Shown here: in pieces, positions 1 through 64,000 of the stretch
How the letters are laid out: every line of letters begins with the position of its first letter
Position numbering within the stretch: position 1 is the stretch's first letter
Source of the DNA: Callorhinchus milii
Taxonomy: Eukaryota
DNA: 64,000 nt
Direction of reading: 5' to 3'
Assembly (NCBI RefSeq): GCF_018977255.1
Contig: NW_024704742.1
Location: 20,710,001-20,774,000 of the forward strand
Translations under genes and position numbers: made by a program
Notes under the pieces: model-generated
The model's database searches: none
What the model saw: the letters and a program-made list of their open reading frames with translations, nothing else
Told to the model about the DNA's origin: nothing

Positions 1-392
1 ACTGCCGATGACAGCACAGCCAGCCTGGCTCATCGGCAGACCTAGAAGGCAGATCAGTCATCCCACTCAGCTCCTGTAAATATTGCAACCCAAAGCCCAA
101 ATCGGCAGGGTGGTCCTAGCTGGACAAACAGTGGAAAGGCGTGTCAGACAGTGATATCAATGGCAAGCTATGTGATTTTACCTGGTTAGACTCCAGCAGT
201 ACCCCATCCCACACTCTGATGTCACCTGTGCTTCGGGAATTAGGTAAGCAGGATGTGTTCCTTCAGGGAGAGAGTTCATATTCCATTCCAACAATCTATC
301 TCTGAGATTTCCATGTGCAGAAATCTCAACTTGGATTGGATAATCTTAAGCATGGTAATGGGTTTCCGCTTGCGTCAGACACCCAGCTGATC
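1..392 (-). repeat. Unassigned interspersed repeat family X, copy 1 (cut by window edge)
   Basis: Reverse complement is collinear with 18638-18873 plus 19936-20260 (GGAAACCCAT, GTACTGCTGGAGTCTAACCAG, GGAGCTGAGT blocks). Confidence 0.75.
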
Positions 393-544
393 AAACAAAA
401 ACATTCAGACTAGAAATAGAGAAGGTACTTGAGACCCCCAAAATCAACCCATTGTTCTCTCCTCAGCCTCTTGTGGCAATTGACATTAAACAACGAAAAC
501 ATGTCCTTGACCTCATTGCTAAGTTCACTGAAGGGGAACAGAAG

Positions 545-1180
545 AACAACAACAAATTACATTGGTATAGCACTGCTTATCACATAGGGTTGAGTGTGGA
601 AAGAAAATGGAGACAGGTGAATATAACCACGGTCAAAGAGATAGGTTTTCAGTAGGATTTTAAAGATGGTTTGAGAAGGGATGAGGTGTAGGGATTTTGG
701 AAGGGAGTTCCAGAGGATGGTAGGGGAATAGTGAATGAAAGTCACTTTGGTCATATGTTGTGTCTGAGGTGAGAGAAGGGGGAGGTGCAGACACACATAG
801 GTCTGTTAGCTAAACTGAGGGGCAAGTAGGTGAATGAGACAGAAATTACTGCATCACAGAAGTAAATTTGGGTGAGGGATTGTAGGCATTTGTAGGTAAA
901 GAGTGCTAATTTTGAAAGTGATTTCTTGACAGCTCTATATGAATGTGAGTTGAATTGTATTGTAGGGGTGGGAGGGATGAAGGATTAAGCTCTGAGATAT
1001 GCCACAGGTGATCATGTAATAGTGATAGGAAAAGCCATTAGAGGAAACAAAATGCAGGTTGTGGGACAGCTGGAATTGAAATCCCCTAAACGTGAATGAA
1101 AGAAGAGAGACGACTAAGGAGGATTGAATGATCAACAGTGCAAAAGGAGAAGCCATAAACAACAGAGACAAGATATATCA
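545..1180 (-). mobile_element. Old, diverged L2-clade LINE fragment
   Basis: (TTG)n tail at ~545; LWNSLP..L..IPS..FK.LLKTYLFDR; decayed TVDHSILLSRL near 1110-1145. Confidence 0.75.
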
Positions 1181-2204
1181 GTGGCCAAAAATAAACATTA
1201 ATTGGATTTGTTCAAATGTTATCTGCAAAGCTTTTCCTTACGCTAAGTGCTGATAATGTGATTTAGATACATTTCTTCTTGGAAAAAAATAGTCTGTCTT
1301 CCTGAGGCACGAATAGGAAACTTTGGAACGATAACAGTTTGAAATGCCACATAGTTATTTCTAAAATGTTATTTGTTTTAATCTTGGGTATCACACATAG
1401 GGGTCTTTCAAATACCAATTGGTAAACATAGAGATATATTTGATCCTTGTTTTCTCCTCCACAAGCAGATACAATTGCTATTGCTTTAGAAAACAATGTG
1501 TGATTGTGCCTACAGATTTACAGCATGATACAAAGCTCTGAAACTCATCAGAGCTGAATTCTGAGCTGAGTATGATGTATGCAGGGCTCCTTGGGGAGAC
1601 TCACTTTACTTCCCAAGGTGCTTTTTCTGGTGAAAGGGGCCCTTTATCTTGCCATTTTTCCTCCGAGCACATTTCATTTAACCCTATCAACACAGCATGA
1701 AAGCCCTAAAAGTTTATTGCACAATTATAAACTGGAAGTGTCAGCGTGAGTGATTTCCTGCAGTGCGTTATTACTCTGCTCTGCCCTCTCTTCCCCTCCT
1801 TCGGTCTGTGACTGCTGTTCTGTCAGGTGAAGGCTGCACTGCATTTTTCAGCAATGTCAATAGCAACAATAGTTCACACATGACAGCAATCCCTTATCCC
1901 ATTCATCCCGCTCTCTCTAGAGGAAAGGTTGTAGTGATATCATTCAAAGGTAATTGATCAAAATAAAGATAAATAATAAAAAACAGACACCCGGATTTTC
2001 CATTTGGCAGCAAGTTACTGATCAATTTAGCAATTAGGCTTACTCAAGTTCTACTAGATTAAGCAATTTCACAATTTGTGCCAACAGTTGGATGGTGCCA
2101 AGAATACAGTGAGACTGAAAATGCACTGTTTGTAAACCATATTTGAGACGTTAGTTGTGACATTGCAATTACTGGTTTGAGATTACTGTATCAGCCATGT
2201 GTTA

Positions 2205-2388
2205 TCTCTGGAACTCGATCCAGGAGTGCCTCCAACTTGTTCCCTCCCTCCCCTCTTCTTTGACTCCTCTTTGTCGGGAAGATGTCCCAGGGTGCTGGAC
2301 AATCAGGGGTTTTGGACCTGAGCTGGGGGTTGGGATCAGAAGGGGAGGAGGGCAGGAGGGGTGGGAGTGGAAAGGTAGCCGAAGGCAT
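2205..2388. mobile_element. Two short L2 3' pieces in opposite orientation
   Basis: Plus-strand LWNSIQECLQLVPSL (2205-2260) abuts a minus-strand L2 3' UTR with the GGGACATCTTCCCGAC loop. Confidence 0.6.
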
Positions 2389-3693
2389 AAAGCTGAGAAA
2401 GTCTGATTAAATTCACAGTAAATGCACTTGACAGAAAACTGCAAAGCATTTTTAGGCATTTCAACGAGACTATATTAAATCCAGGGATTATTGTTAAAAA
2501 TTTAAAATAACCCTTGGAGTTTATCAATCACACAATCAAAGCGCTAATTAATGCTGATACTTTGCTCTCCAACCTTTTGTTTGGACCTTGGCAGTTTGCA
2601 AATTATGATTTTATTCAGAGTGAACGCCATTTCTCAGTGTGTGATGAAAATAGCTTTATGTTTGCCTGGCCTTTGGGAATATGGAATATTTTTGTCCTTT
2701 TATCCAGGGTGGCCCAAATATCTTTTGCCTCCCTTTATGTTAATGTTTTCAGCCACTGCATACTGTCGGCCAAAACTAAAAACATTGAAATGCTGGCCTG
2801 GAACCTGTTGTAGAGGCTATTTTCTGCTGGTGGTAAACCAGCAGTTTCTATAGCCTGCAAGCTCTTAGATTGTTTAAAAGGGCATCTGCCTATAAATGTA
2901 CGTCATTCTTGCGTACTTTCCTCTGGGGTGCTGTTATTAAAATAAAATGCCTTGAAGTAATGAAGTCACTGACGTGTATAACTTATTCCTGTTGTCATGT
3001 GTAACCTCCAGTTCCCATCGACAGCCTCAAAGAGATCTAGTGTAGCTTTCACAAATGTGGGACAGTCACATTGCAAAGAAGACAGAAGAGAAAGCAAAAG
3101 ATGCCTCACACTGACCTGCGCTGATGGCAGTCTGCGTTAGAGGAAACTACTGTATATGCTCCTTTTCCTTTTCCCAGACAAGGTTCAGTCACCAGGTTGA
3201 GTACATAGAAACTGACATTTGTTGCCTGACAACATGTTAGTTTCTGTGGCTGATGAATGCAAGGCATCTACTGACTACAGAAACTGCCATTGATTGGAGT
3301 AGACAGCGCACACTTAGGCCACAACACTTCATAATATGAATTGGAATTAATTGGTTCATCTAAAAAACGTATCTCAATATATTAACCCCTAAGGACAGGG
3401 AATGTTCTTAAGTTTGGATTGCTGGCAGTGTCAGATGCAGTTCAGAGTGTGCTGTTGGCCATACATTCCTACCCATGAATAATGGAAAGTGTATAGCCTT
3501 ATGCTGTTATTCTGCTGCAAAGATTGTGCTAAATGTATGCCAGTCACCATAAACCCATTGTTGCATTGATAGTGCAATGCTAAGGATTCTGATTTCCCTG
3601 AAAGCTATACCCTTGTATTTCCTTCTGAGTACATGATCTTACGCATATTGTCCTATCTTCAGTAGAACAACAGAACCTAACACAAAGTTAATG

Positions 3694-4175
3694 AACAACA
3701 ACAAAATTACACTTATAGAGCACCTTTCACGTCGGGAGGATGTCCCAGGGCGCTGGACAGTCAGGAGTCAGGACCTGAGCATGGGGGAGGGGTGGGGTAG
3801 GGATGAGGGAAGGCAGAGAGGTGGGAGGGCGACCGAAGGCACAATCGAAGAGGAGGATCTTGAGACCAGCCTTGAAGGAGGCAAGGGAGGAAGCGAGGTG
3901 TAGGGATGTGGGATGGAGCTCCAGAGCGTGGGGGCAGAGAGGCTGAAAGCTCGGCCACCGATGGTAGGGCGGATCGGGCGGAAAACATGGAGCAGACCAG
4001 AGCCCGCTGAAAGGAGAGAGGGGCAGGTTGGTAGGGACTCAGCAAGTCAGAGAGGTAATAGGGGGCAAGCCCATGGATGGCCTTGAAAGTGAGGACGAGG
4101 ATCTTGAATTCAATCCTCTGAGGGATGGGGAGCCAGTGGAGTCGGGCGAGGATGAGAGTGATGGGGTCACGGAGC
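3694..4175 (-). mobile_element. L2 3' fragment
   Basis: Tail, 3' stem-loop and LARLHWLPIPQRIEFKILVL on the minus strand. Confidence 0.9.
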
Positions 4176-4317
4176 TGCAGAAGTTAGTTCTGATTGCACA
4201 TTTCCCTGAGGGCAACAACTATTGCTAGTATCTAGGATGACTGGGTGCTGATGAAGTAAGTGACGCAGCATTACTGAGCCTGTGTAGGCTAAGATTTCAT
4301 CCTCTGCAGTCTATACT

Positions 4318-4760
4318 TGTCAGCCTAGATCAGTTTGCAGCTCTCTCATCTCTGAGTCAAAAGGCTGAGAGTTCAAGACCCATGTAGGGACTTTGAACTC
4401 ATATAGTCTAAGATGACACTCCAATGCAGTGCTGGTGTGTGCTGAATTGTCAGAGATGCTGGCCTTTCTGATGAGGTGTTGAATTGATGTCCCATCTGTT
4501 TGTTCAGGGGGATATTAAAGATTCCATAGCAGTACTTCAAAATCAAAGGGAGTTTTCCCGGTGCCTTGGTCAACAGTCCAATAGATAAAATTGGTCATTC
4601 ACTTTGTGGTTGTTTATGGGACATTGCTATGTTCGAATGGGCTAGTTTATTTGCTTACAAATACACAATCACTCCATCTTAGAGTAAACCTGTGAAGTTC
4701 TTTGAGTGGGCCTCCTGACATGAGGGATGCTAGGCCAAATGGAAGGCATATATTATTTCT
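4318..4760 (+). mobile_element. Old tRNA-headed SINE with Deu-domain-like body
   Basis: Head CTCTCATCTCTGAGTCAAAAGGCTGAGAGTTCAAG; body matches the other window copies; resemblance to DeuSINEs is from memory. Confidence 0.7.
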
Positions 4761-5227
4761 TATAAGCTTTCAAAATATAAGCTTGGTGTCTAGTAATCAT
4801 AAATTCTTGACCTTCCTGGTTACTTTGCTCTTTTGAATCTTGGTGTTGTCCTGGACAATGGCTTGAGCCTTTCACCAGACTTCTCATTTAAACAATTCTG
4901 CAGTTAATTGAACAGAAACAAATAGATGATGGACAAGTGAATTAAACCATCTCACCAAAAAAACATAATCCCAACAATAGATCTAATGTTTTTAGCGATG
5001 ATGTTTTTTGGTAATAAATTTCCACTCAGTGACCACACCAGCTGCTCCACAGATGTTATTGCTGAATAATTCTCTCAACAAACATGAAATATTATTCAGG
5101 GGCCAGCTTTGTGGCATTTCTTAACAGAATTGTAAATTAAGAAAACTGGCCAAATATTAAACACGTGACTCTGACTCAAGGCAACCCAATCTGAAAATAC
5201 ATCAATCGGAACAACGCACAAGTTCAC

Positions 5228-5530
5228 TGATTTGAATCCAGGATCATGTTGAGTTTGCTGGTCTCAACCAGGGCTACTTGGGGAGGTAAATTGACCTCAG
5301 CCTTCTAAGGGTTTAGGAGGAAAAAAAAAACAGTCAGGGTTTCCATTCCTCTCCAGTACTCTCTATTGGTAGTCCATGTATATGACATTTGGGTGGGAGA
5401 AGTGACTTCTCTACAGTCGACTGGTCTGATGACATTCACTGTCAAGGCTCATACATGAACAATGCCCATTTGGGCAGAGGACCAGAGAGGAACCACCATC
5501 CATGTTCCCATGCCTCAACAAAAGGAGGCC
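5228..5530 (+). repeat. Probable ancient SINE-like repeat
   Basis: B-box-like TTTGAATCC start; body resembles, from memory only, a common shark repeat (CACTGTCAAGGCTCATACATGAACAATG). Single copy in window. Confidence 0.35.
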
Positions 5531-5744
5531 AGACCAGGAACAGGGAGACAGATGCCTGGAAGAAATAGAAGAAGATAATTAGGGCACAATAATTCAAAAT
5601 TAACATTTAAATTTTTCTAATTCTAATTTTTTTAAAAACTTCGTGAACTGCAAATAATGATGACATGTGTTGGGTATTTTGGGGTGCCTCATGTTTGATG
5701 ATGCAAAACTAGAAAAAATACACAATGCAATACAGCACTGTTAT

Positions 5745-5975
5745 AAGTTGCTGGGAACACTCAGCAGGCCAGACAGCATCTAAGGAGAAAGGAAAATGAG
5801 TCAATGTTTCGGGTTCACGACCCTTCGTCAGAACTCTAATCATCTGCAGAACAAAGTTATTTATTTGACTCTAATCGTTCTATATACCTCTTGTTACAAC
5901 AGGCTATTTCTGGTCTAATTTTGTCAGAAAACTGTTTTCAGATTTCCAGCATCTGCAGTATTTTGTGTTTTATTT
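5745..5975. mobile_element. Penelope-like element terminal-repeat remnants
   Basis: TGCTGGGAACACTCAGCAGGCCAGACAGCATC..GTTTCGGG..CCCTTCGTCAG, plus an oppositely oriented TCAGATTTCCAGCATCTGCAG piece at ~5935-5970. Confidence 0.6.
5798..5836 (-). ncRNA. Degenerate minimal type I hammerhead ribozyme motif
   Basis: Minus strand reads GAGUU-CUGACGA-A-GGGU-cguga-ACCC-GAAA-CA-UU-GACUC: both core boxes, stem II and a 5-bp stem I. Confidence 0.6.
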
Positions 5976-6397
5976 AATGTTATAACACACTTCTTTATTG
6001 CTGAAATGTGTAGGATTTCTGTAATTAATGTGTTAAATAATATCTTAAATTATATTTGCGGTGTTTTACATATTTGAGCCATTTGATCAATCTCATATGA
6101 GGGTAACTCGTTGTAACTAGCTTTGAAGAAAATCCTTGCCCAAGTAGGAGAAACAAAATGTTTATAAACAATTAAACTGTTTTCATTCCTTATCAGTCAT
6201 TTTCTCATGGAAAAATGGTCTGCAGCTGGAGAGAGCTATGTTGCATTTGTTTTCTTACAAAGGCACCATCTTGCAAACGACAATAGGTGAAAAGTCACCT
6301 AATCAACAGTATGAGCGGAGATTGATTCGAAAGGAGAAGGAAGAAATTAGAATTTGGAGTCGGAAGATCAAGACTACGAGTTAAATAATTCTAAACG

Positions 6398-6514
6398 TAT
6401 AATAATACCTGGATATTTTTGGGTGATATCAAACTGGGAACCATATAATAATACCTGGATACTTTTTGGTAATATTGAACTGGAAACTGTACAACAATGC
6501 TTGGATACCTTTTG
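6398..6514 (+). repeat. 46-bp tandem repeat, about 2.5 copies
   Basis: TATAATAATACCTGGATA units start at 6398 and 6444, with a diverged third unit at 6490. Confidence 0.85.
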
Positions 6515-7220
6515 AACACTTATATTTGGATTCAAATGGGACATTAAATTGGACATTGCTCCTCCAGCTCTCCCGCAGGATTTGATTTGGTCAACTTAAA
6601 TCGTTGTGAACTACAGTATACGTGGACACGTAAGCATAAGTATATGTATTCTTTTAACATTATTAATCTGAATTAATAAACCTTCATCATTTGTGTCAGT
6701 CCTTATTTCACCGCAGAGTCATGAAAATAAATTAAATGGTTGTAGTGCAATTCCCAATCACTGGACTATGTGTGTGCAGGGTGGCTTTTTGGCAAAATGT
6801 CTGACGTCTGGATCATTTGATCTCCACTTATGTCACTTCCTGTTTGCTGTGTATGTTCTAAGCAGGAATTGATGTCAGGGATGAGTGGGAAGTGATTTCT
6901 GCCATTTTATCTCATGCCCTTAAATAACAGTCAACCTTTGGGTCATCAGTTCGCTGTCAATAGAGGCCTAGAATATAAAGTAAGAGGTGAAAATTGTAGG
7001 GTTTGATGTATTATGTATCAACATTGTGTTGTTAATTGCAAATGAGACAGTCAAGACTGGTTGCGGGTGTGATTGCTCCCTTCCAAATTACTGCCATTGG
7101 ATTGATGGTTCACAAGAATTGACTTTACCTCACAGGGTAGAGTCATACCAGTGCCTTGCAAAGTCTCACAACCAGCCATGGGGTGTATCAATGTTCTATT
7201 CATTGTTTTTAGCAACTTGA

Positions 7221-7590
7221 AACAACAACAACTTGGATTTATATAGTGCCCTCCACGCCGGACGGCGTCTCAGAACGCTTTGCAGTAAAGGATCCCGGGG
7301 CCGAACCAGGGGGAGGGGGAGGAAGGCGAACAAAGCCGCGGTCGAAGAAAAAAGTCTTCAGCAGAGACCTGAAAATAGGAAGTGAAGGAGCGAGGCGAAG
7401 AGAGTGAGGAAGGGAATTCCAGAGCATGGCCGCCGAGGGTGGAGCGGAGGACTCGGGGGACGAGGAGGAGACCCTGAGGAACGAAAGCAACGGGTACTGT
7501 TTTGAGGAGAGAGGAGGTCAGAGAGGTATGGGGGTGCAGAGGAGTGGAGGGATTTGAATACAAGGGTGAGGATCTTGAAGTCGATCCTCG
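7221..7590 (-). mobile_element. L2 3' fragment, distinct CpG-rich subfamily
   Basis: MLWNSLPHSLRLAPSLPIFRSLLKTFFFDR; IDFKIL near 7580; variant stem-loop; (TTG)n tail. Confidence 0.85.
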
Positions 7591-7628
7591 ACTTGAATCT
7601 GGTTTGTAAATATCACATCTTTTTGTTT

Positions 7629-7958
7629 GGTCAGTCGAGTGTCTGACACATTGGAAACCCATTGCATTGCCTGAGAGTATTCAAAGGAGACTGAGAATTC
7701 CACGTATGTATCCATCTAAATTTCCCTGCATCTGGATTGGGATGCACATTCTTCTCTCTCTCTCTCTGGAGAAAATAAGACCTGCTTATCTTATTCAGGA
7801 GATTTGGAGATTATTAGGCACAAATTGGTTTGAGGACCCCAGAGTGTTTATTGGAGTGCTGTTGGAATTTAATTTATTAAAACTGCAATAGTTTGCATTG
7901 AGAACACTGTGAAGTAAGCTAGTTAGGACCATTCTGCCTGTTTGGCTTGCAGGGTTAA
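7629..7958 (+). repeat. Family X, copy 2
   Basis: TGGTCAGTCGAGTGTCTGACAC..GGAAACCCAT..GGACCCCAG..TTGGCTTGCAGGGTTAAC, collinear with copy 3. Confidence 0.7.
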
Positions 7959-8030
7959 CAACAACAACAACAACAAGATTCCATTTATAAAGCGCCTTTC
8001 ACGTCAGGAGGACGTCCCAAGGCGCTGAAA
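7957..8030 (-). mobile_element. Very short young L2 3' tail
   Basis: Essentially identical to 19863-19934. Confidence 0.9.
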
Positions 8031-8210
8031 CAGGACCCAAGTGGCCCAGGGTTCAGATTGCCTAACAATGACCTAAAGTCCCACCCTCCCATTCCCTGAG
8101 AAATGAACTGAAGATGGTGACAAATTTGTTAAATAAAATATACGGTTGGATCAAATAAGATTATCTCCACTGATCCTGACCAAGCTGTAGGGAAGCGTAC
8201 TGAAACTAAC

Positions 8211-8697
8211 TAACAACAACAAAATTACATTTGTAAATAAAAAATAAGTAATAATCCTTGCATTTGATATAGCGCTTTTCACGATTTCAGACGTCTCAAA
8301 GCGCTTCACAGAATATACTGTAAAGTGAATTGACTGTATACTTGTAAAGCGCTTTTCACATCGGAAGGACGTCCCAATGCCCTGAACGGTCAAGGATCAA
8401 GACCCGAGGGTGGGGGGCAGGGTTGGGATGAGGGAGGGCAGAGCGGGTAGGAGGGCGGCTGAAGGCAAGGTCAAAAAGGAGGGTCGTGAGTCATGCCTTG
8501 AAGGAGGCAAGAGAGGGAGCGAGGTGAAGGGATTGTGGGATGGAGTTCCAAAGAGTGGGGGCAGAGAGGCGGAAAACCTGGAGCAGTCCGGAGCCTGCTG
8601 AGCGGAGACAGGTTGATAGGGGTGTCACCAGGTCAGAAATGTAGGAGAGGACAAGGCCGTGGAGGTCCTTGAAAGTGAGGATGAGGATTTTGAAGAA
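8211..8697 (-). mobile_element. L2 3' fragment with a nested SINE tail (8238-8341)
   Basis: FKILILTFKDLHGL..LWNSIPQSL; the SINE tail is flanked by a TTGTAAA duplication. Confidence 0.85.
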
Positions 8698-9018
8698 CAA
8701 TATTAAATTGCTTTAGTAAGTATATTTATGTGAACAGATGCATAATAGGGAGCTTGTTATGGTATTGAGGGTTATCAACCTGCTATTTTAAAGATTTATT
8801 TAGATTCCTCTGTGTCTTTCAATGCAAAGATTAAAATCATGCTTCAAGTATTTTGGTACCGCTGCACCACCCCACCCCTCCCCCCACCCCCAACCCAGTG
8901 TCAGCTACGATAATAAAATAGCAGTGATGTAAGTAACTTGCTGTTACCCTAGGCTGTCTGATGTCCCAGAAATACATCTCAGACCGTTTCTTGAGATGTA
9001 TCCTCAGCTGATCTATTA

Positions 9019-10455
9019 TACATTAGAATACATTAGAATATACAGCACAGAAACAGGCCAGTCAGCTCAACTGGCCTATGCCAGTGTTTATACGCCACAA
9101 GCTTCCTCCTGCCCTTCCTCAACTAAGCTTTCAAGCATAACCTTCTATTCTTTTTTCCCTCATGTACTTATCTAGCTTCCCCTTAAATGCTATTTGCCTC
9201 AACAATTTCTTGTGGTAGCATGTTCCACATTCCCACTACTCTCTGTATGTAAAGAAATTTCTTCTAACTTCCCTATTTGATCTAATTGTGACTATTTTAT
9301 ATTGATGGTCCCTGGTTTTGATCTCCCCCACCAGTGGAAATATCTTCCCTATGTCTACCCTATTAAAACCTTTCGTAATTTTAAAGACCTCTATCAGGTC
9401 ACCCCTTAACCTCCGCTTTTCAAGAGAAAAGAGTCCAAGTATGTTCAGCCTTTCATGATAGGTGTAACCTCTCAGTTCTGGGATCATCCTTGTGAATCTC
9501 CTTTGCACCCTCTTCAGTACCTCTACATCCCTTCTATAATGTGGGGACTAGAACTGCAATATTCTAAGTGTAGTCTAACCAAGGTTCTATACAAATTTAC
9601 CATAACTTCCCTGCTTTTCATTTCTATCCCTCTAGAAATGAACCCCAATGCCTGGTTTGCATTTTTTATGGCCTTATTAACATGTGTTGCTAATTTTAGT
9701 GAATTGTGTACGAGTACCCCTAGATCCCTTTGCTCCTCTATCCCATTTAAGTTTTTATTTTCCAGGATGTATGTGACTTCTTTATTCCTTCTACCAGAAT
9801 ATACCACCTCACACTTTTCTACATTGAAATGCATTTGCCATTTAAATGCCCATTCAGCAAGTTTATTAATTTCTTGCTGTAATTTGTTGCAGTCCTCCTC
9901 TGTATTAACTACTCCCCCCAATTCAGTGTCGTCCGCAAATTTTTAAATTGTATTGCTGATTCCCGAATCCAAATCATTAATGTATATTGTGAACAACAGT
10001 GGACCCAATACCGATCCTTGTGGAACACCACTGCCCACCCCCTGCCTGTCTGAGTAGCTACCCTTTACCCCTACTCTCGGTTTTCTGTTTTGCAGCCAGC
10101 TTGCTATCCATTCTGCTATTTTTCCCCTGACTCCACATGCTCTGACCTTATTTATTAGTTTATTATGTGGTACCTTACGGAACACCTTTTGGAAATCTAA
10201 ATATATTACATCTACCGCATTACCCTAAATGTATTACATCTACTCTTTCTGTTACCCCTTCAAAGAATTCAATGAGGTTGGTCAAGCATGACTTTCCTTT
10301 TGAAATCTGTGCTGACTATTCTTTATTATAGTTTCCATTTCTAGATGTTTTTTTATTACCTCCTTCAGTAACAATTCCACCGATGTTAAGTTGACAGGTC
10401 TATAGGTCCCTGGGCTTTTTCTATCTCCCTTTCTAAATATAGGAATAACATTAGT
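9019..10455 (-). mobile_element. CR1 LINE 3' part (RT and C-terminus), frameshifted
   Basis: ORFs 9943-10185, 9523-9921 and 9236-9508: KVPH..L, GVPQGSVLGPLLFTIYINDL, FADD, WQMHFNVEKC, SLEKRRLRGDLIEVFK; tandem 10-mer tail at 9019-9040. Confidence 0.95.
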
Positions 10456-10934
10456 TATCCTCTACCCTCCAGCTATCCTATTGATCAATTATTTTAAAAT
10501 AAGCGAAACAAAAGCACCCATTTTGGATTATATGATATTTCTCTGAACTTGTTGCTACCCACTGTCAACTCACTCAAAAAGACATGAAATGAACAGACAG
10601 TGTGTCTCAGACTAACGCTGGCATTCTGCAGGTCCCACTGTTCCTCAGAATGTTTCTACTTGTCTGTAGATGCAAAGCTATCCCAGAATTGTAAGGCAGG
10701 CCACAACGTTGATGTGACATCTGCTGTCATTTTGACTTAAGTGTTTGTCCTTTATTAGCGCAGTCACAGCAATTAAAAAGTCACAGCAATTAAAAAGCGA
10801 GCTGAAAGAAATATAAGAACAAAGTTTGCAGTGTTTCAGCATCCATTCCTATTTTTAATACAAGGAATGTGTAATCGAGATGTCAACTCACAATAAAAAA
10901 AAGAAATAATAAAAATCCATGCAATTGTTTGCAG

Positions 10935-11196
10935 CACTGGGAGAAACTCCATTCTCTTTTTTAACAGTGTCATGAAAGTTTAAACGTCCACCTGAACAGA
11001 TAGATGGGGTCTTGGTTTAACATCTCATTCGAGAGAAGGCACCTCTGAGAATGCAGCATACCCCTAGCACTGTATTGTAGTGTCGGCCTAGAATGTGAAC
11101 TCAAAGTACAGCGCGGTACTTCAAAGGCCTAGACTGTGAACCCACAATCTTCCGATTCAGAGGCAAGTGTGCTACCAACTGAGAGAGGCTGACACC
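10935..11196 (-). mobile_element. Deu-like SINE, 5' part
   Basis: Head TGTCAGCC..TCAGTTGGTAGCACACTTGCCTCTGAATC; body GAATGAGATGTTAAACC..GTTCAGGTGGACGT. Confidence 0.75.
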
Positions 11197-11274
11197 AAGT
11201 ATTGTAGGCCACTATACCACTAGGCCACTGAGTCAGCTTGATGTGAAGATACTTACTGCATGAAAGCAATGATT

Positions 11275-11591
11275 TGGAGTCCTGTCGCTCAGTGGTTAGA
11301 GTACTCACCTCGCAAGCGAAAGACCTGGGTTTGATTCTCAGCAGGGCGAAACATTGGGCAAGTTTCCTTACTCCACACGCCTGATAATAATCCCTCAAGA
11401 AAAAAAACAATAATAAATTGGTCACTTCAATCCACGACTGTTTGTGGGACACTGCTGTGTGCAATTGGCTGCCGCATTTTGCCCACAAATATACAGTCAA
11501 TTCACTTCACAGTATATTCTGTGAAGCGCTTTGAGATGTCTAGAAGACGTGAAAAGTGCTATATCAAAATGCAAGGATTATTATTATTATT
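11275..11591 (+). mobile_element. tRNA-Ala-derived SINE, short form
   Basis: A box TCGCTCAGTGG, B-box-like GGTTTGATTC, L2-like stem-loop tail, (TTA)n. Confidence 0.9.
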
Positions 11592-11740
11592 TGGAAGTTG
11601 CAGCACTTAACAGATCTGGGACCCACTTTCATGCGTCATTCTCATTATTAAATACAGTGATGTTTTGAGATACATTCTTGTACTGTATAGCTCTAAAATC
11701 ATTGAGATAATTAAAACATAATCCTTATCAATTGAAAGAG

Positions 11741-12061
11741 TTAATAATAATAATCCTTGTATTTGATATAGCGCTTTTCACGTCGGGAGGACGTCCCAAA
11801 GCGCTTCACAGAACACACTGTAAAGTGAATTGACTGTATATTTGTGGGCGAACGTGGCAGCCGATTGCACACAGCAATGTCCCACAAACAGTCGTAGATT
11901 GAAAATGACCAATTTATTATTGTTTTTGGTTTTGGAGGGATTATTATTAGGCTCTGTGTGGAGTAAGGAAACTTGCCCAAGGTTTCGCCCTCTGCCTGGA
12001 ATTGAACTCAGGTCTCTCACTTTCAAAGTGAGTGCTCTAACCACTGAGCTACAGGACTCCA
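11741..12061 (-). mobile_element. tRNA-Ala-derived SINE, young short form
   Basis: Near-identical to 38571-38888. Confidence 0.95.
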
Positions 12062-12142
12062 AGTTCTTTAATTATGATATCTAATATGATATTTTGTTCT
12101 GCCTAACAAAAACTATATGTGTCAAAGCCTCAGCTTAGCCCA

Positions 12143-12201
12143 TCAGCCCACAATCTTTTGACTCGGAGGCGAGAGTGTTACTGACTGAGTCAGGTTGACA
12201 C
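12143..12201 (-). mobile_element. Deu-like SINE head fragment
   Basis: Matches the head at 11135-11196. Confidence 0.6.
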
Positions 12202-13152
12202 CTAAAACCCTAACCTGTTGCTTTGAACTTTAAAGGGAAAAAAATCTACTACAACTGAAGATTACTTACATGAATTAACATTAATATTAATTTGAACTGA
12301 CACTAATCTAAAAAAAATTCCTACATTTTGAAGGAAAGTATACAAATCTTGTCCTGCTATTGCAAGATACATCTCCCACAATTAGTAATCTTGTCAAGTT
12401 ATGAATTGATAAAATAATAACAAGCGATCCAACGGAGGGAGCTTACCTTGGGTACTGTTGACACATCAGTATTAATTCACGTGCATTGCGAAGTTAGACT
12501 TGGGAGGATGTAGGTTACCCTTGTTTTTGGAGTGCCAGCAATGGAAATTCTATGCCTGCTCACTGTTCTCTAGGCTTCTGTCAGATCAGATTGTGCTTTG
12601 CAGCTCCATTCCTTACACAAAAGACAACAGCAGTCACTTCTCATGAAGATGTTCTGTCATTTCGTGACATATTTCCTGTAAAGCAGCATGGACAATGTTC
12701 ATGCAGTTGCCCAATTATTCTATCAGTAACCCCTAAACCCTAATATTAAGCATGTAGAGTAAAATATAATAGCTTGTTAATGGAAGAGTTAACCCAAGCA
12801 TTTCCACTTAGTGCAGTTCATTAATCAAATACAGTATGACTGTCAAATCTGCTGTTTCTCAGTTTACTGAACATAAAGTAATGTAACATATTTAAATGCT
12901 ATATTCATTGCTGTTATTTCAGAGCCTATGGCAGAGGATATTATAGTATCTGTCTTTCCTAAATGCCTGGTTTTATTTGCATTAGTTATATGCGTAAAAC
13001 TATTGAGGGTGAAAATTGCAATACTTGACAGATTTGATTTGATGTGTTAAGTAACAAGTCATGTGTGTTATTAAGAAACACCTCAGTTTCCTGATAACAA
13101 AATACTGGACATGGGCATGAATTCCTTTCCCTCCTGAAGGTCGTGGAGGACT

Positions 13153-13169
13153 GGGGGGGGGGGGGGGGG
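13153..13169 (+). repeat. G17 homopolymer
   Basis: Seen directly. Confidence 0.95.
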
Positions 13170-14143
13170 AGGAGAGATTACAGTGTTTCTTAACCGAATT
13201 GTGTATATGAAATCCGCCGAGGAATAAGCCAAATTTTCTTGCCATTTTGTTGTCCCGAGGCTTCACGGTTTCCTGTTCTAAGGAAACAGTAAAGTTTCAT
13301 TTCTTTGCCTGACTTCCAACTTCATACTGAGGTTGGGAATGAGTTAATGCTTGGCAAAGTTGAAAATTAAGTCTCTGAATTTATATTCACTGTGAGCAGC
13401 CCAATGATCACCCCCACTGCGTTCCTTGCATGGCTCCTTGTTACAGCAAGGAAATGCACAAAGAAGTTAAAATTATTTTAATAGTGATCGCTGCTTGGCA
13501 CCAGAAATAATAAGGCACGGCAGCAACTGCTTTGGAAAAATTTATGCAGCACGACCAGAAGCAAGATATTTTAGACGTCAATGCATTATGTAGTCAAACT
13601 GATTCAGTCCGTTCTTGTTTACTCCCTCAGAAGAGGAAAGATTTACATGTTCCAGTCTCCAGCTTAGACATTCCTTCAGTACTGTCAGGGAATATTAGTA
13701 AGACCTTCTTTAACTCACTTGTGCAGAACGTACGTATTGTGAACCAGTAGTTTATGAAGAGTAAGTCATCCAGTGATGCTCACTGGATAAGCAATGCCCA
13801 GTTTTTACTGCTGGATACAATTTATTCTCGCTGCCAACATTAAATTGCCTGGGAGTAAGAAGTCTGAATTATATTTATTGCTCTGGAATTCCATCAGGTG
13901 AAAGGTTAAGGAGACCTCTTTGCAATTAAACTAACTGGTACTGAATGACAGTCACTTTTTAATATTATTTAAAAGCTGAGAGTGGAAATGGCTCATCAAT
14001 AACACTCAAAATGGTGCCTTAAACTTTCTAGGGTACTCTAATAGATCAATATTAAGGAGTCCTTTTCAAGTGGAAGCTGTTTGCATTAAGCCTGTACTTT
14101 TACTAGAAGGATTGTGATAATAGGTGTGGTTAAAGCCCTTGAT

Positions 14144-14451
14144 GTGGAGTTCTGTAGCTCAGTGGCTTTGTAAGCGAGAGACCTGGGTTTGATTCCCATC
14201 AGGGTGAAACCTTGGGCAAGTTTCCTTATTCCACACGCCTGATAATAATCCCTCAAGAAAATAAAACCATAATAAATTGGTCACTTCAAACCATGACTGT
14301 TTGTGGGATACTGCTGTGCACAATTGGCTGCCGCATTTCGCACACAAATATACAGTCAATCACTTTACAGTCTATTCTGTGAAGTGCTTTGAGACGTCTA
14401 GAAGACATAAAAAGTGCTATATCAAATGCAAGGATTATTATTATTATTATT
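14144..14451 (+). mobile_element. tRNA-Ala-derived SINE with a small head deletion
   Basis: Collinear with 11275-11591. Confidence 0.9.
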
Positions 14452-14634
14452 GATTGACATGTGTGCCAATAGGTATGATTAAAGCATTTCATTGGCACGT
14501 GAGCACAGCATAAAAAGAGTGTGAAATAGCAATGAAGAGTGACAGGTAGTTTGGGAATGACTGAGTGTGAATAAGAGCAGTGTAAATACATATAAAATCT
14601 GATTGACAAAAAGAAGAATGTCTCTTGACTCATA

Positions 14635-14875
14635 ACAGGGATGGTTGTTAGTCGATTGGCAGATTGCTTTTCTGGGGGTAATAATTCCTTAAAAAAAGAA
14701 TAAATTACTCACTTGAATCTACGACTGGTTGTGGGACACTGCTGTGCGCAATTGGTTGCAGTGTTTTGCCTACAAAATATACAGTGAATATACAGTATAT
14801 TCTGTGAAGCACTTTGAGACATCTCAAAGACATGATAAGGCGCCATATCAAATGCAAGGAGTATTATTATTATTA
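14635..14875 (+). mobile_element. Long-form SINE, 3' part
   Basis: GGTTGTTAGTCGATTGGCAGATTGCTTTTC block shared with 50395-50742; standard tail. Confidence 0.8.
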
Positions 14876-15439
14876 AAAATCAATGGCTTGGTGATTCACC
14901 TCCAGAAGATACTTTAATAAACAGGCTCTAATGTGAATTGTTTAAAGTGTGTCCCTGAACACCATCAATACTGTGTTTATCATTTGCAAAAAGCACTTGA
15001 ACAGTAAAAGCACTGGAAGCAATTGAAAGTACTCCACACATTAACACAGAAAATGACAGAAATCTAGCAAAGAGACAGCTTTTTAATATATGTCAATTTT
15101 CAGTTATTTAAAAATAGCTTTTTTTCCACATGTGTACCCACAGTACCTATTGCGGGATATTGAATTGTGACAGAGGTCTTTTTCTTGAAATCCTAACTTG
15201 GTACAAAGAATGCAGCGTGGTCACTTAGGTCAACTGGTAGCAGTGGTGGTGCTGGTTGGTAAAAGTAAAACAGGAAAGAGTGCCCTGGTTGGCAGCAGCC
15301 ATCAGAATATGGTACTGTCATTGATGGCTTCAGCTATCTTAAATCCAACAGCAGCTTGCTACAACCTGAGGAACCTGCTTACAAGCATAGGGAATTAAAG
15401 ACACTTAAACCCCTTTCGCCGGGACTCTGACCTCAAAGA

Positions 15440-15750
15440 CTGACAATCCAATGCAGTGCTTATCAGTTGTGCTGTCCTTTAGATGAGACATTAAACTGAA
15501 GTCCCATCTGCTTGTCCAGGATCCTTGGCTCTATATGAATAGATAGTTTCTCCCAGTGCCTGGCCAATAATTCCCCTGATGAAAAATTGCACAGTCACTT
15601 TGCAGCTCTTCGTGGGACATTGTTCTGCATAAATTGGGTGCCACATTTCTCTAAAAATCTGCAGTCACTACACGTTGCAGAAAAAATCCTGTGAAATGCT
15701 TTGTGATGTTTCAACAACATGATAAGGCAGTACATGAGATCCAAGAATTG
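15440..15750 (+). mobile_element. Deu-like SINE fragment
   Basis: GATGAGACATTAAACTGAAGTCCCATCTG core and decayed tail. Confidence 0.6.
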
Positions 15751-16118
15751 TTTCTTTTGTGACTGTATCCCCTTGTCTGGACACAGAAAAAAAGTTTCAC
15801 TCCAATTAGAAGCATTACATTTCCTCCTCTTCTATCCCTGTTGTAAAATACATTGAGTTAGTTTCTTCTTCTGTGTTGCATGCCACAGTGTGCAAGTTTT
15901 TATCTGGTAAACTTAATGGTTTAGAGTGCAAGAGACATTAATACAATGTTGAGGCATCATTTTGCTCCAAGCAATGAAAAGGTGCACTGGGTACCATTAA
16001 CCAGAACCATACAACATTACAGGGAGATTGGAGACTGGTTTGGCAGTGTTGCAATACAGTCCTGTTGACCTTAATACAACATGTTTAACTGTGTTTTTGT
16101 TTGTTACCAACTTGGCCT

Positions 16119-16190
16119 AATACTTTCTGGAATTAGGTGAGCAGGTTGTGTCCCAATACTTCCTGAAATTAAGTGAACAGGTTGTGTCTG
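16119..16190 (+). repeat. 36-bp tandem duplication
   Basis: AATACTTTCTGGAATTAGGTGAGCAGGTTGTGTCCC / AATACTTCCTGAAATTAAGTGAACAGGTTGTGTCTG. Confidence 0.9.
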
Positions 16191-16664
16191 CTTCAGAGAA
16201 GCAGTAATTGCCATGCATATGGATAACCTCTAAGTAATGTGGTTCGAATAATCTTAAACATGATGATAAGTTTCTTTGTGTATAAGACACACAGCTGACC
16301 AAAAACTTTTGTAAGATCACAAATGCCAAAGGTGTTTGCCATCTAAATATTGTGCTAGGTTATTTGGAGAGAGCTCTCAAAAGGTACTTTAAGAAGGCAA
16401 TAAGTCTGCTTCAGACGGCATAAACATGTTTGCATTAATTTATGGAATACAGAACGATTGGAAGGTCTGCAGTATTGATAACCTTAAAGCAAACCTGGTT
16501 ATGATGAACCATTTTCTGATTAACTTGTGATATTGAAACTCAAGTTTACTCAACTTTCCACAGCCTTTCCTTGTTTTTATGCATCAAAGAGAGGACTTCA
16601 TATTTTTAAATATTTTCACTGTATTTAAATTCTAGTTTTTACTGTATATAAAACTATGCAATAT

Positions 16665-18048
16665 AATAATAATTCTTGCATTTGTTATAGCACCTCCAAA
16701 AGTGGATGTTTCGAAGTGTTTCTCGGAATTTTCGGTGAAGTGGAATAACTGTGACACAGGATCAACTTCCACATGTACGCGGATGACATCCAACTCTGTC
16801 TCTTTGCCTCCACCCTCAATTCCAGGACAAGTGATACCCTGACAGAATGTCTGTCAGACATCAAGTCCTGGATGAGAGCTAACTTTCTACAGCTGAATAT
16901 CAGCAAGACTGAGGCCCCCCTGATTGGCTCGTGCCAGCGTCGCCGCACCTCAAGCACTGGCAACATCAGCATCCATGAATGCACACTCCACCTCACCAAG
17001 CTAGTCAGGAACCTGGGGGTCTTGTTCGACTCTCAGCTGTCTTTTCTCACCCATATCCATGCCACGACCCGCTCCATCTTCCCACACCTACACAATATTG
17101 CTTGACTCTGCCACTCTTTCGCCCCTCAGGCCGCCGAAACCCTCAGTCACACATTCATCACCTCAAGGCTCGACTACGGAAACTTCCTCTTCCCAACTCT
17201 TCCCTCCACAAGCTGCAGATCATTCAGGACTCTGCAGTTCCTGTACTCTCCCACACTAGGCTCCATGACCCCATCACCCCCACCCTCGCCTGCCTCCACT
17301 GGCTCCCCATCCCTCAGAGGATAGAATTCAAAATTCTCATCCTCACTCTCAAGGACCTTCCTGACCTTGTCCCTCCTACTTCTCTGACCTGCTGACCCCC
17401 TATCAATATGTCTGCTCCCTCCGTTCAGCAACCTCCGACCTGCTCCATATCTCCCGTCCGACCTGCCCTACCATCGATGGCCAGGCTTTCCGCCTCTCTG
17501 CCCCCACCATTTGGAACTTCATCCCACAATCCCTTCGCCTTGCTCCCTCCCTTGCCTCTTTCAAGGCATGACTCAAGGCCTCACTTTTCGACGGTGCCTT
17601 CAGCCACCCTCCTACTTCTCTGCCCTCCCTCATCCCAACCCTGATCCCCCACACTTGGGTCCTGATCCCCGACTGTTCAGCGCCTTGGGACGTCCTCCCA
17701 ACATGAAAGATGCTTTACAAATGTAATGCTGATGTTGTATATTTGTGTGCAAACATTTGCTCATTTGCACACAGCAATGTTCCACAAACAGCAATGAAAC
17801 AAATAAATAGTTTTATTTGGGGGATTGTTGACAAGTACATTGAGAAAAACTCTTCTCTTTTTGAGTAGCGCATGGGATTTTTAATGTCTACTTGAACAAA
17901 CAGTTGGGACCTCAATTTAATATCTCATCTGAAGGACGGCATCTTCAAAACGCCCTCAGTCAATGGGAATAGAAGTCTGGATGTGGGGCTTGAATCCACA
18001 ACCTTCTAACTCAGACGCAAGAGCACTACCAACTGAGCCTGGCTGACA
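16665..18048 (-). mobile_element. Deu-like SINE split by the L2 at 16760-17733
   Basis: Tail at 16665-16752; the body resumes at ~17736 and runs to the head at 18048. Confidence 0.65.
16760..17733 (+). mobile_element. L2 3' fragment (~1 kb), frameshifted
   Basis: NFHMYADDIQL..CLSDIKSWMRANFLQLNISKTE..VRNLGVLFD; 3' stem-loop at ~17680-17715. Confidence 0.95.
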
Positions 18049-18609
18049 TAAAACTGTGATACCATGAGACTTTTATACTAATCATGACATGTATAAAAAT
18101 AGCCAGTCCAGGGAGACTATGAAATTCCCAGGACCTGTGAGATTCCCCAGTGTTGATTTTCTGCTTCATTCACTAGATGTAGGGAATTTATTAATGTGGG
18201 CTTTGAGCTATTCTGCTTCGTTCGCTGAGTTTAGCAGATTTGTGATTGCACTTGTGAATAATTATAATGCGATTTTCTGTGTATAATTTAATTTTACATT
18301 TAGAATGTAATTTTATTTATAATTTAAAATTGTATTAGTTATTTATTGGTGCACATGACAATGTTCAGCAGACTCCATACCAGTCTGTAAAGGTCAGTGC
18401 AGTTACCCAAGATTGCAGACCAGAGAGGCAGCAAGCAACATTTTGAAGAAAATCTTTCAAGTGCAACAACCACAGATCTGAACTGTTACAAAACAAGGTG
18501 ATTCTTTCTTTAAAAAAAATCTGCAGCATCAATTAAAGGTTCTGAACAGGAATTTTCTTTTTTTGCATCCTTTTTTTTTCTGGTTGGTTGTGCTTTTCCC
18601 CACAAGGTC

Positions 18610-18637
<28 letters not shown>
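18610..18637. repeat. (TA)n microsatellite
   Basis: Seen directly. Confidence 0.95.
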
Positions 18638-18640
<3 letters not shown>

Positions 18641-20260
18641 TCAGCCTGACACATGCGGAAACCCATCACCATAGTTAAGAGTAACCAAACCAAGCTGAGA
18701 TTTCCATGTATCCCACCTACACATGGAAATTCCAGAGATAGACTGTTGGACTGGAAAGCACACTCTCTCCCTGGACAGATGGATGTTCATTACCTAATTC
18801 CAGAAAATATTAGGCGCAGGTTGGCAAGTGCCAAGGTTTGGGGACCCCAGTGTGCGTTGATGTACTGCTCGAGTTAACTTCCACATGTATGCGGATGACA
18901 CCCAACTCTACCTTTCCTCCTCTACTCTCAACTCCACGACCACCGATGTCCTGACAGCCTGCCTGTCTGACATCGAGTCTTGGACGAGAGACAACTTTCT
19001 TCAGCTCAACGTGCGAAAAACCGAGGCCCTCCTGATTGGCTCACGTCAGCGCCTCCGCACCTCAGGCGCCGACACCATCAGCATCCAAGGCTGCACTCTC
19101 CACCTCTCAAAGCCAGTCAGGAACCTCGGCGTTTTGTTCGACCCTGAGCTGTCCTTTCTCCCTCACATCCGCACCACAACTGGCACCGCCTTCCATCACC
19201 TCCGGAACATCGCCAGACTACGGCACTACCTCACCCCTCACGCTGCTGAAACCCTGGTCCACGCCTTTGTCATCTCAAGGCTGGACTATGGGAACTCTCT
19301 CCTCGCCGGCCTTCCCGCCACCTCCCTCCACAAGCTGCAGGTCATTCAGAACTCTGCAGCTCGTGTACTGTCCCGCACCAGGCTTCGGGACCACATCACT
19401 CCCACCCTCGCTCGCCTCCACTGGCTCCCCATCCCCCAGAGGATCGATTTCAAGATCCTCATCCTCACCTATAAGGCCATTCACGGCCTTGCTCCCTCCT
19501 ACCTCTCTGACCTACTATCCCCCTACCTACCTGCCCGTACCCTCCGTTCCTCCGGCTCCGGTCTGCTCCACGTCCCCCGCCCCAATCGCCCTACCATCGG
19601 TGGTCGGGCCTTCAGCCTCTCAGCCCCCAGGCTCTGGAACTCCATCCCCTAGTGCCTTCGCCGCTTCCTCCCTCTCCTCCTTCAAGGCTGGTCTCAAAAC
19701 CTTTCTCTTTGACCGAGCCTTCAGCTCCCCTCTCGACTCTCTTCCCCCTCCTCGCTCCCTCCCTTCCCTCCCCTCACCCTGACCATTTCCCCCCTCCTCG
19801 CTCCCTCCCTTCCCTCCCCTCACCCTAACCATTTCCCCCTGCTCGGGTCCTGACCCAACTGTGCAGCGCCTTGGGACGTCCTCCTGACGTGAAAGGCGCT
19901 TTATAAATGGAATCTTGTTGTTGTTGTTGTTGTTGGAGTCTAACCAGCTAAAACCGCATAGCTTGCATTGATATTGCTGTCTGGCGGGTTTTTCTCGCTG
20001 CTTGTCCAGCCAGGAGCACCCTACCTGTTGGCTTGCAGGGTTAACAGGAGCTGAGTTGGATGACTCCCTGCCACCAGTGGTTAGTCTGCCCTTCGAGGTC
20101 CTATCAATGGGCCAAGCTGAGTGGTCTGTCATCAGCAGTACCCTGGAATACTGTGGGCCCGCCTGGCTCAGGAACCAAACTACAGAGGGCTGGCTCTTGG
20201 AGCCAGTTCAGGGGGTGGAAACCATCTGGTTACAAGAGACCTCAGAAAAAAAAACTTTAA
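18638..20260 (+). repeat. Family X, copy 3, split by a young L2
   Basis: 5' half at 18638-18873 and 3' half from 19936; the unbroken junction is seen in the copy at 1-392. Confidence 0.75.
18871..19935 (+). mobile_element. Young L2 3' fragment with a 255-aa open RT C-terminal region
   Basis: ORF 18885-19652: YADD, NFLQLN..KTE, VRNLGVLFD, SRLDYGNSLL, LHWLPI, LWNS. The TAG at 19650 is CAG in the copy at ~43040. CpGs retained. Confidence 0.97.
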
Positions 20261-21264
20261 ATTAGATCTAATTCTGTTGTAATGCAGATAGAGGCTCCTT
20301 TGGCAATTGGAAGTACGTCACAGCAACACATGGGAACTGCATTCTGGAAATAGATTAGGTTCGGAGCAGAGTTTCTGCAGGTCGGTATGACATGTTTCTG
20401 GTTGCCTCAATTCGTACCACAGAGACCTCATTAAGGAATCACATTACAAATTGCCATCATTTAGATTTCATTGTGTTCAATTAAATATAAACTGAATGGT
20501 GATCTCGCCAAGAGCCGAGTTTTTCGTTCACCAAGATTGCAAAAATGTATCACGTGAATAAAGTATGAAAATCTTGACAAAAAATCCAGCTTTATCTTTC
20601 ATACCAGATAATGCCAGTTCCTCAAGGTAGCACCTCATAAAGAGAAGCTGTGATCAGCACAGTGATCAAAATGCATTGCAATTTTATTATATGCAGTACA
20701 TATATATACATAGATATAGATATATACATATTATCTATTCAAACCTGCAAGTAAGCATAATGGAACTTTATGTTACTGTGGAAAATTGCTTTCTCAGAAA
20801 ATGCCATGATTGAAGTGTCCATATAAAGTATAACTGTGTCAGTCATGATAATGACCTGCCAATCAGCCTGGAAAGTCAGTTTATTTTCTTTGTGATTGAT
20901 TTAACCACTTTGACAGCCAGTTACAGGCTATAGTGAGAGCATTCTGGAATGGATTCTGGAATGACTCGTGAAAGATGAACCACTGTTATTGTTTCTGCAA
21001 CTTTAAGACAATTGTTGGACTTGGCACATCAACTGGGTGAAACCTTGAGTTGTTGACTATTGAAAGGGATGGCTCAAGCCTGCAAAACAGTGAGATGTGG
21101 GCACTCAATTGGGTGGTAGAAGATGAAGGACAGTTGAAGACAAAATTAAACAGAGACTAAAGAAATGCTCTATGATTTTTGACAGATTATTTTCATTGGG
21201 AGGATGCGAGCTGGTAACATAACACCATGTCTAAATACCATGCAGACAACGTATACATATCTAT

Positions 21265-21588
21265 AAATAATAATAATAATAATCCTTGTATTTGATATAG
21301 CGCTTTTCACGTCGGGAGGACGTCCCAAAGCGCTTCACAGAACACACTGTAAAGTGAATTGACTGTATATTTGTGGACGAATGCGGCAACCAATTGCGCA
21401 CAGCAATGTCCCACAAACAGTCGTAGATTGAAAATGACCAATTTATTATTGTTTTTGTTTTTTTGGAGGGATTATTGTTAGGCGTGTGGAGTAAGGAAAC
21501 TTGCCCGAGGTTTCTCCCTGCCTGGAATTGAACTCAGGTCTCTCACTTGCAAAGCGAGTGCTCTAACCATTGAGCTACAGGACTCCAC
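21265..21588 (-). mobile_element. tRNA-Ala-derived SINE, young short form
   Basis: Near-identical to 38571-38888. Confidence 0.95.
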
Positions 21589-21899
21589 AATAGTAAAATT
21601 AGGACCAGATCTGTCTGTGTTTGATTCCACCGCCATTATTTTTAACCCCCAAAATATCAAATCCATCCCATTGTGTATAATTCCTAATCAAACATTGCAG
21701 CAAGTCAAATAAGATCTTGACTGGAACAGAAAAGATGCTTTTTAATCATGTTATTTATATTCAGTTCTTTAAATAAATCCACTTACACAAACATAGTTGA
21801 GAAGTTAAGGATTTGAGGATAAAGGAACCAGTGTGTGTGCTCGCCTGTTCAGAATGATTCGGTGAACAAGTGATCAAATGGTCCTTAGGATACATTATC

Positions 21900-22595
21900 C
21901 AACCATTTCCAAGGAAAACTGTTTTTCACACAGAGTGTTGCTGGTATGTGGAATGCCCTGTCAAGTAAGGTGGCAGAAGTAGAGTCCATTGTGGGTTTCA
22001 AGAGGGAAGTAGACAGGTATAGTAAAGATAGAGGCTTAAAAATATTTAAGGCAGTGCAGTGAGATTAATAATAATAATTGCATTTGGTGTAACGTCTGTT
22101 ACATCAGGTGGATGTCCTGAAGTGCTTCACAGGATGTATTGTAAAGTGGAGTGACATTGTGTTTCGTGGGTGAATGTGGCAGCCAATTTGTGTACAGCAA
22201 TGTCCCACAAATAACCATGGAGTGAGTACCCAATTTCATTTTGGGGGATTGTTTGCCAAAGAGATTACAAAATCTTGCTTCTCTTTTTGAATAGTACCAC
22301 AGATCCTTAATGTCCGCCCGAACAGGCAGACAGGATTTTGGTTTAACGCTTCATCCAAAGGACGGTACCTCCCACATTGGAGCACACTCCCAGCACTGCA
22401 TTTGAGTGTCAGTTGATACAATACAATTTCTAGTCGTGATGTGGAATTTGAACCTACAAGCATTTGACTCAGAGGAGAGAGTGTTATTATCTGATCCACC
22501 CTGACACACATTGAATGAATATCTTGGTGTGAGAGCTGGTCCAGACGTAATGGGCTGAATGGCCTCTTTCTGTGTTGTAAATTTCGATGATTCTC
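21900..22595 (+). mobile_element. CR1 3' end split by a Deu-like SINE
   Basis: FFTQSVAGMWNALS at ~21922; CR1 terminal GGGCTGAATGGCCTCTTTCTGTG at ~22552. Confidence 0.65.
22067..22507 (-). mobile_element. Deu-like SINE, near full length
   Basis: Head at 22440-22507, core TTGGATGAAGCGTTAAACC, (TTA)n tail. Confidence 0.8.
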
Positions 22596-22596
22596 T

Positions 22597-22790
22597 GAGG
22601 TATTTTGTCAACCACTTGTCAGAAGTCCAGCTATACATTATTTGGCTTCCAACAGTCAATTTGGGCTGTCATTTCCTCAAAGTCTATGAGATTGGTCAGA
22701 GAAGACCTATCCTTTCTGATCCCATGCTGGCTGTCATTTATTAAATTATTTTTATACAAGTAATATTCCATTTCCTTTCTAAAAATGGCC
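22597..22790 (-). mobile_element. CR1 RT fragment
   Basis: NDSQHGIRKDRSSLTNLIDFEEMT followed by a frameshifted LDF..VDK. Confidence 0.75.
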
Positions 22791-24292
22791 ATATTGTAAT
22801 AATAACAATAATAATCCTCAATAACCCTTACATTTGGCACAGCACCTTTCACATCGGGAGATATTCCCAAAGCGATTCACATGATATGTTGTAAAGTGTG
22901 CGAATGTGGTATCTAAGCAATGCATAGCAATGTTCCATGAATAGCCATGAAGTAACCAGGATTGATCAATTTTATTGGACCCCAGAGGCAACTCCCTTCT
23001 CTTACAGTACCCATATTGTCCCAATAGCTATTCGTTCCATTATCATAAACTGACAGACAGTGATGTATATATAACATAAGTAGTTCGCTCATAGGAATGG
23101 CAGAATTCTTTTATGTTAAGAGGAGCAATGGTTAATGTTTAGAAATGAATCATGACAGAAAATTGATAAATGGAGACCTAAAGATGAGGATAAAAAACAA
23201 GGCCCAATCTGCCTATTTGGGTGGATGTTAAATATCACATGGCACTATTTGAAAAAATGATCAAGTTTTTCTCAGTGTCCAGGCCAACATTGGTAATGAC
23301 AGCTCATTATGCTTCTTAATTGCCTGGATGTACTGAGTTGGACAATGTTGAAGTATAGTCAATTACAAGTCATTTACATGTGGAGCAATGCAGAGGAAAT
23401 CAAGAAGGTAGCTGCATACATCTTGTTTTCATTTAATAAGGGAACATACTTTACAGAGTGATATATATATAACATAAGTAGTTGTTGTCCATCTATTTGA
23501 CAAACTCTTATTGGTTAACCTTTAGAGCCGGTTGGCTGATTTATAGAGGATACACAGAATTCAGCATAACACAAATCTCTCTTTCTTCAATTTGATTTTT
23601 TGTCTGTGTTTCTTCTGCCACTGAGGCTGATGGGATTTACAGAAATGAGCTGGAACAAACCCATGTAGCAGCATTTAATATCTAAACACAGAGAGAACGG
23701 CATATGCAAGATTGAATATGAAATTAAATAACCAGAGGAATGTAGCTGATGTAACAAACTCTTTTACTGTTAATTTGAGAACAAATGGAAACCCATCCTC
23801 ATTATTAATTCATATCTGTAGTTATGAATGATCCAAGAGAGCTAAATATACAGCGAGCAAATCTGAATGAGCTATTTTTGACAATAGGATCTGGAAATAA
23901 TCAAAAGTCCCAAAATTCAAAGCTGTGTTTTCTGCTGGTGAATCACTGATTCCGTGGGGAATGATTGAATTTACAGAGACATTCTGCTGATTCTGCTGAG
24001 ACTGTGACAATTCAATAGACTCTCAATGTGTTAGAAGACCTCAGTACAGTTACAGCACTTTAATTGGTGCCTCAATGGAAGGAAGTGAGTCAAAATGTAT
24101 TGGTAATTAACATATGTGTTATCATTAGAAAGAAGTCCTTCTACTTTTAAGATTATTAAAGCAAACGGCCAAGCTGAAACAAAGAATAAAACACCAGGAA
24201 ATTGCTCTGCAGTCTCCATGAGATCAGGAGAGAAATATATCAGGAACCACACTAACTCCTCTTCCAATTAACAAATGGGGTTTTAATTGGGA

Positions 24293-24520
24293 ACAACAAC
24301 AACAACAACAACAAGATTCCATTTATAGAGCGCCTTTCACGTCAGGAGGACGTCCCAAGGCGCTGCACAGTTGGGTCATGACCCGAGCAGGGGGGAAATG
24401 GTCAGGGTGAGGGAGGAGGGAGCGAGGAGGGGGGAAATGGTCAGGGTGAGGGGAGGGAAGGGAGGGAGCGAGGAGGAGGAAGAGAGTCGAGAGGGGAGCT
24501 GAAGGCTCGGTCAAAGAGAA
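24293..24520 (-). mobile_element. Young L2 3' end
   Basis: Near-identical to 19703-19934. Confidence 0.95.
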
Positions 24521-25024
24521 CGCTATGAAAACCTTATAAAATTGAGATATATAACTGTGTTCAAATACAGATTTTAAAAGTAGCATGTAAAGGAATTAAA
24601 CATAGCAGAAAAATAGAAAGTTTCACCAATAATCTGCTTTACTTTGCAAAATGATACTTTTCCTTCATAGTGCAGAATACAGTCAGGCAGGCAGGTAGGA
24701 CTCTTTCTTTCTTGGTTGCTTCCCTCTGTTCGGACCTCCTTCAGTCCTGCTATATTCCCCCAGAAAGCTTCCCCAAATAAACAGTTTCAGAGGTGGATCT
24801 TCAAAGGTCTCATTAAATTTAGGGTGGCCTCTGTCTTTGGAACAATGACCATGGAACATCTTAAATCTTTAGCAGATTAACACGAGAATGTAAGAAATTT
24901 GGAGAACATTGGTTTTCAAACTTCTTCCTGGGACACGCTGTTGACTGGGTGTGACAATATCGTTTACACAGACGGTCATACACATACAGGCTTGATAGCT
25001 TTTTGCATTTAAAAATATTATCAC

Positions 25025-25552
25025 ATAGGGCTTCAGTCTACAACCTTCTGACTCAGAGGCAAGGTGCTACCAACTGAACCCAGCTGACACCCAATCTGGA
25101 TAATATAATAATTTGATATAAGGCCTTATCACTTCATTGAGACATCTCAAAGCGCTTCACAGAATATACTATAATATATAATATATAACAACAACAATTT
25201 GCATTCTTATAGTGCCCTTCATGGGGGCTAACGTCCCTGAGTGCTTGACAGTGGCAGAGTCTGACAATGAGCCAAGGGGAGAGAGAGGAGGGAAGTGATT
25301 GTAACCACAATCAAAAAGGAAGGTCTTTAGTGGGGATTAGAAGGTGGGGAAGAAGGAGGGAAGGCAAAGGGATTGAGGGAGAGAGTTCCAGAGTTTCGGG
25401 GCATAGTGGCTGAAGGCACGGCCACCGATGGTGGAGTGGAGGTAACTAGGGAAGAACAGGAGGCCAGAGCTAGTCAAGCAGAGGCAGAGGATGGTGGAGT
25501 ATGTGGGTAAGTGGGTCGGATAGGTCGGGAGGGCATGAAGCCCCTGCAGGCA
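25025..25552 (-). mobile_element. Cluster: Deu-like head, SINE tail and old L2 3' fragment
   Basis: Head at 25030-25090; tail at 25100-25170; L2 TIGGRAFSHYAPKLWNSLPQSL at 25187-25552. Confidence 0.7.
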
Positions 25553-25574
25553 TTTCTTGGTAAGTGCTGTAAAT

Positions 25575-25732
25575 ATGCCACCAAGTAAGGAGTTGTCATT
25601 ACGTGAGAGAGTGGACTTAATCAAAACCAGTCAGGGCAAAGGTCATAGACAGTTAGCTGTGATCTATGGCACTGGCAGAATACAAGTTGGATGCATTCTC
25701 AAAAGGAAGGCTGAATACATGACAGCTTTCGT
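25575..25732 (+). mobile_element. pogo/Tigger-type transposase N-terminal HTH (psq/CENP-B-like) remnant
   Basis: MPPSKELSLRERVDLIKTSQGKGHRQLAVIYGTGRIQVGCILKRKAEYM fits the LSLxEKxxxI..RQLAxxFGxGxTQVxxILKxK pattern. Confidence 0.7.
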
Positions 25733-25894
25733 TTTAAATGTGACAATGCCTTTATTTTATCGAGATTGCAAAATATGGTTGTTGAATGTTCATCCCCCTT
25801 GCCCATTACCAATGCCCTTAACATTACATCAGTTGAACTGAATCACCCGACCTGTTTCAGTAATCAGGTCCCCATCACTAACTAGGTCACTTTT

Positions 25895-26252
25895 GCCCAG
25901 TCCCTTGAGTGTCTGGATTAGTGAGGTTCTAACTGTATTTCCTCTGGTGGGGAATCCAGAACAAGGAGGTATAATCTTAACAATAGAGCTAAGACACATA
26001 GGAGTGAAATCATGAGGCATTTTTTCACCCAAAGGGTAGGGGAAATCTGGAACTCTCTCCATCAGAAGGCTGTGGACGATGGATCCATTTACATATTCAA
26101 GACTGAGGTAGATAGATTTTTGTTAGGTCAGGGTATCAAGGGAAATGGGGCAGGGCGGGAAATTGGAGTTGCGGTACAGATCAACCATGATCTTATAGAG
26201 TGGCAGAACAGGCTCGAGTGGCTGAATGGTCTACTCCTGTTCTTATGTTCTA
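25895..26252 (+). mobile_element. CR1 3' end
   Basis: RHFFTQRVGEIWNSL..FKTEVDRFL; terminal GGCTGAATGGTCTACTCCTGTTC. Confidence 0.9.
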
Positions 26253-26829
26253 TATAAAAAAATTGAATGTATATTGTTTGTCCCACAAACAGTCATGGGT
26301 TCAGTGACCAAATCATTATTATTTTTAAATACAGCATTTTTTTTAAATAGATCATTCACAAAGCAGAATTCACTGCACTAATTGTGACCTCTGGTTTGCA
26401 ACTGAAATTGAGGGATTTGCTTCAAAATTTGATGAAAAGGTTTTATTGAAAAAAACGATAATGCATCTTCCAGCTGTTTGTGGGACACTGCTGTGCGCAA
26501 ATTGGCTGCCACATTCGGCTACAAATACACAGTCACTACATGTTACAGTAAATCCTGTAAAGCGTCTGAGATGTTTTGTCAACATGATGGTCATTTATCA
26601 AATGGCACAGCAGCTTAATTTCACAGCTCCTATTTTGGAGCTCTCTGGCCACTGGAGGGCCTCAATGCTGGGTGCAATGTTGTGAATGTGAAACACTGGA
26701 ATCACAAATTGTACTTCAAAATAATTGCAGTATGTTGTTCCATGCATTGCTGAGGCTAAAAAGCCAATAGTCCCATTTGCATGCCACACCTGGAACAATG
26801 TGGTTATCCCGAGACTCCCTTGTACAACT

Positions 26830-27280
26830 TGTGTCAGGAGTAGCCCAGTGGCAGCACTCTCACCTCTGAGTCAGAAGATTGTGGCTTCAACATCGGGACT
26901 TTGAAATCATAGAAATATTATAGTCCAGGTTGAATTCCACTCCCTGGCACCCCTTAACATTCCAATATCCTCCTACCCTACTTTTCCACTCACCTTCTCT
27001 GTTCAACTAACTTTGGTTTACCTTGCCTGACTCACCATGCCACCATTGGTGGCTGAGCTACCGATGCCCCAAACCTCTGGAACTCCTTCCCTTTATCATT
27101 CTATCTCCCATCCTTTCTTTCTATCTTTAGGTTTTCCTGCTCATATCCTACTTTTTTAAATGTGGCTCTGTGCACTTCCCTCTCCACCTCCACTTCTCAC
27201 TTGCACAAACCAATCCCTATAAAGCACTTAAAGACATTACCTTACGTGAAGATACCACATAAATATAAGTCGTTATTATA
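26830..27280 (+). mobile_element. Deu-like head followed by a very old L2 3' fragment
   Basis: CTCTCACCTCTGAGTCAGAAG head; CTCTGGAACTCC and decayed tail. Confidence 0.5.
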
Positions 27281-27396
27281 CTAAAAGGAAACAAGATAAT
27301 CAAGCTTAACATGTATAAAATTTTCCTTGAACAATACATAACCAAAATTCTACCTAGATTTAATCTGTAAGACTATTTTCTCTTGAAATTTGAGAT

Positions 27397-29654
27397 CAAC
27401 AACAACAACACAATTACATTTGTATACCGCCTTTCAAGTCAGGAGGACGTCCCAAATTGCTGGACAGTCAGTGTTTTGGACCTGAGCTGGGGATCGGGAT
27501 CGGGGAGGATGTAGAGCAGCGAGGGAAGGAGGGTGATCGGAGGCATGGTCAAAGAGTAGAGTCTTCAGATGGGTCTTGAAGGAGGCAAGGGAGGGGGCAA
27601 GGCAGAAACTGTGGGATGGAGTTCCAGAGGGTGGGGACAGAGTGGCTGAAGGCTCGCTGACCAATGGTGGGGCAGGCGAGGTGGGGTACCTGAAGCAGGT
27701 TGGTTGAGATTGCAGACGTAGGAGGAGAAAGGCCATGGAAGGCTTTGAAGGTGAGACCCAGGGTCTTGAACTGTATCCTCTGTGTGATGGGAAGTTAGTG
27801 GAGTCGGGCGAGGATGGGACTGATAGGGCCATGGAACCCAGTGCGGGAGAGGACACGGGCTGCAGAGTTCTGGATGAGCTGCAGCTTATGGAGGGAGGAG
27901 TTGGGGAGGCCAACAAGCAGGGAGTTTGCATAGTTAAGCCTGGATGTTATGAATGCGTATATGAGGGTTTCAGCGGCCTGCAGTGTGAGATAATGGTGGA
28001 GCCAGGTGATGGGGGAAGGCAGAGCGGGTCATGGCTGGATATGGGGTAGAAAAGATAGTTGAGGGTCAAACAAGACGCCAAGTTTCTGGACTGGCTTAGA
28101 AGGGTGGAGTGTGCATTCTTGGATGGTGATGCTGGCAGCACTTGAGGTGTAGCGGCGTTGACGGGAGCGAATCAGGAGGGCATAAGTCTTGTTGATGTTC
28201 AACTAAAGAAAGTTAGCTCTCATCCAGGAACTAAGAACATAAGAACATAAGAAATGCTAGATGAAAAAAGACCAAGGTCCATCTAGTTCACCTTCACCTT
28301 CCTGTCGGTCGCAAGCACATATGTCCCAAACTACTTATGTAACATATCCCATAAAGTTATTTCCTAAAAGAAAACTATCTAATCTGTGTTTGAAAGAATC
28401 AACACTTCCTGCTTCAATCATCACCCAAGGGAGCCTGTCGCACAGGTTCACTATTCGCTCACTGAAATAGTGTTTGCATAGATTTGTTCTGAATTTACCC
28501 CCCTTCAATCGCAAGACATGTCCTCTGGTTTTACTACTCAGGACAAGTTGAAGCAGCCTGTCATGATCTATATTGTCTTGCCCCTTTAGAATCTTAAAGA
28601 CAGCAATCATGTCACCTCTTTTCCAGCGTGAACATGCCCAATTTTTTTAGTTGCTTCTCATAGTCCAGTCCTTCCATTCCCTCATTTTGGTTGCCCTCCT
28701 CTGTATCTTCTCGATTTCTCCAATATACTTTTTGTACTGAGGTGACCAGAACTGTACACAGTTCTCTAACTGTACACAGGTCTCACTAATGATTTATACA
28801 ATGGCAGGATTACCCCATTCTTTCAGCTTGCTATTGATCTTTTGATACATCCCAACATCCGGTTGGCTTTACTCACTGCCAATGAGCATTGTTGGGAGCT
28901 TCAATTTATTGTCAATCAGGACCCCCAGGTCCTTTTCATTTTCCATACATATTATTTTCCTTCCTTTCAAGTGATAGACCCTTCCAGGATTTTTTTCTCC
29001 CCATGTGAAGTCCTTTACATTTCTCCACATTGAATTTAATCTGACAGACGGAACCCATCCAGTCTCGATAGATGCCCCTATTCCAAAAGGTGCCCCATTA
29101 TTTGAGAAAATGAAAGCCTGACTCCCTACACCAATGCTTTAACCATGCATTGGTCTACCTAATTACCCTCTGTCTTTCCTTACTAGCACGTGGTACAGGT
29201 AATATTTCGGAAAATACTACACTTGAAGTCTTTCCCTTTAGTTTTCTTCCTAATGCTCTGAATTTAACATGAAGGCCCTCTGGTCTACTTCTATATATGT
29301 TATTTCTTCCCATATGAACAACTACAATTGGTTCCTCACCTGCTCTCTGTACTATTTGGTCAACCCAGTGTATCAGATTCTCAACCTGTGCACCCGGTTG
29401 GCAACTTATCATTTATTTTTCTGCTTCTGGTTTGCACAGAATGCGATCTGTGAACCAAATAGTTAATCCCCTAATATCACAACTTGTCTGCTCCTCTTTC
29501 TCTTCTTCCCTCCTTCCCTGGCAGGCTGCTGGATTGCCTCGGTCCACGGCACTCCCTTGCCTGACTTGATGTCTGACAGACATTCTGTCAGAACAGCAGT
29601 GGTCCTGGAGTCAAGGGTGGAGGGAGAGATAGAGTTGGGTGTTATCCACATGCA
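27397..29654 (-). mobile_element. L2 3' fragment split by a CR1 insertion
   Basis: L2 at 27397-28228 resumes at 29563 (GACTTGATGTCTGACAGA) and ends at a decayed HMYADD near 29652. Confidence 0.85.
28230..29562 (-). mobile_element. Internally deleted CR1: ORF1 SGNH-esterase region joined to the ORF2 C-terminus
   Basis: RQVVILGD, CQPGA, GEEPIVVVHMGRNNI, VVFSEILPVPRA; junction at ~29043 into QIKFNVEKCK; (TTCTTATG)n tail. Confidence 0.85.
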
Positions 29655-30149
29655 TGCTGTTGTTTTTGTTGACTTCAGGTGCGATCTGAAGACAGGCAAT
29701 GAGGGGGCAAGGTGGAGGGATTGAGGCAGGGATTTCCAGAGTTTCTGGGCATAGTGACTGAAAGCACGGCCACTGATGGTGGAGCAAAGGGGACAAGGGA
29801 TGTGCTGAAGACAAAACTTTTGGGCCTATGATCAGTTCCTCTGAGGCTAGGTAGTATTTCAACCCTGTTTGCACTCAGTGAAACAGTGCCAACAATGTAG
29901 CAACATATCAATGTTATATTTGAGTCGATGACTCTGAGCAATATTGAAATAAAATTTGAAAGATAGAATCCAGTATTGAGGTCACGTCTCCACTTTTAGG
30001 TTTTATTGATGAATGAGACAGCCTTGTCGTTAGAGTTCCAGATTTTACTATGATCGGCGGATGGTAGGCAGATGGTGGATTCAAATCATATGTTGGGACT
30101 TTGAGCTGCTAGTCTATGCAGCATTCCTGTGCTGTGTTGGTGATATCAT

Positions 30150-30400
30150 TTCAGATGTTAAAAAGGTGTGATTTCTTTACGCAGCTGGTGGTGTAAATGT
30201 GATACTCGATGCCGGACGTTGTGATTGAAGCAGAAAGCATCAACTTATTGAAGAGGAAACTTGATGCACACATAAGGGAGAAGGGATTAGAGGGGTCTGG
30301 GGGAGCAGAATACGAGGGTTGGAGGCTCATCTGGGATATAAACACTGGCATAGATTAATAGGGCTGTATTATCCGGTCAATATAATTTTATGTAATTTTT
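30150..30400 (+). mobile_element. Old CR1 3' end
   Basis: FFTQLVV..KRKLD-like text; ATAAACACTGGCATAGA terminal block. Confidence 0.6.
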
Positions 30401-30442
30401 AGAGTCATTGAACTGAGGTCTCATCTGCCTGAATTTTAGATG

Positions 30443-30712
30443 GATAATAATAATAATCCTTGCATTTGGTATAGTGCTTTATCGAATTGTCAAGAGGTCT
30501 CAAAGTGCTTTCAAGCACTTTACTTTGAAGTTTAGTGATTGTGTATTTGTAGATGAAAGCGGCAGGCAGACAATTGCTCCACAGCAATGTCGCACAAACA
30601 GCCATGAAGTGAATGATCAATTTTATATGGTGATTGACGGCCAGGATACCGAGAAAAGTTTGCTTCTCCTTTTGGAAAGTGGCATGGGATCTTTATCGTC
30701 TACCTGAGCAGA
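30443..30712 (-). mobile_element. Deu-like SINE, 3' part
   Basis: (TTA)n tail and AAAGATCCCATGCCAC core. Confidence 0.7.
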
Positions 30713-32039
30713 CACTGAAGATATGTTTCTGTTCTATTTCTAATGCCCCAGAGTCATTCTGAAAACGAACAATTCTTCTGTTGATCTAATCTCCAAGCAT
30801 CACACCTCTGCTGTTCAGGCTCTACACTTTGGACAAATTAACAAAGGAATGTTGATCCTAATGTTGAAATGAACCGTCTGATGTGTTGTATGCACAACAT
30901 TTTGCGGGATCCCAGATCTTGTTACAAAAATGTCCAGTGGCTACGTGAGGTCTTCATTAAAGCAACTCCTCAAACTATTCAAGATCCTATTTTGCTAACT
31001 CGTATTTATATGTAGAAATGAAGCTATCGCATTTGCACAATAAGCGATATTAGAGAAGAACATCAAGGTCAATGTAAAGGTGGAGACACAACAGATGAAT
31101 TCAGCAATCAAACAGCATCCCACTTCAGACATCAGTGCTGCAGGTTGCACAGTTGCACTGCTTTAATTAACAGATACTTTGCATCCTTTGAATCAGAGGA
31201 ATGTCAACTCAGGCAGCAGGCTATGAGCAAATTAATTGATAATAAACTTCAAAACCACAGATATGAGTTTGTAGCAGAACACAAAAATTGCAACCTCCTA
31301 TTGCTTCGCAACATAAAACCACTTGGCAAATTCTAAGATATTTTAAATATGATAAGTTTGCTTTCCTAATCTGTTTTCTTCAGTGTGCATCTCAGGATAC
31401 CAAGGAAAATATGGATCAGCGTTTCAATAACAACAACAACACATTATATTTATGTTGCGCCTTTCATGTCAGAAGGATGTCCCAAGGCTGAACAATTAAG
31501 GGTTTGCGTTTGATTGGAATCAAGAGCGGTGGAGGCCATTGATTTTACATATTACTTGGGATATAAGGCTATGAAGAGCTACTAATGCTGATATAAGACA
31601 ACAAGCTCAATCGACGCCATTCACGAGCTCTTGCAATGTGCTCATTCTGCTGACACAGACGCCCAAGATCCATTCACAATACTCCATCTTCCAGCTTGTA
31701 TACTTCATTCACAGCAATGCTGCTGTTCAGCTGGCCCTGAAGTCAAACCTAATGAAACTGGAAAAGTGAATTTATTTACTGTGTTGTGGACAGTTCTGGT
31801 GATTCAGCGGTGCTACGTTTGGAGTCATTACAGTAGTAAAAATGTCAGACCTATATGATGTATGTAACAATTTCTGCTCCACACAAATTGTCACAATCGA
31901 TTACATTTTTATTTTCAAAGAATTAAATAAGATGAATAGCCCACTGTGACACTTAATGCTCCTGTTTTCAGAATGTCAGCCAGAAATGGAAGAATAAAAA
32001 GGAAAGCGATATTAATGTAGATTTGGTCTGATATAACCA

Positions 32040-32850
32040 CCACAACAACAACAACAGCGACAAATTACATTTGTATAGAATCTTACCTGTGGGGAGACAT
32101 CTCAAGGCGCCAGACAGTCGACGATTTTTTCAACCTGAGCTAGGGGTTGGGATCAGGATGGTTGGAGGACTAGGAGGGTTGGGGCAGGAGCCTGACCAAA
32201 GGTGTGGTCGAAGAGGAAGGTTGTGAGATGGGCCTTGAAGGAGACAATCATGGGAGCAAGTTGAAGGGTCTGTAGGATGGAGTTCCAAAGCGTGAGGGCA
32301 GAGAGGCAGAAGGTTTGACCACGAATGGTGGGGTGGGTAGGGCAGAGGATGTGGAGCAGGCCAGAGTCCGCTGAGCAAAGGGAGCAGAAAGATCAGTATG
32401 GAGTTAGCAGGTAGGGTGGAGCAAGGGCATGGAGGGCCTTGAAGGCAAGGACAAGTATTTTGAACTCTATCCTCTGGGGTATGTAGATCTAGTGGAGCCG
32501 GGCGACAGCGGGGGTGATAGGGTCAGGGAGTTTGGTGGGAGATGACACAAACTGCAGAGTTCTGAATAATCTGCAGCTTCCGGAAGGAAGAGTTGGGAAG
32601 ACCAACAAACAGGCAATAAGTATAATCAAGCCTGGATCTGATGAATGTGTGGCTGAGAGTCTCGGCAGCCTGAAGAGAGAGACAGTGGCGGAGCCGGTGA
32701 TGTTGTTGAGGTAGGGGAAGGAAGAGCGGGTCATGGGGTTTGAAGGATAGTTGAGGGTCAAACAAAATGCTAAAGTTCTGTACTGGCTCAGTGAGGTGTA
32801 GAGTGCATCCATGAACGATGATGCTGTCAGCGCCTGATGCGGCAGGACTG
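32040..32850 (-). mobile_element. L2 3' fragment
   Basis: FDPQLSF..AAETLSHTFIRSRLDY..KLQIIQNSA. Confidence 0.9.
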
Positions 32851-34027
32851 TCCGCCAGTATAACACTATGCGGATTATAACAATAGGTGACTTAATAACA
32901 TGTGAATTTGGCTGTGGTTAGAGAGAACAAGAGTTGCTGCATGTAAATATCGTGCCAGTTCAATGAGTGTGATATCTTAAATGGTGATTTGGACAAATAA
33001 AGATAAATTATTTTAAACAGATGCTATCGGGTTGAAACTTTTTCTGGTTGCTTTGTTGCTGTTGTTGTTGTTTGTTCATTGCAATTGTCATTTACTGTAA
33101 ATTTTGCAAGTAAGGGTTTGCCTCCAGTTTTATGTTTCACTCAAGAAAATCTGAGAAACCCTTATGTGAACATTTGAATCATACTGTAAATGATTTTGTA
33201 TCCTACAGATACAGTCTAGATGGAGCGCGTGCATCACCAAGCAGTTAGACATAGCAATGAACATGGAGATATCAAAGCTCACCTCTAATGTTTCATACAT
33301 CAAACACAAGACGCTAAGCAATTAAGTCATAAAGTCAATGGCTTTGTATACTTTGGCTCAGAAACAACGTCAACTGAAAGTGCTATGAACAGATGTCTTT
33401 TGTAACAAAGGGAGAACACATGGAAAATCCCGAGTAATTTGACATCATCTTATGATTCAAGGGCTGGATTTCTATCAGGAATTAAAATACAAATTCCATA
33501 AAAAGAGCCCAGGATTTCAATGTTTTGTTTTTTAACTGATACTAGTAAGTTGATGTCATAATTAAATTGAATCTCTTACCTTGTAGAACATCTCCAGGTC
33601 TATCTGGCATACATTTGAGGAACGTGCAGGCCGTTATGTACATTTGTAAGCATGGTGATGGGTTTCTGCTTGTGTCAGTTACCCAGCTGACGAAAAGAGA
33701 ACGCTGTGGAAGAAACAGTTCATATTTATTTGCCTTCCCGTGTGCTTTCCTCTGCCAATATTCTCAGCTGATCAATAATCTCAAGATCACGAAAGTGGTT
33801 CGGATGAAGAAGGCTCTTTAGCCCCTATGATCTTATCCTTCAGAATATCCACCCTAATGTCTTCCTATTTAAGCATCAAGCTGCATTTTAAAATGAATGC
33901 AGTGGCCTGGTCTCAAACTCCCTTTCTGGTAACCTGTTCCAGTTGTTAATTACCCTCTAGGAGGTAAAGACATCTGTCCTGTAATTGTCCTGTGCAAGCC
34001 TTTCGACGTTTTTTCTGTTTAAGAAAA

Positions 34028-34310
34028 ACTTGCATTTGATATAGTGCCTTATCACACCATTGAAGCATCCCAAAGCATTTCACAGGATTTATTGTAATGT
34101 GTAGAAAATCTGTATTTTGTAGGTGAATGCGACAGCCAATTTTTTTGCCCATAGCAATTTGCTGCACAAAGCCATGAAGTGAATAATCAATTTTTCTGGT
34201 GCTTTGTTGGCCAGGACACTAGGAGAAATTTCCTTTTCTTTTTAAACAGTGGGATCTTTAACACCTTGGGAACAGGCAGGCAGGATCTCAGTTTAATGTC
34301 TTATCCAAAG
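34028..34310 (-). mobile_element. Deu-like SINE, 3' part
   Basis: TTGGATAAGACATTAAACTGAG..AAAGATCCC..GTGTCCTGGCCAAC. Confidence 0.7.
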
Positions 34311-34939
34311 CACTGTTCTGGTATCTTGGTGCATCCAAAAGTATTACTCTGAGTTTAATTTCTCAATCCCATTTTAAATCATTTTAAATCATACATGATA
34401 CATATGATCCCTTCTGAGATTCCTTTTCAAGACTAGAGAGCCCTACCTTTCCTCATTGTTGCTCACAACTCATTCTTCTACCACTTGGGATCATCTCATT
34501 GCTCTCCCCTGTAATGCCTCTAGGCCCTGGCCTTATGCCTCATGCCATGGCAACCAAAACTACACGCAGTACACTAGGTTTGATCAAAGAGAGGAACGCC
34601 TGGCCTCCTGAAGCGACGACAAAACTCTGGAAGAGTTCAAGCCATCTGCTCCTCGTAAAGTACCGGCTTGCCATTCCCACAGCCGGTCACTCGCTGAACA
34701 CGGAGTCTCGCAAACCATCCACCTCAACAGGACTAACACTGTTTGTTGTTGCAGTAATCCTACCCTGAATGCTGGAGCTGTCTAATGTTAGCACTGTGCT
34801 AGAAGGCCTCATTCAGAATTTTACCAGCCAGCAATATTTTTTAATAAATATATATATATTGAAACAACGGTCAGCCAAGCTTGTCTCTGCCTGTCTCCTG
34901 GGGTTACGTGCTGCATTGTGGAGAATTCACTGTCTTGTG

Positions 34940-35214
34940 TCACCTTCTGTTTACCTAGCAGTAAGTAGGAACTCGGCTGTTGGTCGATTGGCGGATCGCT
35001 TTACTGGGGGTAATAATCCCTTCAGAAAATAATAATAATTTGGTCAATCAATCCACGACTGTTGGTAGGACACAGCAGTGCGCAGTTGGCTGCCACCTAT
35101 CGCCCACCGAATATAAGGTCACTGGACTTTACTGCGTATTCTGTGAAGCACTTTGAGACGTCTCAGTGACACGATAGGGCACTTTATCAAATGCAGGAAT
35201 TATTAGCTATTATT
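34940..35214 (+). mobile_element. Long-form SINE lacking the head
   Basis: CTGTTTACCTAGCAGTAAGTAGGAAC block plus tail. Confidence 0.8.
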
Positions 35215-38200
35215 AGAGCCTTACAAGAGCATAACATACCCTGATTATTACCTCTGGGGATCAAAGATCAATTGATTTGATAATATAGGCCAGTATCCTG
35301 TTTGCCTTGTTTATTGCTGCTTCACACTATTTTCATACAGTGAGTGATTCGTCAACTAACACCCCAGATATCGTTCAGCTTTACCTTGACAAGTTTTTGT
35401 TAAAACTGTGCATAAATAAACTGTATCAGGTAAAGCTGCCCATCTCAGTACAGCAAGGGAGGAAGGTTAATTGGTCTGTAGGAGGGAGATTTTCTTCTCT
35501 CTGATAGCAAAGAGTTTAGGTTTGATACATCATGTGCTGTATCTCTTATTGAGGATTTTAAGCACTCCGAAATGCTACCCTGCATGAAGGGACCTATATA
35601 AATGCAAGTTGTTGGTGGTGTTGTTGCTAAATGTGGATCCAAACATGATATATCAACCATTCACCACTGGAGATTTGGAGAAAGCTCCCAGTAGCAGGCA
35701 GCTTCTATAGCATGTAATGCACTTACTTGCAGTTTATTGACAATCATTGTAATAATTTCTTATTTAGGAAAGAGAAAAAGGTGGTGGGTTTGGAGAGGGA
35801 AATTCGAAATAGTTAAATCAGGTCATAAAACAGGACCAGGTTGAATGACCTTTGCTTGCATTTAATATACTGTGTTCGTACCCATGTAAATATATTCTTA
35901 TAATTTGGCACAGTACTGAGGATTAGAGTTCACTGATCTGCCAATTCAAGTGGATAGCTCAATTTGAATAAACAATTTACTGAATCTTATTGTGTTTGGC
36001 AATGAGAGACAGCAATCTCTCCGGGAAAATGATTTGTTATCGACTTTTCTCTCTCAGTAAGATGGTTTGATAACACCCTCCAATCCCCAAAGGCAGCTAT
36101 GTATATACAATGTGATAAATCACAGATTCAAATTGATGGTTCTGTTCGTACTGAACTTAGTACTGTGGTGAACTGTTCGCTTCATTGACTCCAGCTCTGC
36201 ATGCAAACTAACTGAGGTAAGGTTATAAGCTTCACTGCTTTTTAAAATGTGTTATAAAAGAGTAATACAGGCAACTTTGGAAAATGACTGGATGTGTAAA
36301 ATGTGCTTTTTGTTCTTGACAAATCCCCAAAATATTGAATGATTTAGCCAATCTGTTGTAAAACCACATGTTTCCACCATCTATTCTGAAAGACTGCCTC
36401 TGGGTGTTGAACTCCCACCAATTTCATCACAAAGGCAGTGACCAAAACTGGATCCAAGTTCTTAAGCGTCATTATCCCTGTTTAACTACTGCAATTGTTG
36501 TTCCCTATATTGAGTGTTGATTCACATGATACCTTAAGGTTATATTCCTCTGAAGCTGCACTGAAACACGGTCGAAAACAACAATGGCTTCTGAAACCTT
36601 CAGGCCTGACTGTTGTGCTCCCCCTGGGAGGAGAGAGTTCAATCCCAGAGCCAGGCATTAGCAACAAAAGGAAACATGCGATGTTTCAACAACAGATTCA
36701 ATAACACATTTTATAATTATCAAATCTATTGTGAAATATTGTTATTTTACCTCTAATTTAATTTCACCTAGAAAATAGATCAAACCCATGCCTTTGTTTT
36801 ATTTTCTCACAAAATGAACCGTCTATTTTTTAAGACAAACTCTTGTCATATTTCTTATTGAGGAACTCTTTTAGAATTAAAAAAAATGAAAAATCAACTT
36901 CCCAATTAAGATTGAATGTAAGATGTTTTGAGGTATCTTCCCAACGTGAAAGGTGCAATTCCAAATTTATTATTATTATGTTAAATGCAAAATTGTTATT
37001 TTTTGTTCTTTGTCGTCACACAATTTTGTGGACAAGTTGGATATACATTTCAAAAGCAGCCATTTGCTGATCCTATTAAAGTGAGTTACTGACAAGTAGG
37101 CAGTGTTTAACAGTGGAGCCATCACTTTGATTTATGACTTCACATAGAATAATGTTGGTTTGTTGCGTGGGTGCTGATAATAGTCCCTTAATATTAGTGG
37201 ATGGACAGACGAGGGGAGTGAGGGACTGGGAAAAAAAGCCAGACAAGCAATTGATTTTCTCTGTTCATTGTATAGTAAGAACGAGGATATAATGAGTGAA
37301 AGACAATTACCTTATCTTATCATGAATAGTCATCAGAGTCAGTAGAGAAACAGTGCCAGAGTTGTTTCCTTTTTGGATCATTGCACCAGGATTCAGAGCA
37401 GTATTGCGTGGTAAGGTCAGAGTACATGCAGCCTTTTATATGAATGGGATAATAGTCCTCCTGCATGACTGGGGCAGAACTCACTCATACTAGTGATTAA
37501 TAGGTTTGTAGATGTGTTGTAGACATTCCAGAGACAATGTTGAGCACATTCATGAAGTACTTCTCCTGAATGTGTAGAGAATGAGGTTGCCCTTTGGTAT
37601 TTCTTGGGTCAGATGGTCAAGCATATTATCATCTGCAGAAGAATAAGCATCAATTAATATGGAGGATTATTGGCCAGAACACTATGAGAAACTTAGAATA
37701 TGGCATGAGATCAATAATAATCTTTTAAAGTTTTGATTTTGATACATTTCTTTTTTTAGCAGTGAATGACAATGTTACAATTTGTTTTCCTTACAAATCA
37801 TGCCTTTTCAGATCTTTTCAGGTAACAGAGCTTCTCCTGCAATTTGTAACATGACCTCTGGGTTAATGGGGCTGTGTTGACCCTGGAACTCACCTGCTGC
37901 CACACAACCTCTTTCTCAGAACATGGTGGAGGGGAGGGAAGGTTTTCTTACAACTCCAAACAAGGCATTTCTTCTCTGCAACACAACTTCACCACACCCT
38001 GCTAGGCAGCCATGCTAAATCAGACCTGAGGTTGTTTTTCCCTCCACCACAACCTCTGCATGCCACAGCTGGATAAATTGGAAGCTGTGCTTTAGGAACT
38101 ACTATTGCTTGGTACAAATCTATTTGTTGATTAGCAGTTTCACTTGTCAACGCTTACAGATTTTGGCAAGGCTTCTGTTTTCATTTGTAAGTGCAGAAAA

Positions 38201-38570
38201 TGGCTGTTTCAGTGTTATTCACAGCATGTTGCTCAACCTCAGACTGAGTTCGGCTAATTTTCCCTGAAAAATCTTAGACAATCCATTATGCCACTTGAAA
38301 ATGATCTCTGCTTAGTGGAATCCAAGTTGTCAGAACCCAGAGCATTTCTGCCCGATTTGGGCATTAGAATGATTCAGAAGCTGGAGGTGAAGGAAATTAA
38401 CTTTTTTCCTAAAATAAAGAACAAAATTCCTTTTGGAGTACTGCATTTTTATCCAAGTGCATTGTACAAAGGAGAATAATTTCTATCTTATGTAAGGTTT
38501 AAGATTATAATAATAATAATAATAACAATAATAATAATAATCCTTGCATTTGATATGAAAGGATATGCTC

Positions 38571-38888
38571 GTGGAGTCCTGTAGCTCAGTGGTTAGAGCA
38601 CTCGCTTTGCAAGCGAGAGACCTGAGTACAATTCCAGGCAGGGCGAAACCTTGGGCAAGTTTCCTTACTCCACACGCCTAATAATAATCCCTCCAAAAAA
38701 ACCAAAACAATAATAAATTGGTCATTTTCAATCTACGACTGTTTGTGGGACACTGCTGTGCGCAATTGGCTGCCGCGTTCGCCCACAAATATACAGTCAA
38801 TTCACTTTATAGTGTGTTCTGTGAAGCGCTTTGGGACGTCCTCCCGACGTGAAAAGCGCTATATCAAATGCAAGGATTATTATTATTG
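38571..38888 (+). mobile_element. tRNA-Ala-derived SINE, young short form (reference copy)
   Basis: A box TAGCTCAGTGG; anticodon arm CTCGC-TTTGCAA-GCGAG (TGC); L2-type stem-loop; (TTA)n. Confidence 0.95.
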
Positions 38889-38914
<26 letters not shown>

Positions 38915-38922
<8 letters not shown>

Positions 38923-39295
38923 GCACCTTATCACATCATCGAGACTTCTCAAGTGCTTTGTGTAAGGTGGTTTGACTGGGTATTTTGTGGGCAAAAAGTT
39001 GGAACCAATTTGTGCACAGCAATGTCCAACATATAGACATACAGTGAATGACCAATTTTATTTAGGGCATTGTTGGCCAAGAGACAAGGAGAAACTCCCT
39101 TCTCTTTTAAAATAGTGCCACGGGATCTTTAACATCCACCTGAACAGGCAGACAGGGACCTCAATTGAATGTCTCGTCTGAAGGACGAAACCTCCAACAG
39201 TGCAAAGGATCCCTAGCAATACATTGGAGTTTCAGCTTAGACGATTTGATTCCAAGTCTCTATGTGGGGCTTGAACCCACAACCTTCTGACTCAG
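38915..39295 (-). mobile_element. Deu-like SINE
   Basis: GTCAGAAGGTTGTGGGTTCAAGCCCCAC head; CCTGTTCAGGTGGATGTTAAAGATCCC core. Confidence 0.85.
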
Positions 39296-39551
39296 TTACC
39301 ACATGAAAATGTATTAGATTTAAATAGGGAGTGATTTATGAATTTAAGTAAGATAGTGATATTTCATGTGTTTTGTAGCCATGATTGCTATTACAATCTT
39401 TATTACAATACAAATTTAATTTGCTATTATCTTCATATTAGCATTATGAATTGTGCAGAGCAGATAGGATCTGTAGCTATAACTATTTTCCTTTATTTAA
39501 AGTCACATATTCTATCATCCTGTTTTTTTTTCTTGCAGTTTTGATTTCCAG

Positions 39552-39593
39552 GAGATAGTATCAAAAATATTGATGGCAATCATGTTTACACAG
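39552..39593 (+). other. Candidate 42-nt internal exon (alternative acceptor at 39539); host gene unknown
   Basis: Long pyrimidine tract with TTGCAG and TTTCCAG acceptors; CAG|GTACAA donor; open as GDSIKNIDGNHVYT or EIVSKILMAIMFTQ. Confidence 0.35.
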
Positions 39594-40350
39594 GTACAAC
39601 ATTCTTTGTTTTTATATTACCAAATGCTTCTTTGTACGATATGCCTGTAGATTTCCAATGGAAATACCATTTATCTTATTTAGCTAACTGGTCATTATAT
39701 TGTTCATGCCAAACTGCATATGAGCAGTTATTTTTCCCTGACAAATATTTGCAATCACTAGATGCTCTAATTTGCCTGATTTTTTGGGGGAAAATATTAT
39801 TTGGTTGAATTGGGTCATTCTCTTAAAGGGACAGGGTTGTGCTGGTGAAACGAACTGGCCTGGCATCTTAGCAGACTCGTAAACAGAGCTTTGGAAACAC
39901 GCTTGTTGCTGATGCACTGAGAGAAATTAACTTTTGAGAAGTTTATCAGAAATATAAAAGATTCAGATAAACACCATATGGCAATTGTTTGCACAGAATG
40001 ATTTTTCCCAGAAGCCAAAGAGTTTCAGCTCATGCTGCTATTGACTATTCCAGGAACTGAGTGTGTGCCTTTCAGGACCTGCTCATTGACCAGACTCGAT
40101 GGCAATTTGACTACTTAATAACTTCTCCTGAACACTTCAGTCTCTTCTATCTTAAGAATGTTTGGCTTTGGTAATCAGAGGGTCGTGTGTGGTGGGAAGA
40201 GACAATGTTTGCTATACAAGTGTGTGCTAATAATTCATTCTTACTTGAAAAGAGATACTAAATCTACAGATGCTTCATCAGGGAGGGGGAGCTCAGGTTT
40301 ACAGCCAGTCATTAGGAATAGGTAGAATGATGCTATGTTTAACACAAACA

Positions 40351-40632
40351 ATAATAATAATCCTTACATTTGATATTATGCCTTATCATGAATTCGGGAT
40401 GTCTCAAAACACTTCACAGAATATACTGTAAAATGAATTGACTGTATATTTTGTGGGTGAAACGTAGCAGCCAATTGTGCACAGCAGTGTCCCACAATCA
40501 GTCATGGATTGAGCGACCAAATTATTATTTATTTAATAAATAATAATTATTTAATTTAGGAATTATTAACCCAAGAAAAGTGATCTGCCAGTTAACTAAC
40601 AACCAGGTTCCTACTTACTGCTCGGTAAACAG
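40351..40632 (-). mobile_element. Long-form SINE lacking the head
   Basis: Reverse complement of the 34940-type sequence. Confidence 0.8.
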
Positions 40633-42610
40633 GTAAAAAATCCACTTCAGGAAAAGTAGATTCAATGAATTTCAGTTCCACCTATGCACCAGCTGAAAAC
40701 ATAAATTGTACAATAGGATGGTTTTGTTGAGATTGCTTGAGTCGTATAAAAGTATTCTTATTTGCATAAAAAAAAATGCAGCCTATTTGAGGTAGAAAGG
40801 TGATATGAAGAAAATCAAAACATTAGTGATTTGTAATGAATAATATTTTGTACGTTTTCGATTCTTTCAAGAACAAATTAGATAGATTTTTGTTAAGAAA
40901 TAATATCTTGGGGTCCATATATAGTTTAGTGCACAACATGTGCATGCAACTGCCAGGATGGTGTAAGGATGGTGTCTCTTGGCCAACAATGCCCTAAATA
41001 AAATTGGATGCACATTGGTCTTTTTTTGCCGAGTAAATGCTTATATTCTTATATTCTTACTATAGACGGCTGTAAGAACATATTAAAATAGTAACCCTCT
41101 GAGACAGGAGATGTGATAAGGCGCAAAATCAAATACAAGGATTATTTATTTATTGTAATATATTCCCCTAGTTCCATCTCCTCCATTTGCAACAGTGGCT
41201 TCTCAGGGTGATAAGTGGGGGATACCTAGTCTCTCAGTGTTAACTACAGAGGAAGATTACATAAGGTAGAAGTGGGCCTTTATGTAGGCAAAGCCTGCTA
41301 CAGTGAAAGATCTTTTCAACTAAGAATAAGGTCAGCTTTATAGTGACTGTAGACTGACAGTTGTAACAATACATTAGCAATGACAATAAACAGGAGCTCT
41401 GAATGCTAGACTGATGTCTTTCCATTAGAGCAAAACCACTTTGCTATCAATTATTACTGTTTTCAATATACACAACTGAACATTTGGGTCATCCAAGTTG
41501 CTCCTCTCAATTATCAAAGCAGACACATCAGTCTGCTTGGGTTTATAACCTCTATCCATGCAGAGAGATTTTCTGATCTGTACAGCCTGAGGTAAGTCTC
41601 TGAAGAGATCGTTTATTTTCATGGGTTCAGAAGGTTCCCTTTCCGTTCTAATTTAGTTGACTTCATTGTCATACCAAGATTTTGCCAGACTTATTGTCAT
41701 GCCTGATGTACGCGTATTTGACTCATAACAATTGCCGTCTTGTGCATTCTTATTTGTCTACTTTATAGCAATTTATGTTGTTATAATGCACATAAATCAG
41801 ATAAATGTTTAGTGCATGTTTGCATACAGATCTGGCTGGGGATATGAACAGCTTTATGTTTCAATTATATTTGTTATTCATGACTTGTTTGTTGATATAT
41901 ATTATTGGATCACTAAATTTGCATATGACAGGTTAATATAACAGAGTCAGCTCACAATGACTAAAAACTAAAACTGATTTTGACTTGACAATTGAGCATA
42001 ATTGCTCTTTACCTGGTGGACCCCAGTGCAAACTTGGTATTCACCTTTATTCATTAGAAGGAAACTATAGCAAATTTGGGGATGTTGTAATGAGATCTAT
42101 CAATTTAAAAAAGATAATTGCCAATAACCTCCAAAATTACTTCTTTTGAGGTATTGTGTGTAACTAAAGTAATTATTGGACCTAAAATGCAATATATACA
42201 AATGGCATTGATTGTCCTTTTTGCACATCACAATTTGCAAATTCTAATTTGCGAATGTTACATTGGAAAAATCATAATTGTCATGAATATCTTGCCAGCA
42301 ATATCTGGAAAAAATGCTGACGAGCAAAACACCAAAAGGAAAGTAATCCTATTAATCCTTGCACTTAGTATAGTGCCTTTCATATCAGGACGATGTCTCA
42401 AAGCACTTCATAGGATAATTGTAGACTATATTTATTGTGGGATACAGTGGGATTTACTGGGTTTCTTGGAACAAGAGTCCTATGATTTTCAAGGAAATTT
42501 TCACTTGCCTGGATGTAATACAAATCACCCAGAAATACACAATCACTATACTTTACAATAAATCTCATGAAGCACTTGAAATGTTTTGATAGCATGATTA
42601 GACGCTATAT

Positions 42611-43448
42611 CCTGTAGCTCCTGTCGCTCAGTGGTTAGAGCACTCGACTCGCAAGCGAGAGACCTGGGTTCAATTCCCAGGCAGGGTGAAACCCCGGGCA
42701 CGTTTCCTTACTCCACGCACCTGATAATAATCCCTCAAGAAACAAAAACAATACAACAACAACAACAACAACAAGATTCCATTTATAAAGCGCCTTTCAC
42801 GTCAGGAGGACGTCCCAAGGCGCTGCACAGTTGGGTCATGACCCGAGCAGGGGGGAAATGGTCAGGGTGAGGGGAGGGAAGGGAGGGAGCGAGGAGGGGG
42901 GAAATGGTCAGGGTGAGGGGAGGGAAGGGAGGGAGCGAGGAGGGGAAGAGAGTCGAGAGGGGAGCTGAAGGCACGGTCAAAGAGAAAGGTTTTGAGACCG
43001 GCCTTGAAGGAGGAAAGGGAGGAAGCAAGGCGAAGGCACTGGGGGATGGAGTTCCAGAGCCTCGGGGCTGAGAGGCTGAAGGCCTGACCACCGATGGTAG
43101 GGCGGTTGGGGCGGGGGACGTGGAGCAGACCGGAGCCAGAGGAACGGAGGGTACGGACAGGTAGGTAGGGGGATAGTAGGTTGGAGAGGTAGGAGGGAGC
43201 AAGGCCGTGAATGGCCTTGTAGGTGAGGATGAGGATCTTGAAATCAAAGGTGAGGATGAGGATCTTGAAATCAAGTGATAAAATTGGTCGCTTCAATCCA
43301 CAACTGTTTGTGGCACATTGCTGTGCGCAATTGGCTGCCGCGTTCGCCCACAAATATACAGTCAATTCACTTTACAGTATATTCTGTGAAGCGCTTTGAG
43401 ACATTTAAAAGTGCTATATTAAATGCAAGGTTTTTTTAATATTATTAT
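42611..43448 (+). mobile_element. tRNA-Ala-derived SINE split by a young L2
   Basis: Head at 42611-42753 (B box GGTTCAATTCC); the body resumes at ~43278. Confidence 0.9.
42754..43274 (-). mobile_element. Young L2 3' fragment
   Basis: DFKILILTYKAIHGLAPSYLS..LWNSIPQCLRLASSLSSFKAGLKTFLFDRAF. Confidence 0.97.
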
Positions 43449-45449
43449 TCAAATTCAAATAAATGAGACAATCATCTATGGTGAAAGACTGTCAGGAAGG
43501 CTTTGTCCATATATTTATTCCAACTGGAATTTCATGAAAAATGGGAGGCTGACATCCAGTTGACTCATGTTGTGTACTTCAATGGCTTTCACCGGTAATT
43601 CATTCCTCAAGTGTATTTATTACTTTTGGCATAAAACACATCTGACTAATTTCTCTGATTCCTAATTTCTTAATTGTATCCTCTGATCCCTGGAACACAG
43701 GTAAAACTCCAAATACTGGGCAAGGTAGTAAACCGTTCAGTTGAAAAAACAATACAGTTTATGATTTTATTTGAACATCAAAGTCTCGCACCGATGTGTC
43801 TTATCTCTTTCATTGTCCATTGTCGCTGTGAACTATATCAGATGTCAAACTGACAGCTGCCATGAGCTCCTGGCTTTTCGTTCCCTCAGTGGGAATGAAA
43901 AGTGTGTTCATGATAAATTCAATTTTATGTTTTCTCCCCCTTGGCTTGGGGCACCTGAACTTCTGGCTAATGCAGGAAAACACCTTAGCATCCGTTGTAC
44001 GCTTTGATCTGCAACAATAGTCCCATTACAATACCTAAGTATAATTCCTCATTTTATAATATACCTCCAAAGCAGTGCTGCCTCAGGAGAAGAGCACTCA
44101 AGACCTTTTGGTATGATGATACTGGGATTATTTTTGCAGTTTGTGATTAAAAGTATGAATTACATCGAGTGATTTATCATATCTCACAATGGAGAGCTCC
44201 TTATTGGATTCTATTCAATTTTACGTTGAGCCATAACTCACATGTTTTAGTCATGAATATTTATAGGCACAGCTTCTTGGTTTTATTTCTATTCAGTATA
44301 ATTTAAATCAGTTCATATGATATTGCTTCAGACCTAAGTTAAAGTAAGATTTTTTTTATTTAGGTTATTTATTTAAGTGATTCAAAATTGATTGACCATC
44401 TAAATCTTTAACTTATACATCAGGATTCTATTTATTTCCTTTCTTATAATACATTCTTCAGTTCCTTCATGGAGTGCTTCAACTCTGTTTTTAATTTCGA
44501 GGCTATTGCTTTTAAACTATTACAAGGACTGTCAGTATTCACCTTTACACCACACAAAAAAACATAAAGCAGTATTCAGGAGACGAGCACTCAAGACTTT
44601 ATAGGCATAATCTTCAAATATTCTAAATAAACATCTGTTGACTAAATCACGTGTCTCAGTTGTATTCCTTGCTTATCACTACAAAAAACCTGAAGGCTGC
44701 CGCATTTTGCCTACAAAATACACAGTCAATCCACTTTACAGTATATTCTGTGAAGCGCTTTGAGATGTCTTAACGATCTGATAAGGTGCTATATCAAAGG
44801 AAAGGATTATTATCAGTCTTCTCATTTAAAGTTAAACTTACAATGGTCTTATTGCGAAATATTTTTTGAAACAAACAGGCTTATTTCCAAGATAAATAGA
44901 GGACATTTCAAACTGAAGCTGAGCCACAGATGTACAGTTTCAGTGTTTTAGAGGTCCAGTTTCAGAAGTTACTGAAAAATGTGGTAGCCTTTACAGGATT
45001 AGAAGAACAATTTGGATAAAATTGCCCATTTGAGCCAGCTTTTCAGGAAACCAATGCTATAATTTTCCTTCAACAGTTTCTTAAATGAATCTGGTATGCC
45101 AGCCTCTACCACCCATCCTAGAACCAGATTGAGCTGTTGATTGCCCTCTGTGTAAAGAAATACTTCCAGGTATCTGTCCTAATTTTTTTCATAACCCTGA
45201 ACCAAAACTCTCCTATCCTGCTGCCTTGGCATATTTGACCTTTCTCTTGAGACTGCTTAAACAGGTTGAACATTTCTGGCATTATCTCACATTGAAAATC
45301 TTTGTTGCCTTTTTGACCTTTTCCTAAGAATTATTTGAAACAATTTAATAATAAGTTGCAGATAGAGACAAGAGCAGATTTCTCGCAATATTGATCCAGG
45401 TGATTGCTGCAGCAGGGTAATTGTTTAGAGACATTTGCATCTCTGATTT

Positions 45450-46345
45450 CCTATGGGCATGCTTCAGTATTCAGGAAATAGAAAGTCTGAATAAAACCGC
45501 AGAATTCCAGACAGGACATTGTCTTAATCCAGTCCTCATTGCGAGGAACCTTGGCAAATAGACGTGCCCGCTGTAAAGTTGACTCTACCTCCAGAGTGCT
45601 CAGCGTTAGGTCCGTGTAGGCTGGAGCCCTTCCTCCCTGAAGCCGCTTCCCACATTCGCCACATATCCACCTCACTGCTTGATCATGGGCTCTGCAAATA
45701 GCCGGAGGAAACCTCCCTGCTGCATTTCCAGGAGCTCGGATCCTTAAGGATCTGATATCAAGAGTATTAATTGGAAGATATAAGGACTGTTTGAACACAG
45801 GTCTTGACCTGCACTGGAACCCTGCTGACCTTGAAGAGAGACAAGCACAACCAGAATGTCCTTTGCCCCTTCTCAGCATAGTTTTCAGGACAGTGTCCAG
45901 GCAAAAGTTAATAATTTCCACGACCCTGAGGTACAGATAAAAATCAACATTGGGACTGATGCCCCTTGTATCTTCCAATCAGTACCCGCAATGTCTTCTT
46001 TTGAGCCCTGCAGAATCATGATTACGCACTTGGGAGCACACACAACCATGTCCCCCAGGTTGCCCCAGGATCTTCATGGAGATGTTAGCAATGGTATGAA
46101 TGATATCAGAAGCTTAATCTGAACAGAGCACCATGGCTTATATAACTGTTGTAGCTGTGACAACAGTCATCGATGATCTAGCCCCTGAGACTTTCCAGTC
46201 ATCCAAGCATGCTTTTTCCTGTTGGCATTGGACAAGGTATATGACAAAGTATGTTTTCCTTTTGCACATGTATTGAAGAGGTGATAATACAATGTTCTGG
46301 AAGGTTGAGAGAGCCAACCAGATCCACTACAGTGCTGATGAAAAA
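45450..46345 (+). mobile_element. Possible highly decayed L1/Tx1-like ORF2 remnant
   Basis: NDIRSLI followed by FLLALDKVYDKVCFPFAHVLKR, resembling L1 RT NIRxLI..LDAEKAFDRVxWxxLxxVL. Confidence 0.3.
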
Positions 46346-46481
46346 ACATTAGTTTTAATGTTTATACTGCTGGAAATAACCTTTGGGGAATTTAGGTCTA
46401 CAGCCAGAAACCAAGGCTCGTGATTCAATTGCACAACACAATCACACCAGCAGATCATAGTACAAATAGATCTTTGATATA

Positions 46482-47453
46482 CAATACCAAATTACATTTG
46501 TATAGCACCTTTCACATCGAGAGGACGTCCCAAGACAGTCAGGGATTTGGACACGAGCAGGGGCTTGGTATCGGGAGGGTGGAGGGCAGGGAGGATAGGG
46601 GTAGGAGGGCGCCGAAGGCACGGTCGAAGCGGAGGGTCTTGAGACATGCATTGAAGGAGGCAAGAGAGGGATTGAGACGAAGGGACTGTGGGGTGGAGTT
46701 CCAAAGGATGGGGGCAGAGAGGCTAATGGCCGTACTGCCAATGGTGGGGCGGGGAGGGTGGGGACATTGAGCAGGCCAGAGTCTGCTGAACGGAGGGAGC
46801 GGACAGGTTGATAGGTCACAGAGGTAGGAAGGAGCAAGCCTATGAAGGGCTTTGAAGGCAAGGACGAGGATTTTAAACTTTTGATCTCTATCCTCTGGGG
46901 ATTGGAGAGTCAGTGGGACCAAGCGAGGGTTTGGGGAAATAGTGTCAAGAAGCCTGGTGTGGGAGAGAACAAGAGCTGCTGAGTTCTGGATGATCTGCAG
47001 CTTGTGGAGGGAAGAGTTGGGAAGGCCAACAAGCAGGGAGTTGGCATAGACAAGGCTAGATGTGATAAATGCATGGATGAGGGTTTCGGTGGCCTGAGGG
47101 GAAAGGCAGTGGCAGAGCCGGCGGTGTTGTGGAGGTGGGGGAAAGCAGAGCGGGTCATGACATGGATGTGGGATAGAAAGAACAGTTGAAGGTCAAACGA
47201 GATGCCAAGGTTCCAGACTGACTCAGTGAGGTAGAGTGTGCATCTATTCATGGTAATGCTGCCAGTGCTTGAGGTATGGAGGCGCTGACCGAAGCCAATC
47301 AGGAGGGCCTCGGTCTTGTTGATATTCACTGAGAAAGTTAGCTCTCATCCAGGACTTCATGTCTGACAGACATTCTGTTAGGACAGGAGTGGACCTGGAG
47401 TCAAGGGTGGAGGCAGACAGATTGAGTTGGGTGTCACACATGTGGAAATGATC
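46482..47453 (-). mobile_element. L2 3' fragment (~1 kb)
   Basis: HFHMCDTQL..CLSDMKSWMRANFL..FKILVLAFKALHRLAPSYL..LWNS; 3' tail. Confidence 0.95.
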
Positions 47454-48147
47454 AGATCTGTCACAAAGCAAATATCAGGCTTCATCCAACATTAATCTCT
47501 ATGCATTTATTATTAGTGGGGGAGGAAAACAGCCAAGGTGCTGCGACAGTTTTAGTATAATTTAGGAAGGTAATTTAGAAATTCATCTAAGGCATTAATG
47601 TGAAACTGTCATGTGTTTTGTGGGTAAAGAAGGGCTTCAGCAACCTGTGCTTATAGGGGATGAGCTAACATTAGTGTAAAATCCACACTCATCCATTTGT
47701 TTGTAAGAACATAGGGAGGTGTATGTTAGCTGTGTTTCTGGTGACTGGGAAAAATACAACCACAAAAGAGGTCAACTTAAAAGACCTTTATGTAACTCAG
47801 ATTCCCTTGGGAATATATATCTCTTGTTCTGCTTGGCCCGGCTGTGGGCTTCTTTTATTAAATCAATACAATTTGTTTTTCAAAATATCTATCTTCTTGA
47901 GCTTTATAGAATAATAAAAGTATATTGCAGTTGGTGCTCGGTTCAGGAACTAATGTTATTGTACATCTTAGAAATAAGCTGCTAAAAACCTCTGCACAGA
48001 TCCTCCACCCATTCAGAAGCAGCTCCAGCTGTCAATCAATCGTGACTTAACTCCTCGCATTCCCTCCCTTATTTTTTCCTTCGTCCCCTCAATGATTGAC
48101 AGCCCAACTCCAGGTACTGGTGAATGGCTCAGTTTGTGAATGACACA

Positions 48148-48619
48148 GCATTTTGCCCGGATTAACAGGATTTTTGTCCGAATCAACCGGCATATTTAAA
48201 ACAGGTAGGAATACAAATGAATTGGGGCCGGGCATTCTAATAATAATAATGATAAATAATGATAAATTCTTGGATTTGATATAGCGCCTGATCACGTTGT
48301 TGAGAAATCTCAAAGCACTTCACAATTTATATTGTAAAGTAGTTGACCGTATATTTTGTGGGTGAAACGCGGCAACCAATTGCGCACAGCAGTGTCCTAC
48401 AAACAACAACAACAAGGTTATGTTTGTATAGCCCCTTTCACGTCAGGAGGACATCCCAAGGCGCTGGACAGTGTACAGCATTTCAGTCGTGGATTGAGTC
48501 ACGATTTTTTTTTGAGGGAGTATAACCCCCGGAAAGTGATCTGCCCATCAACTACAATTATTCAATTTACCCGGGGTATGGGATTAACCGGCACCTGGCT
48601 AAAACGGACTCCACAGTAC
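48148..48619. mobile_element. Possible Tigger/pogo-type MITE remnant hosting a SINE
   Basis: GGATTAAC motifs on both sides of the SINE; right end AAACGGACTCCACAG-TA resembles a CAGT-type TIR plus TA. Confidence 0.4.
48239..48554 (-). mobile_element. Long-form SINE with a nested L2 tail (~48403-48483)
   Basis: The SINE breaks at GTGTCCTACAA and resumes at CAGTCGTGGATTGA. Confidence 0.85.
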
Positions 48620-48919
48620 ATCATTGAGCTATCATACATACTATCATTGGTTTACGTTAGATGCGGTCTCAATACTGTATACATTATTTTTCCAGACAAG
48701 GGATGTATCGCAAGGGAATTTGAGTCACTTGAACATTTGATTCAATAGGATCTGAAAGCTTTCAAAATTCATTTTCATATTTTTGGTCAATGCTGAATAA
48801 TCTGCAGCTCTAGTAATATTGTGAATCTCAAAATTGAAATTCAGTATTTCCACTATATTCTAGCTTTAGATTTTTTTAAGACACTAATGCAGAGGAAATA
48901 ATAATTAATGTACTTTATG

Positions 48920-49243
48920 ATAATAATAATAATCCTTACATTTGATATAGCACTTTTCACGTCGGGAGGACGTCCCAAAGCGCTTCACAGAATACACTGT
49001 AAAGTGAATTGACTGTATATATTTGTGGGCAAACGCAGCAGCCAATTGCGCACAGCAATGTCCACAAACAGTCGTAGATTGAAAATGACCAATTTATTAT
49101 TGTTTTGGGTTTTTGGAGGGATTATGATTAGGTGTGTGGAGAAAGGAAACTTGCCCAAGGTTTCGCCCTGACCTGCCTGGAATTGAACTCAGGTCTCTCG
49201 CTTGCAAAGCGAGTGCTCTAACCACTGAGCTACAAGACTCCAC
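48920..49243 (-). mobile_element. tRNA-Ala-derived SINE, young short form
   Basis: Near-identical to 38571-38888. Confidence 0.95.
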
Positions 49244-50394
49244 TCATTATAAAATGAGTCATCAATTTGAAGATTAGGTTTAACAATAATAACAATAAAA
49301 TAATTTTACATTTGGTACAGCACCTTTCATGCTGGAAGGATTTCCCAAAGCATTTCATAGGATATACCTTAAATTGCAATGACAATTGAAGCTTTGGGAT
49401 GTCCTCTTAGTGTGTGGGCGAATGAGGCAGCCAATTTGTACACTTTGAGACATCCTCCCAACATGAAAAGGCCCTATATAAAATGTAAGGATTATATTAT
49501 TATACCCTTTCCAACCCCGGGAAGAGGATGGGGCATGGTGGGGAGGGAGATTTTCTGAATCTCTGAATACTGAACCATTAAAGGGGAAATTTGGAAGTGC
49601 TAAATCTCTCTCTATATCAAAAATGAAGAAAGTTGTAGAGAACACACAGTAATGAAATTCTAAATGACCTTATAATATATGCTTAACAAGATTATTACTG
49701 AATAAAATGGTGATTTTTATTTTAATAATCCTTTAATTTGATATAGGCTTTATCGCATTATCAAAACGTCTGCAAACCAATTTGTACAGTAGAGTGCAGT
49801 CAGCTATCACTGAGATCTTGTAGACTTGTTAAACAATGGGTAGTGTGAGTTATTCATTTATTTCACTTTAGCAGCATTTTGGAATGTTAATTGTTACTGC
49901 TAATTAAATTTTGTTATGCAATTATTACCCGAGCTGAAAATGTACATAAATGTAACACCAACAGTTGTTTTTAGTTCTCTCGGGGTAGAAGATTTTGTGG
50001 AAAGCCTTATATCGATAATAAATAACCACTGGTTTCCTATGAAGTCAAATATGAATTGGAATGAGTAACTCCATTCTTTCCTATCCATATATGCTCATGC
50101 CACTTTGCAAATTAAAACATCCTCATTCTCATTGAACCTCAGAGAAAGAGAAAAATGTTATATTCTCCAGTTTAATTAGGTTCTGTCATTTGTTAGTGGA
50201 TAAACTGTTCTTTTCTTAGATGCTTTTACCAATTGCTGTTTTCCACTTGTAGCATCAAGACAAATGTGTAACTTCTAATTTTTTCAAATGCAGTATAATG
50301 TTTTCAACCACAAAGTAACAGTCAATCCATTTTACAATATATTCTGTGAAGCACTTTGAGATGTCTCAATGACCTGATAAGGCGCAATATCAAA

Positions 50395-50742
50395 TCCTGT
50401 AGCGTTAAAGAGCACTCGCCTCAAGCGAGAGGACTTGGGTTCGATTACGGGCAGGGCGAAACCTTAGGCAAGTTTCTTTACTCCACACGACTCTGTTTGG
50501 TTAGCAATAAGTAGGAACCTGGTTGTTAATCAATTGGCAGATTGCTTTTCCGGGGTAATACTTCCTTAAAAAAAGGTCACTCAATTTATGACTGTCTGTG
50601 GGACACTGCTGTGAGTAATTGGATGCCGCATTTGCCCACAAAATATACAGTCAATTCACTTTACAGTATATTCTGTGAAGCCCTTTGAGCCATTTCGAGG
50701 TCGTGATCAGGCTCTATAACAAATGCAAGGATTATTATTATT
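50395..50742 (+). mobile_element. Long-form tRNA-headed SINE with head
   Basis: Same head as the short form (GGTTCGATT B box), ~70 extra bases, standard tail. Confidence 0.85.
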
Positions 50743-50754
50743 CACCTGACCTCA

Positions 50755-51075
50755 CATCTTTTGGACACAGTATTAGAGGTCTTGTCTGCCTATTAGAATG
50801 GTTGAGGTTAAGGTGGGTGTTAAAGAGATCCCATGACATTATTTCAAAGAAGAGGCGGGAGTTCTCCTGGGTTTCTGGCCAATATTCCTTTCATTAAAAT
50901 CCACCAAAAAACAGTCATTCATGAGGTCATCCATCTCTTGGCTGCTATGGTTTATTGCCTAAGCAGTTTTGCTGCCTATATAACAATAATCAATACACAT
51001 CAAAAATAATTAATTGTTTATATATTTTGAGATGTTTGAACATGATAAAGGTCTATTTCAAATCAAGGACTATCA
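50755..51075 (+). mobile_element. Deu-like SINE fragment
   Basis: AGATCCCATGACATTATTTCAAAGAAGAG..GGAGTTCTCC..CTGGCCAATATT. Confidence 0.65.
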
Positions 51076-51884
51076 ATATTTTATCAGTAAGGGTGAATCA
51101 CCATCTACATTCCATTAAATATAATAGTCCGTGTGTTATATAATTTACAGCTCAATAATTAATACATAGGATTAGTCTGAATTCTAATATATCATACCAT
51201 ATGCTCTTCCTCTTTACAACTCCAACTAAAAATTACACTTGTATAGTCCTCCACTCGCTATAGATTTTACCTCCACTCTCTGGAACTCCACCCTCAAGTC
51301 CACCTGAATCTCTCTCTCCATCTCTTTCCTCTTTCAAGGCACGGATCAAAACCTACCTCTTTTAGTCATCTTTCCCCTCCCCATTTCCAGCTGGGTTGCC
51401 TTTCCAGCACTGTGAATGCATATTGGGGCATCCTACCAACATGGTAGTGCTATAGAACTGTAAATTGTATGGCATTCTTCAACAACAACTTGCAGAGTAA
51501 CATCCCATCGCAAAGTAGAGTCCCAGAACACCTTTAAAATGTACCAGTCTTCCCAGACTAACATATGGAATGATTTTCAACTTGTATACACAATTTAACT
51601 TGGGATGTTTCTAAAAAATATCCACAATTCCAACTGGTGGAACCATCACTCAATGGATACGGTCCTGGCTACAGGCAGAAGGATTGTGGCAATGCTCTCA
51701 TGCATTTCATTCTGAGCTGTGCAATCCACAGTGATTCCTGCTCGCTACTTAGTGAGGGCTGAAACCTGCACTTGTCAGACATCAAATGACTCACCAAGAT
51801 GTAAGTAGGATCGACTTGGAGTTGAGCTGGCTCCAAGTTGACACGCTTGACAATAGAATGCTGGAATTCAGTCAACCTTCTGTA

Positions 51885-52296
51885 GGAATCTCATAGTCTG
51901 GTTCCTGAGCCCAGCAGATCTGCAGCACTGCTGATGGCAGACCAGCCTGGCTCATGAGTAAGACTTGAAAGGTCACTGGGGACAGGGATTTTTACCACTC
52001 AGATCTTGTTAATCCTGCAACCCAAGCCTATGTGGTCTCGCAATTTATGTGGTTTTAGCTAGTTGAACTCCAGCAGTACCACAAACACAGTCTGGATTTC
52101 CTTAGCTTTGGTTCTCACCAATCTATACCCTATTACTCTGAAATATGTAAGCAGCATGAGTGCCTCCAAGGAGAGAGGTATATTCCATGGAAAATTCCCT
52201 GTGTAGGTAAAACATATGCAGAACTCTCAGTCTAGTTTGGATACCCTTAAATATGGTGATGGGTTTCCATACATCTCTGCTACCCGGCTGACCCAG
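51885..52296 (-). repeat. Family X, copy 4
   Basis: Reverse complement GGTCAGCCGGG..GGAAACCCATCACCAT..GTACTGCTGGAGTTCAAC..GGCTCAGGAACCA. Confidence 0.7.
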
Positions 52297-52692
52297 AAAA
52301 ATTCCAAACCATGGTTTCTGGTTAATTCTGTGCTTTGAGCTTTGTGCTTCAACCACTATTCATTATGTGGTGTTTGAAAATAGCTTTACAGTGAAAATAA
52401 CTTCATAATCTCTAAGTCAATTGAAAAAGCAATAAATCCAGCACACTTATTTAATGCTTAATGGCAATACATTTGTGTAATACATTGTAGAAAGTGTCTG
52501 GATATGGGGCCATTTGCAGTACAATTGGAAATAATGTATTGTGCAGATCTGATAGGGAGCAATTTGCCTTCATTTAGCATCTTTCACGTCAGACAAATTA
52601 AGTACTTTAAAGAGAAGGATTGATCAATGAAATAAACTGAAAGTGAACACAGTTTACAACATAGCATAATTTACATTTATATAGCACCTTTC

Positions 52693-53215
52693 AACAACAA
52701 AAACAATGTCCACTTGTATAGCGCCCTCTATGCAGGGCAGAGTCTCGGAGCGCTTATAACAGTGACTGACTCCGAGAAGGTGGGGGGGTGGGAGATGGCC
52801 ATAAGCACGGTCAAAGAGGAAGGTTTTCAGGCAGAACTTGAAAAAGTGGAGAGAGGGGGAAAGGCAGTGGGAATGAGGGAGAATGTTTCAGTGTTTCTGG
52901 GCACAGTGGTTGAAAGGGTATGAGAGGTTAGCAGGAGGCCGGTGCCAGTCAAGTGGAGGGACTGGGTGGTGGATTGGGGAGTGAGGAGGTTGGAGAAGTA
53001 GGGAAGTGCCAAAGAGTGAAGGGTTTTGAAAATGAGTGTGAGGATCTTGATGTCAATCCGTTCGGTGATGGGAAGCCAGTGGAGCTTGGCCAGAACTGGT
53101 GAGATGTGCGTACAGAGTTTGGTCAGGTAAGTATGCGGGCGGCAGAGTTCTGAATGAGCTGAATCTTTTGAATAGTAGAGCTGGGAAGACCGGCCCATGT
53201 CAAGAAGACATCTGA
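52693..53215 (-). mobile_element. Old L2 3' fragment
   Basis: HISPVLAKLHWLPITERIDIKILTLIFKTLH. Confidence 0.85.
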
Positions 53216-53552
53216 CAGTGCTTTCCATGCTGGATAGGCACCCAAGCTGGGGGTGGGAGCTTATCTACACTAATAAGGTGCGACAAACTATAATTTAAGT
53301 AGCCAATTAATTAGAATTTGGAGGTAAATAGGGAATATAAGATAAGATATCTTGGAGAAAAAGCTCCTTTTTTTGCTTATTCCAACAGGGATGGTGGGGG
53401 AGGGGGAAGGAGTGGGTATTCCTTAATATTCATCTTAAAGTAATATCCTGTGCAGTGCTTTGAGATGTCTCGGTGATGCAATTAGGCTTTACATCAAACA
53501 CAAGGATCATTATTATGTTTAATCAGAATCACAAGGCAGGCAGAATTAAGAA

Positions 53553-53630
53553 ACTTAAATGAATGACTTAATCCAAAATCCCATGAGGATCAGATTCTCA
53601 TGGGTTTTTGGATTGAGTATTCAGTTAAGT
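53553..53630. repeat. ~78-bp imperfect palindrome
   Basis: ACTTAAATGAATGACTTAATCCAAAATCCCATGAGGATC-A-GATTCTCATGGGTTTTTGGATTGAGTATTCAGTTAAGT. Confidence 0.85.
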
Positions 53631-54069
53631 GATAAATAAGCTCTAAGATAAATGATAAATAAATAACTTGCAATCAATACAGAATATCGAGACAGGCAAT
53701 CTGTACTAGCAATGCCCCACAATCATTGAGGAATCAAGTTTATTTGAATGTGTGAGGTGAATTTGGATTGGGAACAATATTAGCCAGGTAACATCACATA
53801 TTACATTTAAATTCAAAAAATGAGAAAAAAAGGTAAATATGGGGAGAAATAAATTGGAAGACAGAATGATGGTGAGCACAGGTCTGGAGTGGCAGCCAAT
53901 AAGCATACACAGAGAGGGTTAGAGGTCTAGATGAGGTGCTGTCTCCGTGTTTTATATTCTGTAACATATTTGCTGGATGCACGTCCCTCAGGTCAGATAC
54001 AGCCATGTTCACTCTGCGGCCTTCATTGTCCTATGGGTCCAATATGCTCACTTACGGTCCCACTTGTGA

Positions 54070-54340
54070 TAGAACTATAGAATTTTGCACAACTGAAGAA
54101 GGCTATTCGGTCCATTTTGCCTGTGCTGGCTCTTGAAGGAGCAATCCATTCAGTCTTTTTGTCAGACCCCTGCAAATTGTTAATTTTTTAGCTATTTGTT
54201 TAATTACTTCTTGAAGGCTGATATGGATTCTACCTTGACCACTTGCACCTGACAGGCATCCTAAAAAATCTGTGTGCCAAAAAAAACTTCCAAATCTTCC
54301 CCTTTGCTTTTTTGATAATTATTTTAAATTGATGCCCTCT
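54070..54340 (-). mobile_element. Old CR1 3' end
   Basis: Reverse complement GAGCCAGCACAGGCAAAATGGACCGAATAGCCTTCTTC..TTCTATAGTTCTAT. Confidence 0.65.
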
Positions 54341-55336
54341 GTACACTGCCTCAGATATAAATTGGCCATCAATACAGATTGAGGCCACAGCCTTTAACTT
54401 TATATATCCTGATGTATACCCTGATATCTATCTGACATTTACAAATAATCTATTATGCATGGAATTCCAAATGATACTTTCTTGCTGTTTTTGCAAAGTA
54501 CAAATGCAATTGTGTTTGGAGGTTTGCTGAGCCTGGGTGATAGAATGGAAAAGTTTACTTATATTTCTCCCATTGCTTTGTAGTTTTTTTGTTGAAGTTT
54601 TATTGAAAATAATTTGCAGTGGATTGCAAAGGATTTCTATTCACATTGGGGAACTAATTTGTGGGTTGGATTAGTAACTCAAGTGCATTTTATGTTAACA
54701 ATTTATGTTTGAATAACTAAATGAATTGGTTGTTAATTAAAAATTAGGATGGTTGTAATTCTTTCTCTTCACATGTTTCCATATGGTTAACCCAACTCAT
54801 GAATTACACCTGTTTATGGCTTAATAGATTCCTTACAAAATACACAGTAACTTCACTTTCAATGCATCATGTGAAGCTCTTTGAGATGTCCTCCCAAACC
54901 AGAAAGATACATAAATATCAAATGCAAGGATTACTAAATAATGCTTGTAAAATTTAAGGAAAACAATTTCACAATATTGCAATTGCCATTGCTAGGGTGT
55001 TGGTGTAAACTAGTAATGTAAGAGCAAGAATAAGTGTGCACACATCAGTAAGTTCACATTCTCGCTGTAGCATCCCGCCATTCTATTACAGGACCTGTGG
55101 TTAATTCAATAGGAACTCTGCATTTAGCATTTTAATTTACTTAATTTCCATAAAACATTGATACAATTACCTGAAGTTTTTGACAGTTGAACCCCGTAAT
55201 GACTCTCTTGCAGACAACTACATGATAAATTAAATCAACTGAAACCTGGAAATGTACTTTATCTATTTTAATGGGCTTCATTGTCTTATATAACTGTACA
55301 ACCGAGGCTCCGCTTGCTGGTAATTTTGATGAACTT

Positions 55337-55600
55337 TGACAGCCCTGCAAGCCAAAGCTGTAATGAGTGTAGGATGGTTATAGCTGGACATGCAGTGAGA
55401 AGCTTACTAGACAGTGCTTGATTGGCAAGCTGTGTGGTTTTAGCTGGTTAAACTCCAGCAGAAACTCAACACACTTGCTGGAATTCTCAAGCCTTGGCTC
55501 TTTCCAACCTGCACTTGATACTTTCTGGCATTAAGTAAACAAGATGTGTCCCTCCAGGGAGAGAGTGTGCATTCCATTTTGAATACAGGAAAATATACAT
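55337..55600 (-). repeat. Family X, copy 5
   Basis: Reverse complement GCACACTCTCTCCCTGGAGGG..TGCTGGAGTTTAACCAGCTAAAACCACACAGCTTG..TTGGCTTGCAGGG. Confidence 0.7.
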
Positions 55601-56024
55601 GTGTAGGAGCCGTCTATATGTGAAACGTTATGTGTTTGGAATACTAAACATTTTTCAAAAATGTCCTCATATATCAGACCATCTGGTTCACTAAAACACA
55701 ATTTAGGAAAATGCAGATGAGGGGATTAAGTCAACACTGCTATAATTATTGTGTTAATGGTAGAAAGGATGAAATTTCACAGTCATCATTCACACGTATA
55801 CTGATAAGGTTTTATACAATATTTAAAAATTCATGGTGGAGCGAAGCAGGATCTCACATAAATCATCAGAGCTGAAAAATATTGCTCTGTCTCCAATTTA
55901 TTAATATACTATATCAGAAAGATGAATGGCTTCAAACTGAATTCACAGGGATGGAGGTACTGACTGAATTTTGTTATTCCTCATTTGTGTATGAAATGTT
56001 CCAAATAGAAAAATGATTAACAGC

Positions 56025-56380
56025 AATAATAATCCTTCTATTTGATGTCGCACCTTATCACGTCATTGAAATGTCTCAAAGCACTTCACAGTATTTTCTG
56101 TACACATGCAGTGTTTTTCTGTGTAGGTATTTTGTAGGTGAACAAAGCAGTCAATTTACATATCGCTATGTCCCACAAATAGCCATAAGGGAATGATTAA
56201 TTTTATCAGGAGGATTGTTCGCCAATACACTGGAAGAAATTATTTTGTTTTTTTGAATACTGTCATAAGATCTTCAACATCCAACTGAATAGGCACAAAC
56301 AGGACCTTGGTTTAATGTTTCAACTGAAGATCAGCATCTCCAACAATGCAGCACTCTCCCAGCACTGCACTGGAGCGGCA
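56025..56380 (-). mobile_element. Deu-like SINE, 3' part
   Basis: CCAGTGCAGTGCTGGGAGAGTGCTGCATTGTTGGAGATGC..ATTAAACCAAGG. Confidence 0.75.
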
Positions 56381-57189
56381 GCCTTCACCTAAATTAGCCA
56401 AGATTACGGGCAGAATTGTCACCAAACGGAGCATTATGTTAACTGTCACTCCTACAGTCCACAATAAAGTAGCTGAAAGATCCATAATAATTAGGGTTTG
56501 TAACAATCAATGCTGTATTTTGAAACATCATTTGTTGTGAATACGCAATAAGCGTTCATACTTAATGTTGCATGTTAAAAAAAAATCCAGACAATAATTT
56601 GCCTTTGGCTTCACTGTTTTAAAATGGGAAGCATTAAAAGTTAAATGCTTGAACAAAGTGTATTTCATTGAGGCTCTTTGAATGTGCAAACTATTAAAAG
56701 CATAATTTAATAGGTACCTCTTTGAAAACAGGAAAACAATCTTTGCGCAACAAGCCTGAAACCCAACCACAGCACAGAAATTGGTCCAAACCAAAGATTA
56801 CTGAAGAGGAAACAATATGGCATGTGATGTGAACATCGCCACTGGTGATAATTATCACATCTCATACATTATTTCAACCCTATTGTCATTCACCCACTCC
56901 GAGTCCCAGGTCTCTCTCAACACAGATGGTTGAATGATCTGTGTTTATAGCAACTCAGAATTGAACCAAGATTTTCCCCAACCATTTCTTTTCTGTGCCA
57001 CGACAAAGCTCAGAAAAATATTTCTTGTCTACAATGCCTGAGAGGACACAACTGTTGGCATTTTCCTCTTGTAGTTTTTGTTCCTTGAGACCAACGTTTC
57101 CCCCAACACTCTAATAAAGTCCAACTTCAATAGATCATTATTGCACAGAAGAGCCGTTGGTGCATTTGTCTCATTTAACACAGGCGTGC

Positions 57190-57332
57190 CACAATGATTT
57201 AACGTTTTTATTAATTCCACCATGTGAAATAGTTCCGAGCGGGACTCTTTGACTAATGAGCCCGAGAAAGAGACCAGGAAAGTCTCTGGCCACGGACAAG
57301 GCAGATTCCGAGCTTCTCCGTCATGCAGGGAC
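57190..57332 (-). other. Candidate terminal exon
   Basis: Acceptor TTCTTTTTAG|G at 57332; CpG-containing; AATAAA at 57212-57207. Confidence 0.35.
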
Positions 57333-58167
57333 CTAAAAAGAATCTTAAAAGTAAAAGCTTAAAAGTAAAAAGCAACTTGAGTGGCGCGATATTAAAAATC
57401 GATTTAAACAACAATTTGTATTTATATAGCGCCTCTCACATTGGATAGCATCCCAGAGCGCGTCTTTCCTCACTCTATTAAAAACAAATATTCCCATTTA
57501 GAAAGGTCTGGAGACAAAAAAAAGGACAGATTATTTCTTAGCTACAGTTCCTGCATGCTCCTTACTAGTCACCGGCAATGATAAATGATTGTATATTCAT
57601 AAAAACATAGCAGGTCTAAAGGTCACCAAGTTTGAAAATAGACAAGAAGCTTAAACTTTATAATTTTGAATGAAGATAGCTGAGAGTGAACTGCATTGAA
57701 TTTTATGAAATTTTGTGGGTGCAAAATACAGCATGTGATGTGATAATTATTACAATGTAGGAGATATCCTAGTCTGTAACCACTGCGAGATGCAGGGAGT
57801 GGGCAGGGAATCTTCTCTCCTCCAACTTTGTTCAAATGATTTTGCCCACAAGCTAGTCGCTCCAGCTATTGATTAACCGGCTGACATGTTAAATTCTATA
57901 TCAATTTGGAAATGCTTTTCTTTTTAAGAACTGTGGAAAAACAGTTTCCAAGCTCAAACGGAATATAGGAGTTTTCTGCAATCTACAAACCTTTAATTTG
58001 AAGGTAAGAAGGTCACACTGGCAAAGACTGAACGGAAAATTCACACCTTGTGTTTACTCCAGGAACACGAAATGCTACAACCTGTATTTTAACAATCTAC
58101 ATCATTCCAAAACCTCCATACAGAAGATCCAGGCACCATTTCTGCTACTTGCGGAATTGTGACTCAC

Positions 58168-58200
58168 CGTGTCTCTGCCTGAAGCTTTGCCAATTCTATG
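58168..58200 (-). other. Candidate 33-nt internal exon
   Basis: Acceptor TGTATTTTCATCCTCAG and donor ACG|GTGAGT. Confidence 0.4.
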
Positions 58201-58594
58201 CTGAGGATGAAATACAGAGTAGGTCTCAGTAGCCACAAGGTCAATTTCATATTACAACCATCCTTGCTGGAGTTGGTTTCACTCACTCTGTGACATGTGC
58301 CACTTACAAAATGAAAAGGAAAGGACGTTATGAATGGTAATCAATCTCATTCTGATCAGCATGTCAACCAACTTTTCACAATGGTACTTAAGGCTGCTGC
58401 AGGCACTATAATATCAATTCCAATGTACATAGACAGTGCTCTGGTCAGGCCATGCCTGGTATGCAGAGTACTGCATGGAGTTCTGGTCACCGCAACGTAA
58501 GGGAACTGCAACAGGCCCTTGAGGCAGTGTAGAGGAAACCAGTAAGGATGATCCCCATTGTTAGAGCAATAGAAAAGTGCCTTCTCTGCTACAA

Positions 58595-58831
58595 ACGGCT
58601 TCCTCCGCAACATACGCACTACAAACCCCCCCTTTGTTACAAATCTGTACGCACAGTGTCCTAGGCCCCCCGGGCCTCGGTTTGCTCGATGCTGCTACTG
58701 TGGGTGGAGCGTCTCCGATACCACCGACGCAGAGCAGGGATTGTTGGAATCATGGAAGCGCCGTGAGCGGGAAATCGACTTCGCCTGGCGTCCAGCCTAA
58801 ACTGAGCTCCTGTGGCGAATTCTTGGTAAGT
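58595..58831 (+). promoter_or_regulatory. CpG-rich patch; candidate promoter/first exon
   Basis: About 18 CpGs in ~230 bp in a CpG-poor background; ends at TTG|GTAAGT (58825/58826). Confidence 0.5.
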
Positions 58832-58950
58832 GTTGTACTATTCAAGTTAATATTTTTTAGTATTTTGAACATAACTATGTCTTCAGAAAATATATGCCTA
58901 TAGTTCTAAGATGGGTTGTTTAACAAAATGCATCTTTGAACAGCCCCAAT

Positions 58951-59040
58951 CAACCCTCCGCAATTTTCTGCAAAATTCACCAAATCCCTCCGCAATTTTC
59001 TGCAAAATTTGTCAAACACCCAGCAATTTTTGGCAAAAAT
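58951..59040 (+). repeat. ~32-bp tandem repeat, three copies
   Basis: CCCTCCGCAATTTTCTGCAAAATT twice plus a diverged third unit. Confidence 0.85.
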
Positions 59041-59189
59041 CTTTACAGGACCTACTTGCTATGTTTCACTAAGTTTTATGAGTCACTAGGTTTCTTGGGC
59101 CCAGTTTTGAGTTTGGCAAGTATTCTGTGAGTCTCCTCAGCCAGACCAATTAACTATGAATACGGCACTAGGCAAAATTCTTTGCATTT

Positions 59190-61600
59190 AATAGGAACCT
59201 GCAGCTCGTGTCTCTCCCGTAGCAAGCTCTGTGAAACGATTACTCCCATCTTCGCCCAACTCCACTGTCTTCCCAAAACTCAGAAGATTGGGTTTAAAAT
59301 CCTTGTCCTCATTCTTAAAGACCCAACAACAACAACAAGATTACATTTGTATAGCACCTTTCACTTCGGGAGGACGTCCCAGGGCTGACCCACCCCCCAC
59401 CCATCCCGCCCTATATTCCTTCGACTCCATCTCTCCCTCTTCCCTCACCACGACTGTCCGCAAACTCAAACGCACCACCTGCTCCCTCAATCCCATCCCC
59501 ACCTCTCTCCTCACATCCCCACTCCACCTTCTGGCTCCTCTCCTGTCCAACGTAATCAATCTCTCCTTGTCCACCGGTTCAGTTCCCACCCGCCTAAAAA
59601 CAGCCGTCATCACCCCCATCTAAAAAAACCTTCCCTGGACCCATCCCTTCTCTCCAGCTACCGCCCCATCTCTAACCTCCCATTCCTCTCCAAGGTCCTG
59701 GAATGAGTCGTCGCGTCCCAGTTCCGCTCCTTTCTTTCTCGCCATTCCCTCTTTGAACCCCTCCAATCCGGCTTCCACACTGCCCACAGCACGGAAACAG
59801 CCCTGGTCAAAGTCACTAATGACATTCTGAACAACTGTGATCAAGATTCCCTCTGCCTCCTTGACCTCCTCAGCCTCTCTCCCGCCTTCGACACTGTCGA
59901 CCACTCCATCCTCATACTTTGCCTCTCCTCTTTAATTAATCTTCACGGACCTGCCCTTGCCTGGTTCGTTTCCTATCTAACTCACCATCTCCACTTTGTT
60001 GCCTCTAATGGTCTCTCCTCCAGCCCCTGCACTGTCATGTCTGGCATCCCCCAGGGCTCTGTCCTTGGCCCTCTCCTCTTTAATATCTACATGCTCCCCC
60101 TTGGTGACATCATCTGCAGACATGGTGTCAACTTCCATATGTATGCAGATGACACCCAACTCTATCTTTCTGCCTCCACCCTCAACTCCAGGACCACTGC
60201 TGTCCTGACAGACTGTCTGTCGGACATCAAGTCCTGGATGAGGGCAAGTTTCCTACAGTTGAATGTAAACAAGACTGAGGCCCTCCTGATTGGCTCGGGC
60301 CAGCGCCTCTGCACCTCAGGCTCTGGCAACATCAACCTCCATGGTCACACACTATAACTCACCGCCAGTCAGGAACCTAGGTGTCTTGTTTGACCCTCAA
60401 CTGTCTTTTCTTCCCCACATCCAAGCCATGACCTGCTCTGCCTTCCCTCACCTCCGTAACATCACCCGACTCCGCCACTACCTCACCCCTCAGGCCACTG
60501 AAACTCTTGTTCATGCCTTCATCACCTCCAGACTTGACTATTCAAACGCCCTCCTTGTCGGCCTTCCCAACTCCTCCCTCCACAGACTACAGATAATCCA
60601 GAACTCTGCAGCCCGTGTTCTCTCCCGCACCAAACTCAGTGACCCCATCTCCCCCATTCTTGCCCGACTCCATTGGCTCCCTATCCTTCAGAGAATCCAG
60701 TTTAGGATCCTGGTCCTCACCTACAAAGCTCTCCATGGCCTCGCCCCACCCTACCTCTGCAACCTCCTAACCCCCTACCAACCTACCCGCTCCCTCCGCT
60801 AAAACTGGCTCTGGCCTGCTCCACGTCCCATGATCCACCTGCCCCACCATTGGCTGGAGAGTCTTCAGCCACTCTGCCCTCAACCTCTGGAATTGCATCA
60901 CCCAGTCACTCCGCCTCACCCCCTCCTTGGCCTTCTTCAAGTCCTGCCCCAAGACTCCAGTCTTCGACCATGCCATCAGCCACCCCCCTTCCCCTCCCCT
61001 CCCTTCACGCCCCCTGACCCCAGCTTAGGTCTGAAATGCTATACTCTGTTCAGCGCCTTGGGACGTCCTCCTGACGTGAAAGGCATTATACAAATGTAAT
61101 CTTGTTGTTGTCATGAGGGAGAAGTGATGTGGGGGTGGCTGTGGACGGGGCAGATGTAGCTGAATGTAACCCCTCGATTTTGGATTCGAGGAAGTCCAGC
61201 ATCTCCTCACAGTTGGAGTTTGAGGAGAGAATGGGTAAGGCATGGAAGGGTGGACGGAGGAGACGGTTTGTGGTGGAAAAGAGAAGCCTGGGGTTGTCCT
61301 TTGCCTCCAAGATAACCTTGCTCCTCCCTACCTCTGCAACCTATTAAAATCATACCAACCTGTCCGCTCCCTCTACTCAGCAGGCACTAGTCTGCTTCAT
61401 GTCCCCCCGCCCTGTTTGCCCCACCATTGGCAGTTGGGTCCTCAGCTTTTCTGCCCCACTCTCACCTCACCCCCTCCCTTGCCGCCTTCAATATTGTCTC
61501 AATACTTTAATCTTTGATTGGGCTTTTGGCTACCATTCTGGTCCTCCCCCCACCTCGCACTACCCTCCACACGTCTTGATTCAAATCCACAGCTCGGGTG
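59190..61600 (+). mobile_element. Old L2 fragment (59190-59323 plus ~61311-61600) split by a younger L2
   Basis: ITPIFAQLHCLP..KIGFKILVLILK continues as NLAPPYLCNLL after the insert. Confidence 0.75.
59324..61313. mobile_element. ~2-kb L2 (RT domain) with an internal 1.7-kb inversion and two tails
   Basis: Plus strand 59386-61110: SYRPISNLPFLSKVLE, QSGFHTAHSTETAL, AFDTVDH, GIPQGSVLGPLLF, YADD and tail. Minus strand 61113-61313: NPRLLFSTTNRLL. Second tail on the minus strand at 59324-59385. Confidence 0.92.
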
Positions 61601-62854
61601 CAAATGTTTTTCTAGTTCCCTTCTGAAAGCTTTCCATCCTACATGTCTGTATAGAATTGAAACCCAGGTCCCATAGTTGAAAGGACAGGCTGGTCTCAAT
61701 TTACTCCAATGCCCGACCTCCTTCATTGATGCCCCAATGAAGAATAATGAACTCCAGTGGATCTTGCCACAATTGGCATTGTTGTGCTTTTCCATTATCT
61801 CCTTATGTGATTCCCCCATTGTGATCTACTTGATCTTTCAACTTTTTAGAAGTACAACTTGTGAATAACTGTGCCCTTTAATGAGACAGCAAGCTCCAGT
61901 AATGACTCGAAAGGCTGTGAATTGTTCCAGACACATTCTGCTTGAAGAAAATTTTTCAGCAATTTAATGAGGAGTGCTTTTTCAAAAACAAATAGGTCAG
62001 GTTGTCACTGATGCTGTCTGACATGCTGCTCCGTGCAATTATATAGACACCAGGATGGACTAATTGGGCTGAATGGCCTGTTTCTGTCCTGCAACACTCC
62101 ACGTAATTCTGTGTAATAGCGCTGCCATCCTAGGTATTGCTGTTGCCATTGAATATGAATAACAGTACTACAATTTCAATTATATCCAATGAAGATTTCA
62201 GTCTTGCCATTACTCTCTGTGCACATTTGATACATTGTGGGAATGATTCAGCAAGCCCTAGGAGCTTATATAATACAACAACAGCAACTTGCACTTATAT
62301 GGCGTCTCAGAGCGCTTAACAGTGACGGAGCCTGACTCGTAATGCGTGAGTTTCACAAACCTGACTTTTTGAGCTGCAGTATTGAAAGCGAGCGGAGTGC
62401 AAGTTAGCAATGATGCCACCTGATTCTTGGTTATGCTGGCTTGCTTGAATTTTCCCTGAAGTATCAAGCAACAAGCACAACCTTAATGCGGGATCACAGT
62501 GCAGGTTTGGTAATCAGCTATCAATATAGATTAGAGTTGCTGAGAGAACAGAAACATGGATGCTTACAGCAGGGTTGTTTGCTTTCGCAGGAAGAAATAA
62601 TCACTCAAATCTTAGAGTGGAGGATATCTCACAGTTTCTAACAGTGATGTGTTCCCACTAACCCTTGAATAATGCTTGGAGTGCTGAAACTATGCTATTT
62701 CTGGGGCTGTGTTCCTTTAATGAGCACATCTGCACTCTTGGAATCCTAGTTTTTATTAATAAGGATATAGAATATGTAACTAAAGTTGGCATAGTGTTTT
62801 TTAGGAAACAGCTTGATACTATAATGGGAAGACAGTAGAGTGGGTATTAATAAT

Positions 62855-63281
62855 CCATAATAATCCTTACATTCAGTAGAGCACCTTTCACATTCAGAGG
62901 ACGTTTTAAGGCTATTCAGAGGATAAGCACAGAACAGTAAACACAGCACACAACAATGTCCCATAAGCAGCCAGGATGTGAATTGACCAATTTTATTTGG
63001 GGGATTGTTGCCTTGGACACCAGAAGAAATTCCCGACGTGAAAAGCACTATACAAATGTAATCTTGTTATTGTTGTTGCTATAGGATCTTTAAAGTCCAC
63101 CTGAACAAGGCAGATTAAAATCTATTTACTATCTCATCTAAAAGATGAAACTCCAGCACACCCCCAACCTTCCATTGGAGTGTCAGCCTGGACTATACGA
63201 GTTCAAATTTCCTATGCGGAGCTTGAAACCACACACTACTGACTCTGAAACGAGTGTGCGACCAATTGAGCCAGGCTGACA
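62855..63281 (-). mobile_element. Deu-like SINE with a nested plus-strand L2 tail (~63032-63080)
   Basis: Head TGTCAGCCTGGCTCAATTGG; core GTTCAGGTGGACTTTAAAGATCC. Confidence 0.75.
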
Positions 63282-63429
63282 CACATTCTGAAAGGATGAG
63301 ATCCAATTAACATAGATCATCTTCACCTGAACCTCTCTTGTAGATTCATTTAAAGTAAACTAAATAAGCTATTATATCAGGCTCAATCCATATTACCTTT
63401 GAAAGGGAACTGGAGTTTAAGAGTGAAAG

Positions 63430-63722
63430 TGGGGTTCATGCAAAAAAGGCGATTAAAACACACAGATAACGATGGCACAAATTAGACAAGTTGGACTCTT
63501 CACTCTTGAAAACTGAAGTCTCAGAGGGAGAGGGACTTATAGAGGTAAACAAGATTTTAAATGGAATTAAGAAAGCGAATGCAGAGCAATGCCTTTAGAT
63601 GCACTAAAACAGTAGAACAAAAGGGCATAGGTTTAAGAATTCAAAATGGCAATTTAAGGTCTGACATCAGGCAGTATTTCATTAACCAAAAGGTAATTAA
63701 CGACTGGAACAGATTACCAAGA
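63430..63722 (+). mobile_element. Old CR1 3' fragment
   Basis: RLDKLDSSL..LIEVNKILNG..DIRQYFINQKVINDWNRLP. Confidence 0.7.
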
Positions 63723-63754
63723 GCTTCTCTGTCGGGAGACAAAGTGATGTCGGC

Positions 63755-63764
63755 GTGACGTCAC
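63755..63764. promoter_or_regulatory. Full CRE palindrome GTGACGTCAC at the start of a CpG-containing stretch
   Basis: Seen directly; function unproven. Confidence 0.3.
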
Positions 63765-64000
63765 AATTTAAAAAAAAATAACAACAACAATGGCCTGGCT
63801 GCCACTGCCATCCGAGCCGTGAACCACACAGCCTACGGGCTGATGCTGTCCCACTGATCGCTCGCTCCCAGTCTCTGTGTGCGTGTTTTGGCTGCCGCCC
63901 TGACCCGAGCCTCCCTATGCCCCTCCACTCTAAATGTCTCTCCTCCCACCCACCTGTATCCCCTACTCCCCTTCTGTCCTTCTCTCACACTGCCCTCCCC

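What the first reader, a model, noticed from the sequence alone, without database searches (positions are those of the whole stretch)
59324..61313. 1.7-kb inversion inside an L2, bounded by two inverted L2 tails
Seen: piece A (61313-61110, minus; ..PTSLLPHD) joins in frame to piece B (from 59386, plus; DPPPTHPALYSF..RT..tail), yet they face opposite ways. TGAC occurs at both breakpoints (59386-59389 and as GTCA at 61110-61113), and a second ~60-bp tail sits inverted at 59324-59385. Inference: a short tail inserted antisense into a minus-strand L2 with a TGAC duplication, then recombination between the two tails flipped B. This model reproduces the observed order. Tiny LINE tails would thus act as inversion substrates, and the segment may be polymorphic. 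The whole unit is nested in an older L2.
Basis: partly seen in the sequence, partly recalled or inferred. Interest (0 to 1): 0.7.

Follow-up and report, generated by a model that had tools for sequence, protein, structure and literature searches.

The report
Small inversion between two L2 tails
A dead jumping gene (an L2-type LINE) in a chimaera-like fish genome has its last 1.7 kb flipped between two back-to-back copies of its own 60-base tail, a kind of repeat-driven inversion well known for human Alu and L1 elements and seen here as one old case in a different LINE family.

Summary
The structure is in the sequence as described. Piece A (61313-61110, minus) and piece B (from 59386, plus) are one L2 ORF2 broken at TGAC: two database relatives run through the junction with no gap. 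Two tails, 89% alike over 57 nt, bound B, and the unit splits an older L2 in register. A's end runs straight into a (CAA)n tail, as at a reverse-transcription priming site. So a second L2 tail most likely went in antisense at TGAC and exchanged with the resident tail. TGAC is a weak target-duplication marker, because its bases also match the tails. The arms differ at 6 of 57 sites and the element has drifted about 2-6% from its family, so the event is probably old and fixed, not polymorphic. The reads shown did not bridge the inner junctions. The class is known (Alu/L1 recombination-mediated and L1 insertion-linked inversions). My searches found no L2-tail case in print and no matching scan note, only related by-products elsewhere in this genome.

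The parts
59195..59323 (+). Older L2 fragment, left half (end of ORF2); target of the younger unit
   Evidence: 72% identical to 60601-60719 of B and to other L2 copies; register checked
59324..59385 (-). Left tail (62 nt): conserved L2 3' end with four TTG repeats, joined to the older L2 at its 3' end and to the start of B at its 5' end
   Evidence: inverted arm I1; aligned with other tails
59329..59353 (-). Longest stretch identical between the two arms (25 nt), left copy; likeliest exchange interval
   Evidence: left coordinates derived from its offsets; that the exchange lies here is inference
59386..59389 (+). TGAC at the start of B; candidate target duplication, of which TGA may be microhomology with the tail
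59386..61054 (+). Piece B, the inverted core: ORF2 linker, reverse transcriptase (59707-60354), C-terminal part and 3' UTR, with stops and frameshifts
   Evidence: RVT_1 E 2.4e-23; tblastn with P0002-P0006; indels near 59620 and 60803 against the family
61055..61111 (+). Right tail, continuous and in register with B's 3' UTR, and running straight out of A's 3' end on the minus strand
61110..61113 (+). GTCA (TGAC on the minus strand) at the end of A; GT also fits the tail's TTG repeat
61110..61313 (-). Piece A: 5'-truncated start of the same L2 (68 codons, between endonuclease and RT), still in the original orientation
61312..61560 (+). Older L2 fragment, right half (end of ORF2 and start of 3' UTR); its first 2 nt overlap the 5' end of A
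   Evidence: 61316-61456 is 72% identical to 60739-60879; register

Best explanation
Step 1 (shown): a 5'-truncated L2 (A-B-tail) inserted on the minus strand into an older plus-strand L2. Step 2 (inferred, well supported): L2 machinery cut this element at TGAC and used A's free 3' end, whose last two bases pair with the tail repeat, to reverse-transcribe a second L2 tail in antisense. That copy was cut short at about 62 nt and joined to the start of B through 3 nt of microhomology. Step 3 (inferred): the new tail and the resident tail, inverted and 1.7 kb apart, exchanged strands, probably in their 3' halves, and B flipped. The left arm is then foreign at its 5' part and the right arm is B's own at its 5' part. 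Whether step 3 came long after step 2 or while the insertion was still unligated cannot be read from the end state. The product is dead sequence with no function shown, probably some tens of millions of years old and fixed.
For: A and B are contiguous without a gap in P0005 and P0006, so the break was made in an existing A-B duplex. The right arm ends exactly in the TTG repeat with no flank copied and shares 2 nt with A's end; about 80% of zebrafish L2 3' junctions and about 50% of 5' junctions have microhomology (PMC2666801, passages). At two linked sites the right arm is T/C and the left C/T; among 12 other TTG-ended tails 0 of 7 with T at the first site have T at the second, against 4 of 5 with C (Fisher p 0.010, or 0.048 with four young copies counted once). 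The one other window tail with B's UTR variant (48406) has the right arm's state at the first site. No private change is shared by the arms. Solo tails exist in the window. Known repeat-mediated inversions are of this size and use this little identity: median 1452 bp (PMC2603318, section 7); median junction identity 17 bp, Alu pairs about 82% alike (PMC9675761, passages); the arms here share 25 nt. L1 cDNA intermediates recombine on 50 bp, and with each other on 25 bp, of homology (PMC13526784, passages).
Against: Both diagnostic sites are CpG transitions, which recur, and the link of B's UTR to a tail type rests on one copy. Six differences in 57 nt are also compatible with two once-identical copies if each has drifted 4-5.5% (P 0.31-0.60; P 0.03 at 2%). 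TGAC can be explained wholly by microhomology. No intermediate allele (tail inserted, B not flipped) and no contig bridging an inner junction is among the rows shown. No crossover point could be fixed, because the parental tails are unknown.
Confidence: 0.55

Rival explanations
1. One-step end remodelling during the second insertion. The cut at TGAC left two ends. A's end was extended by reverse transcriptase into a new tail. B's end was resected and folded back, its 3' end pairing with the TGA just upstream of the resident tail, which regenerated that tail as the left arm. The new cDNA then joined the flipped B in register by homology. The left arm is the resident tail and the right arm the new one.
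For: This geometry is described for human L1: inversion on the reciprocal end, with 4-15 bp overlaps resembling target duplications and microhomology at the inversion junction (bioRxiv 10.1101/2024.12.14.628481, section 9). It explains the 3-nt match at the left junction; one other window tail (31433) has the same 2-nt loss as the left arm, which makes the match more likely real.
Against: In the experimental L1 clone of that section (its Figure 4B) the cDNA end joins the inverted piece with 0 bp of homology, whereas here UTR and tail run on in register. The one informative copy (48406) links B's UTR to the right arm's state.
Confidence: 0.22
2. Staggered breaks with no second retrotransposition: breaks around TGAC and around the last 62 nt of the resident tail, filled in and rejoined, duplicated both in inverted orientation.
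For: It gives the same order. The mechanism is documented in Drosophila, with duplications as short as 46 bp (PMC1885836, passages). The arm divergence is compatible with it if the inversion followed the insertion closely. Both arms have the same 3' half, shared in the window only with the tail at 63073.
Against: The duplicated piece stops inside the TTG repeat with no flank copied, which would be a coincidence; the arms share no private change and differ at two linked sites.
Confidence: 0.12
3. Assembly artefact: the real locus has the short tail inserted antisense at TGAC but B unflipped, and the assembler turned B over between the arms.
For: No piece shown bridges 59385/59386 or 61109/61110.
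Against: The arms share only 25 identical nt, far shorter than any read; the window has no N; both flanks are present at single-locus depth in runs X14 and X16 with few differences.
Confidence: 0.04
4. A single aberrant insertion (twin priming or template switching on one RNA), or two unrelated L2 pieces that happen to abut.
For: Twin priming makes most human inversions under 2 kb (bioRxiv 10.1101/2021.12.20.472354, start of abstract in a search listing). The arms and the body look of similar age.
Against: Twin priming inverts the 5' part and leaves one tail (established knowledge); here the 5' part is upright, the 3' part is inverted and there are two tails. Unrelated pieces would not meet at the same codon.
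Confidence: 0.04

Closest known systems
Retrotransposon recombination-mediated inversions (RRMI; Lee et al. 2008, PMC2603318) and inversions among transposable element-mediated rearrangements (Balachandran et al. 2022, PMC9675761)
   Same: Two same-class elements in opposite orientation bound the inverted piece; target duplications end up swapped; size about 1-2 kb; short identical stretch at the exchange.
   Different: Those cases use Alu (about 300 bp) or L1 in primates and have an outgroup or second allele as proof. Here the repeats are about 60-nt L2 tails, one nested in the other's body, and no ancestral state could be seen.
L1 insertions with inversion of the reciprocal end (bioRxiv 10.1101/2024.12.14.628481) and L1-bridged reciprocal inversions (Zumalave et al., bioRxiv 10.1101/2024.08.27.596794)
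   Same: A tail primed at one end of the cut, a short overlap between the two ends of the cut, and a local inversion of about a kilobase.
   Different: Those are somatic or cultured-cell L1 events. Here the element is L2, the event is inherited, and the tail joins the inverted piece in register by homology.
Staggered-break inversions of Drosophila (Ranz et al. 2007, PMC1885836)
   Same: Inverted duplications at both breakpoints.
   Different: There the duplicated pieces are mostly unique sequence with arbitrary ends; here the long duplicate is exactly a LINE 3' end.
L2 LINEs of Callorhinchus milii (for example L2-2_CM, partner of CmiSINEs; Luchetti et al. 2017, PMC5499810)
   Same: Closest proteins are C. 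milii RT proteins, and a window copy is 133 of 133 residues identical to one; the tail core is shared with ATT-ended SINE-like copies in the window.
   Different: I had no consensus library, so the named subfamily was not assigned.

Membership tests
L2-clade LINE (A+B) | Non-LTR reverse transcriptase domain | tested here: met
   RVT_1, E 2.4e-23; 72-79% identical to C. milii RT proteins
L2-clade LINE (A+B) | 3' end in a short tandem repeat rather than poly(A) | tested here: met
   (TTG)n in both arms and in other copies
L2-clade LINE (A+B) | Stem-loop just before the repeat | tested here: inconclusive
   A hairpin forms in the predicted fold, but z = -0.78 against shuffles; this copy has decayed
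L2-clade LINE (A+B) | Placement in the L2 clade by RT phylogeny or repeat library; endonuclease domain | not tested
   No tree built and no repeat library held; the copy is truncated downstream of the endonuclease (A starts near residue 240 of P0004). The label L2 rests on recalled features and PMC5499810.
Repeat recombination-mediated inversion (RRMI / TEMR-HR) | Same-class elements in opposite orientation at both breakpoints | tested here: met
Repeat recombination-mediated inversion (RRMI / TEMR-HR) | Target duplications no longer flank one element | tested here: inconclusive
   TGAC and GTCA sit beside different arms as predicted, but all four bases can be microhomology
Repeat recombination-mediated inversion (RRMI / TEMR-HR) | Both breakpoint elements are chimeric | tested here: inconclusive
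   Arms differ at two linked sites but are identical over the last 25 nt, so no switch is visible
Repeat recombination-mediated inversion (RRMI / TEMR-HR) | Pre-inversion state seen in an outgroup or another allele | tested here: inconclusive
   X5 and X9 (other organisms) showed no locus-specific piece among the rows listed; tables cut short
LINE insertion with reciprocal-end inversion | Tail primed at one end of the cut, with a short overlap between the two ends | tested here: met
   A runs into (CAA)n with 2 nt shared; 4-nt overlap of A and B
LINE insertion with reciprocal-end inversion | cDNA end joined to the inverted piece without homology (as in the experimental clone described) | tested here: not met
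   UTR and tail continue in register; compare
LINE insertion with reciprocal-end inversion | Insertion and inversion arise together | not testable with these tools
   End state only
Twin-priming 5' inversion | 5' part inverted, 3' part upright, one tail | tested here: not met
   5' part upright, 3' part inverted, two tails
Staggered-break inversion | Inverted duplicates descend from one resident sequence | tested here: inconclusive
   No shared private change; divergence alone does not exclude it

The most novel reading that the evidence does not exclude
The conserved 60-nt 3' end that L2 subfamilies and their SINEs share acts as a genome-wide exchange handle: an L2 cDNA still being made pairs with a nearby resident tail and flips the DNA between them in the germ line. 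With a tail about every 3 kb (22 hits in 64 kb), this would be a regular source of kilobase inversions in L2-rich vertebrate genomes, the inherited L2 counterpart of what has been described for L1 in tumours.
Probability: 0.15. Interest if true: 0.55.

Novelty: new member of a known kind. Interest (0 to 1): 0.25.

Why it matters
As a single locus it matters little: dead repeat sequence rearranged inside dead repeat sequence, with no gene effect shown. Its value is as a clean record, because the ORF gives the ancestral order to the base. It suggests that about 60 nt of LINE tail can be enough for an inversion in a non-mammalian germ line. If a genome-wide search found many such swapped-target structures, L2 tails would join Alu and L1 as a source of small inversions, a class that a recent 600-species survey set aside as under 0.2% of calls and hard to detect (PMC13320814, passages).

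Tried and rejected
No whole genome is held for this window, so no genome-wide count of similar structures and no subfamily consensus could be made. Reads: 4 of 23 listed runs were laid (X14, X16, X5, X9) at 90% likeness; paralogous contigs swamped the tables (32 pieces shown and 241,877 not; 15 joints shown and 1,239 not). None of the shown pieces bridges an inner junction and none of the shown joints gives the unflipped order, which is no evidence either way. X16 record 9 runs from 58000 to 59341, only 18 nt into the left arm, under the tool's 31-nt rule and in a stretch common to both orientations. The 59307-to-61317 joint in X5 and X9 has 27 nt on its short side and different letters between, so I took it as a paralogue that confirms the old L2's register, not as an orthologous empty site. 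The small shares of runs X1-X13 were not used. The tail fold was not significant. A crude exon scan gave no convincing host gene around the locus. Twin priming and chance abutment were rejected on geometry. Literature: searches showed no L2-tail inversion in their listings; most subscription papers are outside the library, and I opened no supplements (tables of RRMI and TEMR loci could hold an L2 case). Scan notes: nothing by sequence, by words or nearby.

Full report
Observation. An inverted repeat of 57 nt and 89% complementarity has arms at 59329-59385 and 61055-61111. TGAC lies at 59386-59389 and GTCA at 61110-61113. A (61313-61110, minus) is 68 open codons, and B holds a reverse transcriptase domain. 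The window has no N.

A and B are one element. A search with A among longer proteins returned 5 hits of 1490 candidates, all named C. milii RT proteins. P0005 matches A at 28 of 31 residues up to its D31 and B's start at 30 of 36 from residue 33 in a frame shifted by one base; P0006 runs PHD-SPATHP against the window's PHD + PPPTHP. P0002-P0004 belong to a younger family (59-68% to A and to B's start) and give the same order. A window copy at 18873-19271 is identical to P0002 over 133 residues, so the organism is C. milii or very close. The label L2 rests on the RT, the (TTG)n end and PMC5499810 (passages); I built no tree.

Nesting. The flanks 59195-59311 and 61316-61456 match consecutive parts of B's own ORF2 end at 72%. 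Read by codon, the two halves meet with about 0-3 nt lost and no clear duplication. So the unit went in on the minus strand, A and the left arm are in the original orientation, and B is the piece that turned.

The junctions. On the minus strand A runs directly into the (CAA)n repeat of the right arm, and its last two bases are in register with the repeat. On the left, B's TGA matches what the tail family has just upstream of the arm if 2 nt are dropped; 1 other tail among the 18 compared has the same loss. Both features are usual for L2 insertions: about 80% of zebrafish ZfL2-2 copies have 3' and about 50% have 5' microhomology, with short duplications or short losses at the target (PMC2666801, passages). 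They favour reverse transcription primed at A's end, but they also mean that TGAC is not independent proof of a duplication.

The two arms. They differ at 6 sites plus the 2-nt loss and are identical over the last 25 nt. Against the majority of 18 other tails each arm has three changes of its own; the two states they share also occur in other tails. Two sites are linked across copies: among 12 TTG-ended tails (I left out 6 SINE-like or ATT-ended ones), 0 of 7 with T at the first have T at the second, against 4 of 5 with C (p 0.010; 0.048 with four young copies collapsed). The right arm is of the first kind and the left of the second. The only other tail with B's UTR variant, at 48406, has the right arm's state at the first site. 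It is weak: both sites are CpG transitions, and 6 differences are expected anyway if identical copies each drifted 4-5.5%.

Age. In one search, 30 of the 40 rows shown are near-fixed differences from the family inside A and B (1.6% of 1928 nt, a floor), and X14 has 125 variable places over the whole stretch (6.3% of 1990 nt, a ceiling). At the rate of 1.0-1.1 x 10^-3 per site per million years used in PMC5499810 that is very roughly 15-60 million years. The locus-specific flank differs from X14 and X16 by 5 letters in about 1300. An event of this age is most likely fixed (inference).

Reads. Four runs of the same organism hold 59-71% of the sampled words. I laid two of them and two of other organisms. 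Flanks are covered at single-locus depth in X14 and X16, but paralogues swamped the repeat, the tables were cut, and no shown piece bridges an inner junction. Reality against misassembly therefore rests on argument: 25 identical nt cannot mislead an assembler working with longer reads.

Mechanism. Four routes give the same order. (1) Antisense tail insertion plus exchange with the resident tail, later or during insertion (0.55). (2) One-step fold-back of B's end with the cDNA joined in register (0.22); the geometry is described for L1 (bioRxiv 10.1101/2024.12.14.628481, passages and section 9), and L1 cDNA recombines on 25-50 bp of homology (PMC13526784, passages). (3) Staggered breaks (0.12; PMC1885836, passages). 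(4) Misassembly of the unflipped intermediate (0.04). Routes 1 and 2 agree that a second tail was primed at TGAC and that tail homology turned B; together they hold about three quarters of my belief.

Comparison. Inversions between inverted Alu or L1 pairs with swapped target duplications are known: 49 human-chimpanzee cases, median 1452 bp (PMC2603318, passages and section 7). Fifteen more among 493 rearrangements had junction identity of a median 17 bp for the homologous class (PMC9675761, passages). L1-bridged reciprocal inversions occur in tumours (bioRxiv 10.1101/2024.08.27.596794, passages and section 9). What differs here is the clade (L2), the small size of the repeat and the nesting of one partner in the other. 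My eight searches listed no L2-tail case, but the library lacks most subscription papers and I read no supplements. Scan notes from this genome describe other by-products of L2 and SINE insertion, including an inverted host copy, but not this structure (unchecked).

Generality. Tails are dense (22 hits in 64 kb) and 2 of 5 plus-strand tails have an opposite tail within 2 kb, one of them this pair, yet none of the 10 other L2 ORF2 loci hit in the window changes strand. One case cannot show a class.

Verdict. A real, neatly readable inversion in dead repeat DNA; a new member of a known kind; interest 0.25.

Noticed in passing
window 39052-39086 and 40973-41007: A perfect 35-nt inverted pair 1.9 kb apart; could be transposon ends or another small inversion with duplicated ends.
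   Followed up: no
window 11274-11589 and 11742-12062: Inverted pair of SINE-like repeats, 86% over 323 nt, only 153 nt apart.
   Followed up: no
window 18873-19924; tails ending 7967, 24305, 42765: A young L2 family: 133 of 133 residues identical to P0002, with four near-identical tails in the window.
   Followed up: partly
window about 7960-8060 (minus), 63031-63078 (plus), 48400-48490 (minus): Solo L2 tails of about 100 nt or less; the first has the same 7 nt on both sides, like a target duplication.
   Followed up: partly
window 58168-58200 (minus): A possible 33-nt micro-exon with good splice signals, 1.1 kb from the inversion; no host gene identified.
   Followed up: no
window 59385 (5' end of the left arm): The left arm stops at the base of the predicted tail stem, which is also where subfamily UTRs begin to diverge; unexplained, may be chance.
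   Followed up: no
window 58049, 58081, 61539, 61835: Single-base differences and a 1-nt insertion between the window and runs X14 or X16 in the flanks.
   Followed up: no
window 58954-59047: Three tandem copies of a 31-32-nt unit just left of the older L2.
   Followed up: no
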